Below are positions 1 to 64,000 of a stretch of DNA of 64,000 nucleotides, piece by piece (positions within the stretch are counted from its first letter, which is position 1; every line of letters begins with the position of its first letter). The DNA comes from a virus. Location: the IMG/VR virus record IMGVR_UViG_3300005663_000033, positions 32,001 through 96,000 of that record; one strand, 5' to 3'. The position numbers and the translations under genes are program-made. Below the pieces are notes generated by a model, which saw only the letters and a list, made by a program, of their open reading frames with translations, was not told the DNA's origin and did not search any database.

Positions 1-245
1 GTTGTCGTCATTCAAATCATCTATACTGATTTTTGATGCAATGGTTGTTATCTTCCAGTGAAAAATGTTTTTGTGCTTTTGGACACCTCCTCAAAACCAT
101 CTCTAGGCTTATACAGGGTAGACGATTGACGAGATTCTTTAATCGCCAAATTAGCCGAATTGCAAATGGTTACATTTGTATCTTTCTTACACATCTCATA
201 GTCTCCAAAAAAGTGCGAAGCTCACGGTGGCAGCGCTTTGCTGAC

Positions 246-280
246 ACCTTATTATACGTTCAACTATCCCCTCTGTTTCA
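246..280 (-). promoter_or_regulatory. Conserved phage promoter, copy 1 (leftward)
   Basis: Reverse strand reads GAAACA-gaggggat-AGTTGAACG-TATAAT-aaggt, with a 17 bp -35/-10 spacer; same architecture as the other copies in the window. Confidence 0.75.
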
Positions 281-307
281 AGAAAATTCGATTTATTTCA
301 ATTCACA

Positions 308-787
308 TTATGGGACATGTTTTCTTAGTTTTGTTTTTCCATTTACAAGGCAAGATATCGCTGGCTGCGAAACGCCGAATTGTCTAGCTAAAGAAATTTG
401 TGTGGTCCCGTTCCTGTGAAGCTTTATTATCATTGTTTGTTCTTTTAGCGTCAAATGGTGGTAACTAGCCCCAGGTCTCTTGTCTCCATACGATCCCCAA
501 TCGAGGTATCTTTGCGACCGTAATCGACGTGGCTGTTGTCCCCTGGCCTTTCTTATACAAAGTGGTAGTTCCTCGCAGCACAGGCCCTTAAAAGCCGCAC
601 AGACGAGTCTCTGAGTTAGTTTCTTCTTCGCGGAAGACCCCGTGTATGTATATTGAAAACCATCATGATGTATCACCGGATTAATTACGCGCCATCTACC
701 AAAGAACTTACGCCAAATACGGCCTTTCCTGTCGGCAAAATATAATGGATGATCCGGTATTTGTTTTCTATCAATTCGTTTGGTCAT
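308..787 (-). CDS. NUMOD4/HNH-type homing endonuclease-like protein with C-terminal HTH, probably degenerate
   Basis: N-terminal IPDHPLYFADRKGRIW, QRLVCAAFKG (where HRLV is usual) and C-terminal HTH QISLARQFGVSQPAIS; catalytic His residues not evident. Confidence 0.55.
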   Translation of the reverse strand: MTKRIDRKQIPDHPLYFADRKGRIWRKFFGRWRVINPVIHHDGFQYTYTGSSAKKKLTQRLVCAAFKGLCCEELPLCIRKARGQQPRRLRSQRYLDWGSYGDKRPGASYHHLTLKEQTMIIKLHRNGTTQISLARQFGVSQPAISCLVNGKTKLRKHVP

Positions 788-822
788 ATTTTATTCCAAG
801 ATGCAAGACACAAAAGTAGGGA

Positions 823-1047
823 TTAGAAGTCTACCGGATTACTAGCATTCTTTGGTGACCATCTAAGAACGCATCCGTTTTGACCAGGGGCAGGGCAGCA
901 ATGTACAATCCCAAAACAATCGACCACACGATGTGTGGTGCCTCTCAGAGACAAAAATAATTCTCTTGGACGATCAATGCGGTATACCCGTCCATTAAAA
1001 TCGTATTCTCGCCATGCTTCTGACTTCAGTGAATATCGAGTCATCAC
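823..1047 (-). CDS. Hypothetical phage protein
   Basis: 74 aa ORF downstream of promoter copy 2, with an AGGAGA-like RBS. Confidence 0.7.
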   Translation of the reverse strand: MMTRYSLKSEAWREYDFNGRVYRIDRPRELFLSLRGTTHRVVDCFGIVHCCPAPGQNGCVLRWSPKNASNPVDF

Positions 1048-1103
1048 TTCATCTCTCCTGTTAATGTATCGTGCAAGGCACTCGGGAGCAGACTTGTTCT
1101 GCT

Positions 1104-1139
1104 ACCGTATTATACGTCTAACTCATGCCTGTGTTTCAC
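1104..1139 (-). promoter_or_regulatory. Conserved phage promoter, copy 2 (leftward)
   Basis: Reverse strand reads GAAACA-caggcatg-AGTTAGACG-TATAAT. Confidence 0.75.
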
Positions 1140-1504
1140 CTCTCTTCGATTTTTTTCATCTTTTTTGTCGTCCTATAAAGCGATTGATACAGGCGTTCAG
1201 AAAGGGGCACCCCCTTGTTTAATAAGGCGGGGGACTAGGTGAGAAGGAGTGTATGCGTTTTCTTGTAGGGCATGGATTTTTGGAGCCTAGTATGCCTAAA
1301 CCCCCGGCGGTTATCGGACCTAGCCGAGTTATCGGACCATCCTATATTACCGGCCCACCCCTTAGCCCAGATTTATCGGACCATCTCAGCTAGACATGTT
1401 ATCGGACTATCTTGCATGACATGCAAGGGGAGGTTATCGGACCTATCCTCCTCGCACCCGAACCCTCTTGAGTTATCGGACCAAAAGTTTTTCTTCTCGA
1501 TTTC

Positions 1505-1533
1505 TTGCCTTCGCGCCGATTGTATCCTAGAAT
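1505..1533 (+). promoter_or_regulatory. Sigma70-type promoter
   Basis: TTGCCT-17bp-TAGAAT upstream of the RBS and ORF at 1578. Confidence 0.65.
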
Positions 1534-1577
1534 ATATATGACATGACAACGCACACGACAAACAACGGAGAAAAAAG

Positions 1578-1691
1578 ATGAAACTACTTATCGGACTAAC
1601 GCTTACTGGAATCATCGGCTCTTGTGTTATCGGACTACTCATCAACGCCTACTCCTGGATTGAAGCATCGCTTCATTCAGTAGGCCTTTAA
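1578..1691 (+). CDS. Small hydrophobic protein (37 aa, MKLLIGLTLTGIIGSCVIGLL...)
   Basis: GGAG RBS, ATG, one hydrophobic segment; below the ORF-track length cut-off. Confidence 0.55.
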   Translation: MKLLIGLTLTGIIGSCVIGLLINAYSWIEASLHSVGL

Positions 1692-1702
1692 GGGAGAGAA
1701 TC

Positions 1703-1792
1703 ATGGCGACTATTATTATCGGATGTGCGGCAATGGTGGTTATCGGAGCGGTATGGTTGTGGTCTGTATTATCAGACCTTGAGGGGCTATAA
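1703..1792 (+). CDS. Small hydrophobic protein (29 aa, MATIIIGCAAMVVIGAVWLWSV...)
   Basis: GGGAG RBS; tightly packed between neighbouring ORFs. Confidence 0.5.
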   Translation: MATIIIGCAAMVVIGAVWLWSVLSDLEGL

Positions 1793-1794
1793 CA

Positions 1795-2052
1795 ATGGAC
1801 AAGACACTGGTGAAATATCGGACACTAGGCAGCAAATTTAACAGTTACGCTGTAGTACCTACCCTGTTCTTATCGGGCCTACTCGATTGGCTGAAGTTAT
1901 CGGAATGTGCGACGATCATCTCTACGACCGATAACTATCAGCGGATTCTCCGACAATCTGAGTTATCAGACCTAGCCGCTCCTGAATCATGGCCGAGTTA
2001 TGGGCAGTGTAAAGGTTACATTCTCGCTGTAGACATGCTGGAGTGCCGATAA
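1795..2052 (+). CDS. Hypothetical protein
   Basis: GAGGGG RBS; part of a packed + strand operon. Confidence 0.6.
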   Translation: MDKTLVKYRTLGSKFNSYAVVPTLFLSGLLDWLKLSECATIISTTDNYQRILRQSELSDLAAPESWPSYGQCKGYILAVDMLECR

Positions 2053-2276
2053 TGTTTGGACAAGCTAAACTTGAAATACCCACAAGCGGTAATATCGGAC
2101 CTTCCTGTACCACCGGATTATCAGACCAACTAGCTATGACTATCGGACGTACAGCAGCACGCACGTTATCGGAACAAGATGGGTATGTTGTAGTGACACT
2201 TGAATCAGGATCGGTTCGTGTTATCGGCTATAATACGATCCACGACAAACTCGTTATCGGACGTTTAACCATTTAA
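2052..2276 (+). CDS. Hypothetical protein
   Basis: ATG overlaps the stop of the upstream ORF (TAATG). Confidence 0.55.
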   Translation: MFGQAKLEIPTSGNIGPSCTTGLSDQLAMTIGRTAARTLSEQDGYVVVTLESGSVRVIGYNTIHDKLVIGRLTI

Positions 2277-2287
2277 GGAGCGATAAG

Positions 2288-2644
2288 ATGAGAAACAGAG
2301 TTATCGGACAAACAGGCACGGTGGTGTTATCGGACGATTCGATCTTCCGTAGTAGATCACACAAACGGACCTTGCGCTACCAGTACCTAAAAGTACAGCA
2401 CGGCTGGATTGCGTGGATTTGCGGACCTTTCCATTCTCGGACCTACGGGGTTTGTAGTTTTGGGACCAGAAGAAGGTCGGCTAAAGCAGCACTTGCAACT
2501 CGCCTCGCAAACGATTATCGGTACTTAGGCAATCTAATGTTCTCGGACGTTGATGGGTCCGATACTGTAGGCAAGACCGATGCGCAGTTATTGGACGAAA
2601 CGACGATCAATCATCCGATAATGAGCGAATTGCTAGGCGTGTAG
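2288..2644 (+). CDS. Hypothetical protein
   Basis: AAGGAG RBS; 118 aa. Confidence 0.65.
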   Translation: MRNRVIGQTGTVVLSDDSIFRSRSHKRTLRYQYLKVQHGWIAWICGPFHSRTYGVCSFGTRRRSAKAALATRLANDYRYLGNLMFSDVDGSDTVGKTDAQLLDETTINHPIMSELLGV

Positions 2645-3176
2645 TTATGGGGCGCGAAACCGTTTTCTGGATTAAAACCATACTGTACGCAGGTCTTATA
2701 ACTGTGGCAATGTGGTAAAGATTATGGGACCGGCGACATGCGCAATCGTTGGTCCTATAACTTTGCGCCGACCTTTGTGTTATGGGACGTTGAGCCGTGA
2801 GCGATTATCGGGCCTAAGTATAAACTAGTTTACCCTGTGTGTATTGTCCCATAATACATCGGTTTATGGCGCAAAAACGCCATTTCTTATCGGAAATCAC
2901 TTATAAGACGACTTTTTTATCGGAAAGGGTAGATAACTTCGCGGTTTTTAGCTTTTTCATGGTTATTGGACCCCATATTAGGACTAGCATAACCTGTATT
3001 ACAGGACTTTCCGATAATATCGTGGATTTTGAACAAATAACAGGGTTTTTATAGGCAAACGACCGATATGTGATCTCAAAAAGCGGACTTTGTTACAATT
3101 GCAGATTATCGGTCTAAGTGCGATAATATCGTGGATTAGGGTCTCTAGGCGCGGAAAAGTTTTTTCGGATTATACC

Positions 3177-3205
3177 TTGACGGCGTATATAACTAAGCCT
3201 ATAGT
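3177..3205 (+). promoter_or_regulatory. Near-consensus sigma70 promoter
   Basis: TTGACG-17bp-TATAGT. Confidence 0.7.
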
Positions 3206-3567
3206 ATTATGTAAGAAGAAAAAAGAGAAGCAAAAAACGGACCTTTAGGGGTTTACCTAATGAAGTCGTAAACGAAAAACGGACGAATGATTGTGGTTAG
3301 GTATCTCCGGCATTGACACAATAGGCCGTCGTGTCAAGTGCTCTACGTGGCGTATGTACCGCACGGGGAATTGTAGGGAGCGCTACCGATAGTTCCCGGG
3401 GGTATCTAACCGTTGTCATTCCGATGACCCGCAAGGGTCTGATAATAAGTGACCGGCGCAACGTCGGTCCGAATAAGGGTTTCAGTACGTTACTACTTGT
3501 CCGTCCCATAACGGGACGGAGTAGTCTCGGGCATGGGACGGGCGATAACCTTGCAAGGGGAATCGTT

Positions 3568-3879
3568 ATGTCTAACAGTGCCACTGGAACGATTGTCGAG
3601 TTTGAGTCTGCGACTTTCAAGACCAACGCCGCGATTTATCGGGCGAACAAACGCATGGTCGACGCCGCTAGTCGATACGACAGTGTCGATGACGCAAAGG
3701 CCGGTCTTGATGCAGCGTGGAAAGTTCTTGAAGCTCAGGTTGAAAATGGGTCGGGTTACACTCCCGATTCCAAGCTGGGCTTTGGGTCCGACAATGCCAC
3801 CGTGATTGCCGAGAGTCTGCTCGGTCGTCGCAACAGTGTCGGCGCAACTCGTAAGTCGTTCAACGATCTGGGCAGGTAG
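3568..3879 (+). CDS. Hypothetical protein (MSNSATGTIVEFES...)
   Basis: AAGGGG RBS before the ATG at 3568; the upstream part of the track ORF (from 3331) is hairpin-rich and looks like a leader. Confidence 0.65.
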   Translation: MSNSATGTIVEFESATFKTNAAIYRANKRMVDAASRYDSVDDAKAGLDAAWKVLEAQVENGSGYTPDSKLGFGSDNATVIAESLLGRRNSVGATRKSFNDLGR

Positions 3880-3884
3880 AGTGT

Positions 3885-5275
3885 CTGACGCACCGCGCCT
3901 CTAGCGAAGATAGTCTTGTATAGGCTATGTTTATAGGCCGTTAGGGGCGCGTAACGATGGACATTCTGACTTAAAGTCAGGATTGAATCGCTTGGTAGGG
4001 TAGCACCCTATCGTTATAGGTCCACTATCTAGGATCAGCGGTTCCCATAACCAACCATAGCGGGAGGTCCGATACGCATCGGGTATTCCCGGAAGAGGTT
4101 GGGTAGTAGTCCGATAGTCGCCGTAGTAGGGTCTATAAGCGCGCAGGACGTGCGCTAATGGGTCTCAACCGGAGTCAACGGTTATCGGTCGAACTCCAGT
4201 CTTGAGAAGCGACAAAACGTAGAGTCCAGAATGTGGGCTCAGTCTACGCCCGTAGTACGTGGACGGGATAAGTGACGGATCGTCTACACGATTCCTTGTA
4301 TGTCTGGCAAAGGGTCTTGGTACAGCGCCGAGGCAGCTAGACAGAAAAGGGTAGGTCGTGTTAATCATTTTACGGTCCTTCATGGTAATACGTCTATCGT
4401 TTTGGGGTAGGCTTTCTTTTTGTCGTGGGATAGGCATTTCCAAGGGCAAGTCCTGTAAACTCCGTCACAACAATTTCTTTCGCAAGGGTCTCTCGGGGTA
4501 TTGCTGATAGTTCGAGGGGTCTGAGGTTAGAATGTGGCGCGGTTCACGATCTTGTCGGTTAAGTCTTAGATTGGCACGCAACGGGTATTGTGTGTCCAGT
4601 CTCTGTTACTATTTTGCTGAACGACACGACACGACGGACGGGTTGAATAAACTGGTTCATTGCACTGGCGCAACAGTCTCGGCTCGATTAGTCGTTAAAA
4701 TAAGGATACTAGAAACTGTCCTGGGAAAACGGATAGCCAGATTTCATCTGCCAGGGCATTATCCGCAAAAAGCAGTGGTAGGACCTACGGGTCGGGAAGT
4801 CGTGACGATGGGCTGCATAGTCGTCAGTCACGATGGACAAGTTAGGTGGGTTGGCTTGTCAACTTTTTTGATGGCATATCATTATGGGCTGTGGAGTTAG
4901 CAAAGGGAATAATATGCTGGAAGTTAATCCCTGTAGGGATGCATCTTGAGTTGTCTAGCGCAAGACAATGATTGAGCTTATGGCATATCCCGGCGGGTGA
5001 AAGACGAATCTCTCTTTGTAGGTATCGCTAAAACTACAGGGGTACGATTCGTGGAAAGTCCTCCGATCTAATAGACGGGGGAGGTATTTATGAAGCCACA
5101 CTTGGCGCTACAGCCTGTAATGATGTGTCATCATTCGTGGCGCGTTGTCGAGAGATGGCGCGTCGCATTTGTTTATGGGCGAAGGCAATCCTCGTTGTCG
5201 TGTCCCGGAGGCGGAGCGCGGAGGTTAGAGGTAAACCAGCCGTATAACGCCACGCCATAGATGGGATGGGTTCCA
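3885..5275 (+). ncRNA. Candidate large structured non-coding RNA region
   Basis: No convincing RBS-led ORF. Consecutive hairpins, many with G-U pairs that work on the + strand, e.g. CGCGCCTCTAGCG/CGTTAGGGGCGCG (3895-3951), TCTGACTTAAAGTCAGGA, AGCGCGCAGGACGTGCGCT, GACCTACGGGTC, GACAAGTTAGGTGGGTTGGCTTGTC. Confidence 0.55.
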
Positions 5276-5281
5276 CAAGGA

Positions 5282-5360
5282 AAGCCAGTAGCTCAATTGG
5301 TAGAGTAACTCCAGCCCATGGGCTCGGGGTAGGTTGTGGGTTCGAGTCCCACCTGGCTTT
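5282..5360 (+). tRNA. tRNA-like element with a 13 nt anticodon loop (no assignable anticodon)
   Basis: Acceptor AAGCCAG/CTGGCTT, D-arm GCTC-AATTGGTA-GAGT, T-arm GTGGG-TTCGAGT-CCCAC; the anticodon stem ACTCC/GGGGT encloses AGCCCATGGGCTC. Confidence 0.75.
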
Positions 5361-5452
5361 TTAGGGAGGGCAATAGTGGGAGTTGGATTTTGCAGCCCAA
5401 CAGCGCCGGATTCGGTGGGGTTTCCGGTACACTTTTTCTTTAGGAGATTGCG

Positions 5453-5722
5453 ATGCTGTTGATAATCAATGACACCGATCCGGTCAGCGAAAAGCACCTA
5501 TCCTGGAATATAAAAAGAACGGTAGGCGAGCGTTCGAATGTTCTTAGTTTGTATGAAATAGTCGAAGTCACATACAAACACCCAGACGCCGATGAATTGA
5601 CAATTCAGGTTATAGAGTCAAAACTGATAGACTCGGCCTGCGTACTGTCAAGCAAGGCGGCTTTGTGGATTTTGTTAGAGGCTGCATTTACGGCTATCAG
5701 CACAGACCGGGTGATAGCTTAG
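5453..5722 (+). CDS. Hypothetical protein
   Basis: TAGGAG RBS; 89 aa. Confidence 0.65.
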   Translation: MLLIINDTDPVSEKHLSWNIKRTVGERSNVLSLYEIVEVTYKHPDADELTIQVIESKLIDSACVLSSKAALWILLEAAFTAISTDRVIA

Positions 5723-6566
5723 ACAAGAGGAATTCCGATACACTTTTTCTTGTAGGGGAAATAAAATGACAGTAAAAAAACTCATCGTGGAACTTCAAAA
5801 GCATCCGGACCACTACAAGGTAGGAATTTACTGCTACGCTTGCGGCGAGGAAGGCAAGACAGAGGTTATTGAAGCAGAATCTTCATTATTTGACGGGAAT
5901 GAAGGTATAGTCACGATCTCAACCTTCTAGCCCAGTCATCACCCCAAAACAACTCCTTTTTCGTAGGGGAAAACTGTGATGGTTCAACCCGCTATCATGT
6001 TGGCCACAGTCCTTTTAGCTCTCATTGCGATCGTCGCAATGTTTGTAACCGTGGGCAGTATTTTATACTTGTTGTGGAAAGGACGCAAAGGATAGGTTAT
6101 CGCCCCACATCTACTAATCACCCTCTCCAAGAAACTATCCGGGATTTTTTATGAACTTTCCGGGGTTTTCTGATTAGTCCAGGTACTTCAGGGGTCATTA
6201 GAACGTTTGCATATTTATGCAAGTGTATTACTATGCCTTTGAACCAGGTGCCTGCCAAAAACGCAGCTAACCCTTCGCCCACGCTCTTTCTTACTATTAA
6301 GGTGTTTGCTCTATAGGGGGAGTAGTTGGTAAAACGGTACAAAAACACGCCTTACGTGGTCAAAAACACGGTTGCGAAGCACTGCGAGTCGGTCGTCGGG
6401 TCTAAGCCAGTTTGGCCTGTATCTGTTTCTATATACGATTTTGTAGGCTAAATGGGACATATAGCGAGTGGTGGGACGGAATGGTATACAGGGCGCTAGG
6501 TACGAAATTTGTATCTGATTTCTTGAATCTTGTAGGCTAACGTCCTGTTATCAAAAGGGGTACAAA

Positions 6567-6866
6567 ATGTTTTCAGGGTGTGAATTGAATGAATGCGGCC
6601 ACACTCCGGATGGATTACGAGTGCGGGCTATTACGGATGCGATGGGCGCTCAGGTGGTAGTGACCAACGATCTGGAGCCGGACAAAGACAGTCTATTAAC
6701 CAAGCCGCTAGAGAACCATAAAACGGCAATAGTGCTGGGGGAATCAGTAGCTAGAAATGGCATCTCCGTATACGAGGGATGGAGAGGGCCAATCGGGACA
6801 GTATTCGAATTCGTCGAAGTGATGGCTCACGACTATTTGAGAAAACGAAACGGCCACACGAAATAA
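6567..6866 (+). CDS. Hypothetical protein
   Basis: Stereotyped leader AGGGGTACAAAATG. Confidence 0.7.
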   Translation: MFSGCELNECGHTPDGLRVRAITDAMGAQVVVTNDLEPDKDSLLTKPLENHKTAIVLGESVARNGISVYEGWRGPIGTVFEFVEVMAHDYLRKRNGHTK

Positions 6867-6907
6867 AGTGACGATGATTATCGTCCTTTGTTTAAGGGGT
6901 ACGAAAA

Positions 6908-7105
6908 ATGGATTTACTTGGTGGTGATCCGAAACTTGAAGACGCGGTAGAAAAATTACTGGCGGAAGCAACCCGTCGCGGAGACGAATGGCGAGCGATA
7001 GCCGCAGGAATAGAAGCTCAACACGAACGGGAAAGAAAACAACTCGCCCGAACTCACGCTAGCCAGTTGACCAATCGCTATATAGAGTGGAAGAAGCAAA
7101 CCTGA
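6908..7105 (+). CDS. Hypothetical protein
   Basis: Leader AAGGGGTACGAAAAATG. Confidence 0.65.
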   Translation: MDLLGGDPKLEDAVEKLLAEATRRGDEWRAIAAGIEAQHERERKQLARTHASQLTNRYIEWKKQT

Positions 7106-7117
7106 AGGGGATGCAAA

Positions 7118-7348
7118 ATGCTCATAGAAACTCTCGTTTTAGGCGTCCAAACGACCCCTGATAGGGTAATCAAAAAGTCGCTATGGATGGCCGAACAATG
7201 GGCAAGAAAGAGTGTGTGGTCGTGGAGTGTGTGTTTCCAGGATACAACTTACGACGGAACCCCGGTAAACTACCCAACTGGACATGCGAGAATAACCGTT
7301 CGGTATTTCTCAACATTAAAAGAGGGTCTCGTAAGACGTATTCGCTAA
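7118..7348 (+). CDS. Hypothetical protein
   Basis: Leader AAGGGGATGCAAAATG. Confidence 0.65.
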   Translation: MLIETLVLGVQTTPDRVIKKSLWMAEQWARKSVWSWSVCFQDTTYDGTPVNYPTGHARITVRYFSTLKEGLVRRIR

Positions 7349-7375
7349 CGTCCTGTTATCAGAAGAGGTACAGAA

Positions 7376-7678
7376 ATGAGAAACTTTCGCGTATTCATGA
7401 AGGCGATGCTTATTAAGGGTCATTGGAAGTATTCTGGCAAGACAAATAAGTTAATAACCAATGGTCAGAGAATGTGGTTAGCATTCAGCATGTTGATAGC
7501 TTCGTTGGTCACACTGGCAACTTTCGGTAGGATCACGTGTTGGGCTGATATTTTCATGGGTCTGAAATATGCCTCTGATACCAAAAAGGGGAATTGCAAT
7601 TACTTTCGTAGGTGGCCAAATTGGTTCTTTTGGGTAGTAATCGCCTGGGCTATCGTAGTGATCGTCCTGAATAGATAA
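7376..7678 (+). CDS. Hypothetical membrane protein
   Basis: Leader AGAGGTACAGAAATG; two hydrophobic segments. Confidence 0.65.
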   Translation: MRNFRVFMKAMLIKGHWKYSGKTNKLITNGQRMWLAFSMLIASLVTLATFGRITCWADIFMGLKYASDTKKGNCNYFRRWPNWFFWVVIAWAIVVIVLNR

Positions 7679-7720
7679 AGGGAAACAGGGGTACAAAATG
7701 TTCTGTAGGGTGGGGATACC

Positions 7721-8011
7721 ATGGACACGACAGAGTTAAAGGTGATCGCTGCGGCACAAAAGGAATTCCTGGAGGCTGGTTATCAATGGCAAGAAAACAT
7801 CTATAACGACGGGTTGGACGACAACTGTTTTGTGAACATGACTAAATCAACCGATCCATGCGCTTTCGGTGTCGGATATCCAGAACCAGAAGACACGGTT
7901 GGTTGGGGTCGCTTTCCCAGGGTGGTCGCGTTACATTTTAGCGGTAATCTTCCGGCCATTATGGACGCCATAGACACTGTTCTGCCAGTAAAAAAGGGGG
8001 GTACAAAATGA
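7721..8011 (+). CDS. Hypothetical protein
   Basis: GGGG RBS; stop overlaps the next start. Confidence 0.6.
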   Translation: MDTTELKVIAAAQKEFLEAGYQWQENIYNDGLDDNCFVNMTKSTDPCAFGVGYPEPEDTVGWGRFPRVVALHFSGNLPAIMDAIDTVLPVKKGGTK

Positions 8012-8355
8012 ACCAACTGGAAATATCTCTAAAACAAAATGGATTTCATGAAATTGAATTGCATGGTCCTACTGCGACTCACGAACACGCATCTTCCATG
8101 TTCCAAATACGAATAAGGGCTGCTTCTGGATTGACACTTTATTTCGTGAATGCGTTCTTCTATAGAAAAATGCAACCACATCTAAAAGATATGATCGAAT
8201 TTGAGGTTCGCTTATATCCATCGATGAACAGCAGATACTGGATCACCTTAGAATTCCATGGGTGTGATCAAGAATTAGATATAGATACGGCTATGGAATT
8301 CTTCCGTCATGCCTACAGCAGTCTGTGGTGTAAGCCAGACCCGCATAACCAATAG
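8008..8355 (+). CDS. Hypothetical protein
   Basis: Leader GGGGGGTACAAAATG; has a degenerate paralog at 9356. Confidence 0.7.
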   Translation: MNQLEISLKQNGFHEIELHGPTATHEHASSMFQIRIRAASGLTLYFVNAFFYRKMQPHLKDMIEFEVRLYPSMNSRYWITLEFHGCDQELDIDTAMEFFRHAYSSLWCKPDPHNQ

Positions 8356-8376
8356 TGGCGACGGGAGGGGTACGAA

Positions 8377-8850
8377 ATGACAATTTCAATCCCGGAAAGT
8401 GAAATGATAGAAGATACTGTTATTTGCACAGCGTGCGGTGGCGACTGTTGTAAAAAATGCTCCGGTGCATATCATCCAGATGACTTAAAGCCAGTCACAG
8501 TAGATTCTCTTGCCAGTAGATTTGCCGATGGTATCTATGCAATCGATTGGTGGGAAGGTGACGTTCGCCCCGGCAAAGACGAATGGCCAATCTCTCTGTT
8601 TATTCGTCCCGCCCACGTTGGGATTACGAAGTTACACGATCCTTCGTGGGGTGGCGTCTGTATTCATTGGAATGCTACGAATGGGTGTTGCTTTGAATTG
8701 CATCACAGACCAAAAACCTGCCGTGAGCTTGTTCCCAAGGATAATGGCAATTGCATCGGTCCGTTTAATAAAGAGGAAGCTGCGATGGCGTGGGTACCAT
8801 ATCAGCAAAAAATAGAAAAAGCGGCGGTAATTGCCAGACAGCAAAGGTAA
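8377..8850 (+). CDS. YkgJ-like CxxCxxxCC cysteine-cluster protein
   Basis: CTACGGDCC near the N-terminus; C-x8-C...RPKTCR at the C-terminus. Confidence 0.65.
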   Translation: MTISIPESEMIEDTVICTACGGDCCKKCSGAYHPDDLKPVTVDSLASRFADGIYAIDWWEGDVRPGKDEWPISLFIRPAHVGITKLHDPSWGGVCIHWNATNGCCFELHHRPKTCRELVPKDNGNCIGPFNKEEAAMAWVPYQQKIEKAAVIARQQR

Positions 8851-9355
8851 GGCATTGCGACAAGAAGGGGTACAAAATGACTGTGAAGTTGATGTACGAA
8901 GCTGCTATAGAAGCGATAGAACATGTCGGTCAGACAAACTGGTCTGGCAGGGTAGAGGCTGCTAAAGTGTGGCTTAAAAGGATTTTGGACGGCAAGACAG
9001 ACAAGAGTCTGGATCAGATTCAAAAGGAAATCAACGAGAATTGAGGTATAAAATGGCAAATGATCTTGGCTTCTTGGAGCCATTGGCGGTTGGTTGGAAC
9101 GATCGAGGACTCGGACACGGAGACTATGGTGTAGTCGATGCGTCTGGAAAACTGATTGCCGAGATCGCAACAGGGCGATACGATCACGCCCTTCTTTTCG
9201 CTACTGCGCCGAAGCTGTTGGAGGGATGTAAGAAAGCGTTGACTTGCAATCTCAATTCAGATGTCCGAGCCCTAATCCAAAACGCTGTTGATGAGATGAT
9301 TCTTCAACAATTCAAATTAAAGCCACCTGGCGAAAAATAGAGAGGCGCAGGGATA

Positions 9356-9511
9356 ATGAACCAATTGGAAGCACTGAGTAGCAAACGCTGGATTACCGTA
9401 GAATTACACGGGTATGACAAGAAATCAGATGTATATGGGGTGATGGGGCTTCATGAACGGCTAAGGAGTTTTTCCGTCATACCTATCATAACCTGTGACG
9501 AAAAGACATAA
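9356..9511 (+). pseudogene. Internally deleted and frameshifted relic of the gene at 8008-8355
   Basis: MNQLE start joined to SSKRWITVELHGYDKKSDV (vs NSRYWITLEFHGCDQELDI). Downstream DNA gctaaggagtttttccgtcatacctat matches gctatggaattcttccgtcatgcctac but out of frame. Confidence 0.65.
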
Positions 9512-9666
9512 AAGGAGGATGAAACATGGTGGTAACAATGTTGTGCAATTACGGAAAACTGAAGATCAATCGTCGATACAAAGCCATAGACGAGGGACTA
9601 GATTGGGTAAAGATAGGGAATTTGTTTGTTTCCAAGGAATTCGTTATTGTGCCGATGAGTTGAATT

Positions 9667-9972
9667 TTGAAGTTGCTAGATAAAGAAGGTAGGCATGTTG
9701 TGAGAATAGAAAATTGGAGCGTCGTGTCTTTTTGTCACCATCCATACTCAGCGCCGGAGACTTGCCAGCTATCATTACATGGCTGCGTTTTTGGCCATCC
9801 CAGGTTTGAAGATGGGACACCTATAACAACGTCGCCAATAATAAGTGTGGACGGCGCAGGTCACATTTTAACCAGAAGCGGAAGCGATTACTTTCTGGGT
9901 AAAGTCGATCCACTCTACGAACGAGCATTCCCAGAAGCGCAAAATAGACTCCTAAATAGTCTCCGTCAATAG
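9667..9972 (+). CDS. Conserved phage hypothetical protein
   Basis: IENWSV...PYSAPE...GHPRFEDGTPITTS pattern common in large phages; start uncertain. Confidence 0.6.
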   Translation: MKLLDKEGRHVVRIENWSVVSFCHHPYSAPETCQLSLHGCVFGHPRFEDGTPITTSPIISVDGAGHILTRSGSDYFLGKVDPLYERAFPEAQNRLLNSLRQ

Positions 9973-10660
9973 CTGCGAGAATTTGCTAAAAGTACCCGTC
10001 TATATAAGACCTCGTGGCGCGAATCAATTGTCTCTTCAAAAGGAGTACAAAATGCTAACACCATCTATAGGAACCTTTGTAAAAATCATTGACGGTAGAA
10101 TCGGTGTGATCGTAGGCAACGAACACAGCGGTGGGGTATTCCGTGGGCACTGCAATGTGTGGTTTGGGATGTGGTCCGCAATTACAGGAGACAGACGAAC
10201 CTGTCAGAGTCTCTATTGTAGGGGTGACACGCCGCGCACAGAACATTTGCTGGTGACTGATGATTGGACAGTAGTCGAAACGCCCGTCGGTTGTATTATC
10301 CTGTAAACATCTCGCTAAAGAATCTTAGCTCTAAGGGGCAAGACGATGAAGGTGTGGTTGATAATAACTGCGGCAATATGGCTGGCGTATGGAATAGCCG
10401 TATTTGTCACAGCAAGAGGGCTTAAGGTGGGCTATGAGGTCTACAAGATACAGAACACATCTGATTGGTCTGGCCAAAAACCTACCGTAATCATAACTGA
10501 AAATGACCCAGGTTGGGAAGAAGCACATGCGCGATGGTTAGATATGAAAAACCCAACCGATAGTCCTGAGTGGAAAAAAGGTGTTATTGCTATCACAAAA
10601 AGAAAAGAAGGTCCGACAAGTGGTTAATGTTGCCCAAGACAACACCAGGAGGATTGAGTT

Positions 10661-11143
10661 ATGAACGTAAGAGACTTTGAGTGTAGGTCATATGAGCAGG
10701 CGGTGGAGTTGCTCGGGGACAAGGACCGACTGACGGTAGGTAACAATACCATGTTGTCACGCGATTCCGTCGACTTTAGCGTAAATGTCGTATTGCACGG
10801 GCAAGACATCGTTTGGTTCCATAGAGACGGACGGGTCGTACTTGATTCTTGTGGGTATCGGACGGAACCCACAAAGGAACGGATCAATAGGTGCCTGCCT
10901 ACTCCTTGGCAATTATGCCAATCTAAAGGGGTGTGGGCCTTGTGGAGATGGGACTTGGAACAGGAGGTGCCGTTTGTGGATGGTATGACAGTACCGGGGA
11001 CGGGGCCGAGCGTGAATCCCCACAATGAAGCACAGGATACGGGAACGAATCTCTGCTCTGAATGTCGCGTGGAGGAACACGACCAGTGTCCTATGACTCC
11101 AGGATGCTCTTGCTGTGCCAATACAGCATTAGAGGGGGAGTGA
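10661..11143 (+). CDS. Hypothetical protein, paralogous to the N-terminus of 30591-31331
   Basis: Shared NNT...LH..D.V....DG...L...G.RT..TK.R.N pattern. Confidence 0.7.
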   Translation: MNVRDFECRSYEQAVELLGDKDRLTVGNNTMLSRDSVDFSVNVVLHGQDIVWFHRDGRVVLDSCGYRTEPTKERINRCLPTPWQLCQSKGVWALWRWDLEQEVPFVDGMTVPGTGPSVNPHNEAQDTGTNLCSECRVEEHDQCPMTPGCSCCANTALEGE

Positions 11144-12920
11144 GGTGCTGTGATGGCAAGGGTTTTCTGGGACTGGGTGTCTTATCAATCCGGGTTAAGA
11201 GGAGATACTTGGGAGGAGTTTTGGAGGTTAATAGCCAGAGTCCGACGAATGATGCCGAAAGACCACATTGATGATGCATAAACGCAACGTCCAATGCTGC
11301 CATAGTGGCAGGGAAGAGAGGGTTGAATTATGGACATAGAGAAAGAAAACGTTTTAGTAACGATTGTGGCAGCGATCCTACTGGGTGGTGACCTCGCAGG
11401 AGGAACTACGAACGTGATGAGTCTAGATAACAAGAAGTGGGCTATCAAGGACGCCGAAGAACTTGTAACGCTAGTCAGAAACAGACAGAGCTAGGCTACC
11501 GTAGTAGCAGGGAAGTGAGGGTTTAGGTTGTGAAGATTGTAATGACTGACAAACAGGCGATCAAACTGGCAATCTTGAGTCGTCGAACGGACGAAGGGAT
11601 TGACCTAGAAACCTGGACTAACGACGGCCTTGGCCTCGGTGATGATTGGATCACCGGCGAATATTGCGGAATGACGATGGGAATCGGACCAGAGGGTGAT
11701 TCACACACTTAGGCCCGACAAGAGAAATGAAGGGGCAGCGTGGCAAGAAGTCCCTGGCGCATCAATGCCCGATACCTCGATGTGGGTGGCATGATGTTAT
11801 TGTCGGGGATTTCTTACTTCGCTGTTTGTGTCTCCTGGGGAGAGGTCACTAAGATGGTTTGGAGACTGCTGTCTCAGTGACCCTCCCCTTTTTGAGAGGA
11901 AAATCATGTCAAACCTTTTTATCGGATTTTGTATCGGGTGGACCACTGTATCAGCGGGTGTCCTCTTTATACGTTGGATTTTAAGGAGATTGAAATGACT
12001 TTTCATGCAGGACGTGAATGTCAGTTGATTCCCATGTCTGAAGGTGGACAAGTGCGTTTTGATATCATGTCCGATGGAGAACATGTGGGTGGCATTAGAT
12101 TCTGCTTTGATTTAAAAGAGTGGGAAATACACTTGAACCAACATGTCAAAGTCACCTACTACTTCGTGTGCAAAATATGGGACTGTCTTCTTCCAAGTAA
12201 GTAGCGGGAGATAGAACAACATGAAAATCAAAGTTGAGTTTGACACGGGCAATGCTGCGTTCTGTGATTTTGATTATGAAGTACGTCGAGTATTTGAGCA
12301 GGCGGCGAAGAAGGTGCCCTCGATGCATATAAATGACACGTCACTTCCGTTGTTCGACAGCAATGGAAACAAGATAGGGCTAGTGTGGCTGGAGTAATAA
12401 CAATGCGCGAAGCAATGGGTGAATCTAGTCGTGAGTTGTTGGATAGGCTCCATAAGCGACTAGAGGCGGAAGAAAAAGAGCGGCACAAGAAGTTCAAAGA
12501 AGTAATGACAGGGCAACAGGACGAAGACCAGGATTTTGATTCTGATTACTGTTTAGATTGTTGTTCTTGTCCCTGTCATTTCGGAGGATATGACGGAGAA
12601 GGAACTTGCAAGCAACCATGTAATGAATGCGATTGTGAGGAGTAAGGCTGCACGCCGTCCCCCTGTCTGTATCTAGTTTACCCACTGTGTATCTAAGGAG
12701 ATAAAAGATGACAGGTTGGTGGTACAAGCGATTTCAGATTTCACTGAACTCGCCGGATGGAAACTCTGGTAGAACCCTAGTCTTCGTCTTGCGACCAAGA
12801 AAGAACCCGTACGGAGGGATTAAGCTGTGGTCGTGGCACAAAGGTGACTATCGGAAGTTAGAGCGATTTTTCAACAATCGTGGAGTCTATGCATCCTGGT
12901 AAAATGAGAAGGAGTTTAGA

Positions 12921-13211
12921 ATGGTAGAACGTAAACCAAAACCTGGGGATACAATAAAAATAATCCTCCCTGGAAACCACAATGGAGAAGTTCACACTGT
13001 AGTTGAGCACCCAAGAGGCGAAAACAATTCGAATTCAAATATGGTGTGGATTAAACGTCTACTCAATCCACCAACTTGGCTATACCCAGGAGATTGTGAA
13101 ATAGTAGAACTAGCAACTCGTCATAAATCTACAGTGAATAATAGTGTGGATGTGGATTAGTTTCTTAGGAAACAAACGGACGACAATCTTGCTCACGCCT
13201 TTGGCGGATAG
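12921..13211 (+). pseudogene. Hypothetical protein interrupted by an in-frame TAG at 13158-13160
   Basis: Sequence past the TAG (FLRKQTDDNLAHAFGG) aligns with the C-terminus of paralog 13753-14031. Confidence 0.6.
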
Positions 13212-13219
13212 GAGGTAAA

Positions 13220-13435
13220 ATGGAATCATACATCCGAGTAGAGCACGATAAAAGATTTTTTGGTGGCGTTTACAAGGGCGTTGGATATTTCTCTTTTGTC
13301 AAATTGATACATGTGAACAGTCTGGGTAGTGTTGAAGCGGCATTCAAAGCTACAACGGGTATCGAGCCCATCCATATAGTCCGCTACTCGGAAGACGATC
13401 TGTATAACGACAAAGGGGAGTTGATAAAAAGTTGA
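13220..13435 (+). CDS. Hypothetical protein
   Basis: GGAGG RBS. Confidence 0.65.
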   Translation: MESYIRVEHDKRFFGGVYKGVGYFSFVKLIHVNSLGSVEAAFKATTGIEPIHIVRYSEDDLYNDKGELIKS

Positions 13436-13553
13436 CTATGCTGTGTTGATGATGAGTGTCGCAAACGTATGTGACGGGGTGGCAATAGCCACAATAGCCG
13501 ATTAGGGTGGGCTTTCGGCTGGGAAATGGGGATGTTATATTTGGAGGTAAATC

Positions 13554-13751
13554 ATGTCAATATGGAGTGGGATAGTTTGTGAAACGGTAACGCGTACTTG
13601 TCGGTACTGGGTAGAAGCTGACAGCAAAAACGAGGCGGCATCCAAGTTAGAAAACGGCGAGACAACAGAAGAAGAAACATTGTCGTCTGGGGAAGTAATC
13701 GATCGTACTGTCGAAGGCGATCCGTTTCTTTCTTGCGACCGTGAGATGTAG
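13554..13751 (+). CDS. Small acidic hypothetical protein
   Basis: GGAGG RBS; VEADSKNEA motif. Confidence 0.65.
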   Translation: MSIWSGIVCETVTRTCRYWVEADSKNEAASKLENGETTEEETLSSGEVIDRTVEGDPFLSCDREM

Positions 13752-13752
13752 A

Positions 13753-14031
13753 ATGAACAACAAAAAAGCAAAACCTGGTGACATGGTTATCCTAATATCT
13801 CCCAAGGGATTTGAAGGCCAAGAGTTTCTTGTCGTGACTTGCCCAGAAAAATACAAAAAAAACAGATTTACCGCCAACAAAGTCTGGATTGACATGGGTA
13901 GTCGCGTATGTCACCTAGGGGATACCGAATGGGAAATTGTAAAGCGAGGCACGGGGACTGTTTTGGAAGATGATGTAGATAAGCAATTAAAGAATCAGAT
14001 GAATAAAAACCTCAACGACGTCTTTGGTTAG
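13753..14031 (+). CDS. Hypothetical protein, paralog of 12921
   Basis: Shared K.KPGD.....P N-terminus and DVD..L..Q...NL...FG C-terminus. Confidence 0.65.
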   Translation: MNNKKAKPGDMVILISPKGFEGQEFLVVTCPEKYKKNRFTANKVWIDMGSRVCHLGDTEWEIVKRGTGTVLEDDVDKQLKNQMNKNLNDVFG

Positions 14032-14040
14032 GGGAGTAAA

Positions 14041-14457
14041 ATGGTACAAGTCCATGTTTCAAACAGGAATGAAATCGTTGATTTGATCGCAGACTTGGAT
14101 GGGACAATTGCTATCATATCTGTCACTGATCCAGATGAACCAACTGCCTTCCTGGGGTCTTATGAAAACCGTAATGATTTTGTCCTTCGACTTCAGTTTC
14201 ACGACCTGGATAAAATTTGGCCACAACTAAAAGAGGTAACATATTTCGACAACATCATGGCCGCTTCAATCATTCAGTTCGTCCACAAAAACAAACATGT
14301 CAATCACATAATTGTCCATTGCGAAGCTGGTGTATCAAGAAGTCCGGCTATTGCTGCGGTGATATGTGAGCATTTCGACATTCAACACACATTTTTTAAA
14401 AGATACCAGCCCAACAAAATGGTATTCTCAGTACTAAAAACGATGTTCGAACTTTAA
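14041..14457 (+). CDS. Predicted protein-tyrosine/dual-specificity phosphatase
   Basis: CX5R P-loop IVHCEAGVSRS; LRLQFHD acid loop; PN near the C-terminus. Confidence 0.85.
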   Translation: MVQVHVSNRNEIVDLIADLDGTIAIISVTDPDEPTAFLGSYENRNDFVLRLQFHDLDKIWPQLKEVTYFDNIMAASIIQFVHKNKHVNHIIVHCEAGVSRSPAIAAVICEHFDIQHTFFKRYQPNKMVFSVLKTMFEL

Positions 14458-15029
14458 TCACAGGGGAATAAACGTGCAAACAAAACCTTGCAAGTGTTGC
14501 GAAGACAAAAAATCTGGCGCGAGTGGTGGTGCAGTTGGGTATGGATTCAATCGTCTAGAGGGAGAAGCAAGGAAGTGGGCTACAGAAAACCAATTCGCCA
14601 GGTCTGAGCATTGTATTCCGGTAAAAGGTGGTACCCGTTTCTGCGGGCCTGATTGGCAAAAAATCAAATGCGGCGATGGTCGCATGGGGTTCTCAACACG
14701 GCGCAAAGGACAAAACGAAGTCCATATAGTGGTGGGGCTAGACGGAGAATTTAAGAAGAGGAGTGGGACGCTGGTCAGGCCGAGGTCTGCGAGGGCGTCT
14801 GCTAGTCGTTGGGCTCGTAGGGTTGACGGGAGTAAATGTGGTTTAGTATCATCTGAGGTGATTGTGGTGGCTCAACGTGATCCTATAGTGGTGGCTCAGG
14901 CAGAAAAAGCGTATAAGCAAATGGTACGGAAAGAAAAGTTCCGTGGAATCAACCACAATAAGGCACGAAGGGCTGCAAAACGAAATCGCAGGGCACAACT
15001 AAGAATGGTAGCATGAAGGGGCGTGTGCT

Positions 15030-15284
15030 ATGATGACCAAGGAAAAGTTTGACGAAACGATGGGGACAATTGCCAATTCTATCAAAGAACTACCAGAAGA
15101 AGTTCAGCCTGGATTGATGGAGATTTTACGAGAGACGGCTGGTCGTCACGAACAAATCCTTGAAAGTTGTAGGAGATCACGGGAGGGGGTGAAGGCTCTT
15201 GTTGAGGCTCAGGCTGAGTTGAGTTTGAGGATGAAGTATATTTTGTTTGATCTAGAATGTCTCCATAGAGAACTTGAAAGGTAA
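15030..15284 (+). CDS. Coiled-coil protein of the KYxLFDLE family (paralog 1)
   Basis: LSLRMKYILFDLECLHRE. Confidence 0.7.
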   Translation: MMTKEKFDETMGTIANSIKELPEEVQPGLMEILRETAGRHEQILESCRRSREGVKALVEAQAELSLRMKYILFDLECLHRELER

Positions 15285-15899
15285 AAACAATGACGGAATC
15301 TAACAATAAAAAGCGAGGACACGGGCCGATCGTCCACAAGGTTTTTAACGACAGAGGTCTTCATCTTGAACGAGTCCATCTGGATTCTTTGGGTAGCAAT
15401 CTCAACCATGGTAGACCTGTCGTAATCGGCCAAGGTGAAAACGGAGAAGATATTTCCGTAAAGATTGGTCAAAAATGCCCAAGATGTAAAATGCGTGTGC
15501 GCGGTTTTAATCATGCAAATGGCGCACACCATAAGGGAACAGTCGTAAGGCATTCCCATTAGAATTTCACATCGCGTAATTTTTGATGTTGCAACTGCGT
15601 GGTTTCTTTTGGTAAACAGAGAAGGGAAAGTGTAATGGATATGAAACTAAATCGAGAGTTTCTGTATGTTCACAGCAACAACGAGGAAAACAAGATCAGC
15701 GATTCTATGCGGTCAACCCTCTCGAAAGCCTGTGGCTGTGCGGTTACTGAGTACGCAGGAACTGTCACGATTGCTTGCCAAAGTCTCTGCGGATTGGGAC
15801 AACTACTGGCGGTAATAGCCATCGTCGATAACGAGGGACCTGACCTTCGGTTCTGTGGGTCGTTGCAGAAGGCGATTGTAAAGTTCATCGGCTAATAGG

Positions 15900-16270
15900 T
15901 TGTGTTGTGTTCCTAATGGGCGCGGTCGCAGTGGTAGGCTATGACAGGCTTCGAGCGACGGGAAGGGTTGGTACTAGTCAACTCTACGCCCAGATCGCCT
16001 TAGAACGAGACCGGAAACCTACACACAACACTTTTTGTAACCAAGAAGCTTGGTTACTGTCATGTTGGCTAAGAGTTAATGGGTGGTAGCCGTATCCAGG
16101 CCCTTCGGGGCTACTGAACTCGTGCGCACCCCATTTGGAAGTGTACTTAGTCAGCATGGCCAAATATCCCTTGGGTGGTGGTATGATCATAGAAATGAGA
16201 CAGAATGGCTAAAACGTCCATACCCCGATTTTAGTCAAGATTTCATTTCGTCCAAGGGATATCTGGCTGT
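15900..16270 (+). ncRNA. Candidate structured RNA or long structured leader
   Basis: Three long stems: 15902-15910/16023-16031; 16059-16073/16146-16160 (15 bp with G-U pairs); 16164-16174/16252-16262 with nested inner stems. Confidence 0.55.
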
Positions 16271-16289
16271 GCTGATAAAGGGAGAAAAA

Positions 16290-16626
16290 AAATGAGCCTA
16301 GCTTCGTGGAAGAAAGAGTTTTATCGAACACCAGCCAATAGGGTGTCCAAGGGATGGGCGATGAGGCATTCTATCGACAAGTGGACGGGGTTGTTGTGTC
16401 GAAACAGAAGAAAACACAAGGTCAATCTAGACGAAGGAGTTTTGTATGATAACAATAACGACAGTCAACAATTAGGTATTGATCGTCATTCGTGTGCTCT
16501 GTGCCATCATCACCAAAAGAATGGTTGCACAACATGCCCCGTAAAAAGAACTGGTAAGACATGTCATACCACATATTGGGATATGGTCAACGACAAAAAA
16601 GTGGCTCCGATGATCCGTTTGTTGAA
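16290..16626 (+). repeat. 337 bp exact direct repeat, copy 1 (copy 2 at 29614-29950)
   Basis: Line-by-line comparison found no mismatch. Confidence 0.9.
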
Positions 16627-16654
16627 GAAAGCGCAGGCGATCAAGAGAGGATAA
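16292..16654 (+). CDS. Cys/His-rich hypothetical protein, copy 1
   Basis: GGAG RBS; CALC...CTTCP...C motif; DNA identical to copy 2 over most of its length. Confidence 0.75.
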   Translation: MSLASWKKEFYRTPANRVSKGWAMRHSIDKWTGLLCRNRRKHKVNLDEGVLYDNNNDSQQLGIDRHSCALCHHHQKNGCTTCPVKRTGKTCHTTYWDMVNDKKVAPMIRLLKKAQAIKRG

Positions 16655-16657
16655 GTA

Positions 16658-17317
16658 ATGAGCACAAGAACGTTAGTCAGCATTGATTTGGACTGGCTCA
16701 ATAGTGCAAAACACCCGATACGCCAATTGAGAGAGTTGTTGCATCATATTCCGCGAGATACCCCGGCAATTATAACTATCGAACACCACGAGTTTCTCCC
16801 ACAATTGCACAAATGGGTAAAGTCGGGAAAAGTCAAAACACCATTCAATATCCTAAATATCGACGAACACCACGACTACTACCGGAACTGCCCTCCATTC
16901 CATCCAGAAGGAACAGATAATAATTGTGGCAACTGGGGGTATCGTATACCAACCAAGTGGTATGACAGATATACTTGGGTTAACACTGTTGATTCTGATC
17001 TTTGGCACGATTGGACTTACGCACAAGAGTGGTTGGATAACCATGGCATAAAACATTCTGTTAGGGGTAATCATCGTTTGTCTAGACTGAGTACAGAATT
17101 CGTTGCTGCTATCTTTTGTGTCTCGCCCGATTTTCTCGGTGAAGATATGCTAGACCTTGCACCCAAAGCGGTTGGTATCATTGCGTGCCATTTCAAAATA
17201 GCCAGAGCGCCAGAAATAATCAGTGATGATGTCGGTAACTATGATGGACTTCTTCGAAGAAGTGTTTCTGGGTGGAGAATGGCCGCTCGGCCCAAGAGTG
17301 CAAAACTCGCCTGCTAA
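16658..17317 (+). CDS. UPF0489/arginase-fold-like metal-dependent hydrolase
   Basis: SIDLDW, HHE, NIDEHHD, NCGNW and SPDF motifs. Confidence 0.6.
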   Translation: MSTRTLVSIDLDWLNSAKHPIRQLRELLHHIPRDTPAIITIEHHEFLPQLHKWVKSGKVKTPFNILNIDEHHDYYRNCPPFHPEGTDNNCGNWGYRIPTKWYDRYTWVNTVDSDLWHDWTYAQEWLDNHGIKHSVRGNHRLSRLSTEFVAAIFCVSPDFLGEDMLDLAPKAVGIIACHFKIARAPEIISDDVGNYDGLLRRSVSGWRMAARPKSAKLAC

Positions 17318-17973
17318 GGAGGATAAATTATGGGATTTTACATGATCTGTGTCGATGGTGGTGAGTGTATTATTGTGCGAGCTGATACTGCCGAGGAGGC
17401 AGGGCGCAAAGCGCGAATCAGATTCCCAAATGCAAAGTCTTTTAGACTGAAGGGGGATCGTGTTAACAATCTCGGTCCATTAGTTCCATCTACCATTGAG
17501 TAAAAGTTCTTTATTGCGGGGATAAAATGGAGCGTCAAAAAAAATTCTGTCCGGAATTGCACCGGAAGTTGAACTCATTGGTTAATCGTTGTGGTGGCGA
17601 CGAGAATTTTGTAGCTCTAATGGATGAGTGGCCTAGAACAATCAAAGAATTGATCTATGGCTCTGAAGAACTAATGATCCGGTTCAGACTTTTAGAACTT
17701 ATCCCAGACCAACCCTATGATTATGAATCATCTGTGGGGATGGACTAGTAAAACAAGGGACGACAAATGTCTGTGGGACCGGACACAATCTTAGAGGCAA
17801 CTCTCAAAGATATAAGAGAAGTAGCCGCATCCTTTTAATTGCATCTCTTTTTGTGTCATCGAATGGACACTAACCTGGAGCTTTAGGGTTAACGACCTAG
17901 GAACAGTTTAGCTCCTCATATCTCGTGGGTGAAGCGAGATTTTTCTTTTCAGAAAAATCAGTTAGCCACAAAA

Positions 17974-18046
17974 GCCCCTGTCGTCTAGTGGACTAGGATA
18001 GCTGTTTTTCAGGCAGCGGACCGGAGTTCGAATCTCCGCAGGGGTA
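17974..18046 (+). tRNA. tRNA-Glu (TTC)
   Basis: Acceptor GCCCCTG/CAGGGGT, anticodon stem GCTGT/GCAGC with loop TTTTCAG, T-arm CGGAG-TTCGAAT-CTCCG; no encoded CCA. Confidence 0.9.
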
Positions 18047-18098
18047 TTAAGAGGTCGAGACGACCTCATGGGATGGTACCAGGAAAGTGGGGTAATCA

Positions 18099-18425
18099 AT
18101 GATTCCTTCATCAGAGATAGAGAATGTAAGAACAATTGGGTCAACACTCTTCTTCGAGTATCATTGCGAAGAATCACATTTATCATCTGATGCTGATCTT
18201 TGGTACCGATCTCATCAAGAAGTCGAAGTAATAGAATTTTCCCCTAATGACGGATTTGACGTACCAACTCTGGAAGAGAGATGTGAGATTGGATGTCCGA
18301 TTATGTATCAAGTAAAATTCAACGACGGATTTGTTGGAGGCGTATTTGAGGACGAACTGTTGGATAGCGAAGACGAATACTTCCGCCCCGACCCACTGAA
18401 ACCACCAAAAGAGGGTGTCAAATAA
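18099..18425 (+). CDS. Conserved phage hypothetical protein
   Basis: Acidic 108 aa ORF with FEYHC...DA.LWYRSHQ. Confidence 0.65.
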   Translation: MIPSSEIENVRTIGSTLFFEYHCEESHLSSDADLWYRSHQEVEVIEFSPNDGFDVPTLEERCEIGCPIMYQVKFNDGFVGGVFEDELLDSEDEYFRPDPLKPPKEGVK

Positions 18426-19009
18426 AAAAGGAACTTACACAATGACAACTAGGCTGACGGCGGAAGAGCGGATACATAACACAACCAGCTTCCGTGTTGA
18501 TGGCACGCACGTTGGTCGCTGCGTGATAGCGTGCGATGATGCATTAGTCGCCATCCGCGACGCCGAGCGGAATGTGTATGAGGAGTGCAAGCCCTGTTTA
18601 AGGCATGACGCCGAGTGTCTTGTTTACTTGCCGGAAGACGATATGGCTCGTCATTGCGACTGCGGCCTCGACGACATTCGCCGCCGCTGGGAGGCCGAGC
18701 AGGAGAAACCTGCGGAAGAGGAGACGCGATGAGTGAGGTAGAATGTCTTCGGTGCAAAAAGATGACCAACCCGGACCGTGATTGTGTTGCATATGGTCAC
18801 ACATGCAAAGGATGTGGCTTAGTGACGAAACAATGCCCAAAATGCAAGAATTGGGTACTTAGCAATGAATTCTACTGGCCACCATACGGCAGTCCCTATT
18901 GCGGCAAATACTGCCAGTCCTGCCGTGCTCCCATGGAGAAAGAGCGAAGCCGAGTAGGGACTAAAGCTAAGGATTGAATGCAACAGAACCATTCACTCAG
19001 GAATGAATA

Positions 19010-19082
19010 GGGTTGGTAGCTCAGTTGGTAGAGCAACGGCCTTTTAAGCCGTAGGCCGTGGGTTCGAGTCCCACCCGACCCA
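19010..19082 (+). tRNA. tRNA-Lys (TTT)
   Basis: Acceptor GGGTTGG/CCGACCC, anticodon stem ACGGC/GCCGT with loop CTTTTAA, canonical D and T arms; no encoded CCA. Confidence 0.93.
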
Positions 19083-20193
19083 ATAAATTCGTAATGATTC
19101 CCATTGATGCCTGCGCGAATAATGAAGGAGACTAGTGGTGGATTCATTACCCAAAAGAATAAGGGACCTAGTATTAGAATATGGTATGCATCCATATGAC
19201 ATAAATTGTGGATGGTGTGAAGATTTTGCAAATACCGTCGCGGATGAATTCGAAGGAGCCCGTGCGGAATGGGGGAATAAAGCTGAATCCCTATTCGAAC
19301 AAGGGCATAAACCCTATCTTCACTGCTATATTGTCTACGAAGGTGCGTATTACGACTCCGAAGAGCCCGAAGGCGTGGATAGCCCCGTGAAATTGCCATT
19401 ATACTATCGTCAAAAATGGCGGGCTACCAACTGCAATGTGATCTAGTAACCCAAACCAATTTTACCTGTATGGAGAAAAAACATGGAAAAGCATACGAAT
19501 GAACCAGAAGTAACAGTGGGCGAAACTGTTTTTGTCTTGACAAAAGATGAAGTTACTGAGGCCGTATTTGTCTTCGCAGTCGGCAGAGAACCAACGGGTG
19601 GTGAGATGAAGCGACTTAATTTCTACGTATGCGAACGTCGTGGACAAAGTGAACAACCTTGGAGACTCGAACTCTGTTTCAAAGATCACCCTCCTACTAT
19701 CGTTCCCAATAAGGGGGTGCAACCGTGAGAATAACAGAGGAAGAAGCTAGACATGCTGGCGAGTTAACACGTAAAATCGACCGCTGGACAGACGAAGACC
19801 TTGCTCTTATCATCAAAACGGATAAGCTGGTAATAGCTTATTTAGAAGGCAAAGGACAAGGGTGGCAATTGGCGTTATCGCCCTTGTGGAAAGAATTGAA
19901 CGTTTTTAAAAGTTTTGTCGTCGCCAGAAAACGAGATCGCGAGGAAAATGCGAGAAAATCATGATAGTCTATCAAATAATAGCTAAAGGCCATTCGGCAA
20001 ACTTCGGAGGTAGACTCCAGGCAATCGTATCGAAAGAACTCTACACATCTCCTCCCGGAGACGAAGAAAAGGAAAGATTCCTAAAGAAGTGCATCAAATG
20101 CGAGGGAGCAGCAGACCTAAAGAGTCTTGATCCGGATAACGTAATAACAATTATCGTAGTGCCTTACGAACTAATAGATAACGGAGGATTACT

Positions 20194-29609: not shown

Positions 29610-29978
29610 ATGGAAATGAGCCTAGCTTCGTGGAAGAAAGAGTTTTATCGAACACCAGCCAATAGGGTGTCCAAGGGATGGGCGATGAGGCATTCTATCG
29701 ACAAGTGGACGGGGTTGTTGTGTCGAAACAGAAGAAAACACAAGGTCAATCTAGACGAAGGAGTTTTGTATGATAACAATAACGACAGTCAACAATTAGG
29801 TATTGATCGTCATTCGTGTGCTCTGTGCCATCATCACCAAAAGAATGGTTGCACAACATGCCCCGTAAAAAGAACTGGTAAGACATGTCATACCACATAT
29901 TGGGATATGGTCAACGACAAAAAAGTGGCTCCGATGATCCGTTTGTTGAAAAAGGCTTCGGATAAACCAAAGAGTTGA
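29610..29978 (+). CDS. Cys/His-rich hypothetical protein, copy 2
   Basis: AAGGAGG RBS; same protein as 16292 apart from the termini. Confidence 0.75.
   Translation: MEMSLASWKKEFYRTPANRVSKGWAMRHSIDKWTGLLCRNRRKHKVNLDEGVLYDNNNDSQQLGIDRHSCALCHHHQKNGCTTCPVKRTGKTCHTTYWDMVNDKKVAPMIRLLKKASDKPKS
29614..29950 (+). repeat. 337 bp exact direct repeat, copy 2
   Basis: Identical to 16290-16626. Confidence 0.9.
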
Positions 29979-30021
29979 TTACGGAACCGTAGTGCTGGGT
30001 TGATAATATCATGGAGAAATT

Positions 30022-30594
30022 ATGAAAACGTTGACCACAGAAGAACAGCGTAAAATTAAGGACCGCTTTGAGAAACATGTTGATCGGCGATCTAGAAAAG
30101 ATATGATCGATTTTCTCACTAGTCACTTCAGATATCACACGATGAGTAGTTGGAATAGAAGTACTAGTTACGCACACTGCATCAAACTTCATCATCTCAG
30201 TATTCCAGATGATATTTGCGATACGATGTACGATATGGTATTCAACGACGAATGGGGAAATCACTTCAGTGAGATCATTGATCTATTCAGTATGTCGCAC
30301 GACGATAACTGGGTGGTAGGAACAAACGGTCGTTCTGGTGGTTATCTCGTCCTCTACAAAGGGACTGTCAAAAATGGACGCAGAGGTTGTCTCCTCGGGT
30401 CAATAGATCAAGAAGAGGACTTCCATGAATGGGATAGGGATGAACTCAGGGCACGAGTAAACTCAGTGTGTAGCTTTGATATGTTAGTTTCGAATGTAGC
30501 CATGGAATTCGTAGCATTCTGTCGAACATATAACATAATAGATGAGACTATCATGGTTCAAAAGACTGTCCAAGTTCTTAGGGAGAAACAATGA
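30022..30594 (+). CDS. Conserved hypothetical protein
   Basis: FL..HFRY.TM.SWN.STSYA and NGRSGGYLVLY motifs. Confidence 0.7.
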   Translation: MKTLTTEEQRKIKDRFEKHVDRRSRKDMIDFLTSHFRYHTMSSWNRSTSYAHCIKLHHLSIPDDICDTMYDMVFNDEWGNHFSEIIDLFSMSHDDNWVVGTNGRSGGYLVLYKGTVKNGRRGCLLGSIDQEEDFHEWDRDELRARVNSVCSFDMLVSNVAMEFVAFCRTYNIIDETIMVQKTVQVLREKQ

Positions 30595-31331
30595 TAACTC
30601 ACGATGAAGCAAAATCGAAATTCAAAAAGTGTAGGAACAAAGAACGCGGTTACAAGTTAGCAAACAACACCAGAATTCAGGAGCGTGGACATGCTTTTGC
30701 CGTCCGACTCCACAAGACTGATGTGGTGATGATTCGTCCTGACGGAACATATCGTCTCAATACTGGTGGGTGGCGCACTGTTACAACTAAAAACCGAATG
30801 AATATGGTACTGCCCGACTCCTGTTGTGTCTCGCAAATAAATGGCCTTTGGTTTGTAGGACCTGAGAATACACCCTATTCCGACAGAATGTTGATAGGAT
30901 CAGACGGGAAGGCTATCGGAGCTAAACATCTTGGAGATTTGCCGAAAATCAAACGAATAGTAGATCGTCGCATAAGCCAGTTTATAAAACTGCTAACAAA
31001 ATTCTGTCAAGGAAGAGATATGGGGACATGGGATAGCTACGGAAAGCGCACCGTTCCACATAACAGCAATAAGACTCATTTGAGAAAATTATGGATTACA
31101 GCAAGACAAACTGTGTCGATTGACATTGATGACGGATTCAGATTAGTCCATCTCGCTACTCTAGCTCGTGGTCATTGTAATCCAAAGTTTGTTTGGGACA
31201 ACATGATTCAAATAGCATGTTCCAATGATAGAGAGTCTCACTTTATTGTCGACAACCTCAGATCATTTATGAGGACACGAAAGCCGTTTATTGCGGAAAT
31301 GATCTCTAAAAAGGAACTCGAACTATGTTAG
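30591..31331 (+). CDS. Hypothetical protein; N-terminal domain paralogous to 10661
   Basis: LANNT...LHKTDVV...DG...LNTGGWRTVTTKNRMN. Confidence 0.7.
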   Translation: MITHDEAKSKFKKCRNKERGYKLANNTRIQERGHAFAVRLHKTDVVMIRPDGTYRLNTGGWRTVTTKNRMNMVLPDSCCVSQINGLWFVGPENTPYSDRMLIGSDGKAIGAKHLGDLPKIKRIVDRRISQFIKLLTKFCQGRDMGTWDSYGKRTVPHNSNKTHLRKLWITARQTVSIDIDDGFRLVHLATLARGHCNPKFVWDNMIQIACSNDRESHFIVDNLRSFMRTRKPFIAEMISKKELELC

Positions 31332-31915
31332 AAGAACCTATGGATAGAAACTTCGCTATTTTCAATATCAAAGATGAAGATAGACAGAGAGCGGATGCTG
31401 GTTTTCTTAGACGATTTGGCCAGGAAGTCTTCGATAGAGAAATTTCTCCAATCCATAAAGCTGGAATTATGTCTGTTTTCCATAATCCACCAAATAAGTG
31501 GACCACATGGTATGTGGAAACAGTTGCGTTTTTAGTCAACGAGAGACGGTAGGGCACAAATATGGAACAGTGTGCTTTTCCACGGTGCAAAAATCTATCT
31601 GATTATGAGTATATCGGACGAGATATTTGCGAAATTCACTGGGGACTGCTTTGTGAGGCGGATAGCAAGACAGAAAAAGGATTATTGAAAAAGATCGGCC
31701 TAGTCAGAAATTCTAAAGGGTCTGTAGTTCCGATAAAAAGGAAAGGCGATGAAAAAGATTGATTGGAAAAGTATTTGGGAAGATTTTGATACATGGATGA
31801 TTAATCATCATCCTGGACGAATGACCCCATCTCTGGTAAAACAACAGTGTAAAATACAAAGACTTATCAACGCCCAGGTCCGAGAAATCGTACAAAAGAA
31901 AATCTAGATTTTTGT

Positions 31916-31949
31916 GGAACAAATTGCTTAGTTGGACGTATAATAAGGT
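31916..31949 (+). promoter_or_regulatory. Conserved phage promoter, copy 4
   Basis: GGAACA-aattgctt-AGTTGGACG-TATAAT-aaggt, upstream of the AAA ATPase operon. Confidence 0.78.
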
Positions 31950-31990
31950 AGGAGATTCTAGCGACAGTGCGTAGGGGGTGAGAATACAAC

Positions 31991-32203
31991 ATGAACAAAC
32001 AACAAATTGCAGCCAAGTTGAGAGCAATTTTGTGTCAAGCCGATAGTATGTCTGGACTACTCAGCCGTAAAAGATCATCTAAACACGCAGATGATATTGA
32101 AGTTTTGCTGGAGCACATATCTCTTCTTGTAGCTGATCTGCGGTTTGACAACGCAGCTACGCGCAATGAACTCTGGCAAGTACGAGATATTCTTGAAGAA
32201 TAG
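31991..32203 (+). CDS. Divergent member of the FDxxATR coiled-coil family (paralog 3)
   Basis: SLLVADLRFDNAATRNEL...ILEE aligns with 27446. Confidence 0.6.
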   Translation: MNKQQIAAKLRAILCQADSMSGLLSRKRSSKHADDIEVLLEHISLLVADLRFDNAATRNELWQVRDILEE

Positions 32204-32245
32204 ACCGTTCATTTCTTTAGTCACTTAGTTTAAGGGGACAATAAT

Positions 32246-33805
32246 ATGAAGGACTTCGCCACGGATTTTGCCGATTATTGTTGTTCAGGTCACGCCCTAT
32301 TACATGTAGAAACCTTCGAAAAAGATCGGGTAATAAGCGAGATTGCGAAGGTGGCTGACGCTATGAATCGTAAGGTCTATATTTGGTCTATCGCTCGTGG
32401 ATGGATAGACAAGAATGGTGGTTCTGTATGTGGTGTCAAACCCTCTGCTCAGATCGAAGAACACTTGCAGGCAATCGTTGAATTCCCGAATAGCGTTATC
32501 TGCATACTGCGCGACTTTGGCATATATATGCAACACGAAACCTATTCCTATGATGATGTTGTTGTTGGATGGTTGGATGAGCTTCGCAAAATCGTAGGAT
32601 CAGTCAACCAAAATATCGTTTTCGTTGGTCCAGATTTTAAGGTCCCCAAACCATTGCTGCATGATATTACGAAGATTGATTTTGATCTACCAGATAATGA
32701 TCAAATCAGTGAACGAATCGATTTTGTTTGTAGTGATGTGGTCAAAGCCAATGGGGAAAAGTTCGAACCAAATAAAGATATAATTCCACATATCATTGAT
32801 TCTTGTCGTGGTATGACTTCACAACAGACGGTCGATCGTGTTGCTCTAGCCCTTCGAAAACACAAGGACTTGAATGAGGATGCCGTGCGCACCATCGTCA
32901 GAGAAAAGGCCAGCATTATTCGTGCATCTGGACTCCTCACATACATAGAACCGCCAAAAGGAGGACTAGCTAATGTCGGTGGATATGACGCACTAAAACA
33001 ACACGTCCTCCTAGATCAACCATGTTTTACTCAAGAGGCGAGGAAGTTTGGAATAGAATTCCCCAGAGGACTTATGCTTGTTGGAATACCGGGCTGTGGA
33101 AAAACGCTGCTGTCTCTAGCCATCGCATCGGAACTTGGTTTGCCGCTCATCTCCATGGACGTTGGCAATCTAATGGATAAATATGTTGGTGAGTCCGAGG
33201 GCAATATGAGGGAAGCAATTAAGATGTTAGAAAGTATCGCCCCGTGTGTTTTACAGTTGGACGAAATAGAGAAAGGTTTTGGTGGCACGTCTGACATGGA
33301 TGGTGGTTCGTCTCGTCGAGTATTCGGCACCTTCATCAAGTGGCTAAACGACAGAGAATCCCCCGTATACGTTGTTGCCACAGCCAACCAAGTCCAATCT
33401 CTCCCACCTGAGTTTTGTCGTAAGGGTCGTTTCGATGAGATATACGGACTCGATCTACCAAACTTCGAAGAACGTAAAGAAATCTTCTGTATTCATCTCT
33501 CGAAGAGGGAAAGAAAACCAAGTGATTTTGAAGTTGAAAAGTTATCTGAAATCAGCCAAGGGTATACAGGAAGTGACGTTGAACAAACTATCAAACTTGG
33601 TCTAAAGATGGCTTTCTCAGAAAACAGCGAGCTTACAACAACCCATCTCATGAAAGCTATTTCTAATATAGTTCCACTTTCCAAAACAGAAGAGAGCCGA
33701 ATTAAGGAAATCAGACAGTGGTGTAAGATGCATGCGCGGGCTGCAAATCCAAGTAAGAAAAATAGTCCACGTGGGGACAACGCCAGGACAGTCTCACTAA
33801 ACTAA
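32246..33805 (+). CDS. AAA+ ATPase (Ycf46-like: degenerate N-terminal AAA plus active C-terminal AAA)
   Basis: Walker A GIPGCGKT, pore loop KYVGESE, Walker B LQLDEIEK, ATAN, RKGRFDE. Confidence 0.92.
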   Translation: MKDFATDFADYCCSGHALLHVETFEKDRVISEIAKVADAMNRKVYIWSIARGWIDKNGGSVCGVKPSAQIEEHLQAIVEFPNSVICILRDFGIYMQHETYSYDDVVVGWLDELRKIVGSVNQNIVFVGPDFKVPKPLLHDITKIDFDLPDNDQISERIDFVCSDVVKANGEKFEPNKDIIPHIIDSCRGMTSQQTVDRVALALRKHKDLNEDAVRTIVREKASIIRASGLLTYIEPPKGGLANVGGYDALKQHVLLDQPCFTQEARKFGIEFPRGLMLVGIPGCGKTLLSLAIASELGLPLISMDVGNLMDKYVGESEGNMREAIKMLESIAPCVLQLDEIEKGFGGTSDMDGGSSRRVFGTFIKWLNDRESPVYVVATANQVQSLPPEFCRKGRFDEIYGLDLPNFEERKEIFCIHLSKRERKPSDFEVEKLSEISQGYTGSDVEQTIKLGLKMAFSENSELTTTHLMKAISNIVPLSKTEESRIKEIRQWCKMHARAANPSKKNSPRGDNARTVSLN

Positions 33806-33814
33806 GGAGATATT

Positions 33815-34825
33815 ATGAGTACCGCAACGGTGCAGAAATCAAAGTCTAACCAGGACACCATTAATCTTTTCGAAGTCGGGTGCCTGGTCAATCTAAGAAT
33901 TAGCATGTGGTCTGGGAGAAAAATGTTGACCCGTGCTGATCTTGTTCATGTTGGTTACGACCCCGACAAACTTCCTGAAGATATAGTAAATCTCGGAAGA
34001 AAGCTTATGGTTCCCAAGTCGGAACTGCAAACTCTAAATCAAATCGAACAGCGCGCCCGTAAGGCGTTGGAACGTTGGTCCGTACCATTTGGTATTGCCA
34101 ATGCTCACTTTGTCCCATCGACAATGATTATGACGGTCGAACAACAGGTCAAAGAATTGAAAAAAGAGTTTTTCGTTAGAGTTGACAGCTTCATTAGGCG
34201 TTTCGACGATCTTATCAAGGCAGTAAAGGACGCTCATCCAGAATTCTGGGATAAGTGTTTAAAGGGGCACTATCCGTCCAATCCAAAATCGTTGAGACAA
34301 TTGTTCCAGTTTGACTGGTATACCTTCAAGATATCTGGAGTATCCGCGATCGAAGAGGTCAGTGCGGAGGAAGTGGTTGCTAAACAAAAGGTGCAAAACG
34401 AACGAGAAGTAGAATTGCGTCAACAAATGCAAACCGCTGTAGGTGAGTTTGTAGGAGAGTATGTAACCACCATGAGGGACGAAACTGTTAGATTTTGTAA
34501 CCTAATGACGGCTCGTATCAATGGTACGCCCTTTGAGGATGAAGAAGATGTCAAAGGTCTGACTCCAAAATCTATCTCATGCTTCCGCAATTATATCGAT
34601 CGCTTCCGGTCAATGAATGTCTTCGGGGATGGAAGTATTGAAAAGATGTTATCAGAATTCCGAGACACGTTCTTGGATTCTGGTGTTACTCCACAGGATT
34701 TTGAGTCGGCAACAGTTGCTAGTAGCATAACAAAGGCGCTCGAAGCCATTCGGAACAAGGCTGCCGCTGAAGGTGAAAGTGGTAGTCAGTTTATTGGGGA
34801 ACTAAAAAGGAGGATTGTGATATGA
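33815..34825 (+). CDS. DUF3150-like protein
   Basis: LVNLRISMWSGRK.L...LG.KL.VP...AR..L...S.PF; lies directly after the AAA ATPase. Confidence 0.6.
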   Translation: MSTATVQKSKSNQDTINLFEVGCLVNLRISMWSGRKMLTRADLVHVGYDPDKLPEDIVNLGRKLMVPKSELQTLNQIEQRARKALERWSVPFGIANAHFVPSTMIMTVEQQVKELKKEFFVRVDSFIRRFDDLIKAVKDAHPEFWDKCLKGHYPSNPKSLRQLFQFDWYTFKISGVSAIEEVSAEEVVAKQKVQNEREVELRQQMQTAVGEFVGEYVTTMRDETVRFCNLMTARINGTPFEDEEDVKGLTPKSISCFRNYIDRFRSMNVFGDGSIEKMLSEFRDTFLDSGVTPQDFESATVASSITKALEAIRNKAAAEGESGSQFIGELKRRIVI

Positions 34826-35541
34826 CAAAAGCGATTGACATTTTGCGTCGTTGTAAAGAACTCTTCGAGAAGGGACTTGTCGGAATTCCTATAGGCCAGA
34901 GTATTGGTTCCGACTGGGTTGATGATGTAGAAATAGATATCAACAACTTCTTAACGGGATACAATGAAATCACCCTAGGTAGTTGTTATCATACTGGCCT
35001 TGCATACTCTCTAGCTTACGATGCACATGGAATGGTGGAACTGTCTGGTAAAACATTCACCAATCTAGACACTGGTGTCGATGGTGGAGCAATGGCTGCT
35101 CTAAAAGAATACCAACGAAATTTAAATCCTGATCGAGATGTCCCTTTCTTCATTGTCGCACTTAAGCCAGTCAAAATCTATAGGCCTCCAGACTTGGATG
35201 TTTGTGACGATTGTTTTAAATGGAAGAAAGATTGCGCCTGTGACGAAAATGATACCACCAACTCCGGGTGTAATTGCCTTGATGGTAATTGTGATGACGA
35301 TTGTTGCGAAAACTGTGGTGAGCTATACGAACATTGTCAGGGTCTTTGCCTCGATAATTACGACCCATGCGACGAATGCGGTAGCTCGGATTGCGATTGT
35401 TGGGTTTATCAAGAGTCTTATTGCCAAAATTGTGGCCTGGTTGATTATAAGTGTTTTTGCCCCGACGGATGTCGGTGCAACAATGAGGTGGTCGCTCCAC
35501 CTCTGAATGCGTTTGATAGGGCAAGGTTCCTGAAGGCATAA
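34822..35541 (+). CDS. Hypothetical protein with Cys/Asp-rich C-terminal repeats
   Basis: Multiple CxxC...CxC units. Confidence 0.7.
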   Translation: MTKAIDILRRCKELFEKGLVGIPIGQSIGSDWVDDVEIDINNFLTGYNEITLGSCYHTGLAYSLAYDAHGMVELSGKTFTNLDTGVDGGAMAALKEYQRNLNPDRDVPFFIVALKPVKIYRPPDLDVCDDCFKWKKDCACDENDTTNSGCNCLDGNCDDDCCENCGELYEHCQGLCLDNYDPCDECGSSDCDCWVYQESYCQNCGLVDYKCFCPDGCRCNNEVVAPPLNAFDRARFLKA

Positions 35542-35552
35542 GGGAAACTATA

Positions 35553-35966
35553 ATGAGCAGATATTGTACAGTACGAACTGAATTCATGGATGGCAGGGCT
35601 CTAATAGAAGCTCTCGTGGAGACTGGCCATTGGACAGCAGAACAAATCGAAATTCACCATGAACCACAACATCTTCTTGGATATAAAGGCGACAGGCGCA
35701 AAGAAACAGCCAATATTATTATTCGTAGTAAACATGTAGGTAGATTATCAAACGATATCGGTTTCGCCAAAGGGGAAGACGGTAATTATGTAGCAATAAT
35801 TTCCGAATACGACTCTGGTAGGTATGGAAAAAAGTGGATCGGCCAATTGACGGGCAATTACGCTTATCACAGAGTCCGTAGAGAGCAAGAATCTCGCGGT
35901 CGCAATGTGTCTAGGGAACGTGGACGGGATGGTCGCCAAAGAGTGACTATCACAGGTTATAGGTAG
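35553..35966 (+). CDS. DUF1257-like protein
   Basis: MS.Y.TV.T...D...L..AL; GY.GD.R...A.IIIR; SNDIGF.....G.Y..IISEYD. Confidence 0.75.
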   Translation: MSRYCTVRTEFMDGRALIEALVETGHWTAEQIEIHHEPQHLLGYKGDRRKETANIIIRSKHVGRLSNDIGFAKGEDGNYVAIISEYDSGRYGKKWIGQLTGNYAYHRVRREQESRGRNVSRERGRDGRQRVTITGYR

Positions 35967-35971
35967 AAACT

Positions 35972-36313
35972 ATGGCATTGCAATTCTTAAGCGAAAACAC
36001 CGGAAAAATGAAAGATGCTGTGTTTTGTTTTACTGGCAAATCCCCAAAGACTCGTCCCGAGATGCAAGCGATTGCAATCGGTGCTGGCGCAACAGTCACC
36101 AAATCCGTCACCAACAGCACAACCATCTTGGTAATTGCAGACGCAAATAGTACATCATCCAAAGTAATAAAAGCTCACTGGAGGGGAATTGATTTAATAA
36201 GCCCAGAACAGTTCTTCGAAATATGTGGCAAAACCAAAACGTCAAAGAAATTTGTAATAACCAAACCATCTGAAAAGAAAAGACATTCGTCTGTGAGACG
36301 GATACAACTTTAA
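35972..36313 (+). CDS. Stand-alone BRCT-domain protein
   Basis: FCFTG...TR...GA.V..SVT..T..LV.....SSK..KA...GI..ISPEQF, as in the DNA ligase BRCT domain. Confidence 0.85.
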   Translation: MALQFLSENTGKMKDAVFCFTGKSPKTRPEMQAIAIGAGATVTKSVTNSTTILVIADANSTSSKVIKAHWRGIDLISPEQFFEICGKTKTSKKFVITKPSEKKRHSSVRRIQL

Positions 36314-36324
36314 GGAAAAAAACC

Positions 36325-36837
36325 ATGAAACTTATAGACATTCCACAAATGAGTAGACCTGGATATGCTACTGACCATTTTCTATATATGTTACCAAAAA
36401 CTATCAAACAATATCAAGAAGAACGACTTTGTCCTCTTAATCTGGAACCTGATTTCCAAAGGGTTCACGTTTGGACTCCCGAACAGCAAACTCGATATAT
36501 GGAATTCATTTTACGAGGAGGAAACTCATCGAAGGATTTCTACTTCAATTGTCCTGGTTGGCAGGGTTCCTATGATGGACCATTTGAACTCGTTGACGGC
36601 AAACAACGACTTGCTGCCTGTTTGGGTTTTATGAACGGAACAGTTCCCATTTTTGACGGATTCTATATTGGAGACTTTACTGACAAACCATTCAATGTTC
36701 TCCTGCGTTTCCATATCAACAATCTAAAAACTCGTAAAGAAGTTCTCCAATGGTATCTGGATATTAATTCTGGTGGAGTTGTTCACACCGCCGATGAACT
36801 AGACAAAGTAAGAGAATTACTAGAAAAGGAAATTTAA
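36325..36837 (+). CDS. DUF262 (ParB/Srx-fold) domain protein
   Basis: PDFQRVHVW, VDGKQRL and IN.GG motifs. Confidence 0.8.
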   Translation: MKLIDIPQMSRPGYATDHFLYMLPKTIKQYQEERLCPLNLEPDFQRVHVWTPEQQTRYMEFILRGGNSSKDFYFNCPGWQGSYDGPFELVDGKQRLAACLGFMNGTVPIFDGFYIGDFTDKPFNVLLRFHINNLKTRKEVLQWYLDINSGGVVHTADELDKVRELLEKEI

Positions 36838-37374
36838 TCTATGCAAAAACTACAACTAGAGATTAGTCACATAACTATCCCGAAGGGGATCGGAGCAGAT
36901 CAAATATCCTTTTGTGTTCCAAATGATCGGGTATTAGATGATGTACTAGGAGACACAGAAGCCCGTGAATGTTTCCCAGAACTATATTTCGACCTTAAAA
37001 TTACCAAAGGTAAAGGCGAAAAACTATTGTCAGCCCTTGGATTAGTAGCGGATAGGATCATATCCAGGTCAACCGGATATAGTTTTGGACGATCAAGAAA
37101 AAATCATGATAAACAAAGTAAACCATGATTTGGCCTATGCCCTAGCTGAGTTCGCCACCCATGTCATAGATAGATATGACTCCGATGACCCATCAGCAAG
37201 AACTCAAATATTAGTCAAAGGCGTTTTCGCTGGGGCTAGTTGTGGAAGTTTAGTGGAATACGCTAAGGAAAAACTACTGTTGGCCCACACATATATTTCA
37301 CCAAAAGAGATTGAGGATATAAAAAGGAGAAATATGGATGGCAAAAATTGCAATCTTCCTCCGAGGAGAACCAA

Positions 37375-38385
37375 ATGACACAAGATCGTAAACTTTGTTT
37401 CAACGATATCTTGTTAGTCCCACAATATTCAACGCTGGATTCCAGAACAACCCCTGATATAACAACCCATTTGGGTCATCTAGAACTGAGAGCCCCGATT
37501 ATCTCTGCTCCTATGGATTCAGTCACTGGAAAATATATGCTTGTCATCATGGATAAGTTGGGCGGTTTGGGGATATTGACTCGTCATATCAATTTGCCAG
37601 ACGACGAAGAGTTGGCGATGCAAGTTCGAGAGATTCAATGGGCTCGCGATCAAGGTGCTATTAATGTAGGATGTGCTGTTGGAATCAAAGGAGACATTGA
37701 CAGGAAGGCTCAATCTCTATTGAACGCCGGGTGCAATGTGATCTGTCTAGACGTAGCCCATGGCGACCACAAAAAGATGTACGAGGCAATAAAGATTATA
37801 GTTCTTCTTCAAGACAACTACCACTTTATCGTCATGGCAGGCAACGTATGCACCGAAGAGGCGGTAATAAAATTCGCAAAGCACGGTGTAGATGCTATTA
37901 AAGTAGGTATAGGACCTGGCGCAGCTTGTACGACCAGGATTATAACCGGATTTGGTTATCCTCAAATGTCTGCGATCATTGAATGTAGCAATAGTATCAA
38001 AAAATATCCACAAACAACAATTATTGCAGACGGAGGAATCAGGAATTCGGGAGATATGGTAAAAAGCCTTTGGGGTGGAGCAAGTGCGTGTATGATCGGA
38101 TATATGCTGGCAGGGACCAATGCGACCCCAAGAATCGATGGCAAGAAAGTCTACAGAGGGATGAGTAGTCGCGCTGTTTCTGGTAGATCAGACATAGCCC
38201 CAGAGGGAGTCGAAATAGAGATGGGAGATAAAGGGGAAACAGAAGAAGTCGTAAAAGGATGTATCAAGGGAATTCGCTCAGGTTTAGCGATGGGTGGAGC
38301 GAAAAATCTCACCGAACTGCGTGAGAATATTAAACACGTAATTGTCAGTCCACTATCTATGGAAGAAACAATGCCTAAATCGTAG
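37375..38385 (+). CDS. IMP dehydrogenase / GMP reductase family protein (no CBS domains)
   Basis: F.DILLVP, SAPMDSVT, DVAHG, AGNV, KVGIGPGAACTTR, IADGGI, YRGMSS. Confidence 0.92.
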   Translation: MTQDRKLCFNDILLVPQYSTLDSRTTPDITTHLGHLELRAPIISAPMDSVTGKYMLVIMDKLGGLGILTRHINLPDDEELAMQVREIQWARDQGAINVGCAVGIKGDIDRKAQSLLNAGCNVICLDVAHGDHKKMYEAIKIIVLLQDNYHFIVMAGNVCTEEAVIKFAKHGVDAIKVGIGPGAACTTRIITGFGYPQMSAIIECSNSIKKYPQTTIIADGGIRNSGDMVKSLWGGASACMIGYMLAGTNATPRIDGKKVYRGMSSRAVSGRSDIAPEGVEIEMGDKGETEEVVKGCIKGIRSGLAMGGAKNLTELRENIKHVIVSPLSMEETMPKS

Positions 38386-38778
38386 AAAGGTGATATGATG
38401 GGTTTGTTAAAAAACATAGTCAGGGGTATTTTGTCAATAAATCTATTCCCACCACCTAAACCACCTTACAAAGCTCCTGAAATAAAGTCTGACGAAGAAG
38501 CTATTCGTGAAAATTGGGAAATCGTTGGAAAAGACTTACAAAGGGCTATGGACAAAATTGATAAAATAGAAAGAGAATAAAATGAAAAAGAAACTCAAAG
38601 ACATCGCAGAATTCATTTTGCTGTTCTGGTGTTGTGGCGGTGGCGGCGTTATTGGCCTAGTATGTTTCGCTTTTGCATGGAAACTAGGGGTGGTCATCTT
38701 AGGCTTATGGGGGTGCTCGGTTATCATGGCGATCCTTATCTTAATCAACAAACAAACATCAAAAAAAAGAGATAAGAA

Positions 38779-39036
38779 ATGAAAATTGTTCTAGACATCG
38801 ATCCTGCTGGAGATGTCCATTGTCTATATACTGACGAAATCGACTTATTCGCCATAGGAAGAGTTGTTGGGGTGCGTAAGGCGTCAAACGTAGAATTCAA
38901 CGAAAAAAAACAAGTCTGGGAAGTCTTATCTCTCGAAGGGAAAGTCCTACACGAAAGTTGCAGCCGCGTGGCTGCTATAGATTGGGAAATAAAGGCGTTT
39001 TCGCCAGGGGGAATGTGTTATGATCCTATGGATTGA
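38779..39036 (+). CDS. Conserved hypothetical protein of a family I recall from Planctomycete Ubl/AAA gene clusters
   Basis: I.P.G.V.CLY.DEIDL..IG....R.AS.VE....W...SR..A..WE pattern; family assignment from memory. Confidence 0.6.
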   Translation: MKIVLDIDPAGDVHCLYTDEIDLFAIGRVVGVRKASNVEFNEKKQVWEVLSLEGKVLHESCSRVAAIDWEIKAFSPGGMCYDPMD

Positions 39037-39657
39037 TGAGTTTGGAGAGGCACACGTCGCAAATGACTTAGATGACGGTATGATTGACGCTATTAATAAT
39101 AGTGAGGCGGTGTTCTATCGCTTTGATACTGATACCAAAAAATACCAGTATCACAATGGTACTAATTGGATAACCATTAAAGAAGGGTAGGGGGATGATA
39201 TGCGAAAAGTGTATTATAAGGTAGTGTTGAATGTGTTTATTCTTGAGGATGATGAAGCAAATGTCGCAGACAGATTGAGAGAATCAACATTTGCTTTAGA
39301 CTATAACGCCCTCGATGAAGTTGCTGATGTCCACGATATCTCCGTAGAAAGTGTAGAAGTAACCGACTCTAGATAAAAGGAGATTTAAGTTATGCTACCC
39401 GAAGACGCTAAAAAAAACAAATGCGATCGATGCGGAGTGATAGTTAGCCTTTATCGTCATGCAAATGGTTGGCGATGCCCATCGTGCATCTGGAACGAAC
39501 GAGAAAACTTGATTAAATGGTCTAAACCACTGCTTAATCTAACCCATTACACAGCGGCTAAATATAAAGACAATCCGGTAGTAATTGTGTCTCGCAGAAA
39601 CCTTGACGCTCTGGCAGAAGTCGTCAAAGAGGTCACCTCTATTTAACGAATGAGAAA

Positions 39658-39858
39658 ATGACCTTATCGTCTTTAAAAATGAACGAAACAGCAACCATTA
39701 TTGGTTGTTCAAATAAGAGACTGTGCGACTTAGGTCTAATATGTGGGGTAAAAATACGTATAGTCAAGCAAGGTAATACTTGTATTATACGATTCAATAA
39801 CACGAGTCTATGTATGGGTTATAAGTATCAAAAAATAATAGAAATAGAGAGGAAATAA
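39658..39858 (+). CDS. FeoA-family SH3-like protein
   Basis: MTLSSLK.NE.A.I...RL.DLGL..G..I.IV. Confidence 0.75.
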   Translation: MTLSSLKMNETATIIGCSNKRLCDLGLICGVKIRIVKQGNTCIIRFNNTSLCMGYKYQKIIEIERK

Positions 39859-41431
39859 TGTGGCTATGGAAGTGTTTAGAGGATGGTATCGTAAGTCTCT
39901 GTCTAGAAAAGGCACCGTGTGGCACCGTGTCCATAAGGTCGATTCTGTTTTCGCTAGCAAGCAGATGGCATACACAGTATGCGATAGACGTATAGCAACG
40001 ACCAAGTGTGACTTCGATATGAAACCAGATCACAGATATATGCAGTGTGAAAAGTCACCTGGAGTAATAGTAGAAACGGGTCGTGGTTTTGTCCCCATAG
40101 GCGCAACAGCAATCAACACCAAAGCTGATGCCATTTACGAATTGAAACGTCTATTGAAACCACGAACCTATTATCTTAGGATTTGGGGTATCTATGGTGT
40201 TCAAATCACAGCCAAATGGGAATCAGATATTAGTATAGATATTTACACAGAAACCGAAATCATTACCAAACGGCACAAGAAAAAGCTTATGGCTTTGCTG
40301 CAAGTGCAAGCAGACTTGGGTCGTTTCAAGTCTGCGATTGATTGTCTTTGTGACGCAACAACCGTCCTGGCCAAAAAGGCTAAGGAGAAGAAGAAGTTAA
40401 AGGGTCGTCTAACCGAAGCAGAAGATCAGGCGTACTTCGAAGAACTCTTATATGAAGCGGAGAAATAAAAATGTCGTGGTCATTAAAAAATATGATTGAT
40501 AAAATGAGTGATGACAGAAGAGAGGCTCAGCTACAATGGAACAGAGAATTTCCACCAGATATAGAGGTGGATGTGGTTGAAGATGCTGGTATAACAATTA
40601 CGTATGGAATATGGAAAGTTCCTAATGGCGACATCTTCTTTATACCTAAATCAAAAAGTGGTTATCAACCAGAGCGCAGAATTAATATTGACAAAAAAAT
40701 TGTCGAGGCAATAAGGGGTAAAACATGACTCAGGTAATGATAGATGTTAATGATAAAAGAATAGACGAAGCGGTAAGAAAAGAACTCAAGCGACTAGAAG
40801 GACAGGTTAAGCGTTTGAAGTTGAGCAATGCAAAACTCAAGTCTCAGATAAGAGACCAACAGGAACTTGAGACAAGAGCGCGTAAGATTGTCAACGCAGC
40901 GGAAGCTATAGTCCGTGAATACAATGATGAGGAATAAGATGATAGAAAGAGACAAGATTTACATCATAAACACCAATGATCTCACTCAGGTCAAATGTTT
41001 TTCTGTTGGTGAAACAGTCTCCTACAAGATAGCAATGTACCTTCTTGGAAAAAGGATTCCTTTGTTTCTCCTTTGTCGCCCAGGTTACAGTTCTATCTTT
41101 TTGGAATCTCATCTCCATTGTGAGATGGTGGAAGAAATCAAAAAATGGTTGACAGCGACAATCAAGGTTCGTTATAGGGGTGTAGGAAAAATGAAATCTA
41201 TACCATTCCCTTTTAGGGATAAGGAGAAAGAATAATGAAAACAATATATGTCGTCCTTAGAGGGGAAAACCGTGAGTTCAGAAGATTATTCTCTTCTCGC
41301 GGTGGGGCGGAAGGCTACATATCCACAGGACAAAAGGCTGGGATAGATGGCTCTGAATCAGAATTTGTTGAAGTCCACCAAGTAAGAGAAGAAGCAAGTT
41401 GCGACTCTTGTATCTCTAATGAGGAGTAATC

Positions 41432-41638
41432 ATGCGAGAACAAAAGAAAGTCATCATAGATATTGACCCAGACGGAAATTGTTCGATAGGGGGTGAGGGG
41501 TTCGTTGGTCCTGAATGTGGTCATTTCCTTAGTGAAATTGAAGAATCACTTGGAACACAAATATCTCAAAAAGATAAACCGGAATATAGACAAAGACACA
41601 CAACCAGTAATAGAAACCGTCAGTGTGAAGGTAGGTAA
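41432..41638 (+). CDS. DUF2997-like protein
   Basis: IDIDPDG....GEGFVGPEC......IEESLG......KPEY. Confidence 0.75.
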   Translation: MREQKKVIIDIDPDGNCSIGGEGFVGPECGHFLSEIEESLGTQISQKDKPEYRQRHTTSNRNRQCEGR

Positions 41639-41741
41639 TATGAATATCAGACAACTTGGATTGTGGACAATAACATTGTTGGTACTCAAAAAAATATGGT
41701 GGCTTGCAGTTATTCTGTTTGTCGTGTTTTAGGAGATCAAT

Positions 41742-41930
41742 ATGCAAAGTATTCTTAATCAGGCAGCAACGAAAAAATTCATTATAGCCAAATTCAGAAA
41801 TCTTCGGCCGGGAATGCCGATAAGTCGTGTGTCAAAAGATTCTCTAGAAAAAATCGAAGCAAGGCTTCGTGCGTGGATAATAGAAGAGGTGCAGCGACAC
41901 CCCTCTATTGGTGTAACTTTCAAATTGTAA
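41742..41930 (+). CDS. Small basic protein, candidate histone-fold (alpha3/phage histone-like)
   Basis: 62 aa; short helix, RVSKD loop, long helix LEKIEARLRAWIIEEV, then G.T. Confidence 0.45.
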   Translation: MQSILNQAATKKFIIAKFRNLRPGMPISRVSKDSLEKIEARLRAWIIEEVQRHPSIGVTFKL

Positions 41931-42926
41931 AAAGGAGAGTAATATGAGTTATCCATTGATAAAAATAGTATCTGATGTCAAAAGCATCAAATGGTTTTCC
42001 CATATCCAAAAGAAAATATCAAAGGTTGGGCTGTTTTTAAATGTTTTCGAAGATAAGTTTGCTGTTGGCAAAAAGAAATACGCTTCTAAAATCGAGGACG
42101 TTATTGATGAGGCCGTACGCACATCTACAGAGGGTTCAATCTCATTGTTTAACACTCTAGAAGAAGTAGAAGCGTTCGTCCAAGGCTTTTGTCTTTCTAC
42201 GGGTAAGAAGCTTCCCTTCTGACCGAGCGCCTTGAGCGGTGGCAATAAAAGTCCACCACCAGTTTATTGTATACGTGTTATCTGGAAAGGATATGGAATT
42301 AAGATTGTAATAAACAAATGTTTTGGTGGATTCGGCTTCAGCAAAGAAGGAATCGAATCCATGGGTTTAGACTGGGATGATCATGGGAAATGTGATGACT
42401 TGTCTCGAAGCGACCCCAGGCTTGTCAAATGTGTCGAAGAACTCGGCGACAAGGCGAATGGGATATTCGCTAGTTTGAAGGTAGTGGAAATTCCGAACGA
42501 TATAAAATACACGATAGAAGATTACGACGGAATAGAACATATTGTAGAGGAACATCAAACTTGGGAGTAATGCCTTTTGAACGGAGTCGGTGAATGAGTA
42601 AAAAGAAAACAGAGAGACAAAAAGTAAGTAAGATGATCGTAGGAGGATTGAGGGAGACAATACGCGCCCATGGTCCTATAACGAAACGATTAATAGGAAG
42701 TGCGGCAAAACGAATTATTGGCACGCTACTTGCCAAAAGGAAAATAGATGATCAAGAAGAAGAAACAGGATGATTTTTGGGAGCCATGTCTACGAGCTAA
42801 TGGACGAATGGAATGGATATGTCCGTGTGGTGTAGGTCATGGAAATCATGTTCATGGATGTTGTGGAAAAGAATGTTGTAATCGGGATGATTTTCCAGGC
42901 AAGACAGAAAATAAATAGAGGTGCTG

Positions 42927-43439
42927 ATGCAATTAATTCGTTACCCATCACAAATATTGTTGAAAATATGTAAGTCGGTGCTTGACTCAGGGAAGGGTCA
43001 GAGACGTAAAGATAGACTTATACTTGCCAACAAGATGTGGAAAATAATGAATGATAATCATGGCATTGGATTAGCTGCACCTCAAGTTGGACTTGATATC
43101 CGTATGTTCGTCTGGAATTACTATGGCAGTCAGGTGCATAATCAGGCTATTTGGAATCCAGTCTTGATTCATATATGTGGTTTTATAGAATCAACAGAAG
43201 GATGTCTTTCGTTGCCTGGAGTAAACGTAACCCTACAAAGAGCAACATCATCTGTTTTGTCTGGCACTGGAATAAACGGGAAACCAATAGGACTCATCGG
43301 AAATTCAATCACAACACGAATTTGGCAGCACGAAATTAATCACCTAGACGGCAAGCTGATCATAGATAATATGAGTTTGAGTGACAAAAATTCCAACAAA
43401 GGTGCTCTTCGTGAATTATTGAAGAATCATGGACAATAA
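42927..43439 (+). CDS. def: Peptide deformylase
   Basis: GIGLAAPQVG, EGCLS and QHEINHLDG motifs. Confidence 0.95.
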   Translation: MQLIRYPSQILLKICKSVLDSGKGQRRKDRLILANKMWKIMNDNHGIGLAAPQVGLDIRMFVWNYYGSQVHNQAIWNPVLIHICGFIESTEGCLSLPGVNVTLQRATSSVLSGTGINGKPIGLIGNSITTRIWQHEINHLDGKLIIDNMSLSDKNSNKGALRELLKNHGQ

Positions 43440-44552
43440 AATAATGATAGAAGAAAAACCTCCAAAGACATTAGAGGGATGGACCGTAACCACATTATGG
43501 TTCAAGCGAGGAATTGATGATCCGAAACCTCTAAAATACAAGGTGTGGTCACCTCCAGGGTGCTCCAATAACGATCGTATCAAACTACTAGAAAAGGCCG
43601 CAAATCAAATAGTCGGTCTTGTATGGGAACTTGTTGGCGCAGACCCAATAGTAATACAGGGACAATTCAAAAGTGAAATAAGCGAGGGTGTCGAGTAAAA
43701 AAATGAAACATAAAAAAACAATTAAGGCTTATGTTTATTGTTACAGTCAAAATCCCATTCGTTGGATATGGTTTTGTTCTCCTTTCCTTGGAGTCGATAT
43801 GAAAGGAAAAACAAAAACACCAGTTGGAGCCAAACGCGCAGCAAAAAGAACTATCGAACGTATGGGATATATCGCTGAAGTTGAGATTTTGGGACCACGA
43901 ACACCAAAAGTAAAGACGAGATGACAAAAGTAAAATTTTCTGACTTTTTCAGATTTTTTATGGAACGTTTTGACGATTTTGTCCTCCCTATACTTACAGA
44001 GTCTTGTACTTTTCTTTCACATTCATGTCTCCTCTTTCTAAGCTATAAAATCGAAGCGATGATTTGTTATAATCGCAGTGAAGTCATACTCAACTATTGT
44101 AACAAAACATTATATTCTTTGTCTTGCTCTGATATTTTAAGTGATTTATTCACTGATAAGTATGATAAAGATGAGTTTAATCGCAGAGATTCAATACATC
44201 GTTCCGAATTGGAGATTCAGTAGATAGGATGAAAAGTTACAAAAAGAATCCGGGCAGTGCGCGCGGAGGTTGATCGATGGAATGTTTAGTCTGTAGGCAA
44301 AAAATCAAGCTTCACGAACAAATCTTCTGGGGAAATCAGATGGAGTGTTGTGGCCCCGGAGATAGCGATTGTAGCTACTCAGGTGATTCTGGGGGACTTA
44401 TGGGTGCCATACACCTATCTTGTCTAGAAAGTCCAACAGCAGCCACTAGAACTCCAAATACGACAGTTTCCGAGCCCCTGGAGAAGAAGTCGAAGTCCGA
44501 ATCGGTTGTGGAAAGATCAGATGCATTGGCATTATTTAATTAGGAGATAAAA

Positions 44553-44807
44553 ATGAGTGAACAAACAGTTACATGTACATGTCCAATATGCGGTGAACCA
44601 TATGTGTTTTATAGTCATTACGCTGGAAATCAATCTGTGTGTCCCGATTGTCGCTATAAATATGGCGGGAGCAGCGGTGGTCAAATTATTCAATGCCCAA
44701 TATGTCATGAACCATATAAGTTTTATTCGCACTATGTGGGAGATCAATCAGCATGTCCCTCTTGTCGAGAAAAGGCTCGCAGTAAATTACCTAGATGGAA
44801 TAACTAG
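44553..44807 (+). CDS. Double zinc-ribbon protein (internal tandem duplication)
   Basis: CPICGEPYVFYSHYAGNQSVCPDCR and CPICHEPYKFYSHYVGDQSACPSCR. Confidence 0.75.
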   Translation: MSEQTVTCTCPICGEPYVFYSHYAGNQSVCPDCRYKYGGSSGGQIIQCPICHEPYKFYSHYVGDQSACPSCREKARSKLPRWNN

Positions 44808-44846
44808 ACATACTAATTATCGTTTGAAGTTGGAGTTGATTTGTAA

Positions 44847-45497
44847 ATGCCGAAATTGATTGATCTTACTGGGAAAAGATTTGGTAGGCTTGTTGTTATC
44901 TGTCGCGACAAGAAAAATCGATTTGGAACACTCTGTTGGTTGTGTTTGTGTGACTGTGGTAAAGAAAAAATTATTCTTTGTGGCAGTCTTAAAAGTGGCA
45001 AGACGAAAAGTTGTGGATGTTTACGAAAAGAAATTATTTCAAAAATAATGACAAAACATGGCCATACGAAGAATAGGAAACAATCTCAAGTCTACAGGTC
45101 GTGGTATCACATAATACAGCGATGTACTAATTCTAACACAAAAGACTACCGTTGGTATGGTAGTCGAGGAATAACTGTTTGCGAACGATGGTTAAAATTC
45201 GAAAATTTTCTTGAGGATATGGGAGAGGCACCAATTGGATATCAAATTGATAGATTGGATAATAATAAAGGGTATTATTTAGAAAATTGTCGGTGGGTTA
45301 CCCCAAAACAAAATGGTCGCAATAAACGAAACAATCATCTGATTACACATAATGGCGAAATACAATGTATATCTGCTTGGGCAGAAGAAACCGGAATAAG
45401 TAAAAATACTATATTGTGGAGAATAACTCACGGTTGGTCACCGGAGAAAACTTTAACTACACCAGGTAAAATGGAGAAAACGAGTGACTGTAACTGA
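44847..45497 (+). CDS. Free-standing HNH homing endonuclease
   Basis: DLTGKRFGRLVV, CLCDCG, SCGC, YGSRGITVCERW..FENFLEDMG, IDRLDNNKGY..ENCRW. Confidence 0.88.
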   Translation: MPKLIDLTGKRFGRLVVICRDKKNRFGTLCWLCLCDCGKEKIILCGSLKSGKTKSCGCLRKEIISKIMTKHGHTKNRKQSQVYRSWYHIIQRCTNSNTKDYRWYGSRGITVCERWLKFENFLEDMGEAPIGYQIDRLDNNKGYYLENCRWVTPKQNGRNKRNNHLITHNGEIQCISAWAEETGISKNTILWRITHGWSPEKTLTTPGKMEKTSDCN

Positions 45498-46935
45498 AAT
45501 AAAGCCAAAAGTTATCACAATTTTTCCAGAGCGCGGGATTATCGTGGATAAGAATTTAGTAAATTTGAACGAACAATTCCGAAAATTGCCATCTTTTGTG
45601 GCTGATTTTTTGGTCGCAGAAATGGTAGATAGTGATAACCCCGCTCCAGGTTTGGAACGCATTAATCAACTTCTAAGTGATCATTATATGGAATCCGACC
45701 AAAGGGAGCTTGTGAAGAGTAAAATTCGTGAAAAAGGAGAGTATACTCTTCTAGGGAATATCCGTTGTAGATATGATGATGGCAAGGATGAATATTGGGC
45801 TGATGTTGTGGCACTCGGGAATCAGTACATCCGCATAGACCCATACCTTATCGCCGAACACGGAGAAACTCTATTAACCACCGGCGCTTGGGGGATATTT
45901 CAAATCACATATGATGATTCATACGTCATGAGAAATAAACTATATCCATTTTTAATAACCAAGTTCCGTCCTATACAGATTACGAGAATTGATGTTGATA
46001 CCTGGATCAAACGTAGATCCCAGTTCACAAATGAAGAATGGCTAGATTTAATGATTACGAGTGTCGGCTTTGATCCCACCCATCTTTCTGAAGAAGAAAA
46101 ATGGTTGTATATGGTAAGGATGGTTCCATTTATTGAACCAAATGTCAATATGGTAGAACTCGGCCCCACCATGACCGGAAAAACATTTGCGTGCCAATCT
46201 CTCAGTGCTCATGGATTTGTGATTTCTGGCTCCCAAACAACAGTGGCGTCTTTATTTTATGATAAACTGCGAAGACAATTGGGGTTAATAGGCTATAGAG
46301 ACGTCGTTGCGTTTGACGAATTCACCAATAGTCGCGGTGGGAACAAATGGTCTGGACACAGCGGTTTAGTAGACATCCTCAAAGATTTCATGAATTCTGG
46401 AAGATTCGGTCGTGGTACTGCTGAATTTGCTTCGGATTGTTCTTTGATGTTCATGGGAAATATTGATTGCGATAGAGACAAGAGGGCTGTTTCGGTAAGA
46501 TATCGGAGTCTTTTCTCACCATTTCCACAAATAGTTAGTCAAGATAGGGCATTTATTGATCGTATCCATGGATTCATTCCAGGTTGGCGAATAGGGCCGA
46601 TTAGAGAATCCAACCTTGCCAAAGGTTTAGGGTTTATGGCTGACTATATGTCTGAAATAATGCACAGAATGAGAGATCGTAATTATGCTAATGTCATATT
46701 ACAAAATGTGGATTTCGGGAAAATGGGACAAAGAGATCAGAGATCGCTTGTTCGTATAGGGTCTGGTTTACTGAAATTGGTGTTCCCCCACAGAATAGTC
46801 GAAACTGTAGAACCTAATGAACTGAAAACCGTTTTGGATATGGCGGTCGATCTGCGACAGAGAGTGTTGGACCAGCTAGCAATAATTTCTCCTGGTGAAT
46901 TCAAGGGTGTTAAATTGGAGTATAAAGTTAAATGA
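45484..46935 (+). CDS. BrxL-like AAA+ ATPase lacking the C-terminal Lon protease domain
   Basis: R..FT.EEWLDL...S.G, ELGPTMTGKT, DVVAFDE, LKDFM.SG.F.RG, GNID, AFIDRIHGFIPGW. Confidence 0.85.
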   Translation: MTVTEIKPKVITIFPERGIIVDKNLVNLNEQFRKLPSFVADFLVAEMVDSDNPAPGLERINQLLSDHYMESDQRELVKSKIREKGEYTLLGNIRCRYDDGKDEYWADVVALGNQYIRIDPYLIAEHGETLLTTGAWGIFQITYDDSYVMRNKLYPFLITKFRPIQITRIDVDTWIKRRSQFTNEEWLDLMITSVGFDPTHLSEEEKWLYMVRMVPFIEPNVNMVELGPTMTGKTFACQSLSAHGFVISGSQTTVASLFYDKLRRQLGLIGYRDVVAFDEFTNSRGGNKWSGHSGLVDILKDFMNSGRFGRGTAEFASDCSLMFMGNIDCDRDKRAVSVRYRSLFSPFPQIVSQDRAFIDRIHGFIPGWRIGPIRESNLAKGLGFMADYMSEIMHRMRDRNYANVILQNVDFGKMGQRDQRSLVRIGSGLLKLVFPHRIVETVEPNELKTVLDMAVDLRQRVLDQLAIISPGEFKGVKLEYKVK

Positions 46936-47786
46936 AAACTAGAGACGGATATAAAATAAAAAAACGTCACGTCTATTTTTATGTTCCCAGAAGTAATACT
47001 TGTGGTACAAATAAATATAAAATATACAAAACAAGGTGTAGTTGTTTTTTTGAAGGCGATCAAATTGGCATGACCAATAATATTTTCTTGAGAGGTATAG
47101 ATACAAAACACACTCTTTTTAGAGACCTAAAAAAAGCGAAACAATTGTGTTTAAGAAGATTGTACAGAGAAAGAGGAAAAATCAACAAGACTATTCGGGA
47201 GTTTTCAGAATGAAAAATAAATACCCAGAATGTGAAAAGATGGCGGCAGTCAAAGATAAGTCCCAGACGATTGGTGAGTTTATTCATTGGTTATTTAATG
47301 AAAAGGAATGTGTAATAGCACATTACGATCCATATGAAGATGACAGGGGTGGAGATACCCTTGTTCTGGTTCAAAAAAACATTGAAACATGGTTGGCAGA
47401 GTTTTTCAAAATAAACCTCGACAAAGTTGAAAAAGAGAAGCGTCAAATGCTCAAGGAGATAAGGGGTCGTGATGCAGCTAAAAACAAATGAAGAAATAGA
47501 TGTGTCATGTACGTGGGGAGATGGTCCGGATGTATGTGTCAACATATATTATGATCACAAGAAACTTGACCGTTGGACTAAAGGATTTTTCCCTATGGAC
47601 TTTACTGGGGACGAAGCAATTGAAATTGGTCACAAGTTGATACAGGCGGGCGAGCAAGCGAAGGAATTGGATCGTTGTTATGAGGATTATATGAAAAGTG
47701 AGAGAAAAAATGAAAATTCAGAATAGTGAGACAGTGATAATTGTCACTGGATTAAGCTGGAAACATGTGAAATAAGGAGAATACAA

Positions 47787-48614
47787 ATGAGTAGTTTTGT
47801 GACTGAGCCAAGAGTCGAATTGATAGGAAAACCAATAATCGAAATCGATGGGGTAATGAGATTCCTCAACGAACACGATTATGATTGGTCAGAATTTACC
47901 GATAAGCTTGAGTCAATGATTAGTCTTGGTGACGACGATGGTGAATGGCTTGTTGAATTCGCAGGTCGTATGTGTTATCAAAGTTGGCCCAAATGTGGTG
48001 AAAAATCAAAAGGTAGAAAACACGAAGATCACGTCAAACATTTGATTGAAGTTGGACATGGAGCGGCAATTGAACATTCCACGTATACTTTTGCTATTTG
48101 GGATGTTTCTCGCAGTTTAACTCATGAATTGGTCCGTCATCGAATTGCATCGTATTCACAGTTGAGTCAACGATATGTTGATTCATCCAGTGTCAGATTT
48201 ATTGTCCCACCAGCTATGCAGGAATTGGAAAAAATCGATCCCGATGCTTACAGAGCATGGATTGAACATTGTGAACGATCAAGGCAATTATACGAGGAAT
48301 TGACGGCTAAGCTGTCTGATATGTACGGGGATACTGAGAGTAAACTTGAACGTAGGAAGAAGGCTCGTCAAGCTGCACGTTCTGTGTTGCCAAATGCTAC
48401 CGAAACTAAGATTATCGTAACAATGAATGCTAGAGCGGTGCGACATCTAATTGAGTTACGAGCCAATCCCGCAGCGGATGTTGAAATCAGAAAGTTGGCC
48501 GTCAAGATATGCCGTATTCTACAAGATAAAGCTCCGCTGTTTGCGCATGGTCTTGGTATTGTAAAATTGCAAGACGGAACAGAGGGGGTTGAGTCTAAAT
48601 ACAAAAGAGTGTAG
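47787..48614 (+). CDS. thyX: Flavin-dependent thymidylate synthase
   Basis: GH.A.IEH, SR..THELVRHR.ASYSQLSQRYV, AR.VLPNA.ET, EIR.LA. Confidence 0.95.
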   Translation: MSSFVTEPRVELIGKPIIEIDGVMRFLNEHDYDWSEFTDKLESMISLGDDDGEWLVEFAGRMCYQSWPKCGEKSKGRKHEDHVKHLIEVGHGAAIEHSTYTFAIWDVSRSLTHELVRHRIASYSQLSQRYVDSSSVRFIVPPAMQELEKIDPDAYRAWIEHCERSRQLYEELTAKLSDMYGDTESKLERRKKARQAARSVLPNATETKIIVTMNARAVRHLIELRANPAADVEIRKLAVKICRILQDKAPLFAHGLGIVKLQDGTEGVESKYKRV

Positions 48615-48917
48615 TATGACGACATTTTGCGCCAACAATCTAGGAAAGATTAAACAGCAGCCCTTTCAATGTTCTGTGTGTGAGCAGACATTTACTGTTG
48701 AAGCCAACCTTGATTTTGGTGCTGAAGAATGTCCAAAGTGTGAAAAGAATCTTCGCACCCTTGTTTGTAGATTTATCAGGCTGGTTATAACTGGAAATCC
48801 TGATGGAATGTCTTTGAATGATATTTTGTGTATTCTTGGGAGGGATGAAGTTAAACGGAGAATTATGTCATATAAGATTTACAATTAGAAAATTACAAAG
48901 TAAAATCAAAGATTTGT

Positions 48918-48951
48918 GAAACAAAAATTGGAGTTGGACGTATAATGAGGT
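48918..48951 (+). promoter_or_regulatory. Conserved phage promoter, copy 5
   Basis: GAAACA-aaaattgg-AGTTGGACG-TATAAT, immediately before the recombinase ATG (near-leaderless). Confidence 0.75.
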
Positions 48952-48957
48952 GGAAAG

Positions 48958-49848
48958 ATGCCTATGCTTGAACTGGCCTTAGATGAATTCGAAACATATA
49001 TCCGCACGGAGCTTGGTTTATCCAAGGAGACGCTTTCGGCGTATCTCAGAGATGCAAGAGAATTTCTTGATTTTATCGGGATACAAAAATTGACCGCCAA
49101 GTTAATAGAAGAATTCGTTAGTCATCTGCGCGGGCGGGGACTTAAGCAAACGACAATCCGGCGAAAATACATGTCTGTTAGATGTTTGTGCCATCACCTC
49201 ATCAGCCGTGGTGGTCTAGATCCGAATATTCTCGGTATGGTTGATTCAGTTCGTATAAACAGGAGAACGCCAGATGCATTGGAACATGAAGCTGTGGATG
49301 CCCTTGTGGCTGCTGTGGAAAAACGTGCACCCGTATACAGAGCAACTAACGTTCGCAGGGATGTCGCTATTGTATTGACGCTATATCACAGCGGACTTCG
49401 AGTGTCCGAATTATGTAATATGAATTTGACTGATGTGAACCCAACCCGAAGAGAAATAAGGGTGAGAGGAAAAGGTAGTCGCGATCGAATAGTCCCAACC
49501 ACACATAGGTGTATAAAAGTAATTAGCGATTATTTGGACTTAGATCGTAATTCTGATACGGATGCGGTATTTGTTAAGTCTGATGGTCAACGAATAACTC
49601 GCCGTGCTATTAGTGATATGTTGATGTCCCTTTCTCGTCGAGCAGGTGTAAAACACACCACAGCCCATATGTTACGAAGAACTTGTGCCACATCCCTCAT
49701 GAATAGTGGTGTAGATTTGGAACTTGTACAGACAATGCTCGGCCATAGACACTTATCAACAACGCAAGCATATTTGGCTGTTAGCTATAATCGACTTGTG
49801 GATGTTCATAGGCGATGTCATCCTTTTGGAGAAGAGTATGAAGTCTAG
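48958..49848 (+). CDS. XerC/XerD-like tyrosine recombinase
   Basis: SAM-like N-terminus (GLS.ET..AY.RD); catalytic R (SGLRVSEL), K (GKG), HxxR (HMLRR), H (LGH), Y (TTQAY). Confidence 0.93.
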   Translation: MPMLELALDEFETYIRTELGLSKETLSAYLRDAREFLDFIGIQKLTAKLIEEFVSHLRGRGLKQTTIRRKYMSVRCLCHHLISRGGLDPNILGMVDSVRINRRTPDALEHEAVDALVAAVEKRAPVYRATNVRRDVAIVLTLYHSGLRVSELCNMNLTDVNPTRREIRVRGKGSRDRIVPTTHRCIKVISDYLDLDRNSDTDAVFVKSDGQRITRRAISDMLMSLSRRAGVKHTTAHMLRRTCATSLMNSGVDLELVQTMLGHRHLSTTQAYLAVSYNRLVDVHRRCHPFGEEYEV

Positions 49849-50491
49849 TCGGAAGAAACGCAAAAATCACTGTGAACACGATGACGATTGTGAAGTTGTG
49901 ACAGGACCTAATGCTCCACTTCAATTCGACGAAATAGTAGAAGATTTTCTTACTAAAACACGTCGTCTGTTATTGGTGGGAGAAATAGATGAAATAGCAT
50001 CAGCACATATCTGTAGTTATTTACAAGTTTTTTCTCTTAAAAAAGACCCTGTCTATATGTACATAAATAGTCCTGGGGGATGTTTAGCTTCTGGATATGC
50101 TATTGTCGATCAAATGTTGGCCTGTGATTGTCCTATTTACACAATTATTCGTGGACAAGCACATTCTATGGGCGCTATAATAGCTGCGTTTGGCCAAAGT
50201 GGACATAGGTATTCAACGCCAAATTCATCTATCATGTTGCATTCAATTGTTGTTCAGAATGCATCCGGTCATATAGAAAAACATGCCGTAATGCTGGATT
50301 ATATTCGAAAAAATTATTCCGAAAAGATTGTAGACCTTGCTAGAAGAATGAAATTGACCACGAAACAATTAGCCGATACAATGAATGATACTATATGGAT
50401 GTCACCTAAACAAGCAGTGAAAATAGGTTTAATAGATGGGATTTGGACTCCACGTATGGAACGATCAATTAATAAGGGATTCAGCCAATGA
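49838..50491 (+). CDS. clpP: ClpP-family protease subunit
   Basis: YINSPGG, G.A.SMGA (catalytic Ser), PNS.IMLH (catalytic His), D.WMS..QA...GLID. Confidence 0.9.
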   Translation: MKSSRKKRKNHCEHDDDCEVVTGPNAPLQFDEIVEDFLTKTRRLLLVGEIDEIASAHICSYLQVFSLKKDPVYMYINSPGGCLASGYAIVDQMLACDCPIYTIIRGQAHSMGAIIAAFGQSGHRYSTPNSSIMLHSIVVQNASGHIEKHAVMLDYIRKNYSEKIVDLARRMKLTTKQLADTMNDTIWMSPKQAVKIGLIDGIWTPRMERSINKGFSQ

Positions 50492-50991
50492 TGAAGAAGA
50501 AGCGCCGTATTACTAAAACATATTTTGATTTTGCGTGTTGCCAATATGCACCATTAATACATAAGTTATCGTTTACGATTGGAATCGATGCGACACAAGC
50601 TGAAGAACTCAGGGTTCGCGCGAAAGAAGAATTGTTGAAATGTATGATTTGTTATGATCGAAGAGGGTCTTTCATGACCTTTTTATATTGTCGATTAGTT
50701 GGAATTTTCAAACACATAAGAGACGCAGAATACAGGGCCAGACGAGTTAAAACTATATCCGTGGATTCTATAATCAACATAGCTCAACCTGATTGCGATA
50801 TGGATTTTAACATGATGGTACAAGAGTGTCTAGAATGTCTAAATGACGAAGAGCGTGACGTTATCATGGAATTATTTTTTAGCGAAAAAACTATAAGAGA
50901 AATATCCGATGATTGTGGGTCGGTCGTTTCAACTATTTATCGAATAAAAACAGATGCAATAAATAAAATGAGGCAAAAATGTGGAGCATAA
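50488..50991 (+). CDS. Sigma70-family RNA polymerase sigma factor (regions 2 and 4)
   Basis: YD...GSF.TFL (region 2); L...ER.VI...FF..KT.REI......ST.YRI...A..K.R (region 4). Confidence 0.8.
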   Translation: MMKKKRRITKTYFDFACCQYAPLIHKLSFTIGIDATQAEELRVRAKEELLKCMICYDRRGSFMTFLYCRLVGIFKHIRDAEYRARRVKTISVDSIINIAQPDCDMDFNMMVQECLECLNDEERDVIMELFFSEKTIREISDDCGSVVSTIYRIKTDAINKMRQKCGA

Positions 50992-51391
50992 AAGGAATAA
51001 ACTATGGCAAATGAAAAGGGCCGCAATAAAAGTAAACGAGAACGAAAGAAAATTGAACGACTGAAACTTTTGCTTGGTATAGACCTTTGTGCATGTGGTG
51101 GTGGACATCGGTTACGGTGCCATGGTCCGTGTAGAAAATGTCACACAAATTCCGATACCGGCAATGTCGAGTGTGGAGAAATGTATCAAATTGATCACTC
51201 GGTTGTAAAGCAGGGCGGTACACGCCGTCCTAAACGAGACTGGAAATATGGTCATCAAAAGGAGGGAAAAGAAAACATACTAGTCAAAAGCCAACGTCGT
51301 AATAAAATTGAAAGAGATAGGTCTGAGTAGTTGATCTTGGGTGTATAAACATCTACTGATCAATTGATTTGAAAAACAGAAAGGTAAAAAA

Positions 51392-51841
51392 ATGAAGAAT
51401 CGATGTATTATTTTTATTCTGTTGGCATTTATGGTTATGCCAATTACTGGTTGTACTACTTTTGGAGATAATGGGGGTTGGCAGGATAATGTCGTACAAT
51501 TGAAGGATGACATCTTCATGTTTTCCAAGTTGGCCACACGGATTGCTCTAACGGAAGCTCAGATGCCATCAGAGGATGTGGAACTAATTGAGGGATATTT
51601 AGTAGCTCTAGGAGACCTGCTTTCCGTACCTGGTCAGCCAAACTTTACAGGCGCTAGGGCACTTGTTAGTATAAAGCTTCCGCAGAAATATCAAGTCTAT
51701 GGTTTAACCATCATTGATGTACTGGAAAGATATTTACAAACTGCAAATCTAAATATTACTGATGATCAGGAGGATATTATTGCGATTATCTCATCCGGCA
51801 TCGATGGCGCACTCGTAGCTGTGCGAGAATTTATGGAATAA
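51392..51841 (+). CDS. Putative lipoprotein
   Basis: Signal peptide with ITGC lipobox. Confidence 0.65.
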   Translation: MKNRCIIFILLAFMVMPITGCTTFGDNGGWQDNVVQLKDDIFMFSKLATRIALTEAQMPSEDVELIEGYLVALGDLLSVPGQPNFTGARALVSIKLPQKYQVYGLTIIDVLERYLQTANLNITDDQEDIIAIISSGIDGALVAVREFME

Positions 51842-51853
51842 ATGTTATTTTGT

Positions 51854-51887
51854 ATGGGGCGGCTCAATTTGAGCCGTCCCATTCCTT
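51854..51887 (+). terminator. Terminator-like hairpin
   Basis: ATGGGGCGGCTCA-ATT-TGAGCCGTCCCAT with a weak T tract. Confidence 0.55.
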
Positions 51888-51893
51888 GTATTT

Positions 51894-52739
51894 GTGGGGT
51901 TGGATATGACTCAGTCGATAATAGGAATATGCACTATATTGCTTTGTTTACTATCTGCGGGTACTGACTGTATAATCAGTGAAGAAAAGTCTAATGTCGT
52001 ATCACCAGTAATTGATAAACCAGTAATTGATAAAATTGAACTTAAACAGAAAGAGATGCGAGACACAATAGTGCTCGTAAAGACACGTCGTGGAAGTGGT
52101 TCTGGAACCATTATAGATCGCATAGATATCGACATTGAAAACATATTCGAATATCGTATACTAACTAATGCACATGTAGTTCATTCAAGATTCTTTAGAT
52201 ATTTACGAGGTGTTAATTCTTTAACAGGAAAAATAAAAACCGAAGTTGTTGACACTGGTTGTGAAATTATTACATTTGATCATAAAAACCAAAAATGGAA
52301 CAGCTATGTTGTAGATATTGTCTCAGAAGATGTAGCACTTGACTTGGCAATTTTATCTTTTGTGTCAAATAAGGAATTAAACGTAGCAAAAATAGCTAAC
52401 GATGACATGTTAAAACAAATTCGTGTTTTTGATGAAGTTTTTGCTATTGGTTGTCAGCTTGGACAGGCTCCAAGTCCAACAACTGGTATTGTATCACGAA
52501 TTCTGACGGGAACTCACAATAAACAGAAATGGATAGTTTATGGAAGTACTACACAAATTGTTCCAGGTTCTAGCGGTGGTGGACTATTTAAGGAATATGA
52601 TGATCATTATTATTTGATAGGTATTCCATATCTCGCTGCCATAACTAATAGTGGTCAATTTGTATCGCATTTATCATCAGCCATTTCTGTTGTAACAGCA
52701 AAAAACTTTATTGATGAAAACTCGGTGTGCAATGACTAA
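51894..52739 (+). CDS. Trypsin-like serine protease with N-terminal signal/anchor
   Basis: GSG, LTNAHV (His), DLAIL (Asp), PGSSGGGLF (Ser). Confidence 0.88.
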   Translation: MGLDMTQSIIGICTILLCLLSAGTDCIISEEKSNVVSPVIDKPVIDKIELKQKEMRDTIVLVKTRRGSGSGTIIDRIDIDIENIFEYRILTNAHVVHSRFFRYLRGVNSLTGKIKTEVVDTGCEIITFDHKNQKWNSYVVDIVSEDVALDLAILSFVSNKELNVAKIANDDMLKQIRVFDEVFAIGCQLGQAPSPTTGIVSRILTGTHNKQKWIVYGSTTQIVPGSSGGGLFKEYDDHYYLIGIPYLAAITNSGQFVSHLSSAISVVTAKNFIDENSVCND

Positions 52740-53412
52740 GCCGTCATTACTGGAGACAATTTTGCGACATATGCGACCTTCCAAAATTGTTATGCCAAGT
52801 TTTTACTGGAGATACACATTCCTTGAATTTCCCGAATTACAAACTGCGAAAGGTATTTATCAAAGAAACGGTCAATCAGTATGGGAACATACCATGAATG
52901 TAATAGATCGTTTATCCGACAAAACAGATATAGCATTGCTTGCCGGATTATTTCACGATCTTGGAAAATGTAAGATACCTCCAATGGATGATCCATCTTT
53001 ACCTAGATTCCCTGGCCACCCAATAGCGTCTGCGAATATTGCGGAAAATACTTTGGCTTTATGGGGAGGGCGTGATTATCTAATAGATAGGGTTTCTAGA
53101 ATAGTTTCAACCCACATGTATGACATAAGCAACGCGACAAGAGAAAAGACTATCCGTAAGTTCGTTGCAGATGTGGGGCAGGACAATATAGAGAATTGGT
53201 TCGATGTACGAATTGCAGATTCTTCATCATATTCGTTTTATTCGAACCAAAAACAACGAAAACACCGTTCCGCAAAAGAAAGTTACTATAGTAGATACAT
53301 AGAACCATTTCATAAAGTTGTTATGTCTTATTTGGAAAAACAACCAAAAACCGATCAGCCTAAATTTACTTGCCCGGTTACGGGAATGCAGATAGAAGGG
53401 GGAGATGATTAG
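52732..53412 (+). CDS. HD-domain phosphohydrolase (similar to the HD part of CCA-adding enzymes)
   Basis: VWEHT, LFHDLGK, F.GH...SA, HM, AD. Confidence 0.8.
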   Translation: MTKPSLLETILRHMRPSKIVMPSFYWRYTFLEFPELQTAKGIYQRNGQSVWEHTMNVIDRLSDKTDIALLAGLFHDLGKCKIPPMDDPSLPRFPGHPIASANIAENTLALWGGRDYLIDRVSRIVSTHMYDISNATREKTIRKFVADVGQDNIENWFDVRIADSSSYSFYSNQKQRKHRSAKESYYSRYIEPFHKVVMSYLEKQPKTDQPKFTCPVTGMQIEGGDD

Positions 53413-55196
53413 TGAGTGTTGATAAGTACTCACCACAGGGATTTGCTCTCAAGATTTTTCAGGATAGATACGCTATCCACGCAAAAGAAACATTTGAACA
53501 GGCTTGCGAACGAGTTTCCAGGACGATTGCAGATGCTGAAATGGGAACCAAACGAGATGAGTATTTTACCAGGTTCCTAGATGTTTTGCAGACGAATCGT
53601 TTTTCTCCCGGCGGAAGAATCTGGAGAGGTGCAGGACGCCCAAGAGGGCAATTACTTAACTGTTTTTGTATACCAGCAGAGGATTCCAGAGAAGGTTGGG
53701 GGGATGTCCTCCGTAATGTTACTATTATATCAGGGACAGGTGGTGGAGTTGGAATTAATTTTTCCAAAATTAGACCACGAGGAACCAAAATCAGAGGTAC
53801 TGGTGGTGAAGCAACTGGCTCCGTAAGTCTTATGCGAGCCGTTAATGCGGTCTGTAATGAATTGCGTGAGGGTGGAGGTCGTCGCAGCGCTTTATTATAC
53901 TGCCTAGATTGGAGACATCCTGATTTACTTGAGTTTCTTGAGGCTAAGTTAGACAAAAAAGAATTAACCAATGCTAATATTTCTGTGTTGGTTGACGATG
54001 AGTTTTTTAAATTATTAGACAATAAAGGCGATATAGTCTTTAAGTGGCAGGGGGAAGAACGAGGAAAGATATCTTCTCAGGAATTGTGGGATAAAATTAT
54101 TCAAAATGCGTGGAATGGTGGTGATCCCGGCTTGCTTAACATTGGTCTTATGAGTGAACAGAATACTATATCATATGTTAATGGAGGAGAAATTTCATCT
54201 CCTAACCCATGCGCAGAAGCCACCCTAGAAGAATATGGATGTTGTTGCCTAGGCGCTATCAATCTCCACACACATATCGTAGATGGAAAAATGGATTGGG
54301 ATTTATTAGAAGAAACTGTTGCTATTGGAGTTCGATTTTTAGATGATGTATTGGAGCAAAATAATTATCCACTTCCAATTATCCAACAAACATCACAGAG
54401 ACATCGTCGCATTGGTCTCGGGATTATGGGTTTACATGATATGTTAATAGAACTCAATCTTAAGTATTCAACCCAGATAGCAAGAGACACCGTTGACAAA
54501 ATTATGAACTTTATTAAAAAGCAGGCTTATCATGCCAGTATTACTCTAGCAATAGAAAAAGGTCCATTCCAAGCCTTTGATGCATCTAAACACACAAGAA
54601 CTGGATTTGCTAAGAAACATCTTACTCGCAGGCATCACCGTCTTATCAAAGAATATGGTATTCGCAATTGTGCATTGTTGGCGGCAGCACCAACTGGAAC
54701 AATTTCATTAGTTGCTGGATGTTCGTCTGGCATAGAACCGCTATTTCAAGCTGTCTACAAAAGACACTTTAACAAACACAAGGATACGCATAATGATAAG
54801 AAAAAAAATGGAGCAATGGAAATAATAATTCATCCATTATTGGCGAAGTTTCTTAAGGCCAACAGGTCTACAAAATGTTTTCAAAATGCTCACGATATTT
54901 CTCCAGAAGAACATCTGGCAATGCAAGTAGTGTGTCAAAATCATATAGACAATGCAATATCTAAAACGATAAATGTGCCAACAGACTTTGCTGTAGAGCA
55001 ACTATCTCGTGCTGTTAGAAAATATATCGACAGATTGAAGGGTGTAACTATATATCGGGATGGAAGCAGAAGTAAATCTCCATTAATTCCAATTCCCACC
55101 TCAGAGGCTAAACAATATCTGGACAAAATGAAAGAAGAAGCGGCAATTGATGATTGTCCAAGTGGTAAATGTAACATTCCGAAAGGTGGTAAATAG
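53412..55196 (+). CDS. nrdJ: Ribonucleotide reductase, probably class II (adenosylcobalamin-dependent)
   Basis: PGGRI, LLNCF, GGGVG, NPCAE, CCLGAINL, APTGTIS, SSGIEP, ISKTIN, KGVTIYRDGSR, C-terminal CxxxxC; no beta subunit gene nearby. Confidence 0.9.
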   Translation: MSVDKYSPQGFALKIFQDRYAIHAKETFEQACERVSRTIADAEMGTKRDEYFTRFLDVLQTNRFSPGGRIWRGAGRPRGQLLNCFCIPAEDSREGWGDVLRNVTIISGTGGGVGINFSKIRPRGTKIRGTGGEATGSVSLMRAVNAVCNELREGGGRRSALLYCLDWRHPDLLEFLEAKLDKKELTNANISVLVDDEFFKLLDNKGDIVFKWQGEERGKISSQELWDKIIQNAWNGGDPGLLNIGLMSEQNTISYVNGGEISSPNPCAEATLEEYGCCCLGAINLHTHIVDGKMDWDLLEETVAIGVRFLDDVLEQNNYPLPIIQQTSQRHRRIGLGIMGLHDMLIELNLKYSTQIARDTVDKIMNFIKKQAYHASITLAIEKGPFQAFDASKHTRTGFAKKHLTRRHHRLIKEYGIRNCALLAAAPTGTISLVAGCSSGIEPLFQAVYKRHFNKHKDTHNDKKKNGAMEIIIHPLLAKFLKANRSTKCFQNAHDISPEEHLAMQVVCQNHIDNAISKTINVPTDFAVEQLSRAVRKYIDRLKGVTIYRDGSRSKSPLIPIPTSEAKQYLDKMKEEAAIDDCPSGKCNIPKGGK

Positions 55197-57107
55197 ATGG
55201 CTAAAGAAAAACCCCAATTAAGCGAACAAATGCAGGAAGTCATTAGATTGATTAGATTACACAATCGTAATGGAAGCTCAGGAGTTCTCAGGGAAGAAGT
55301 GGCAGAAGGCCTTGATATTTCTGTTTGGAAAGCCAGAAAACTCATCACCCAAGCGGAAACTATTTTAGCAGGTACTCCAAAAGTTGGCATTGACCCAAGT
55401 GATCCACTTTTTCGATCAGAAGTTGCACGACGCATAAAAAAACAAACTACAATAGTGAAGATTGCTGGAGCAATGCATTCGACTGAAGAAGAGGTAAGTG
55501 CCGTTATTGACGATATGGAAGAACGCGGATATATAATCCTAAGACGAGGAAATACGGTTCAATTAGGTAAATCGGTAGAACATTCACCTACGGGTATTGT
55601 TTTTGAAAATCATTTTCACGACAAACCAATTTCATTCGGTGTTGTTGCTGACATGCATTTGTGTAGCAAAGCGGAACGATTAGATGTGCTTAATGCGGCG
55701 TATGACGAATTTGCCCGAAGAGGGATTAATACAGTTCTATGCCCTGGAAATTATATAGATGGAGAATGTAGATTCAACACACATGAACTTCTAGCGCATG
55801 GCATAGCTGATCAATGTCAGTATGCTATTGACCATTGGCCGTCAAGACCTGGTATTAAAACCTATTTCGTGGATGGCGATGACCATGAAGGTTGGTTCCA
55901 GCAAAGAGAAGGTATTGAGTTCGGTCGCTATCTAATGCTCGAAGCCCAGGCTCAGGGTCGAGATGATCTTGTATACATGGGTTATATGGAAGCGGATTTT
56001 GAATTAAAAGCACCTAATGGAAGTGCCGTAATCAAAGTTATTCACGCTGGTGGGGGTTCGTCCTATGCATATAGTTATGCTTCGCAAAAATTAGCAGAGA
56101 GTTTTCAAGGAGGTGAGAAGCCAGCCGTTTGCATTATTGGTCATTATCACAAAATGGAATATTGTGTAAGTTTAGATTCTGAAATCCTTACTAAGAATGG
56201 ATGGAAAAAACACAATGAACTTACCCTGAAAGAAGAAATATTAGGATATAATTTAGAGACCGGGTTGTCAGAATGGACTACGCTGGATAGTATAAATGTC
56301 TTTCCTGAAAAACAATTAAACTATTATAGCAATGCAAAATTTGCGGTTAATTGTACGCCAGATCATAAGTGGGTCTGGGAACAAGATGGGGAAAGATTTC
56401 TAGCTTCTATGTCTGAAGTACATCCCAAATGGGACAATAATCGTCCTATGCTGATTCAAACAGCCAGGGCTCCTGATGGACCGGGTTTGCCTCAATTAAA
56501 ATATCAAGATTTACTAGAGAAAGAAACATTGGTTCAGCAAGTTATAAAAATGACTTCTGCCGAAAGACAAGCATTCCTGGTTGGCCTCATGGTAGGAGAA
56601 GGATCAAGAGCAAACAGTACAATATCTTTTGCTCAAAATGGCGGACCAGTGAATGACGCTTTTACTTTAGCTGCTTTTCTAGAAGGATGGGCTATGGGGA
56701 AGCCATATATAATACAAGATTCACAAACATTACGTACAGGTATTTTTCAAAAGCCGCATAGAGATCATCGTATTAGAGATGCTTTGGTAAAAACTACTAC
56801 TGAGACAGTTTGGTGCCCAACTACTGGTTTGGGTACGTGGGTTATGAGACAAAATGGCCAAATAACTATTACAGGTAATTGTTTCCCAAGGAACGTTCAC
56901 TGTTTACAAGCCGGGACAATGCAGGATCAAACTAGATTTATGAGGAAAAGAAAACTTGCTGCTCACGTTGGTTTTTGCATAGTTACATTACAACAGGATA
57001 TAGGAGGAAGTGTTACCAGATTCTCTCCAGAATTTTTTCCATTCTGGGATCGAGGATACTATTTGAAGAGAGATGGAATTACTGAAAGACTCCAGAACGG
57101 AGAATAG
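55197..57107 (+). CDS. HTH plus calcineurin-like metallophosphoesterase, interrupted by an intein
   Basis: DMH, GNYIDG, GDDHE, IH and GHYH motifs; intein follows GHYHKMEY. Confidence 0.85.
   Translation: MAKEKPQLSEQMQEVIRLIRLHNRNGSSGVLREEVAEGLDISVWKARKLITQAETILAGTPKVGIDPSDPLFRSEVARRIKKQTTIVKIAGAMHSTEEEVSAVIDDMEERGYIILRRGNTVQLGKSVEHSPTGIVFENHFHDKPISFGVVADMHLCSKAERLDVLNAAYDEFARRGINTVLCPGNYIDGECRFNTHELLAHGIADQCQYAIDHWPSRPGIKTYFVDGDDHEGWFQQREGIEFGRYLMLEAQAQGRDDLVYMGYMEADFELKAPNGSAVIKVIHAGGGSSYAYSYASQKLAESFQGGEKPAVCIIGHYHKMEYCVSLDSEILTKNGWKKHNELTLKEEILGYNLETGLSEWTTLDSINVFPEKQLNYYSNAKFAVNCTPDHKWVWEQDGERFLASMSEVHPKWDNNRPMLIQTARAPDGPGLPQLKYQDLLEKETLVQQVIKMTSAERQAFLVGLMVGEGSRANSTISFAQNGGPVNDAFTLAAFLEGWAMGKPYIIQDSQTLRTGIFQKPHRDHRIRDALVKTTTETVWCPTTGLGTWVMRQNGQITITGNCFPRNVHCLQAGTMQDQTRFMRKRKLAAHVGFCIVTLQQDIGGSVTRFSPEFFPFWDRGYYLKRDGITERLQNGE
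56163..56879 (+). mobile_element. Intein (239 aa) with degenerate LAGLIDADG-like core
   Basis: Block A CVSLDSEILTKNGW, block B CTPDHKW, AFLVGLMVGEGS, block F VWCPTT, terminal TGN followed by a +1 Cys. Confidence 0.88.
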
Positions 57108-57109
57108 GT

Positions 57110-57745
57110 TTGGGTACATTTATTAATATTGCTGGACAACGGTTTGGTAGATTAACTGTTTCATGTATAGCTGACCGAGATAAATGGAAAAATATCAGAT
57201 GGTCATGTATTTGTGATTGTGGTCATAAAACTATTGTTTTAGGAGGCGCTCTTCGGCAAGGAAGAATCAATAATTGCGGTTGTTCAAAAATACGACATGG
57301 ACATAGCAAGCAAGGTAATATGACACAAATATATATCGCGTGGATGGCTATGAAACAAAGATGTGTTAATCTAAACAACCCAGAATACAAAAACTATGGA
57401 GCAAGAAATATAACTATATGTTTTCGCTGGAAAGTATTTGAAAATTTCCTTGCAGATATGGGGGAACCTCCGACAGAAAATCATTCTTTAGATAGAATAA
57501 ACAATGATGGTAATTATTGTCCAGAAAACTGCCGTTGGGCAACTAAAACAGAACAAGCAAGAAACATGAGAGTCAATCATCTGATAACCTATCGAGGCAA
57601 AACACAATGTCTGCCAATTTGGGCTGAACAATTTGGCATAAGTGAAAATGCTTTGCGGACCAGACTCCGTGTATTAGGTTGGTCCATAGAAAAAGCTTTG
57701 ACGACACCAATAAAAAGATACAAGAAAAGGAAAATCAATGGCTAA
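57110..57745 (+). CDS. Free-standing HNH homing endonuclease, paralog of 44847
   Basis: GQRFGRLTV, CICDCG, YGARNITIC.RW..FENFLADMG, SLDRINNDGNYCPENCRWAT. Confidence 0.88.
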   Translation: MGTFINIAGQRFGRLTVSCIADRDKWKNIRWSCICDCGHKTIVLGGALRQGRINNCGCSKIRHGHSKQGNMTQIYIAWMAMKQRCVNLNNPEYKNYGARNITICFRWKVFENFLADMGEPPTENHSLDRINNDGNYCPENCRWATKTEQARNMRVNHLITYRGKTQCLPIWAEQFGISENALRTRLRVLGWSIEKALTTPIKRYKKRKING

Positions 57746-58691
57746 ACTTGAAATGACATATGCCTGGAGTAATTCCAGAGTTAAGACACTGCGTGAATGT
57801 TCATGGAAATATTATTTGACTTATATACAGTCTTGGGAAGGATGGCTTACCTCTGCGCCTCAGGAGAAGAGACAAGCTTATATGCTTAAACAAATGACCA
57901 ATCTCCCCATATGGATCGGTTCTATTGTTCACGATGTAATAGAAGAAATTATTACCATAGGTCGTACAACTGAAGAATGGAGAACGTTAGAACAAGCCCA
58001 ACACGACGGTATCCAGGCGCTGAGAAAGGGCTGGAAACAATCCAAAGATAAAAGATGGCAAGGTAGTCCAAAGAGAAACATAAATCTCGCAGAACATTTT
58101 TATCAGAAAGAGATAGAACCTGATAAATTAGCTTCATATAAACAAAAGGTTCTCAGATCACTGAAAGCATTCTATGATATGCCCTTATTCAAAATATTAC
58201 AGGGTCTCAAAAAAGAGGACTGGCTTACTCTCGAAGATTTCCAGAAGTTCCAAATGGATACGGGGGAAGAAGTTACGGTAAAGATTGACTGTGGCTTCCG
58301 GTATCGGGGAAAGGTGTATCTTCTGGACTGGAAGACTGGAATGGTTAATGACAGTGTGATAGACCAACTAGTAACCTATTCTATGTATGCATTGAAGCAA
58401 GGATGGGTAAAGAAGCCCGAAGATATTATCATCATCCCAGTATATTTAGCGGCGTATGCAGAACTTGGAGAACAAGCTACTCCACATCTCAATGTTACCA
58501 TGCAACACATGAAAAGACAAGCGGGTATAATTCGCAGTGAATACCCTCTGCTGAAGGAAGCTTTTGACAATAAAGATGATCCATCTAAATTTGAGCGGAC
58601 AGATAACGAAAGAGCTTGTGTAAAATGTCATTTTAGAGATATGTGTTCCGGTGCGAAAATGGAGATATCAGATGGAGCAACACCTTTCTAA
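57738..58691 (+). CDS. PD-(D/E)XK nuclease (RecB/Cas4-like)
   Basis: WSNSR....EC..KY, G..VH, E...KID...LDWKTG, QL..Y, C..C.F...C. Confidence 0.85.
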   Translation: MAKLEMTYAWSNSRVKTLRECSWKYYLTYIQSWEGWLTSAPQEKRQAYMLKQMTNLPIWIGSIVHDVIEEIITIGRTTEEWRTLEQAQHDGIQALRKGWKQSKDKRWQGSPKRNINLAEHFYQKEIEPDKLASYKQKVLRSLKAFYDMPLFKILQGLKKEDWLTLEDFQKFQMDTGEEVTVKIDCGFRYRGKVYLLDWKTGMVNDSVIDQLVTYSMYALKQGWVKKPEDIIIIPVYLAAYAELGEQATPHLNVTMQHMKRQAGIIRSEYPLLKEAFDNKDDPSKFERTDNERACVKCHFRDMCSGAKMEISDGATPF

Positions 58692-59244
58692 AAAATATGA
58701 AATATTAATGATTGATCCACCTTGGCCTAAGAAAAAGGGTGGTATAAGAAAAATAGCCCCTAATCAAACACGAATGTTGGATTATCCTACTTTATCTATT
58801 AAAAAAATTGCAATTTTATTGGATGATCATATATTACCGTTGGCTTCTGAACAACATACTGTCTTTCTTTGGACTATTGATCAATTTTTACACGAATCTG
58901 AACAAATTATGGAGCAACGTGGTTACAAAAGACATGCTCGAATTATTTGGGATAAAGGAAATGGTGTAGCTCCTGCGTTTACAATTCGTTATACACATGA
59001 ATACTTATTGTGGTATTACAAACCAAAAATGTTGCGCATATGTAGAGATGCTAGGGGGAAATTAACTACAGTTATACAATCACCAAATCGACAGCATTCT
59101 CGTAAACCAGACAAAGCGTATGATTATATTAATTTCCTTTATCCAGATGCCAGTAAAATAGATATTTTTAGTAGAGAAAAAAGAACTGGATGGGATCAAT
59201 GGGGAAGTGAATGTGGTAAGTTTGATAGACCAACATTATGTTAG
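58672..59244 (+). CDS. MT-A70-family N6-adenine methyltransferase
   Basis: IDPPW, Y.TLS, FLWT, IWDK, HSRKP, DIFSR..R.GWD.WG.E. Confidence 0.9.
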   Translation: MEQHLSKKYEILMIDPPWPKKKGGIRKIAPNQTRMLDYPTLSIKKIAILLDDHILPLASEQHTVFLWTIDQFLHESEQIMEQRGYKRHARIIWDKGNGVAPAFTIRYTHEYLLWYYKPKMLRICRDARGKLTTVIQSPNRQHSRKPDKAYDYINFLYPDASKIDIFSREKRTGWDQWGSECGKFDRPTLC

Positions 59245-59729
59245 AAGCAACCCTGTATTTTGATGGTGGAATCCGCCAAGATATTATGGCTTATGGTTGG
59301 CTGTTAGTAGACAAAACCATAGTTGACTTGCGAAATTGTCTTTCGAATGACAACAAGGATGTAATCGCATCTGGCAATAAAACATGTGGGGAAGGAACAT
59401 CAAACATAGCAGAATATCGTGCATTAATCGCCGGACTAAGAGGAAGTCTTAAGTGTGGAGTAGATGTTATCCACATCATAGGAGATAGTCAGCTTATCAT
59501 TAAACAGGTGACTGGAGTATTCAAAGTAAAGAAACCGGAACTAAAGACCCATCGTGATTACGTTCTTGAACTTTTAAATCATTTTGAAGATTTCACAATC
59601 AAGTGGGTGCCACGGGTAGAGAACAAAAGAGCAGATGCTCTAGTTAACGCAGTATTCGAAAGGAAAAATGAAAAATGTTCTCCAAAAAAGAAAAATCAAG
59701 GCCGCAAAGATTTGCGAAAACGATCCTAG
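59238..59729 (+). CDS. rnhA: Ribonuclease HI
   Basis: LYFDGG, TSNIAEYRAL, GDSQL, WVPR.EN..AD.L.N. Confidence 0.92.
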   Translation: MLEATLYFDGGIRQDIMAYGWLLVDKTIVDLRNCLSNDNKDVIASGNKTCGEGTSNIAEYRALIAGLRGSLKCGVDVIHIIGDSQLIIKQVTGVFKVKKPELKTHRDYVLELLNHFEDFTIKWVPRVENKRADALVNAVFERKNEKCSPKKKNQGRKDLRKRS

Positions 59730-60241
59730 CTCTACTATTTTGTGTCTTGCCGGGATGCGTAGCACCAGATGCCGTCAAAACTGAGATTCAGGGTATCCGC
59801 AACGACATGGGTAGTCTTGAAAAAATTGTTGATCAGAAAGCTGACAGCACCGTGGTTGCTGAGCAAGTAGGTGAAATCAATAACAAGATAGAGCAGACAG
59901 CACAGATTGCTGAAGAATTGTCTCTGTGGAGAAAAGACGTACAAGCCGAAACCATAAATTACAGTGGAGCTGGATGGGTAGTGGTTGGCACTGGCATTAT
60001 GGCTTTAATTTTCGTTGGTGCGGGTTTGTTGCTTATTCGAGCATTTATGAAAAGAGGTAGTCTACTGACTCTTATAACTTGTGCGATTCAGAAGGTTGGT
60101 AAGCATTCACCGGATACTGTAAAAGCTATTAAGAAACAATTAAAAATTGAAACTTTAAATGGAGGCCCATTTACAGAACAGGATCGAAAAAATCTCGGTA
60201 ATTTTGCCAAGAAAAAAGGAACTTTTTCGGAACAAGAATAG
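59675..60241 (+). CDS. Putative lipoprotein/membrane protein with coiled coil
   Basis: LPGC lipobox, coiled-coil segment, second hydrophobic helix. Confidence 0.65.
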   Translation: MFSKKEKSRPQRFAKTILALLFCVLPGCVAPDAVKTEIQGIRNDMGSLEKIVDQKADSTVVAEQVGEINNKIEQTAQIAEELSLWRKDVQAETINYSGAGWVVVGTGIMALIFVGAGLLLIRAFMKRGSLLTLITCAIQKVGKHSPDTVKAIKKQLKIETLNGGPFTEQDRKNLGNFAKKKGTFSEQE

Positions 60242-60257
60242 GGTTTTGAGGTATAAT
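60229..60257 (+). promoter_or_regulatory. Conserved phage promoter, weaker copy 6
   Basis: GGAACA-17bp-TATAAT with a diverged extension (GTTTTGAGG). Confidence 0.55.
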
Positions 60258-60273
60258 AGGATGGGAGTAAGTA

Positions 60274-60615
60274 GTGCCTACGTACGAATATGAATGCGAA
60301 GCTTGTGGTTATGAATTCGAAGCGTTTCACAGTATGTCAGCGAAGCCGCTTGTAGATTGTCCTGAGTGCTGTGAGCCTAAGTTGGTTAAACTGATCAGTC
60401 CAGGAGCAGCAATAATCATAAGGGGTACCGAAACGCCATGCCATGGCGGCAGGGGACGCAAGACACAAAAGAAACAGCAGAAGAAACCTTGCGACAATGA
60501 TCGATTGGGCGAAGGTAAAAACAAAAGTAAAAAACCATTCTGGAGAGAAGGCCCACTAAACAAAGATGTACTAAAAAATCCAACGAAGTACATTGAGGAA
60601 GGGAAGATAGATTGA
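60274..60615 (+). CDS. FmdB-family zinc-ribbon protein
   Basis: MPTYEYEC..CG..FE......P...CPEC....L.KLIS. Confidence 0.85.
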   Translation: MPTYEYECEACGYEFEAFHSMSAKPLVDCPECCEPKLVKLISPGAAIIIRGTETPCHGGRGRKTQKKQQKKPCDNDRLGEGKNKSKKPFWREGPLNKDVLKNPTKYIEEGKID

Positions 60616-62499
60616 TGGACAAATCAGAAATTAGAACTAATCGAGTAAACGCCGACGATAAACCCCTCAAAGGCTTGGTGAATAAAGGCTATAAAACGTT
60701 TAAGTGTACTGGTTGTAATAAACCTTTGTTAGCACTTCAACTGACGGCTATAGAAGGGGAGAGTGTAGTCGAAGTTTTAACACGAATAGCCGTCTTATGT
60801 TGTGCATGTAAAAGTTTTTCATGTGTACAACAGATTTCTGGACAATTTCATCCAGGCGCACCAAATGACCAAATGGCATTCGACGTTTTAGATGATGATA
60901 CCGGTGCTCCAGAAGCTGATGTTCTTTTTAAGGCGTGGAGTAAATGAAAGTAGTTGTTGTAGATATTCATGGGACACCTCGTGAAATAGATGGAAATGCC
61001 AAGGTAGATTTCGATATTTTGGCGAGATGGTCTGGCAATAGATATCTCGTTCTTGCTTCTGTTGAAGGAGATTTATTTGATCCGCTTGACACAAAAGCAG
61101 GCATAAACAAGCTAGATCGAGAACGTGGTGGAAAAGTTTGGGAACTAAGGACATGTAGCCAGGAGTGTTATGAACAGTATACTGTTTTCTTGCGAAGCAA
61201 AAACAGAACACCATACCTCGTGGCACAACGGAGATTTAGAAATGACTTTCGATGAATTCAAATTAGATTTTCTTAATTTTTTGGATGGTTCGAATGTGAA
61301 TCTTGGTCGTAGAGGGACAAAGACGAGGAGCGCATTTCTCGACAAGGTATTAGAAAAGTTTGAGACTTTTAGCGAATCTTGTAATAATGTCAATGTTGAT
61401 AAGAATAAGACAAAGAAAAAAGATAAGAATCCCATGAGTGGTAGCGTTAAGTGTATTAAACCGGAAGACCCAAGAAAAGCACTTGATATAGGTAAAGGTG
61501 TTCATGCTATGACATCTAGTGAATCAATGCGGGCCGATGAACAACTAGATCGCTCTCCTTTTAGTGGTAAAAACGATGAGGATAAAGAAAATGAGTAAAG
61601 ATGGAAATGACTCAAATTTAGCATTCGGAGTTACATCGACAACACCAGAAGTAAGATTTATCGCTTCATTATCTGATGGTAGAACTGTTATTCAGGATGA
61701 TCGTCCAGGTAAAGAACATGCTTGGATTAGATTGTCTAAATGGATAAAAGCTAATTCAAATATATCAATTTCAAACTTACGGCTTCAAGGTTTAAAAGGT
61801 AAGGATATCAAGATGCCACCCAATCAAAAGGGATACTTTTTAGGGAAAAAACAAAATGCAACCTGGGGTGGTTCTCAGAGTAATTATCTAGGTATTGGAT
61901 ATTATGATGGACAAATAGTTAATGTTGTTTGGCATCGTCAGCCTAAATTCGATCATTCTTTTACTGAGAATAGAACTGTGGCTAATGCTGGTTTCTTTTT
62001 GATTAAAAATTCCTGATGGCAATAAGACACCAATTACAAAATGAAAAGCATCCTTATCTATCCCCAACTACGCCGGGATTATATATTACATTCCGCGCTT
62101 ATATTATCGAACTCATTTGTTTGAATGTCAATAAAAAAATCGGTCCGCGATTTTGGTCTGATAAAAAATATTGGGGGCCAAAATTTCGAAGAGAAGTTAA
62201 AGGTGTAGACAATGTTCTCAAACAATTATTTCATTTTGTATCTAAAGTCGAAACCATAGATGCTTTCACCCAAACAGCTTTTGTGCAAATCATAAGAGAA
62301 CACAATATCAAATCTCTGACATATAAGACTACTGTGAAAAGAGCGGTTAATAGTATTCGTCAAAGAAAAGTTGATCTAGAAAAACAAAGAGTTGAATTTC
62401 GAGCAAAATCACCTCAGAAAGAAATAGATGCCAAGAAAAACTCGACTTTTATTGATACTGGAGAAAAGGGTGTATTAGCAAAGATAAGAGAGACAGAGA

Positions 62500-63555
62500 A
62501 TGGCTAAGAAAAAATCAAAGATTGAAAATGAATCACTGGATGTATTTCTTACGCGGATACACGGTGAAGGTATTATTGCCACAGCAGATAAAGCTTTACC
62601 TCCTAGAAAGAGAGATGTTCTTAATACCCCACTATCTTTAGACATTGCTTTGAGTGGCGGTATTCCAGATGGTACGATTTGTTTAATCACAGGAAAACCA
62701 AAGTCGGGGAAAACCACGCTGTGTCTAGAATTACTGAGAAATGCACAGATTCTTAATCGTCCGACATTCTATATTAATATTGAAAAAAGATGTACTCCAT
62801 CCTTATTATCAACGATTCAAGGGCTTGATCCGTCAAAACTTCAAGTCATCCCACACCAAATAGATAAACCACTAACGGCTGAGGATTATCTCAACATTAT
62901 AGAACGTATTGCTAAGACACAGAAAAAAGCCGTTGTTGTAATAGATAGTATTGCCGCACTATCTACCATGACAGAGCAAGAAGAACAAATTGGATCAAAC
63001 AAAGATATGGCTGGACCTGCAAAGTTGTTGTCAGCGTTTTTTAGAAGAGCACAACAAGTCGTAGATTCAAATGATGTTATTCTCATTTTCATTTCACAAA
63101 TGATGACAAGCAGAGAACCTCGTGGTCCAAAATGGATGGAAAAGGGTGGAATAGCTATTCAATATGCATGTTCTGTTTGGCTTAAAGTTACCTGGATACA
63201 GCAATGGGAAAGAAATGCAGAAACCAATGCTCCAGATGGTCACGATATGCACATAACAGTACAGTCATCCGCCCTAGGACGGCCACTTTTGCCTTGTATT
63301 CTACCTCTTCGATATGGTGTTGGAATTGATGTTGTAAAAGATATTGTAATGACAGCAGAGAACCTTGGATTGATCGAAAAAGCTGGCGCCTGGTATTCAA
63401 TTCCCATGTTTGCTGGCGATGGTGATCCTCCTAAGTTTCAAGGACTTGCAAGATTATCCAACTTTCTAAAGGATAATCCAGATAAGTTAAAACGACTGGA
63501 GACTGAAGTAAGAGATATTGTATTACCAAAGGAGACAGATAATGCTAAGGACTAG
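62500..63555 (+). CDS. recA: RecA/UvsX-like recombinase
   Basis: SLDIALSGGIP.G, Walker A GKPKSGKTT, VVIDSIAAL, FISQ, GG.A..Y, I.KAGAWY, KFQG. Confidence 0.9.
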   Translation: MAKKKSKIENESLDVFLTRIHGEGIIATADKALPPRKRDVLNTPLSLDIALSGGIPDGTICLITGKPKSGKTTLCLELLRNAQILNRPTFYINIEKRCTPSLLSTIQGLDPSKLQVIPHQIDKPLTAEDYLNIIERIAKTQKKAVVVIDSIAALSTMTEQEEQIGSNKDMAGPAKLLSAFFRRAQQVVDSNDVILIFISQMMTSREPRGPKWMEKGGIAIQYACSVWLKVTWIQQWERNAETNAPDGHDMHITVQSSALGRPLLPCILPLRYGVGIDVVKDIVMTAENLGLIEKAGAWYSIPMFAGDGDPPKFQGLARLSNFLKDNPDKLKRLETEVRDIVLPKETDNAKD

Positions 63556-64000
63556 AATCAACTGGGATGATTATTTTATGGTACAAGCCCTTTGGGCTAA
63601 AGTACGTAGTCCAGATAGTAGTACGCAATGTGGCTGCGTTTTGGTAGATAAACGTGGTAGGCCGATTGGTCAGGGTTATAATGGATACCCGAGAAACATC
63701 GACGACAGTAAAATGCCTCAAACACGGCCAGAAAAATATCCTTCCATTTTACATTCGGAAGAAAACGCTATATCCAATTCTGTTGGAGACCTGGAAGGAG
63801 CTACTGTTTACGTTACAGGACCACCATGTATTCATTGTTGGGCTCATATTATTCAAAAGGGAATCAAACGAGTTGTGTATGGACCAATTACAACATCATC
63901 TAAGGGATTGTATTCTGATGCGCAATTAGATAATCCAAACCAGGTTGTCGCAGACATGCTGGAGAATCAAGACATAGAAGTGGTTAGATGGATACCCAAT
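63542..64000 (+). CDS. dCMP deaminase (runs off the window end)
   Basis: Hand translation: WDDYFM...RSPD.STQCGC...GYNG...HSEENAI...PCIHC...IQKGIKRVVY. Confidence 0.9.
   Translation, partial: MLRTRINWDDYFMVQALWAKVRSPDSSTQCGCVLVDKRGRPIGQGYNGYPRNIDDSKMPQTRPEKYPSILHSEENAISNSVGDLEGATVYVTGPPCIHCWAHIIQKGIKRVVYGPITTSSKGLYSDAQLDNPNQVVADMLENQDIEVVRWIPN

Follow-up and report, generated by a model that had tools for sequence, protein, structure and literature searches.

A conserved, strand-biased array of Xer-type half-sites overlies the early promoter and first early genes of a phage with a probable planctomycete host

Introduction

Bacteria resolve chromosome dimers by Xer recombination at dif. Known mobile elements that exploit the Xer system of their host borrow whole dif-like sites to integrate. 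Examples are the IMEX CTXphi, VGJphi and TLCphi, and the plasmid sites cer and psi also belong to this circle. The phage locus described here resembles them in that a mobile element uses a sequence of the host Xer system, but it contains a single arm in dozens to more than 100 copies. Unlike dif, IMEX, cer or psi sites, these are lone half-sites without partner arm or 6–8-bp central region, mostly in one orientation and many of them intragenic, and the field is not a recombination substrate.

Half-sites can also function without recombination, as in the XerD unloading sites (XDS) of Bacillus subtilis, which were reportedly described by Karaboja et al. in 2021. Like the sites of the field, XDS are Xer half-sites that act without recombination, and an array of them is described to block an SMC motor (PMC11840125). 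XDS bind XerD and are single sites at the host terminus, whereas the field is a dense array of XerC-type arms on a phage. Work on FtsK stoppage identified a monomer bound to a half-site as an orientation-dependent roadblock (PMC2800217), which provides a rationale for the polarity of the field. The evidence comes from in vitro experiments with XerD and Cre as blocks to FtsK, while the field has XerC-type arms on phage DNA.

Two further kinds of repeated sites have to be considered. The stoperators of cluster A mycobacteriophages are asymmetric sites of the 13-bp class, oriented with transcription and in some cases intragenic, that serve one silencing protein. They share with the field the asymmetry, the high number per genome, the orientation and the location of some sites within genes, but are distributed genome-wide (about 20–35) and bound by an HTH immunity repressor, while the field is one zone of 2–5 kb that matches a recombinase arm. 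Iteron origins and centromeres likewise contain repeated protein-binding words that are partly coding and helically phased; the origin of lambda lies inside gene O, and sopC of F comprises 12 repeats of 43 bp. The field differs from these by the lack of adjacent initiator or partition genes, by irregular spacers and by a far higher number of copies. Our search of the literature revealed no description of such half-site arrays.

Results

The stretch of DNA analysed (the window, 64,000 nt, to which coordinates refer unless stated otherwise) is part of a contig of 113,443 bp that is 68% complete. A sequence-only reading had claimed an enrichment of a repeated word, mostly on the plus strand, and counts, shuffles and expected values confirm this claim: the field (1311–3130, mostly +) comprises 26 TTATCGG heptamers and 11 perfect copies of TTATCGGAC, plus variants. 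All 11 matches to TTATCGGAC in the window are on the + strand, at 1311–2335, compared to 0.56 copies (maximum 3) in shuffled sequence. TTATCGG had 33 matches in the window versus 7.4 expected, and 26 of these are located within 1311–3112 (22 on the + strand, 4 on the − strand). For the looser word TTATNRGAC 30 matches were counted versus 4.7 expected, with 24 of them within 1170–3511. The variants of the field follow the consensus R-TTAT-N-R-GAC-S-T, and site density amounts to one per 40–130 bp over 2–5 kb, depending on the strictness of the word. A scan of the whole contig revealed no second field of this kind in the genome, and the one field contains 11 of the 12 perfect copies of TTATCGGAC and 26 of the 43 TTATCGG copies. 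Its position coincides with the switch of GC skew and of strand in the contig.

The reverse complement of TTATCGGAC is identical, in 9 of 9 positions, to the left arm (XerC type) of a dif-like site, GTCCGATAA-N6-TTATG(TT..). Of 151 Planctomycetota genomes, 62 contained GTCCGATAA-N6-TTATG, in most cases as one copy, while the reversed control was present in 4 of the 151, and none of 61 Verrucomicrobiota genomes contained the site. The central regions (TGTATC, TATATA) and the right arms (TTATGTTGCGT and similar) of the Planctomycetota site are also dif-like. The same arm is found in dif of Myxococcus and Anaeromyxobacter (PMC2731167), and the att site of the Rhizobium etli recombinase IntA also has it (PMC4928290). 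Other matches to the 9-mer in the literature were mostly primers. In the sole genome with a clean skew (G177), the dif-like site is located ~45–85 kb from the switch from + to − skew, with the other switch at a distance of roughly half a genome. The skew of a second genome (G137) was flat, and the ±20-kb flanks of the dif-like site in six genomes showed no skew flip. The distances between dif-like site and dnaA did not correspond to half a genome, and in G177 dnaA itself is not at the skew origin. Tests of local skew and dnaA distance were uninformative or negative in five other genomes. The host is probably a planctomycete, with the dif-like site as the sole basis of this assignment. Judged by its sequence, the field consists of single Xer-type half-sites in a conserved array with strand bias.

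Other origins of the word were considered and rejected. For a Chi- or KOPS-like host word, no genome-wide enrichment was seen in the five PVC genomes examined (three Planctomycetota, one Verrucomicrobiota, one Lentisphaerae). A DnaA box has only TTAT in common with the word. When IMG/VR was searched for arrays of the XerC-arm word of E. coli or B. subtilis, the matches were at chance level or represented simple tandem repeats. Many matches from a bacterial triple-pattern scan were ordinary tandem repeats as well and were left out of the evidence.

A conserved sigma-70 early promoter lies ~200 bp downstream of the start of the array, which then crosses the first early genes. Immediately left of the first site lies a conserved element (..GTGTA..GAAAAGTTGTAGG-like; 1247–1269, +) that is present in all relatives. 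Six perfect non-coding sites follow (1311–1481, +), and they precede the sigma-70-like early promoter TTGCCT-17-TAGAAT (1505–1533, +; TTGCaT-17-TAtAAT in relatives), as the sequence-only reading had stated for the rightward promoter. The first two of these sites are 18 bp apart, likewise in relatives, and the last one is separated from the −35 hexamer by 23 nt (22–24 nt in most relatives). Two sites flank a conserved inverted repeat, CTTGCATG-A-CATGCAAG (1411–1427), with compensatory changes among relatives at inner stem positions. A T-rich tract is also found with this palindrome upstream of the promoter.

The first early operon (1578–2644, +) consists of small genes of 37, 29, 85, 77 and 118 aa (1578–1691, 1703–1792, 1795–2052, 2043–2276 and 2288–2644, all +). 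The sites cross these five ORFs in all three frames (read as IG, LSD/LSE or YR), in agreement with what had been read from the sequence before. The family of the 118-aa gene (2288–2644) is conserved and has at least 223 members in metagenomes. A second non-coding block with degenerate sites (2720–3205, +) includes a terminator-like hairpin (2866–2883) and, at its right end, the promoter-like TTGACG-17-TATAGT (3177–3205, +). Further to the right, two opposite-strand sites (GTCCGATA; 4067–4117, −) that are 42 bp apart are conserved in eight relatives. The conserved non-coding region around this pair is probably structured, and the pair may mark the field boundary or may merely be part of an RNA. 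Rfam gave a tRNA as sole match, and nucleotide comparison with known phages gave zero matches.

All 10 relatives fetched had the field at the syntenic position, with 23–117 sites each (one mismatch allowed). Neither an equal frequency of the motif throughout the genome nor its absence from related phages can be held against the earlier reading, because the genome contains only one such field, which is conserved in these 10 relatives. Several long related contigs end 1.4–5 kb from the field; one DTR record does otherwise. In the field and its relatives the coding strand carries ~88% of the TTATNRGAC sites. Within sites, synonymous codons are fixed (0.90 versus 0.59, p = 1.5e-5), and this freezing holds across relatives with only 40–60% protein identity. 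Distances between neighbouring sites, again for field and relatives, peak at 25–26, 33–36, 45–48 and 55–58 bp, so that the spacing, earlier called irregular, is indeed irregular but not random. It is helix-phased and has no mod-3 bias. Our data demonstrate that the sites are maintained by selection on double-stranded DNA, and the codon fixation together with helical phasing in the absence of mod-3 bias supports the view that selection acts on the DNA rather than on the protein. The field represents a clear natural DNA code overlying a protein code. Codon freezing, helical phasing and conservation also support the proposed polar, high-density protein-loading zone, for which binding itself is predicted.

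Two functions suggested earlier were not borne out. The 113 kb examined (contig 68% complete) gave no match to ParB_N (PF02195) or AAA_31 (PF13614), and the lack of a ParB_N or ParA-like gene speaks against a partition site. Terminase and portal are encoded at 1.4–6.9 kb of the contig, and their distance of 27–32 kb from the field argues against a packaging signal. Regarding the features of stoperators, 88% of the sites are oriented with transcription, and sites occur in as well as 5′ of the early operon; no repressor was identified.

The window also encodes a XerC/XerD-like tyrosine recombinase of 296 aa (48958–49848, +), in which R-K-H-R-H-Y is intact and an arm-binding domain is lacking. 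All near-complete clade members tested (8 of 8, this genome included) encode a XerC/D-like recombinase of their own in which the catalytic residues are intact, and in the clade the gene is located 20–60 kb downstream of the array. The sequence comparisons point to the phage Xer as a core clade gene and a candidate binder of the sites. It is equidistant from both host paralogues (31–35% identity), and no homologue of the arm-binding domain of planctomycete integrases was found in the phages.

Among 34 motif-bearing viral records, two have their own tyrosine recombinase. A phage-encoded recombinase was therefore rejected as general binder, because most motif-carrying phages are without one. BLAST and HMM clustering identified no DNA-binding protein common to the phage groups, which share only a membrane trypsin-like protease, a DUF5664-like protein, a zinc-ribbon protein and HNH homing endonucleases. 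AlbA_2/HATPase_c_4 regulators were discarded as binders as well; they are absent from the phage, and the arrays that go with them consist in part of coding MSDK repeats. The 118-aa protein was considered as AP2-like binder, and its model instead shows an alpha-beta-beta-beta-alpha arrangement with weak likeness to dsRBD or HicB; the fold matches are non-significant (Foldseek E at least 0.05, VIA Z up to 5).

No partner arm was detected in the flanks of 293 sites. The field without partner arm is therefore not itself recombinable.

Discussion

As best explanation, with a probability of roughly 0.38, we infer a polar Xer half-site array over the early promoter and operon that would be loaded by phage Xer and/or host XerC and would function as a non-recombinational roadblock or insulator. 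The first-expressed stretch is densely over-written, within genes as well, with dif-like half-sites of the probable host, and this probably makes it a landing strip for a Xer-type recombinase that would serve a purpose other than recombination. Each site would be bound by one monomer, either of the phage Xer, which would be made after the early genes, or of host XerC, or of both, and the bound monomers would build up a head-to-tail nucleoprotein array. Located at the strand-switch point, over early promoter and operon, this array would be a putative orientation-dependent roadblock or insulator. A first candidate function is the shut-off or gating of early transcription as phage Xer accumulates. 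RNA polymerase coming from the promoter would meet the "inner" faces of the monomers, while motors from the right arm would meet the "outer" faces. Single XerD or Cre monomers on half-sites stopped FtsK 3–5 times better from the outer face (PMC2800217), and an artificial XerD half-site (XDS) array is described to block Smc-ScpAB (PMC11840125). The early promoter is near consensus and would require no activator, which counts against our reading.

That a single arm is copied, in a polar and helically phased manner, suggests that its use is structural or that of a roadblock, and such use has so far been shown only for the XerD XDS sites and for FtsK stoppage in vitro. For the abundant uncultured phages of ~165 kb, the sites suggest a probable host phylum (Planctomycetota) and a protein class (Xer recombinases). 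It is possible, albeit doubtful, that in a widespread family of ~165-kb Planctomycetota phages the one-orientation array of 30–117 dif half-sites through early promoter and genes is a new DNA-level device that recruits phage or host Xer as a polar roadblock or decoy. Host Xer would be neutralised, or motors (RNA polymerase, SMC/Wadjet, FtsK) would be stopped or unloaded. If true, this would be the first natural viral Xer half-site array and a non-recombination role for a phage tyrosine recombinase.

The motors affected may be others than RNA polymerase. A Xer-bound array could stop or unload SMC-family extruders (Smc-ScpAB, MksBEF/Wadjet) or FtsK-type translocases, and protect or insulate the phage genome in a manner similar to XDS. 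The block of Smc-ScpAB by XerD half-site arrays, as described in PMC11840125, and the orientation-dependent stopping of FtsK by recombinase monomers on half-sites (PMC2800217) are in line with such a barrier, and polarity, helical phasing and high density fit it. Binding of host XerC needs no expression of phage genes and would suit phages that lack a recombinase. Nevertheless we regard this explanation as unlikely, since known SMC unloading depends on XerD and its arm, whereas the arm here is of the XerC type, and since the fixed position relative to the promoter is left unexplained.

Host XerC might also be titrated by the 30–117 half-sites per genome copy. As a device for host takeover that is encoded in DNA, this would inactivate recombination at dif or Xer-dependent rivals such as IMEX. 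One dif-like site in the host faces dozens per phage genome, the sites are located in the first-expressed region, and the rest of the host chromosomes shows no enrichment of the motif. Titration, however, requires no strand polarity, helical phasing or fixed promoter geometry, and an advantage of blocking dimer resolution in a lytic cycle is not evident. XerC by itself usually binds its own arm weakly, which also makes a sponge improbable.

A replication origin or another element that uses a non-Xer protein would reduce the likeness to a dif arm to coincidence or to a common DNA-binding fold. The location at the GC-skew and strand switch is compatible with this, as are the direct repeats, the palindrome and the T-rich tract 5′ of a strong promoter, which together recall the origin of lambda. 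The word also forms arrays in unrelated contexts, for instance between genes of Bacillaceae. We still think that an origin has little probability: no initiator was recognised among the ORFs neighbouring the field, the comparisons revealed no DNA-binding protein common to the word-carrying phage groups, and the match to the dif-like arm in 9 of 9 positions together with full cores in sister phages is hard to ascribe to chance.

These full cores were found in a second phage group (clade-A), in which a complete dif-like core lies inside half-site clusters, embedded in blocks of + sites and then − sites. Considering this arrangement, and the fact that the phage recombinase retains every catalytic residue, half-sites might act as accessory arms that help Xer synapse on a core elsewhere, for multimer resolution, inversion or integration. 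As the contig is only 68% complete, such a core could sit in the missing 32%. A complete Xer core (inverted arms facing a 6–8-bp centre) was not detected, however, in or near the field studied here, in a 96% complete relative (G003) or in nine further related loci, and neither inverted pairs nor full cores were present beside the xer gene. A one-directional array of 2–5 kb through coding DNA is also unlike known accessory regions, so that we consider accessory arms quite improbable.

A signal at the RNA level, with UUAUCGGAC in early mRNAs bound or cut by a protein such as the dsRBD-like 118-aa product, is highly improbable, since the location of 88% of the sites on the sense strand and the weak likeness of the alpha-beta-beta-beta-alpha core to dsRBD or HicB (Z up to 5) are outweighed by the non-significance of these fold matches, by the six perfect sites 5′ of the conserved promoter, by a spacing that tracks the DNA helical repeat and by the occurrence of both orientations in the intergenic clusters of other phage groups.

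Density and position of the motif

The studied sequence is a single viral contig of 113,443 bp (completeness of 68% according to CheckV), and the window comprises its bases 32001–96000. Coordinates refer to the window unless the contig is named. The perfect word TTATCGGAC occurs 11 times in the window, always on the + strand and between 1311 and 2335, compared to 0.56 copies in shuffled sequences. A scan of the whole contig revealed one further copy only, and the perfect word is thus concentrated in the field. The heptamer TTATCGG was found 33 times in the window (7.4 expected); 26 of these copies lie within 1311–3112, 22 of them on the + strand. The best degenerate form of the word is R-TTAT-N-R-GAC-S-T, and TTATNRGAC has 30 matches in the window (4.7 expected), 24 of which are located within 1170–3511. 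Six perfect copies lie in the non-coding stretch 1311–1481, while the others traverse small ORFs and are read in all three frames. Both GC skew and gene direction flip at the position of the field. Counts, strand and frames were thus confirmed, and the description in the sequence-only reading of a dense, + strand-biased motif field running through small genes was correct.

Conservation and architecture of the field

The field includes an ORF for a 118-aa protein (2288–2644) that has no Pfam domain and at least 223 metagenomic homologues, several of them on contigs of 160–181 kb. Through this protein we gathered ten related viral loci. All ten have a field at the same place, with 23–117 sites (one mismatch allowed) across 2.6–5.4 kb; related phages thus do have analogous fields in a syntenic position. 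Within the fields, the + strand carries up to 7.8 copies of TTATNRGAC per kb, compared to 0.07–0.12 per kb outside, and 299 matches in the fields are on the + strand versus 39 on the − strand.

The opening of the field has the same layout in all relatives. A conserved element (1247–1269) is followed by two sites 18 bp apart, by further sites, by a palindrome CTTGCnn-GAC-nnGCAAG (1411–1427) with compensatory changes at its inner positions, and by one more site. Between the last upstream site and a well conserved sigma-70-type promoter (TTGCaT-17-TAtAAT, 1505–1533) lies a T-rich stretch, 22–24 nt long in most relatives; the small early genes are located downstream of this promoter. Degenerate sites also occupy another non-coding block, located ahead of a promoter-like site at 3177–3205. 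Downstream of the field, positions 3890–5270 form a conserved, hairpin-rich non-coding region that matches no Rfam family and is strongest around 4010–4200 (8 relatives). This region harbors a site pair on the opposite strand (GTCCGATA, at 4067 and 4109, 42 bp apart), some 1.8 kb beyond the 118-aa gene. The pair is kept in 8 relatives, and both words fall within predicted stems. The non-coding region around the pair is probably structured.

Codons of the 118-aa gene were aligned and compared only at columns with a conserved amino acid. Use of one single codon amounted to 90% in columns belonging to sites versus 59% in the other conserved columns (Mann-Whitney p = 1.5e-5), with frozen codons for Val (GTT, 7/7), Leu (TTA, 9/10), Ser (TCG, 9/9) and Asp (GAC, 8/8). 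The N-terminal VIGQTG..LSD of the protein, which is encoded by the motif, is kept, though modelled as disordered. Spacing between neighboring sites peaks at 25–26, 33–36, 45–48 and 55–58 bp and follows a period of 10–10.5 bp (Rayleigh p about 2e-9, for relatives that share ancestry and are not independent samples), and it has no mod-3 bias in the field and its relatives. Codon freezing, together with helical spacing that lacks a mod-3 bias, points to selection on double-stranded DNA rather than on protein or RNA. This bears out the earlier proposal that selection acts on the DNA and not on the protein. The model of the 118-aa protein has an alpha-beta-beta-beta-alpha core (pLDDT 86–96 over residues 30–80) with weak likeness to dsRBD and HicB (Z up to 5).

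The word corresponds to an arm of a dif-like site

Compared by sequence, the word (read as its reverse complement) is identical to a Xer arm. The XerC arm of dif in Myxococcus and Anaeromyxobacter is (A/G)GTCCGATAA (PMC2731167), and TCCGATAA-N7-TTATCGGA serves as att site for IntA, a recombinase from Rhizobium etli (PMC4928290). Following this lead, we searched Planctomycetota, the presumed hosts of the phage, for GTCCGATAA-N6-TTATG. The pattern was present in 62 of 151 genomes, nearly always as a single copy, versus 4 of 151 for a backwards-read control pattern; none of 61 Verrucomicrobiota genomes contained it. Central regions of the Planctomycetota sites include TGTATC, TATATA and TGTCCG, right arms include TTATGTTGCGT, and each site stands alone, outside any array.

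Six genomes were tested for the position of the site; one of them (G177, 3.9 Mb) gave clean support, and local tests in the other five were uninformative or negative. Contig 1 of G177 has a very clean two-phase GC skew (plus or minus 0.12–0.23) that switches from + to − at about 2.95–2.99 Mb and back at about 1.1 Mb, placing the terminus and the origin near these respective positions. The dif-like site is at 2.906 Mb. The single-copy site of Planctomycetota is thus called dif-like here and is probably dif itself. The dnaA gene of G177, at 2.707 Mb, is remote from the origin indicated by the skew. In the five PVC genomes scanned, other chromosomal regions show no enrichment of the word, which excludes a host word of the Chi or KOPS type.

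Clusters of the word in other genomes

Scanning IMG/VR for two copies of the word 5–35 bp apart gave at least 118 loci; among the matches listed, 57 loci have at least four copies, with a maximum of 22. The outcome was different for three control words: a permuted 9-mer matched 46 loci, with two copies in nearly all, the E. coli XerC-arm word 7 loci (pairs only), and the B. subtilis XerC-arm word 16 loci (pairs or plain tandem repeats). The multi-copy viral loci fall into three groups, namely clade B (the studied phage and its relatives), clade A, and a third one with a fixed four-site module. Clade A is broad (40–98 kb, GC 42–59%) and has one or two intergenic clusters. Almost no proteins are common to clades A and B, and no DNA-binding protein common to both was detected. 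A membrane-anchored trypsin-like protease (51894–52739) shows low similarity to proteins of nine clade-A phages, three of which carry a pair of motif sites inside the protease gene itself.

Many matches of a triple-copy scan of prokaryotes were ordinary tandem repeats and no control word was included, therefore only two results are drawn from it. Planctomycetota contigs are frequent among the matches listed. Six Planctomycetota loci (L171, L141, L183, L192, L194, L237) have 3–6 direct copies of GTCCGATAA with variable spacers, located between a terminator hairpin and a divergent gene for a tyrosine recombinase of about 500 aa (L171: 5256–5308 and 5348–6943, terminator hairpin after rho). This recombinase has an N-terminal beta-sheet-type domain and a weak match to Phage_int_SAM_1.

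Bacillaceae have intergenic TGTCCGATAA arrays with an exact 21-bp period and unrelated spacers, each after a terminator hairpin (L142:1631–1870, L168:6542–7898, L124:3106–3177, and a cluster in one region of a Neobacillus chromosome, 3.83–4.21 Mb). These arrays resemble iterons for a DNA-binding protein and possibly have no connection with the phage field. In several phyla, 9-mer arrays are found at or after the end of Schlafen AlbA_2 + HATPase_c_4 + winged-helix genes (L172:6704–6756, L187:6041–6127, L173:5548–5604, L221:7810–7997), some with a 12-bp period and coding for MSDK/MSDN linker repeats, others with an 11-bp period and non-coding.

Phage recombinase and complete cores

The phage encodes a Xer-like tyrosine recombinase of 296 aa (xer, 48958–49848), which scores 223 bits against the XerD model and 219 bits against the XerC model, both under the equivalog cut-offs. 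Among solved structures, XerC-like, XerA and XerD proteins are the nearest; the R, K, HxxR, H and Y residues are kept, and an arm-binding domain is absent. Each of the seven further clade-B genomes tested has an orthologue (51–77% identity), and the field co-occurs with the phage xer gene. Identity to both Planctomycetota Xer paralogues is 31–35%. Directly upstream of xer lies the gene for a 99-aa zinc-ribbon protein (48589–48888). In its clade-A relatives, one motif site precedes the −35 hexamer of the TTGCAy-17-TATACT promoter by 19 or 39 nt, and in one such phage the gene adjoins the integrase.

In four of five clade-A genomes, an exact complete core (GTCCGATAA-6 bp-TTATG..) lies within the half-site cluster; in the fifth, the core deviates from this pattern by a single left-arm mismatch. 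The core is surrounded by 6–17 extra half-sites, ordered as a + block and then a − block (L044:5045–5466, L118:9467–9746, L038:5038–5293, L083:549–724, and contig 10279–10697 of genome G008), often with a second cluster 3–4 kb away. An integrase is absent from four of the five core-bearing genomes. Clade A may represent tailed phages that use host XerCD for integration at dif or for multimer resolution. In clade B, no complete core was found within the field, in its vicinity or adjacent to xer, and the flanks of 293 sites contain no partner arm. Judged from these searches, the sites of the clade-B field are true half-sites, arranged as an array.

Possible function of the field

Phage Xer and/or host XerC, as members of the Xer family, are the predicted binders of the sites. 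A monomer on each site would result in a head-to-tail array that loads once phage Xer is made, with the inner faces of the putative monomers toward the promoter and the outer faces toward the right arm. We tentatively favor the view, at a probability of about 0.38, that such an array over the early operon would act as a roadblock or insulator, shutting off or gating early transcription, since its start keeps a constant distance to the promoter, its extent matches the first operon(s) exactly and its orientation follows transcription. Precedents exist for a non-recombinational effect of Xer/half-site complexes: half-site-bound XerD or Cre stopped FtsK 3–5 times more efficiently when it arrived at the outer rather than the inner face (PMC2800217), and according to the description in PMC11840125, XerD at the half-site-like XDS unloads Smc-ScpAB, and an artificial XDS array blocks it.

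These precedents concern the same motors as an alternative in which the field is a barrier against SMC or FtsK; beside the promoter-linked layout we consider this unlikely. A sponge for XerC is quite improbable, since titration would not need the polarity of the array. The same degree of doubt applies to an origin or a field bound by a non-Xer protein: the field coincides with the skew flip, and its word is that of a Xer arm. Two further options of the sequence-only reading, a partition site and a packaging signal, were not supported. Slightly less probable than the sponge or the non-Xer binder are accessory arms of a core that escaped detection, an arrangement resembling the clade-A clusters. 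An RNA-level signal is highly improbable, with selection pointing to double-stranded DNA.

Both XDS and mobile elements with a borrowed, complete dif-like site have been described. The half-site field falls under such exploitation of Xer sites by mobile elements, with an appreciable, though less than even, probability that it represents a new functional class. Our literature search found no account of a 2–5-kb one-directional field of isolated Xer half-sites through phage genes, and we know of none.

A NUMOD4/HNH/HTH homing-endonuclease family is present in multiple copies (308–787 on the − strand, contig 112319–112867, and several in the related phage genome G003); the copy adjoining the field has 159 aa and appears truncated. 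The large terminase (contig 3572–6940, − strand) has 1122 aa with an inserted HNH/helicase-like segment, possibly an intein or a homing-endonuclease insertion.

Follow-up and report, generated by a model that had tools for sequence, protein, structure and literature searches.

A gene-free stretch with a strand-specific fold

The question raised by positions 3885-5275 of this phage DNA is whether a stretch rich in hairpins and devoid of any credible gene encodes a large structured RNA and, if so, of what kind and with what mode of action. The window, by which we mean the whole stretch of 64,000 nt that was analysed, corresponds to positions 32001-96000 of a 113-kb IMG/VR virus record that is 68% complete by CheckV. 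Its genes are phage-like, and almost all of them lie on the + strand past a strand switch near position 1300. The original prediction, made from the letters of the window, read 3885-5275 as a large structured phage ncRNA transcribed from the + strand. The central claim stands, given covariation across ~22 loci and a negative comparison with Rfam; the prediction erred on the extent of the RNA, on a neighbouring gene and on the likeness to the GOLLD and ROOL RNAs.

The underlying observation, a gene-free and strongly folded stretch, is confirmed and lies well past chance. There is no long or conserved ORF in 3885-5275, the longest being at most 122 aa, and the chance ORFs are placed differently in each relative. 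We looked among the relatives for a conserved ORF downstream of the P0002 gene, which precedes the RNA, and found none; Pfam searches with the chance ORFs at 4532-4900 and 5090-5260 gave no match. TAA, TAG and TGA are all present in each frame of 3885-5275 and in all six frames of 3800-5300. In comparisons with four relatives, substitutions were spread evenly over the three codon positions of the RNA region (25/27/25; 86/87/86); against the same four relatives, the gene at 3568-3879 showed an excess at third positions (e.g. 22/23/56). An alternative genetic code or a hidden ORF was rejected on account of the stops in six frames (3800-5300) together with the lack of codon periodicity.

When folding was compared with that of dinucleotide shuffles, the + strand was far more stable than the shuffled sequences and the - strand was not. 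On the + strand, 3885-4580 folded at -273.7 kcal/mol (z -6.8) and 4581-5275 at -254.0 kcal/mol (z -5.6), against z-scores of -1.4 and -2.1, respectively, for the same two segments on the - strand. A 200-nt sliding scan placed the low-z zone of the + strand at ~3300-5400. The assignment to the + strand, originally based on G-U pairs, holds up: compensatory changes and G-U pairs are workable on that strand only.

The RNA probably shares a transcription unit with a small protein gene

The sequence upstream of and including the RNA contains the following features:

3177..3205, + strand: sigma-70-type early promoter TTGACG-17-TATAGT, 10 of 12 matches
3212..3567, + strand: 5′ leader, sliding z -1.9 to -3.9
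3568..3879, + strand: P0002 gene, encoding a 103-aa protein predicted to be all-helical (115 homologs, third-position bias, AlphaFold2)
3881..4870, + strand: conserved RNA core, ~990 nt with at least 35 helices (blastn, RNAalifold; no Rfam family)

The flagged stretch had been described as lying downstream of a near-consensus promoter at 3177. We recovered this promoter, and it is conserved in relatives: window 3160-3242 is 74-89% identical in L002, L006, L022, L024 and L028, and the hexamers themselves are conserved in L002. Transcription would start at ~3212. The 3′ half of the leader (3441-3567) is hairpin-rich, includes the ribosome-binding site of the P0002 gene and has a DNA sequence that is kept in almost every relative; blastn alignments begin at 3417-3441 for nearly all relatives. 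What the original prediction overlooked is P0002 itself, a real and conserved 103-aa gene. Since this gene separates the promoter from the RNA, we read the RNA as the 3′ portion of a transcription unit that also encodes the protein. We conclude that promoter, leader, P0002 and RNA are one conserved unit, the promoter being included for those relatives in which it could be checked, and that this unit comes first after a strong, conserved promoter of early type.

Two further elements were seen in this region. A long near-perfect hairpin, ACTACTTGTCCGTCCC...GGGACGGAGTAGT, lies within leader positions 3441-3567 and probably serves as an operator controlling the translation of P0002. A 17-nt sequence, CGATAATATCGTGGATT, is repeated exactly and in direct orientation at 3012-3028 and 3121-3137, shortly before the 3177 promoter, and the two copies may be an operator pair.

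Searches of metagenome protein collections gave 115 homologs of P0002 at E<=1e-3, with values down to 4e-50, and the gene ends at a normal stop in all 115. The AlphaFold2 model is all-helical (pLDDT 91.7), and the net charge, from a by-eye residue count, is slightly negative. P0002 has no Pfam family, no match to its fold in Foldseek searches of PDB and BFVD (E>0.6) or by VIA-align (best Z 3.6), and no recognisable RNA-binding fold by any of these three methods; no relative was found in GTDB genomes. The P0002 gene is directly upstream of the RNA in all loci, an adjacency that owes something to the way in which the loci were collected, most of them via P0002.

The RNA is conserved in ~22 loci and forms two subfamilies

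Loci were fetched via P0002 from metagenomes (16) and IMG/VR (10), and the structure work used ~22 of the ~115 P0002-linked loci. The element was found in ~22 related loci on viral and metagenome contigs, with one copy per genome at the same position in all relatives. The phages concerned form an uncultivated clade; the IMG/VR contigs that contain the element range from ~40 to 181 kb, several being 160-181 kb. By blastn, window 3441 to ~4800 is 67-92% identical in ~19 loci. In the distant loci L018, L019 and L030, P0002 is only 47-51% identical and its coding DNA no longer aligns, yet identity remains at 77-81% in the non-coding core (~3950-4470). Judged by these identities, the RNA core is better conserved than the adjoining P0002 gene in distant relatives. 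The extent of 1.4 kb given originally proved too large, in that the conserved RNA occupies only ~3881-4870 (~990 nt), with 4871-5275 being lineage-specific although structured.

No DNA relative was found in GenBank phages (blastn of 3200-5500 against 50,697 phage records), and no protein relative was found there either. Exact-motif scans of IMG/VR with two motifs returned a single relative, already in the set, and a 15-mer from the RNA occurred at 32 places in IMG/VR, only four of them true and all four already in the set.

We built covariance models of two parts of the core, R1 from 4092-4244 and R2 from 4640-4776. Model R1 reached 160 bits in the window; of the held-out truncated loci, L015 scored 108 bits and L016 48 bits. 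It did not find the divergent loci L020, L023, L026, L027 and L029, and the R1 domain is therefore not universal. Model R2, in contrast, matched L026, L027 and L029 at 50-57 bits (E 1e-12 to 9e-11). Because R1 misses the divergent loci and R2 finds three of them, we distinguish two subfamilies which, as far as the alignments and models reveal, have the 5′ helix and the 3′ domain in common and differ in the middle. Model R2 also gave a weak match on the - strand at window 736-911, near the strand switch (19.9 bits, E ~0.007), which is probably due to chance.

Covariation supports a chain of closed domains

RNAalifold on 12 full-length loci gave 198 consensus pairs in 35 helices, with double-sided changes in 97 of the pairs by RNAalifold and 98 by pair count. 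The observed alignment was compared with shuffles and with a control in which pairing partners were slid by 1-3 columns. Paired cells amounted to 94.1% in the observed alignment, 84.5±0.4% in shuffles and 35-41% with slid partners; pairs with double changes numbered 98, 46±4 and 29-40, respectively; and the covariation score was 0.413, 0.222 and 0.08-0.10. None of 500 shuffles matched the observed value on any measure. The search for homologs, with ~22 loci, and the covariation in the RNAalifold alignment thus both come out in favour of a structured RNA. Part of the covariation signal is phylogenetic, since the alignments consist of 12-19 related sequences; the slid-partner control argues against phylogeny as the whole of it.

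Other treatments of the alignment led to the same helices. A strict scan of column pairs (at least 90% canonical pairing, at least four stacked pairs, at least two with double change) recovered 11 consensus helices, among which are the long-range helices 4095-4102/4196-4203, 4286-4292/4355-4361 and 4421-4427/4625-4631, and added two short stems outside the consensus. Compensatory helices are visible in a MAFFT alignment, for example CCGCGCCUC...GGGGCGCG flanking an insert of variable length, and domain alignments with 17 and 12 sequences are concordant with the structure. Mutual information with APC on 19 sequences was noisy and added no tertiary pairs. Taken together, we regard the existence of a ~1-kb RNA family at 3881-4870 (+) as practically certain.

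The core is a chain of closed domains (3883-4044, 4061-4091, 4095-4240, 4241-4413, 4421-4631 and 4651-4764) followed by a variable stretch, and it contains many invariant unpaired stretches. No helix joins the 5′ and 3′ ends, and the element could therefore be a chain of separately acting domains. Its parts are as follows:

3883..4044, + strand: domain 1, helices 2-8; 22 pairs with double changes; variable-length insert in helix 3 (3903-3942)
3883-3890/3955-3962, 3894-3902/3943-3951 and 3963-3970/3976-3983, + strand: helices of domain 1
3987-3992/4037-4042, 3993-4001/4005-4013 and 4019-4023/4032-4036, + strand: further helices of domain 1
4061..4240, + strand: domains 2-3, helices 9-17 (alignments, model R1)
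4109-4120/4179-4190, + strand: helix 12 of domains 2-3, an inverted pair of the upstream array motif
4241..4413, + strand: domain 4, helices 19-25, closed by helix 18 (4241-4250/4404-4413)
4323..4326, + strand: 5′ partner of a candidate kissing loop, CAGY, in the loop of helix 25
4421..4631, + strand: domain 5, helices 27-32, closed by long-range helix 26
4503..4506, + strand: RCUG, helix 31 loop; 3′ side of the same candidate contact
4640..4776, + strand: domains 6-7; compensatory change in 12 of 17 pairs; common to the divergent subfamily
4651-4654/4674-4677, + strand: helix 33 of domains 6-7
4704-4708/4760-4764 and 4717-4724/4751-4758, + strand: helices 34-35 of domains 6-7, a long hairpin

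Compensatory change affects eight of the 12 pairs of helix 20 and all six pairs of helix 25, whereas helix 26 is nearly invariant (TGTCGTG at 4421-4427, CACGACA at 4625-4631). Most of the stems picked out from the window alone are real and conserved. That at 3895-3951 corresponds to helix 3 (3894-3902/3943-3951) with its variable insert, those at 3965-3982 and 4138-4156 to helices 4 and 15, and that at 4198-4248 takes in helices 16-17; the stem at 4836-4860 is a conserved terminal hairpin. The stems at 4800-4833, 4936-4991 and 5005-5051 fall in lineage-specific sequence.

A search for loop-loop contacts returned a single candidate (4323-4326/4503-4506), with none in a parallel-orientation control. 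Across 14 sequences the two loops read CAGC/GCUG in ten, CAGU/ACUG in three and CAGU/GCUG in one, the last being a G-U intermediate, with no violation. This candidate CAGY/RCUG contact would link domains 4 and 5, either within one molecule or between molecules.

Motifs shared with an upstream repeat array

Upstream of the unit lies a strand-biased array of the motif (g/a)TTATCGGAC, with the variant TTATAGGAC, at window 1312-3107; the spacing is irregular, from 18 to 290 bp. Arrays of 25-70 copies occur upstream of the unit in every relative checked, though much weaker in L027; they were seen in the 1.7-4.3 kb upstream of the P0002 homologs of L008, L021-L024, L026 and L028-L030. The TTATCGGAC array is thus a syntenic block upstream of the promoter-protein-RNA unit.

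Array 8-mers recur at conserved positions of the RNA: GTTATAGG at 4014, GTCCGATA at 4068 and 4109, and GTTATCGG at 4181. Those at 4014-4021 and 4068-4075 are single copies of the array motif, and the 3′ strand of helix 12 is conserved beyond the needs of pairing. The motif sharing between RNA and array could, on this comparison, reflect common descent from the array and not function.

A second motif, GGGTCT, has seven copies on the + strand between 3139 and 4522 and none on the - strand there. Four of the copies form two similar, invariant GGGTCT-hairpin-GGGTCT modules at 4129-4165, within domains 2-3, and at 4486-4522, within domain 5; the other three are at 3139, 3435 and 4312. Motifs of the GGGTCT and TTATCGG types are invariant and hence provide no covariation evidence. 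Being without covariation, the GGGTCT modules may be tertiary or protein contacts.

The 3′ end, a lineage-specific extension and tRNA-like elements

Four features mark the end of the core and the sequence behind it:

4836..4869, + strand: terminal hairpin with a GGTGGG motif, then a T-run (aligned in L014, L021, L024, L027, L028, L029 and L030)
4871..5130, + strand: 3′ extension restricted to this lineage; a long-range helix of 24 bp (4871-4894/5107-5130) closes it
5137..5166, + strand: second, non-conserved terminator-like site, a G+C-rich hairpin of 13 bp with a T-rich tail
5282..5360, + strand: tRNA-like element, Rfam tRNA 50.2 bits, ~410 nt downstream of the core

From its sequence and alignment, the hairpin and T-run at 4836-4869 probably act as an intrinsic terminator and mark where the core ends on its 3′ side. 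When 4871-5275 was sought in the relatives it was matched only in L030. The fold of 4871-5280 nevertheless has a z-score of -4.05, and L030 retains both strands of the 24-bp helix, in which three changes are compensatory and one position is mismatched. This helix also accounts for the apparent conservation in L030 of the N-terminus of a 56-aa ORF at 5090. We take 4871-5275 for a 3′ module peculiar to this lineage, which would be either an RNA of its own or an extension made by read-through.

The tRNA-like element that had been placed at the end of the flagged stretch is present at 5282-5360. Its anticodon loop has 15 nt, compared with 9 in the model, and the 12-nt palindrome AGCCCATGGGCT serves as the loop; the palindrome is a possible dimerisation or kissing site. 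Oversized tRNA-like elements also lie downstream of the RNA in L017 (1789-1907), L019 (1644-1730), L030 (7099-7194) and L026 (6799-6863), and such elements reach the Rfam tRNA threshold despite inserts of ~6 to 45 nt in the anticodon region. L024 has a normal tRNA-Asp directly behind the RNA.

The RNA matches no known family

Rfam 15 (4227 models) was searched with cmscan, at gathering thresholds over the whole window and 15 related loci, and at E<=10 over 2600-5600. At gathering thresholds, the window and the 15 relatives yielded only tRNAs, in line with the earlier remark that the element could not be assigned to a known class; at E<=10, matches in 2600-5600 other than the tRNA were at chance level. 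It follows that GOLLD, ROOL, OLE, HEARO, raiA, RNase P, tmRNA, 6S and the group I and II introns are unmatched. Likewise, there was no Rfam match to RNase P RNA, tmRNA, 6S, SRP RNA or rRNA, and ARAGORN found no tmRNA in the window or the relatives. We rejected membership of GOLLD and of ROOL, as neither covariance model is matched in the window or in the 15 related loci. A group I intron was rejected for want of an Rfam Intron_gpI match, and a group II intron because no Rfam match appeared at E<=10, P0002 ends normally in 115/115 homologs and the record has no RVT_1. For YrlA/Ro60 the best score was only 19.5 bits (E 0.93) at 5306-5426, compared with a gathering score of 69 bits. The record contains no TROVE (Ro60) or RtcB domain and no reverse transcriptase (RVT_1); as it is 68% complete, the absence of TROVE and RtcB is not final.

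The core is longer than 500 nt and non-coding and has many covarying helices and highly conserved nucleotides, the features of large ornate structured ncRNAs, reportedly a descriptive class of Breaker and co-workers. ROOL RNAs are ~580 nt long and have no known protein partner. The present RNA resembles them as a large ornate RNA of phages or prophages, often near tRNAs, but is ~1.7 times longer and is constantly linked to a protein gene. OLE RNA, a bacterial (Bacillota) RNA of ~600 nt, is membrane-associated and forms a ribonucleoprotein with OapA/B/C. As a large ornate RNA with dedicated, genetically linked small proteins it is a model for the idea that the RNA works with P0002; however, there is no sequence or model match, no membrane segment is predicted for P0002, and its fold is none of those known. 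With GOLLD the present RNA shares its phage origin, a length of more than 800 nt, ornate helices backed by covariation and nearby tRNA genes. The setting is likewise of the GOLLD type, namely an IMG/VR virus record with tRNA or tRNA-like elements downstream in the window, L017, L019, L024, L026 and L030. Helices and sequence are unrelated, however, and the present RNA lies in an early region behind a small protein gene and a repeat array. By cryo-EM, GOLLD is a 14-mer cage and ROOL a nanocage, and both are phage-borne, large and ornate, with tRNA genes near (PMC12286853). The likeness to GOLLD and ROOL suggested originally is therefore one of size and setting only, since neither covariance model matches. 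A survey of structured RNAs in IMG/VR does not describe such an RNA, as its candidates average 67 nt (PMC10690425), and a full-text search of the literature found no description of one. We conclude from these sequence and model comparisons that the core RNA is a previously uncatalogued family with no Rfam counterpart.

An RNA with a proposed early role as a folded molecule in trans

The best explanation overall, to which we assign a probability of roughly 0.7, is an uncatalogued ~1-kb phage RNA, made early, that would act as a folded molecule in trans. Leader, protein and RNA would be transcribed early as one unit, with termination at ~4870, and the RNA part would persist as a compact, folded, trans-acting molecule with at least two domains apparently tied by the kissing loop. 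Such an RNA would act by its shape, most likely as a protein-binding scaffold or decoy, and neither as a messenger nor as a cis-regulator; P0002 and whatever factor recognises the TTATCGGAC motif would be the obvious candidate partners. To this mechanism, a trans-acting ribonucleoprotein, scaffold or decoy, we give slightly less than an even chance. A more detailed version, in which the RNA and P0002 form an early ribonucleoprotein sharing a recognition motif with the TTATCGGAC array, so that the RNA would be a decoy or feedback partner for the array-reading factor, strikes us as improbable; if true, the array-motif decoy would be a TFIIIA/5S-like case of dual DNA and RNA recognition controlling early transcription or replication.

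Other explanations place the function elsewhere. The RNA could be a self-assembling, RNA-only particle, functionally like GOLLD or ROOL, that forms a homo-oligomer via loop-loop or A-minor contacts and perhaps acts on the adjacent tRNA-like RNAs. Its phage origin, size and ornate fold, and the tRNA or tRNA-like genes close downstream in several relatives, would suit such a particle (cf. PMC12286853); moreover, the covarying CAGY/RCUG contact could be intermolecular, and the adjoining tRNA-like element has a 12-nt palindromic loop. However, the covariance models of GOLLD and ROOL are unmatched, we found no conserved palindromic loop inside the core, and the RNA follows a protein gene in the early region instead of belonging to a tRNA island, so that we consider the particle unlikely. 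Its position behind P0002 could instead mean that the RNA acts in cis, as a giant 3′ UTR or attenuator that stabilises or regulates the P0002 message and sets read-through at 4836-4869 into the tRNA-like element and the early genes. The RNA would share its transcript with P0002, as far as promoters could be detected, the leader is structured too, and the RNA, which has a conserved terminator-like end, is placed between the early promoter and the early gene run. What makes us doubt this strongly is the element itself: known bacterial cis-regulators come nowhere near its ~1 kb, its 35 or more conserved helices and its long, invariant unpaired strands, and it is better conserved than the gene whose expression it would control.

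A large ribozyme, resembling either a self-splicing intron (group I, group II) or RNase P, or else a mobile RNA element, might likewise be expected to have such a size, numerous invariant unpaired nucleotides and a GTG that is conserved close to the 5′ end. We think this very improbable, because nothing in Rfam among group I, group II, RNase P or any ribozyme is matched even at E<=10, and there is no interrupted host gene and there are no exons, but one copy per genome at the same position. Nor is there a reverse transcriptase in the record, and neither within the RNA nor immediately after it did we find a conserved ORF, whether for a maturase, a homing endonuclease or anything else; LAGLIDADG domains occur elsewhere, in inteins. 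The remaining alternative denies that the element is one molecule and takes it for a string of independent small structured RNAs, or of DNA-level protein-binding sites derived from the adjoining array. That the whole lacks a closing helix, contains array-type 8-mers and has 5′ domains that are unlike between the two subfamilies with a 3′ domain in common is consistent with such a string. Yet the order and spacing of the domains are constant in all relatives, a covarying contact joins domains 4 and 5, and compensatory changes with G-U pairs, on the + strand only, point to selection on RNA pairing and not on duplex DNA; we hold out little hope for this alternative.

RNAs of this size and complexity are rare in bacteria and phages, the known classes being ribozymes, ribonucleoprotein scaffolds and self-assembling cages. 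The family described here adds a ~1-kb example with a well-supported secondary structure, a fixed small-protein partner, a defined promoter and end, and a link to a repeat array, and it is a concrete target for cryo-EM, pull-downs and metatranscriptome mapping. A folded RNA acting in trans would show that large phages put early transcription into an RNA machine instead of a protein.

Other genes of the phage

The genome in the window also encodes a ribonucleotide reductase, a GMP-reductase-like protein, a BrxL-like ATPase and intein-bearing genes. The gene for the BrxL-like Lon-type ATPase is at window 45484-46932 (Pfam BrxL_ATPase E 4.5e-104; BrxL_N E 1.3e-28); BrxL is otherwise a component of BREX defence systems. 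Intein splicing and LAGLIDADG domains were seen in two large genes (G000:C1:3575-6940 and 7512-10733, - strand; loci L063), one of which encodes a protein like GDP-mannose 4,6-dehydratase/epimerase.

Follow-up and report, generated by a model that had tools for sequence, protein, structure and literature searches.

Does the group of genes around a Ycf46-like AAA ATPase in this phage form one system with the Ubl-E2-JAB-E1 operon that lies 7–10 kb upstream of it, and what might such a motor do there? The window, the whole stretch of 64,000 nucleotides analysed here, is part of a 113 kb IMG/VR record that represents a phage and not a planctomycete chromosome. A role of bacterial Ubl conjugation in phage defence has been demonstrated only recently. 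A conserved and mobile coupling of a Ubl operon to a Cdc48/p97-like unfoldase would point to a downstream effector arm.

Gene content of the locus

Five intact genes on the + strand of the window make up the set: the AAA ATPase (32246–33805), a DUF3150 protein (33815–34825), a Ycf35-like DUF1257 protein (35553–35966), a conserved 85-aa protein with the working name S85 (38779–39036), and a small DUF2997 protein (41432–41638). The family assignments proposed for four of these in the initial annotation held, with Pfam scores above the curated cut-offs throughout (PF00004, 102.8 bits compared to 21.2, E 2.6e-29; PF11348, 83 bits compared to 24.9, E 2.8e-23, covering profile positions 5–162 of 257; PF06868, 43.7 bits compared to 22.2, E 3.5e-11; PF11211, 36.2 bits compared to 24.1, E 5.5e-9), and the ATPase further matched phrog_8638 (7e-121). 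S85 has no Pfam family; its conservation, also noted there, was evident from a match to phrog_38408 (E 1e-7) and from 55–68% identity in all nine of the closest relatives. As had likewise been described, unrelated genes are interspersed and all members are kept. A run of accessory genes at 35972–38782 (+), consisting of BRCT (35972), ParB/GmrSD_N-like (36325) and GMP-reductase/IMPDH-like (37348) genes assigned with Pfam and of small ORFs, is variously present, absent or relocated among relatives, and most of a second run of inserted, variable small genes (39020–41429, +) is without counterpart in the relatives. Because the same five genes are nearly contiguous in the relative L010 (~3.9 kb), their scattering in the window can be attributed to the insertion of accessory genes.

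The order AAA-DUF3150-(w34822)-DUF1257-S85-DUF2997 is kept in nine relatives. The bracketed gene, w34822 (34822–35541, +), encodes a 239-aa protein of variable length with homologs in close relatives only and no match in Pfam, PHROG or PADLOC, and is specific to the lineage of the window phage; a common family with the ~210-aa proteins of the L338C/HJ05, L103 and L120 cassettes was not detectable. A lineage-specific 70-aa protein (31991–32203, +) always lies directly 5' of the AAA gene in the phage lineage (9/9 close relatives, 52–68% identity) and has no counterpart in the Planctomycetota blocks. The unrelated Rhizobium phage L338C and Aeromonas phage HJ05 possess the order AAA-x-DUF1257-DUF2997-S85, with the fifth cassette gene recovered by the S85 profile. 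S85 occurs in 27 phage loci, including these two, and lies immediately 3' of DUF3150 in 15 of the 20 Planctomycetota loci. The five genes are one conserved module, pulled apart by inserted genes in the window phage.

At the core of the module, the Ycf46-like AAA, DUF1257 and DUF2997 constitute an old and widespread triad of cells and phages (Ycf46/Ycf35 in cyanobacteria), the members of which are adjacent in both. In ~45 of 84 viral AAA loci, and in at least 32 of 80 cellular loci, the AAA gene has DUF1257 and/or DUF2997 no more than a few kb away. Adjacency of AAA and DUF1257 was observed in cyanobacterial loci, and adjacency of DUF2997 and ycf35 has been described in cyanobacteria (PMC4284462). 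DUF3150 adjoins the AAA gene in the window phage's own lineage, in seven distant phage records and in Planctomycetota islands, and is absent from the 80 plain cellular triads. DUF3150 and S85 are additions to the triad, seen on mobile elements.

Transcription signals

The AAA set is headed by a phage-specific promoter-like motif, TTGT-N3-ACAA-N16-TATAAT (31912–31944, +), of which the window contains three exact copies, at 28332, 31912 and 48914, compared to 0.03 expected by chance. The region marked in the initial annotation begins at 31916, coinciding with this motif. From 31.9 to 42.9 kb the + strand has no terminator with a T-tail, and the five genes are probably still in a single transcription unit behind the motif at 31912. 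The Ubl and AAA sets of the window are 7 kb apart, with separate promoter motifs and a strong intrinsic terminator between them (29133–29158, +; its 11-bp stem contains 9 G-C pairs and precedes a T-run). A scan for sigma-70 promoters performed no better than chance (34 sites compared to 44.7 expected in shuffled sequence).

The AAA ATPase and its partner proteins

The ATPase has one AAA domain (residues 276–403 of 519 aa), in which all catalytic motifs, namely Walker A, Walker B, sensor-1 and the Arg fingers, are invariant, as is an aromatic pore loop, KYVGESE (across seven divergent members, G283/G285/K286, V314-G315 of KYVG, D339-E340, N381 and R392/R395). The nearest solved structures were p97/VCP/Cdc48 D2 and VAT (E 8e-55), with the D2 region alone aligned, to residues 232–491, while an ESM Atlas structure search with the N-domain (residues 1–245) returned N-domains of the same AAA family only. 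In PADLOC, IetA models matched at 2e-26, confined to the generic AAA core (residues 264–493), and there was a weak similarity to TRIP13 (2e-4). The protein is a single-ring classical AAA ATPase. Given its conserved motifs and its nearest solved relatives, it is predicted to unfold proteins as a hexamer of the Cdc48/p97-D2 type.

No PADLOC model produced a match for the four partners. The predicted complex of DUF1257 and DUF2997 scored 0.82 compared to 0.40 for the best control. In a calibration that holds only roughly, as own alignments were used, 58 of 80 solved complexes attained that mark, as did 2 of 110 mismatched pairs. Runs had at least 79% of contacts in common, with a partner pLDDT of at least 65, and a natural fusion of the two proteins occurs in L034, which together go part of the way towards establishing the predicted heterodimer. 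In the DUF2997 alignment G15 is invariant and G26 and C29 are near-invariant, and C29 is not part of the interface predicted for the complex with DUF1257. No functional clue came from the folds of DUF1257, DUF3150 and S85. The mostly helical DUF3150 (model pLDDT 77) had no Foldseek match, and its best VIA match (Z 9.2; rmsd 3.0 Å, 104 residues aligned) was a generic four-helix bundle below the bar for helical folds and was set aside. DUF1257 (model pLDDT 90.8) also had no Foldseek match, and its VIA matches (best Z 6.3; rmsd 2.7 Å, 78 residues aligned) were discarded as generic KA1/TBP-like alpha+beta domains. An ESM Atlas search with S85 returned unnamed clusters or its own family only, and profiles of DUF1257, DUF2997 and S85 had no match below E 0.01 among PDB sequences.

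Linkage to the Ubl-E2-JAB-E1 operon

The upstream operon (21778–25325, +; Pfam and PADLOC) consists of Ubl (21778), an E2-like protein with a CxxC array (22039), JAB (23365) and E1/ThiF (24636). The E1 matched ThiF (81.5 bits, E 6.9e-23) with a short, 229-aa adenylation domain; JAB fell just below the Prok-JAB cut-off (23.5 bits compared to 25, E 5.2e-5) and has PADLOC JAB matches, and PADLOC also assigned E1-E2 matches in this region. The E2 family has an invariant HPH-x6-C-x-G and a long CxxC array, without a UBC match in Pfam or PDB, and the copy in the window is frame-shifted near 23037. No Pfam match was found for the Ubl.

Pairwise comparison of three otherwise unrelated phage genomes (G000, G074 and G072; GC 0.41, 0.49 and 0.55) gave no more than 6, 4 and 2 proteins in common, E1 and AAA among them, and in each genome the Ubl and AAA sets are adjacent, in different arrangements. 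In L103, all nine families occur in one co-directional block of 7.3 kb. The sample of 80 cellular loci anchored on the AAA gene had no Ubl set near any triad (0/80); linkage appeared in the Planctomycetota when loci were anchored on DUF3150. Both sets formed one co-directional block in 8 of the 20 sampled Planctomycetota loci, six of which contained all nine families with small gaps or 4-bp overlaps, confirming the clustering of these families with Ubl, E2, JAB and ThiF in planctomycete mobile regions that the initial annotation had put forward. In the other two of the eight the Ubl set lies against an incompletely detected AAA set. Small unnamed genes within the blocks have no counterpart in the window. 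DUF3150 was on the same strand at a median distance of 3.75 kb in 19 of 37 E1 copies, the 19 originating from 12 genomes, and the two sets co-occurred at the level of Planctomycetota genomes (odds ratio 57, p = 2.6e-12), as the proposed association had predicted. On the E1 tree, as on the AAA tree, the linked members fall into three separate clades.

The linkage is not obligate. ThiF/E1 was present in one and absent in 16 of 17 distant AAA-carrying phage genomes (≥90% complete), and ten complete phages with a Ubl operon possess no AAA of the Ycf46-like family; AAA matches in L108, L129, L156 and L162 were weak (E 1e-7 to 4e-4), represent different AAA families and were left out of the linkage count. 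The five genes occur alone in eight Planctomycetota loci, and a sub-lineage of the window phage's own group (L022, L023 and L025) retains the AAA module after loss of the Ubl operon. On mobile elements, association of the module with one type of Ubl-E2(zinc-finger array)-JAB-E1 operon is recurrent but optional. The earlier proposal of a single system of roughly nine components is supported in part by the strong co-occurrence and the nine-family blocks, but not as an obligate unit, each set being common alone.

Proposed mechanism and alternatives

The reading favoured here, at a probability of roughly 55%, is a conserved five-gene module, optionally tied to a Ubl operon, with a Cdc48-like motor that acts on Ubl-tagged proteins where that operon is present. 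The two sets probably cooperate, since the five genes directly adjoin the same Ubl operon both in unrelated phages and in Planctomycetota islands. As the p97/Cdc48 D2 ring is the nearest relative of the ATPase core, a Cdc48-like "tag and unfold" mechanism is plausible and the best-supported proposal. The motor would unfold or extract Ubl-tagged proteins, the small partner proteins would serve as its cofactors or adaptors, and in a phage the likeliest targets would be proteins of the host or of the phage during infection. Against this reading stand the frequency of each set without the other and the frame-shifted E2-like gene of the window, and neither a protease nor a Ubl-binding domain nor any further direct biochemical link was found. 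More tentatively, and in our view doubtful in its full extent, the nine genes could be a mobile prokaryotic tag-and-unfold pathway in which an E2 fused to a zinc-finger array attaches Ubl to chosen proteins. These would then be unfolded or extracted by a single-ring Cdc48-D2-like motor under the guidance of a DUF1257-DUF2997 heterodimer together with DUF3150 and S85. Carried by phages and integrative elements, such a pathway would serve to reshape the host proteome or fight defences, as a bacterial and viral counterpart, possibly an evolutionary relative, of the ubiquitin-Cdc48 axis.

A rather unlikely rival is that the AAA module and the Ubl operon are independent mobile modules that share cargo space in phages and integrative elements without functional interaction. 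Each set is frequent alone in complete genomes, the two are separate transcription units in the window, the phage's own lineage includes members that lost the Ubl operon but still have the AAA set, and the well-supported branches of the E1 tree are compatible with the linkage having arisen once. Shared cargo space fits poorly, however, with the fixed order, spacing and 4-bp overlaps in the Planctomycetota (19 copies in 12 genomes), with the high genome-level odds ratio, and with the adjacency of both sets in three phages that have almost no other genes in common.

TRIP13 resets HORMA proteins in CBASS, and a coupling that is real could similarly have the motor serve the conjugation machinery, remodelling or recycling the Ubl, the E2 zinc-finger array or complexes, or loading a cofactor via the DUF2997 Cys. 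The TRIP13 similarity, the position of the near-invariant Cys outside the predicted interface and the lack of a protease in the nine-gene block would suit such a role, which we regard as improbable: the ATPase is far nearer to p97/Cdc48 D2 than to TRIP13, and the module works without the Ubl set in most genomes. Least probable, and by our estimate very improbable, is a reading of the AAA set as an IetA-like ATPase system for defence or counter-defence that has no relation to protein tagging. The IetA match that would suggest this is limited to the generic AAA core, no IetS-like protease adjoins the AAA gene, none of the four partners has a PADLOC match, and the triad is found as a gene set on chromosomes and in plastids as well.

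The coupling to a Ubl operon also gives an initial lead on what the Ycf46/Ycf35/DUF2997 triad, long uncharacterised, may do in cyanobacteria and plastids, and the Planctomycetota nine-gene operon, present for example in a Gimesia genome, could serve as a compact construct.

Comparison with known systems

No published description of a coupling between the AAA module and a Ubl operon was found, though Burroughs et al. 2011 (PMC5938088) may mention one. In the bacterial Bil/Bub operons (PMC10557695, PMC11601596) and the operon types 6a–6e of Iyer, Burroughs and Aravind 2006 (PMC1779556), Ubl, E1-like, E2-like (His...Cys active site) and JAB genes stand in one mobile operon, a composition that the window operon appears to share. 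The E2 of Bil/Bub-type operons has its catalytic Cys after an HPN-like motif. No AAA or ATPase is mentioned in PMC10557695, and none of the five types 6a–6e contains AAA, DUF1257 or DUF2997. The described operons differ from that of the window phage, with its long-CxxC-array E2 and short 229-aa E1. The cyanobacterial and plastid Ycf46 (AAA)/Ycf35 (DUF1257)/DUF2997 triad comprises the same three families as the module, but chromosomal triads are without DUF3150, S85 and the Ubl operon, unlike the window phage. IetAS pairs the IetA ATPase with an adjacent IetS serine protease, whereas the genes adjoining the window's AAA have no PADLOC match.

The likeness of the proposed tag-and-unfold pathway to the Pup-Mpa/ARC-proteasome system of Actinobacteria lies in the pairing of a bacterial small-protein tag with a classical AAA unfoldase that recognises it. 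Pup, however, does not belong to the beta-grasp Ubls and is ligated by PafA rather than by E1/E2, and Mpa feeds a proteasome, whereas no protease was found in the window module. Cdc48/p97/VAT has two tandem rings (D1 and D2) and an N-terminal cofactor-binding domain of the double-psi barrel/beta-clam type. The window ATPase has a single AAA domain, and its apparently family-specific N-domain matched nothing outside the family in the Atlas search. The Ufd1-Npl4 cofactors are apparently unrelated to DUF1257, DUF2997, DUF3150 and S85, and the link to a Ubl pathway is optional for the module, unlike Cdc48/p97 with ubiquitin- or SAMP-directed cofactors. What the two have in common is a classical AAA unfoldase core with an aromatic pore loop and Arg fingers, in a family that in the phage is genetically tied to a Ubl-E1-E2-JAB pathway.

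Results

Module genes and their setting in the window

The AAA ATPase, DUF3150, DUF1257, and DUF2997 families named in the initial annotation were all recovered above the Pfam curated cut-offs (window positions 32246, 33815, 35553, and 41432, respectively), and the conserved 85-aa protein at 38779 (hereafter S85) is a member of phrog_38408 with no Pfam family. The window corresponds to bases 32001–96000 of the source phage record in IMG/VR, which is 113 kb long (completeness ~68% by CheckV); its close relatives are phages of 160–180 kb, and the window arm carries genes for replication and nucleotide metabolism, including RNR, ThyX, a RecA-like protein, and a PD-(D/E)XK nuclease, among others. 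Located among the module genes are a BRCT protein, a ParB/GmrSD_N-like protein, a GMP-reductase/IMPDH-like enzyme (all from Pfam), and numerous small ORFs. The same arm encodes additional protein-processing genes of the phage: a peptide deformylase (42921–43439), a BrxL-like Lon-type ATPase (BrxL_N + BrxL_ATPase; 45484–46935), and a trypsin-like peptidase (51894–52739).

The order AAA-DUF3150-(w34822)-DUF1257-S85-DUF2997, where w34822 is a 239-aa lineage-specific protein, was constant in nine relatives (AAA identity, 63–76%), with intervening genes that come and go; in the viral locus L010, all five module genes occur within ~3.9 kb. The five genes are one real module that has been spread apart by insertions. 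Exact matches to the motif TTGT-N3-ACAA-N16-TATAAT occur three times on the plus strand of the window (28332, 31912, and 48914), compared with a chance expectation of 0.03; each lies at a gene boundary, and they resemble a phage-specific class of promoter. As no T-tailed terminator was found between the successive copies at 31912 and 48914, the scattered module genes probably share a single transcription unit.

The Ubl set lies upstream of the AAA set. It starts with the Ubl gene itself (21778), followed by an E2-like gene (22039) whose product contains a CxxC array and in which the motif HPH-x6-C-x-G is invariant, then by genes for a JAB peptidase (23365) and an E1 of short length (24636). 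In the source phage, the Ubl and AAA sets are separate units, as a strong terminator (29133) and the promoter motifs at 28332 and 31912 intervene. The E2-like gene consists of two overlapping ORFs (22039–23037 and 22832–23410) spanning 22039–23410, with homology to the single ORF of 400–465 aa in relatives changing frame at ~23037, within the CxxC array, which may reflect misassembly, a genuine frameshift or defect, or a programmed shift. Directly downstream of the E1 is a radical-SAM protein (26233–27159) that is conserved in relatives L005, L008, L009, and L011.

Distribution of the module and the DUF1257-DUF2997 pair

DUF1257 and/or DUF2997 occurred a few kb or less from the AAA gene in ~45 of 84 viral AAA loci, and the AAA-DUF1257(-DUF2997) triad was present in ≥32 of the 80 cellular loci sampled, across many phyla; for cyanobacteria, adjacency of DUF2997 and ycf35 is on record (PMC4284462). 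Neither DUF3150 nor S85 was found in the plain triads of the 80 cellular loci sampled; their association with the AAA gene was seen in Planctomycetota islands and several lineages of phages. The unrelated GenBank phages Rhizobium L338C and Aeromonas HJ05 possess a compact cassette, AAA-x-DUF1257-DUF2997-S85. Two large clades of the AAA family, L003 (Corndog) and L045/L051, comprise ~33 viral loci, including that of Mycobacterium phage Corndog, and within 10 kb of the AAA gene neither DUF1257 nor DUF2997 was detected; these partners have either diverged past detection or been replaced. In the distant L120 phage group, the place held by DUF3150 in the window, directly downstream of the AAA gene, is occupied by a RecA/KaiC-like protein (288 aa; L120:15554–16420) resembling the RecA-like gene of the window (62500–63555; 31% identity over 125 aa).

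A natural fusion of the two small families was identified as a single polypeptide (L034:9161–9742; DUF1257, residues 1–133; DUF2997, residues 125–192). In a controlled prediction, the DUF1257-DUF2997 complex had a score of 0.82 (best control, 0.40). For calibration, 58 of 80 solved complexes attained that mark, as did 2 of 110 mismatched pairs, a comparison that is approximate because our own alignments were used. At least 79% of contacts were common to the runs (partner pLDDT ≥65), with the first strand of DUF2997 paired with the last strand of DUF1257 and the near-invariant cysteine of DUF2997 (C29) outside of the predicted interface. The modelling supports binding of DUF1257 to DUF2997.

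Linkage to the Ubl operon

The statement in the initial annotation that these families cluster with the Ubl/E2/JAB/ThiF set in Planctomycetota proved correct, based on both linked loci and genome-level co-occurrence. Of 401 Planctomycetota genomes, 25 contained matches to a DUF3150 profile, often with 2–5 copies each. Among 20 loci sampled, the order DUF1257-DUF2997-AAA-DUF3150-S85 occurred in 15. Ubl-E2-JAB-E1 followed immediately in six of the 20, where all nine families were detected, and in another two, where detection of the AAA set was incomplete; eight had the five module genes alone. Of 37 E1 copies of this type, 19 had DUF3150 on the same strand at a median distance of 3.75 kb. Across the genomes, 12 possessed both E1 and DUF3150, six only E1, 13 only DUF3150, and 370 neither (OR = 57, p = 2.6e-12). 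The nine-gene arrangement was not seen in the AAA-anchored sample of 80 cellular loci.

Amongst phages, sampling from the E1 side identified three linked groups: the lineage of the source phage; distant 150–180 kb phages (L120 and relatives; E1 31–34% identical), in which E2-JAB-E1 precedes AAA-DUF2997-DUF1257 by ~3.3 kb; and L103, a provirus in which all nine families form a single co-directional 7.3 kb block with the same gene order as the Planctomycetota blocks, and which is probably an element of that type. Whole-genome comparison of these three elements, in which G000 and G074 shared six proteins, G000 and G072 four, and G074 and G072 only the AAA and E1, shows that they are otherwise unrelated. 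In another phage, L108 (456–4962), the Ubl and E2 genes of a Ubl-E2-JAB-E1 operon flank a different AAA ATPase (396 aa), which is similar to the window AAA in the core only (E ~1e-7) and may represent a second, independent AAA pairing with this operon type.

Discussion

The nine genes had been proposed to form one larger system, and this held in part: the five-gene module is real, and there is good statistical and comparative support for coupling between it and the Ubl operon, but this coupling is optional and not obligate. The Ubl operon was lost and the module retained in L022, L023, and L025, of the same lineage as the source phage; ten complete phages (40–66 kb) carry the operon without an AAA of this family; and any ThiF was present in only one of 17 distant AAA-carrying phage genomes ≥90% complete, with none in L338C, HJ05, or Corndog. 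Linked members fall in three separate clades amid unlinked ones on the E1 and AAA trees alike; a single origin of the linkage would be compatible with the well-supported branches of the E1 tree taken alone. The literature consulted, which did not extend to Burroughs et al. 2011, contained no paper that connects bacterial Ubl operons with these DUFs or with a Ycf46-like AAA.

In the ATPase, a KYVG pore loop, both Walker motifs (A and B), sensor-1, and both Arg fingers are retained across relatives of only 27–28% identity, and the N-domain of the window ATPase has no match outside of its own family. A putative ‘tag and unfold’ role is the best-fitting mechanism. Among solved structures, the window ATPase is most closely related to archaeal VAT and to the p97/VCP/Cdc48 D2 ring (E = 8e-55); it possesses one AAA domain, not two.
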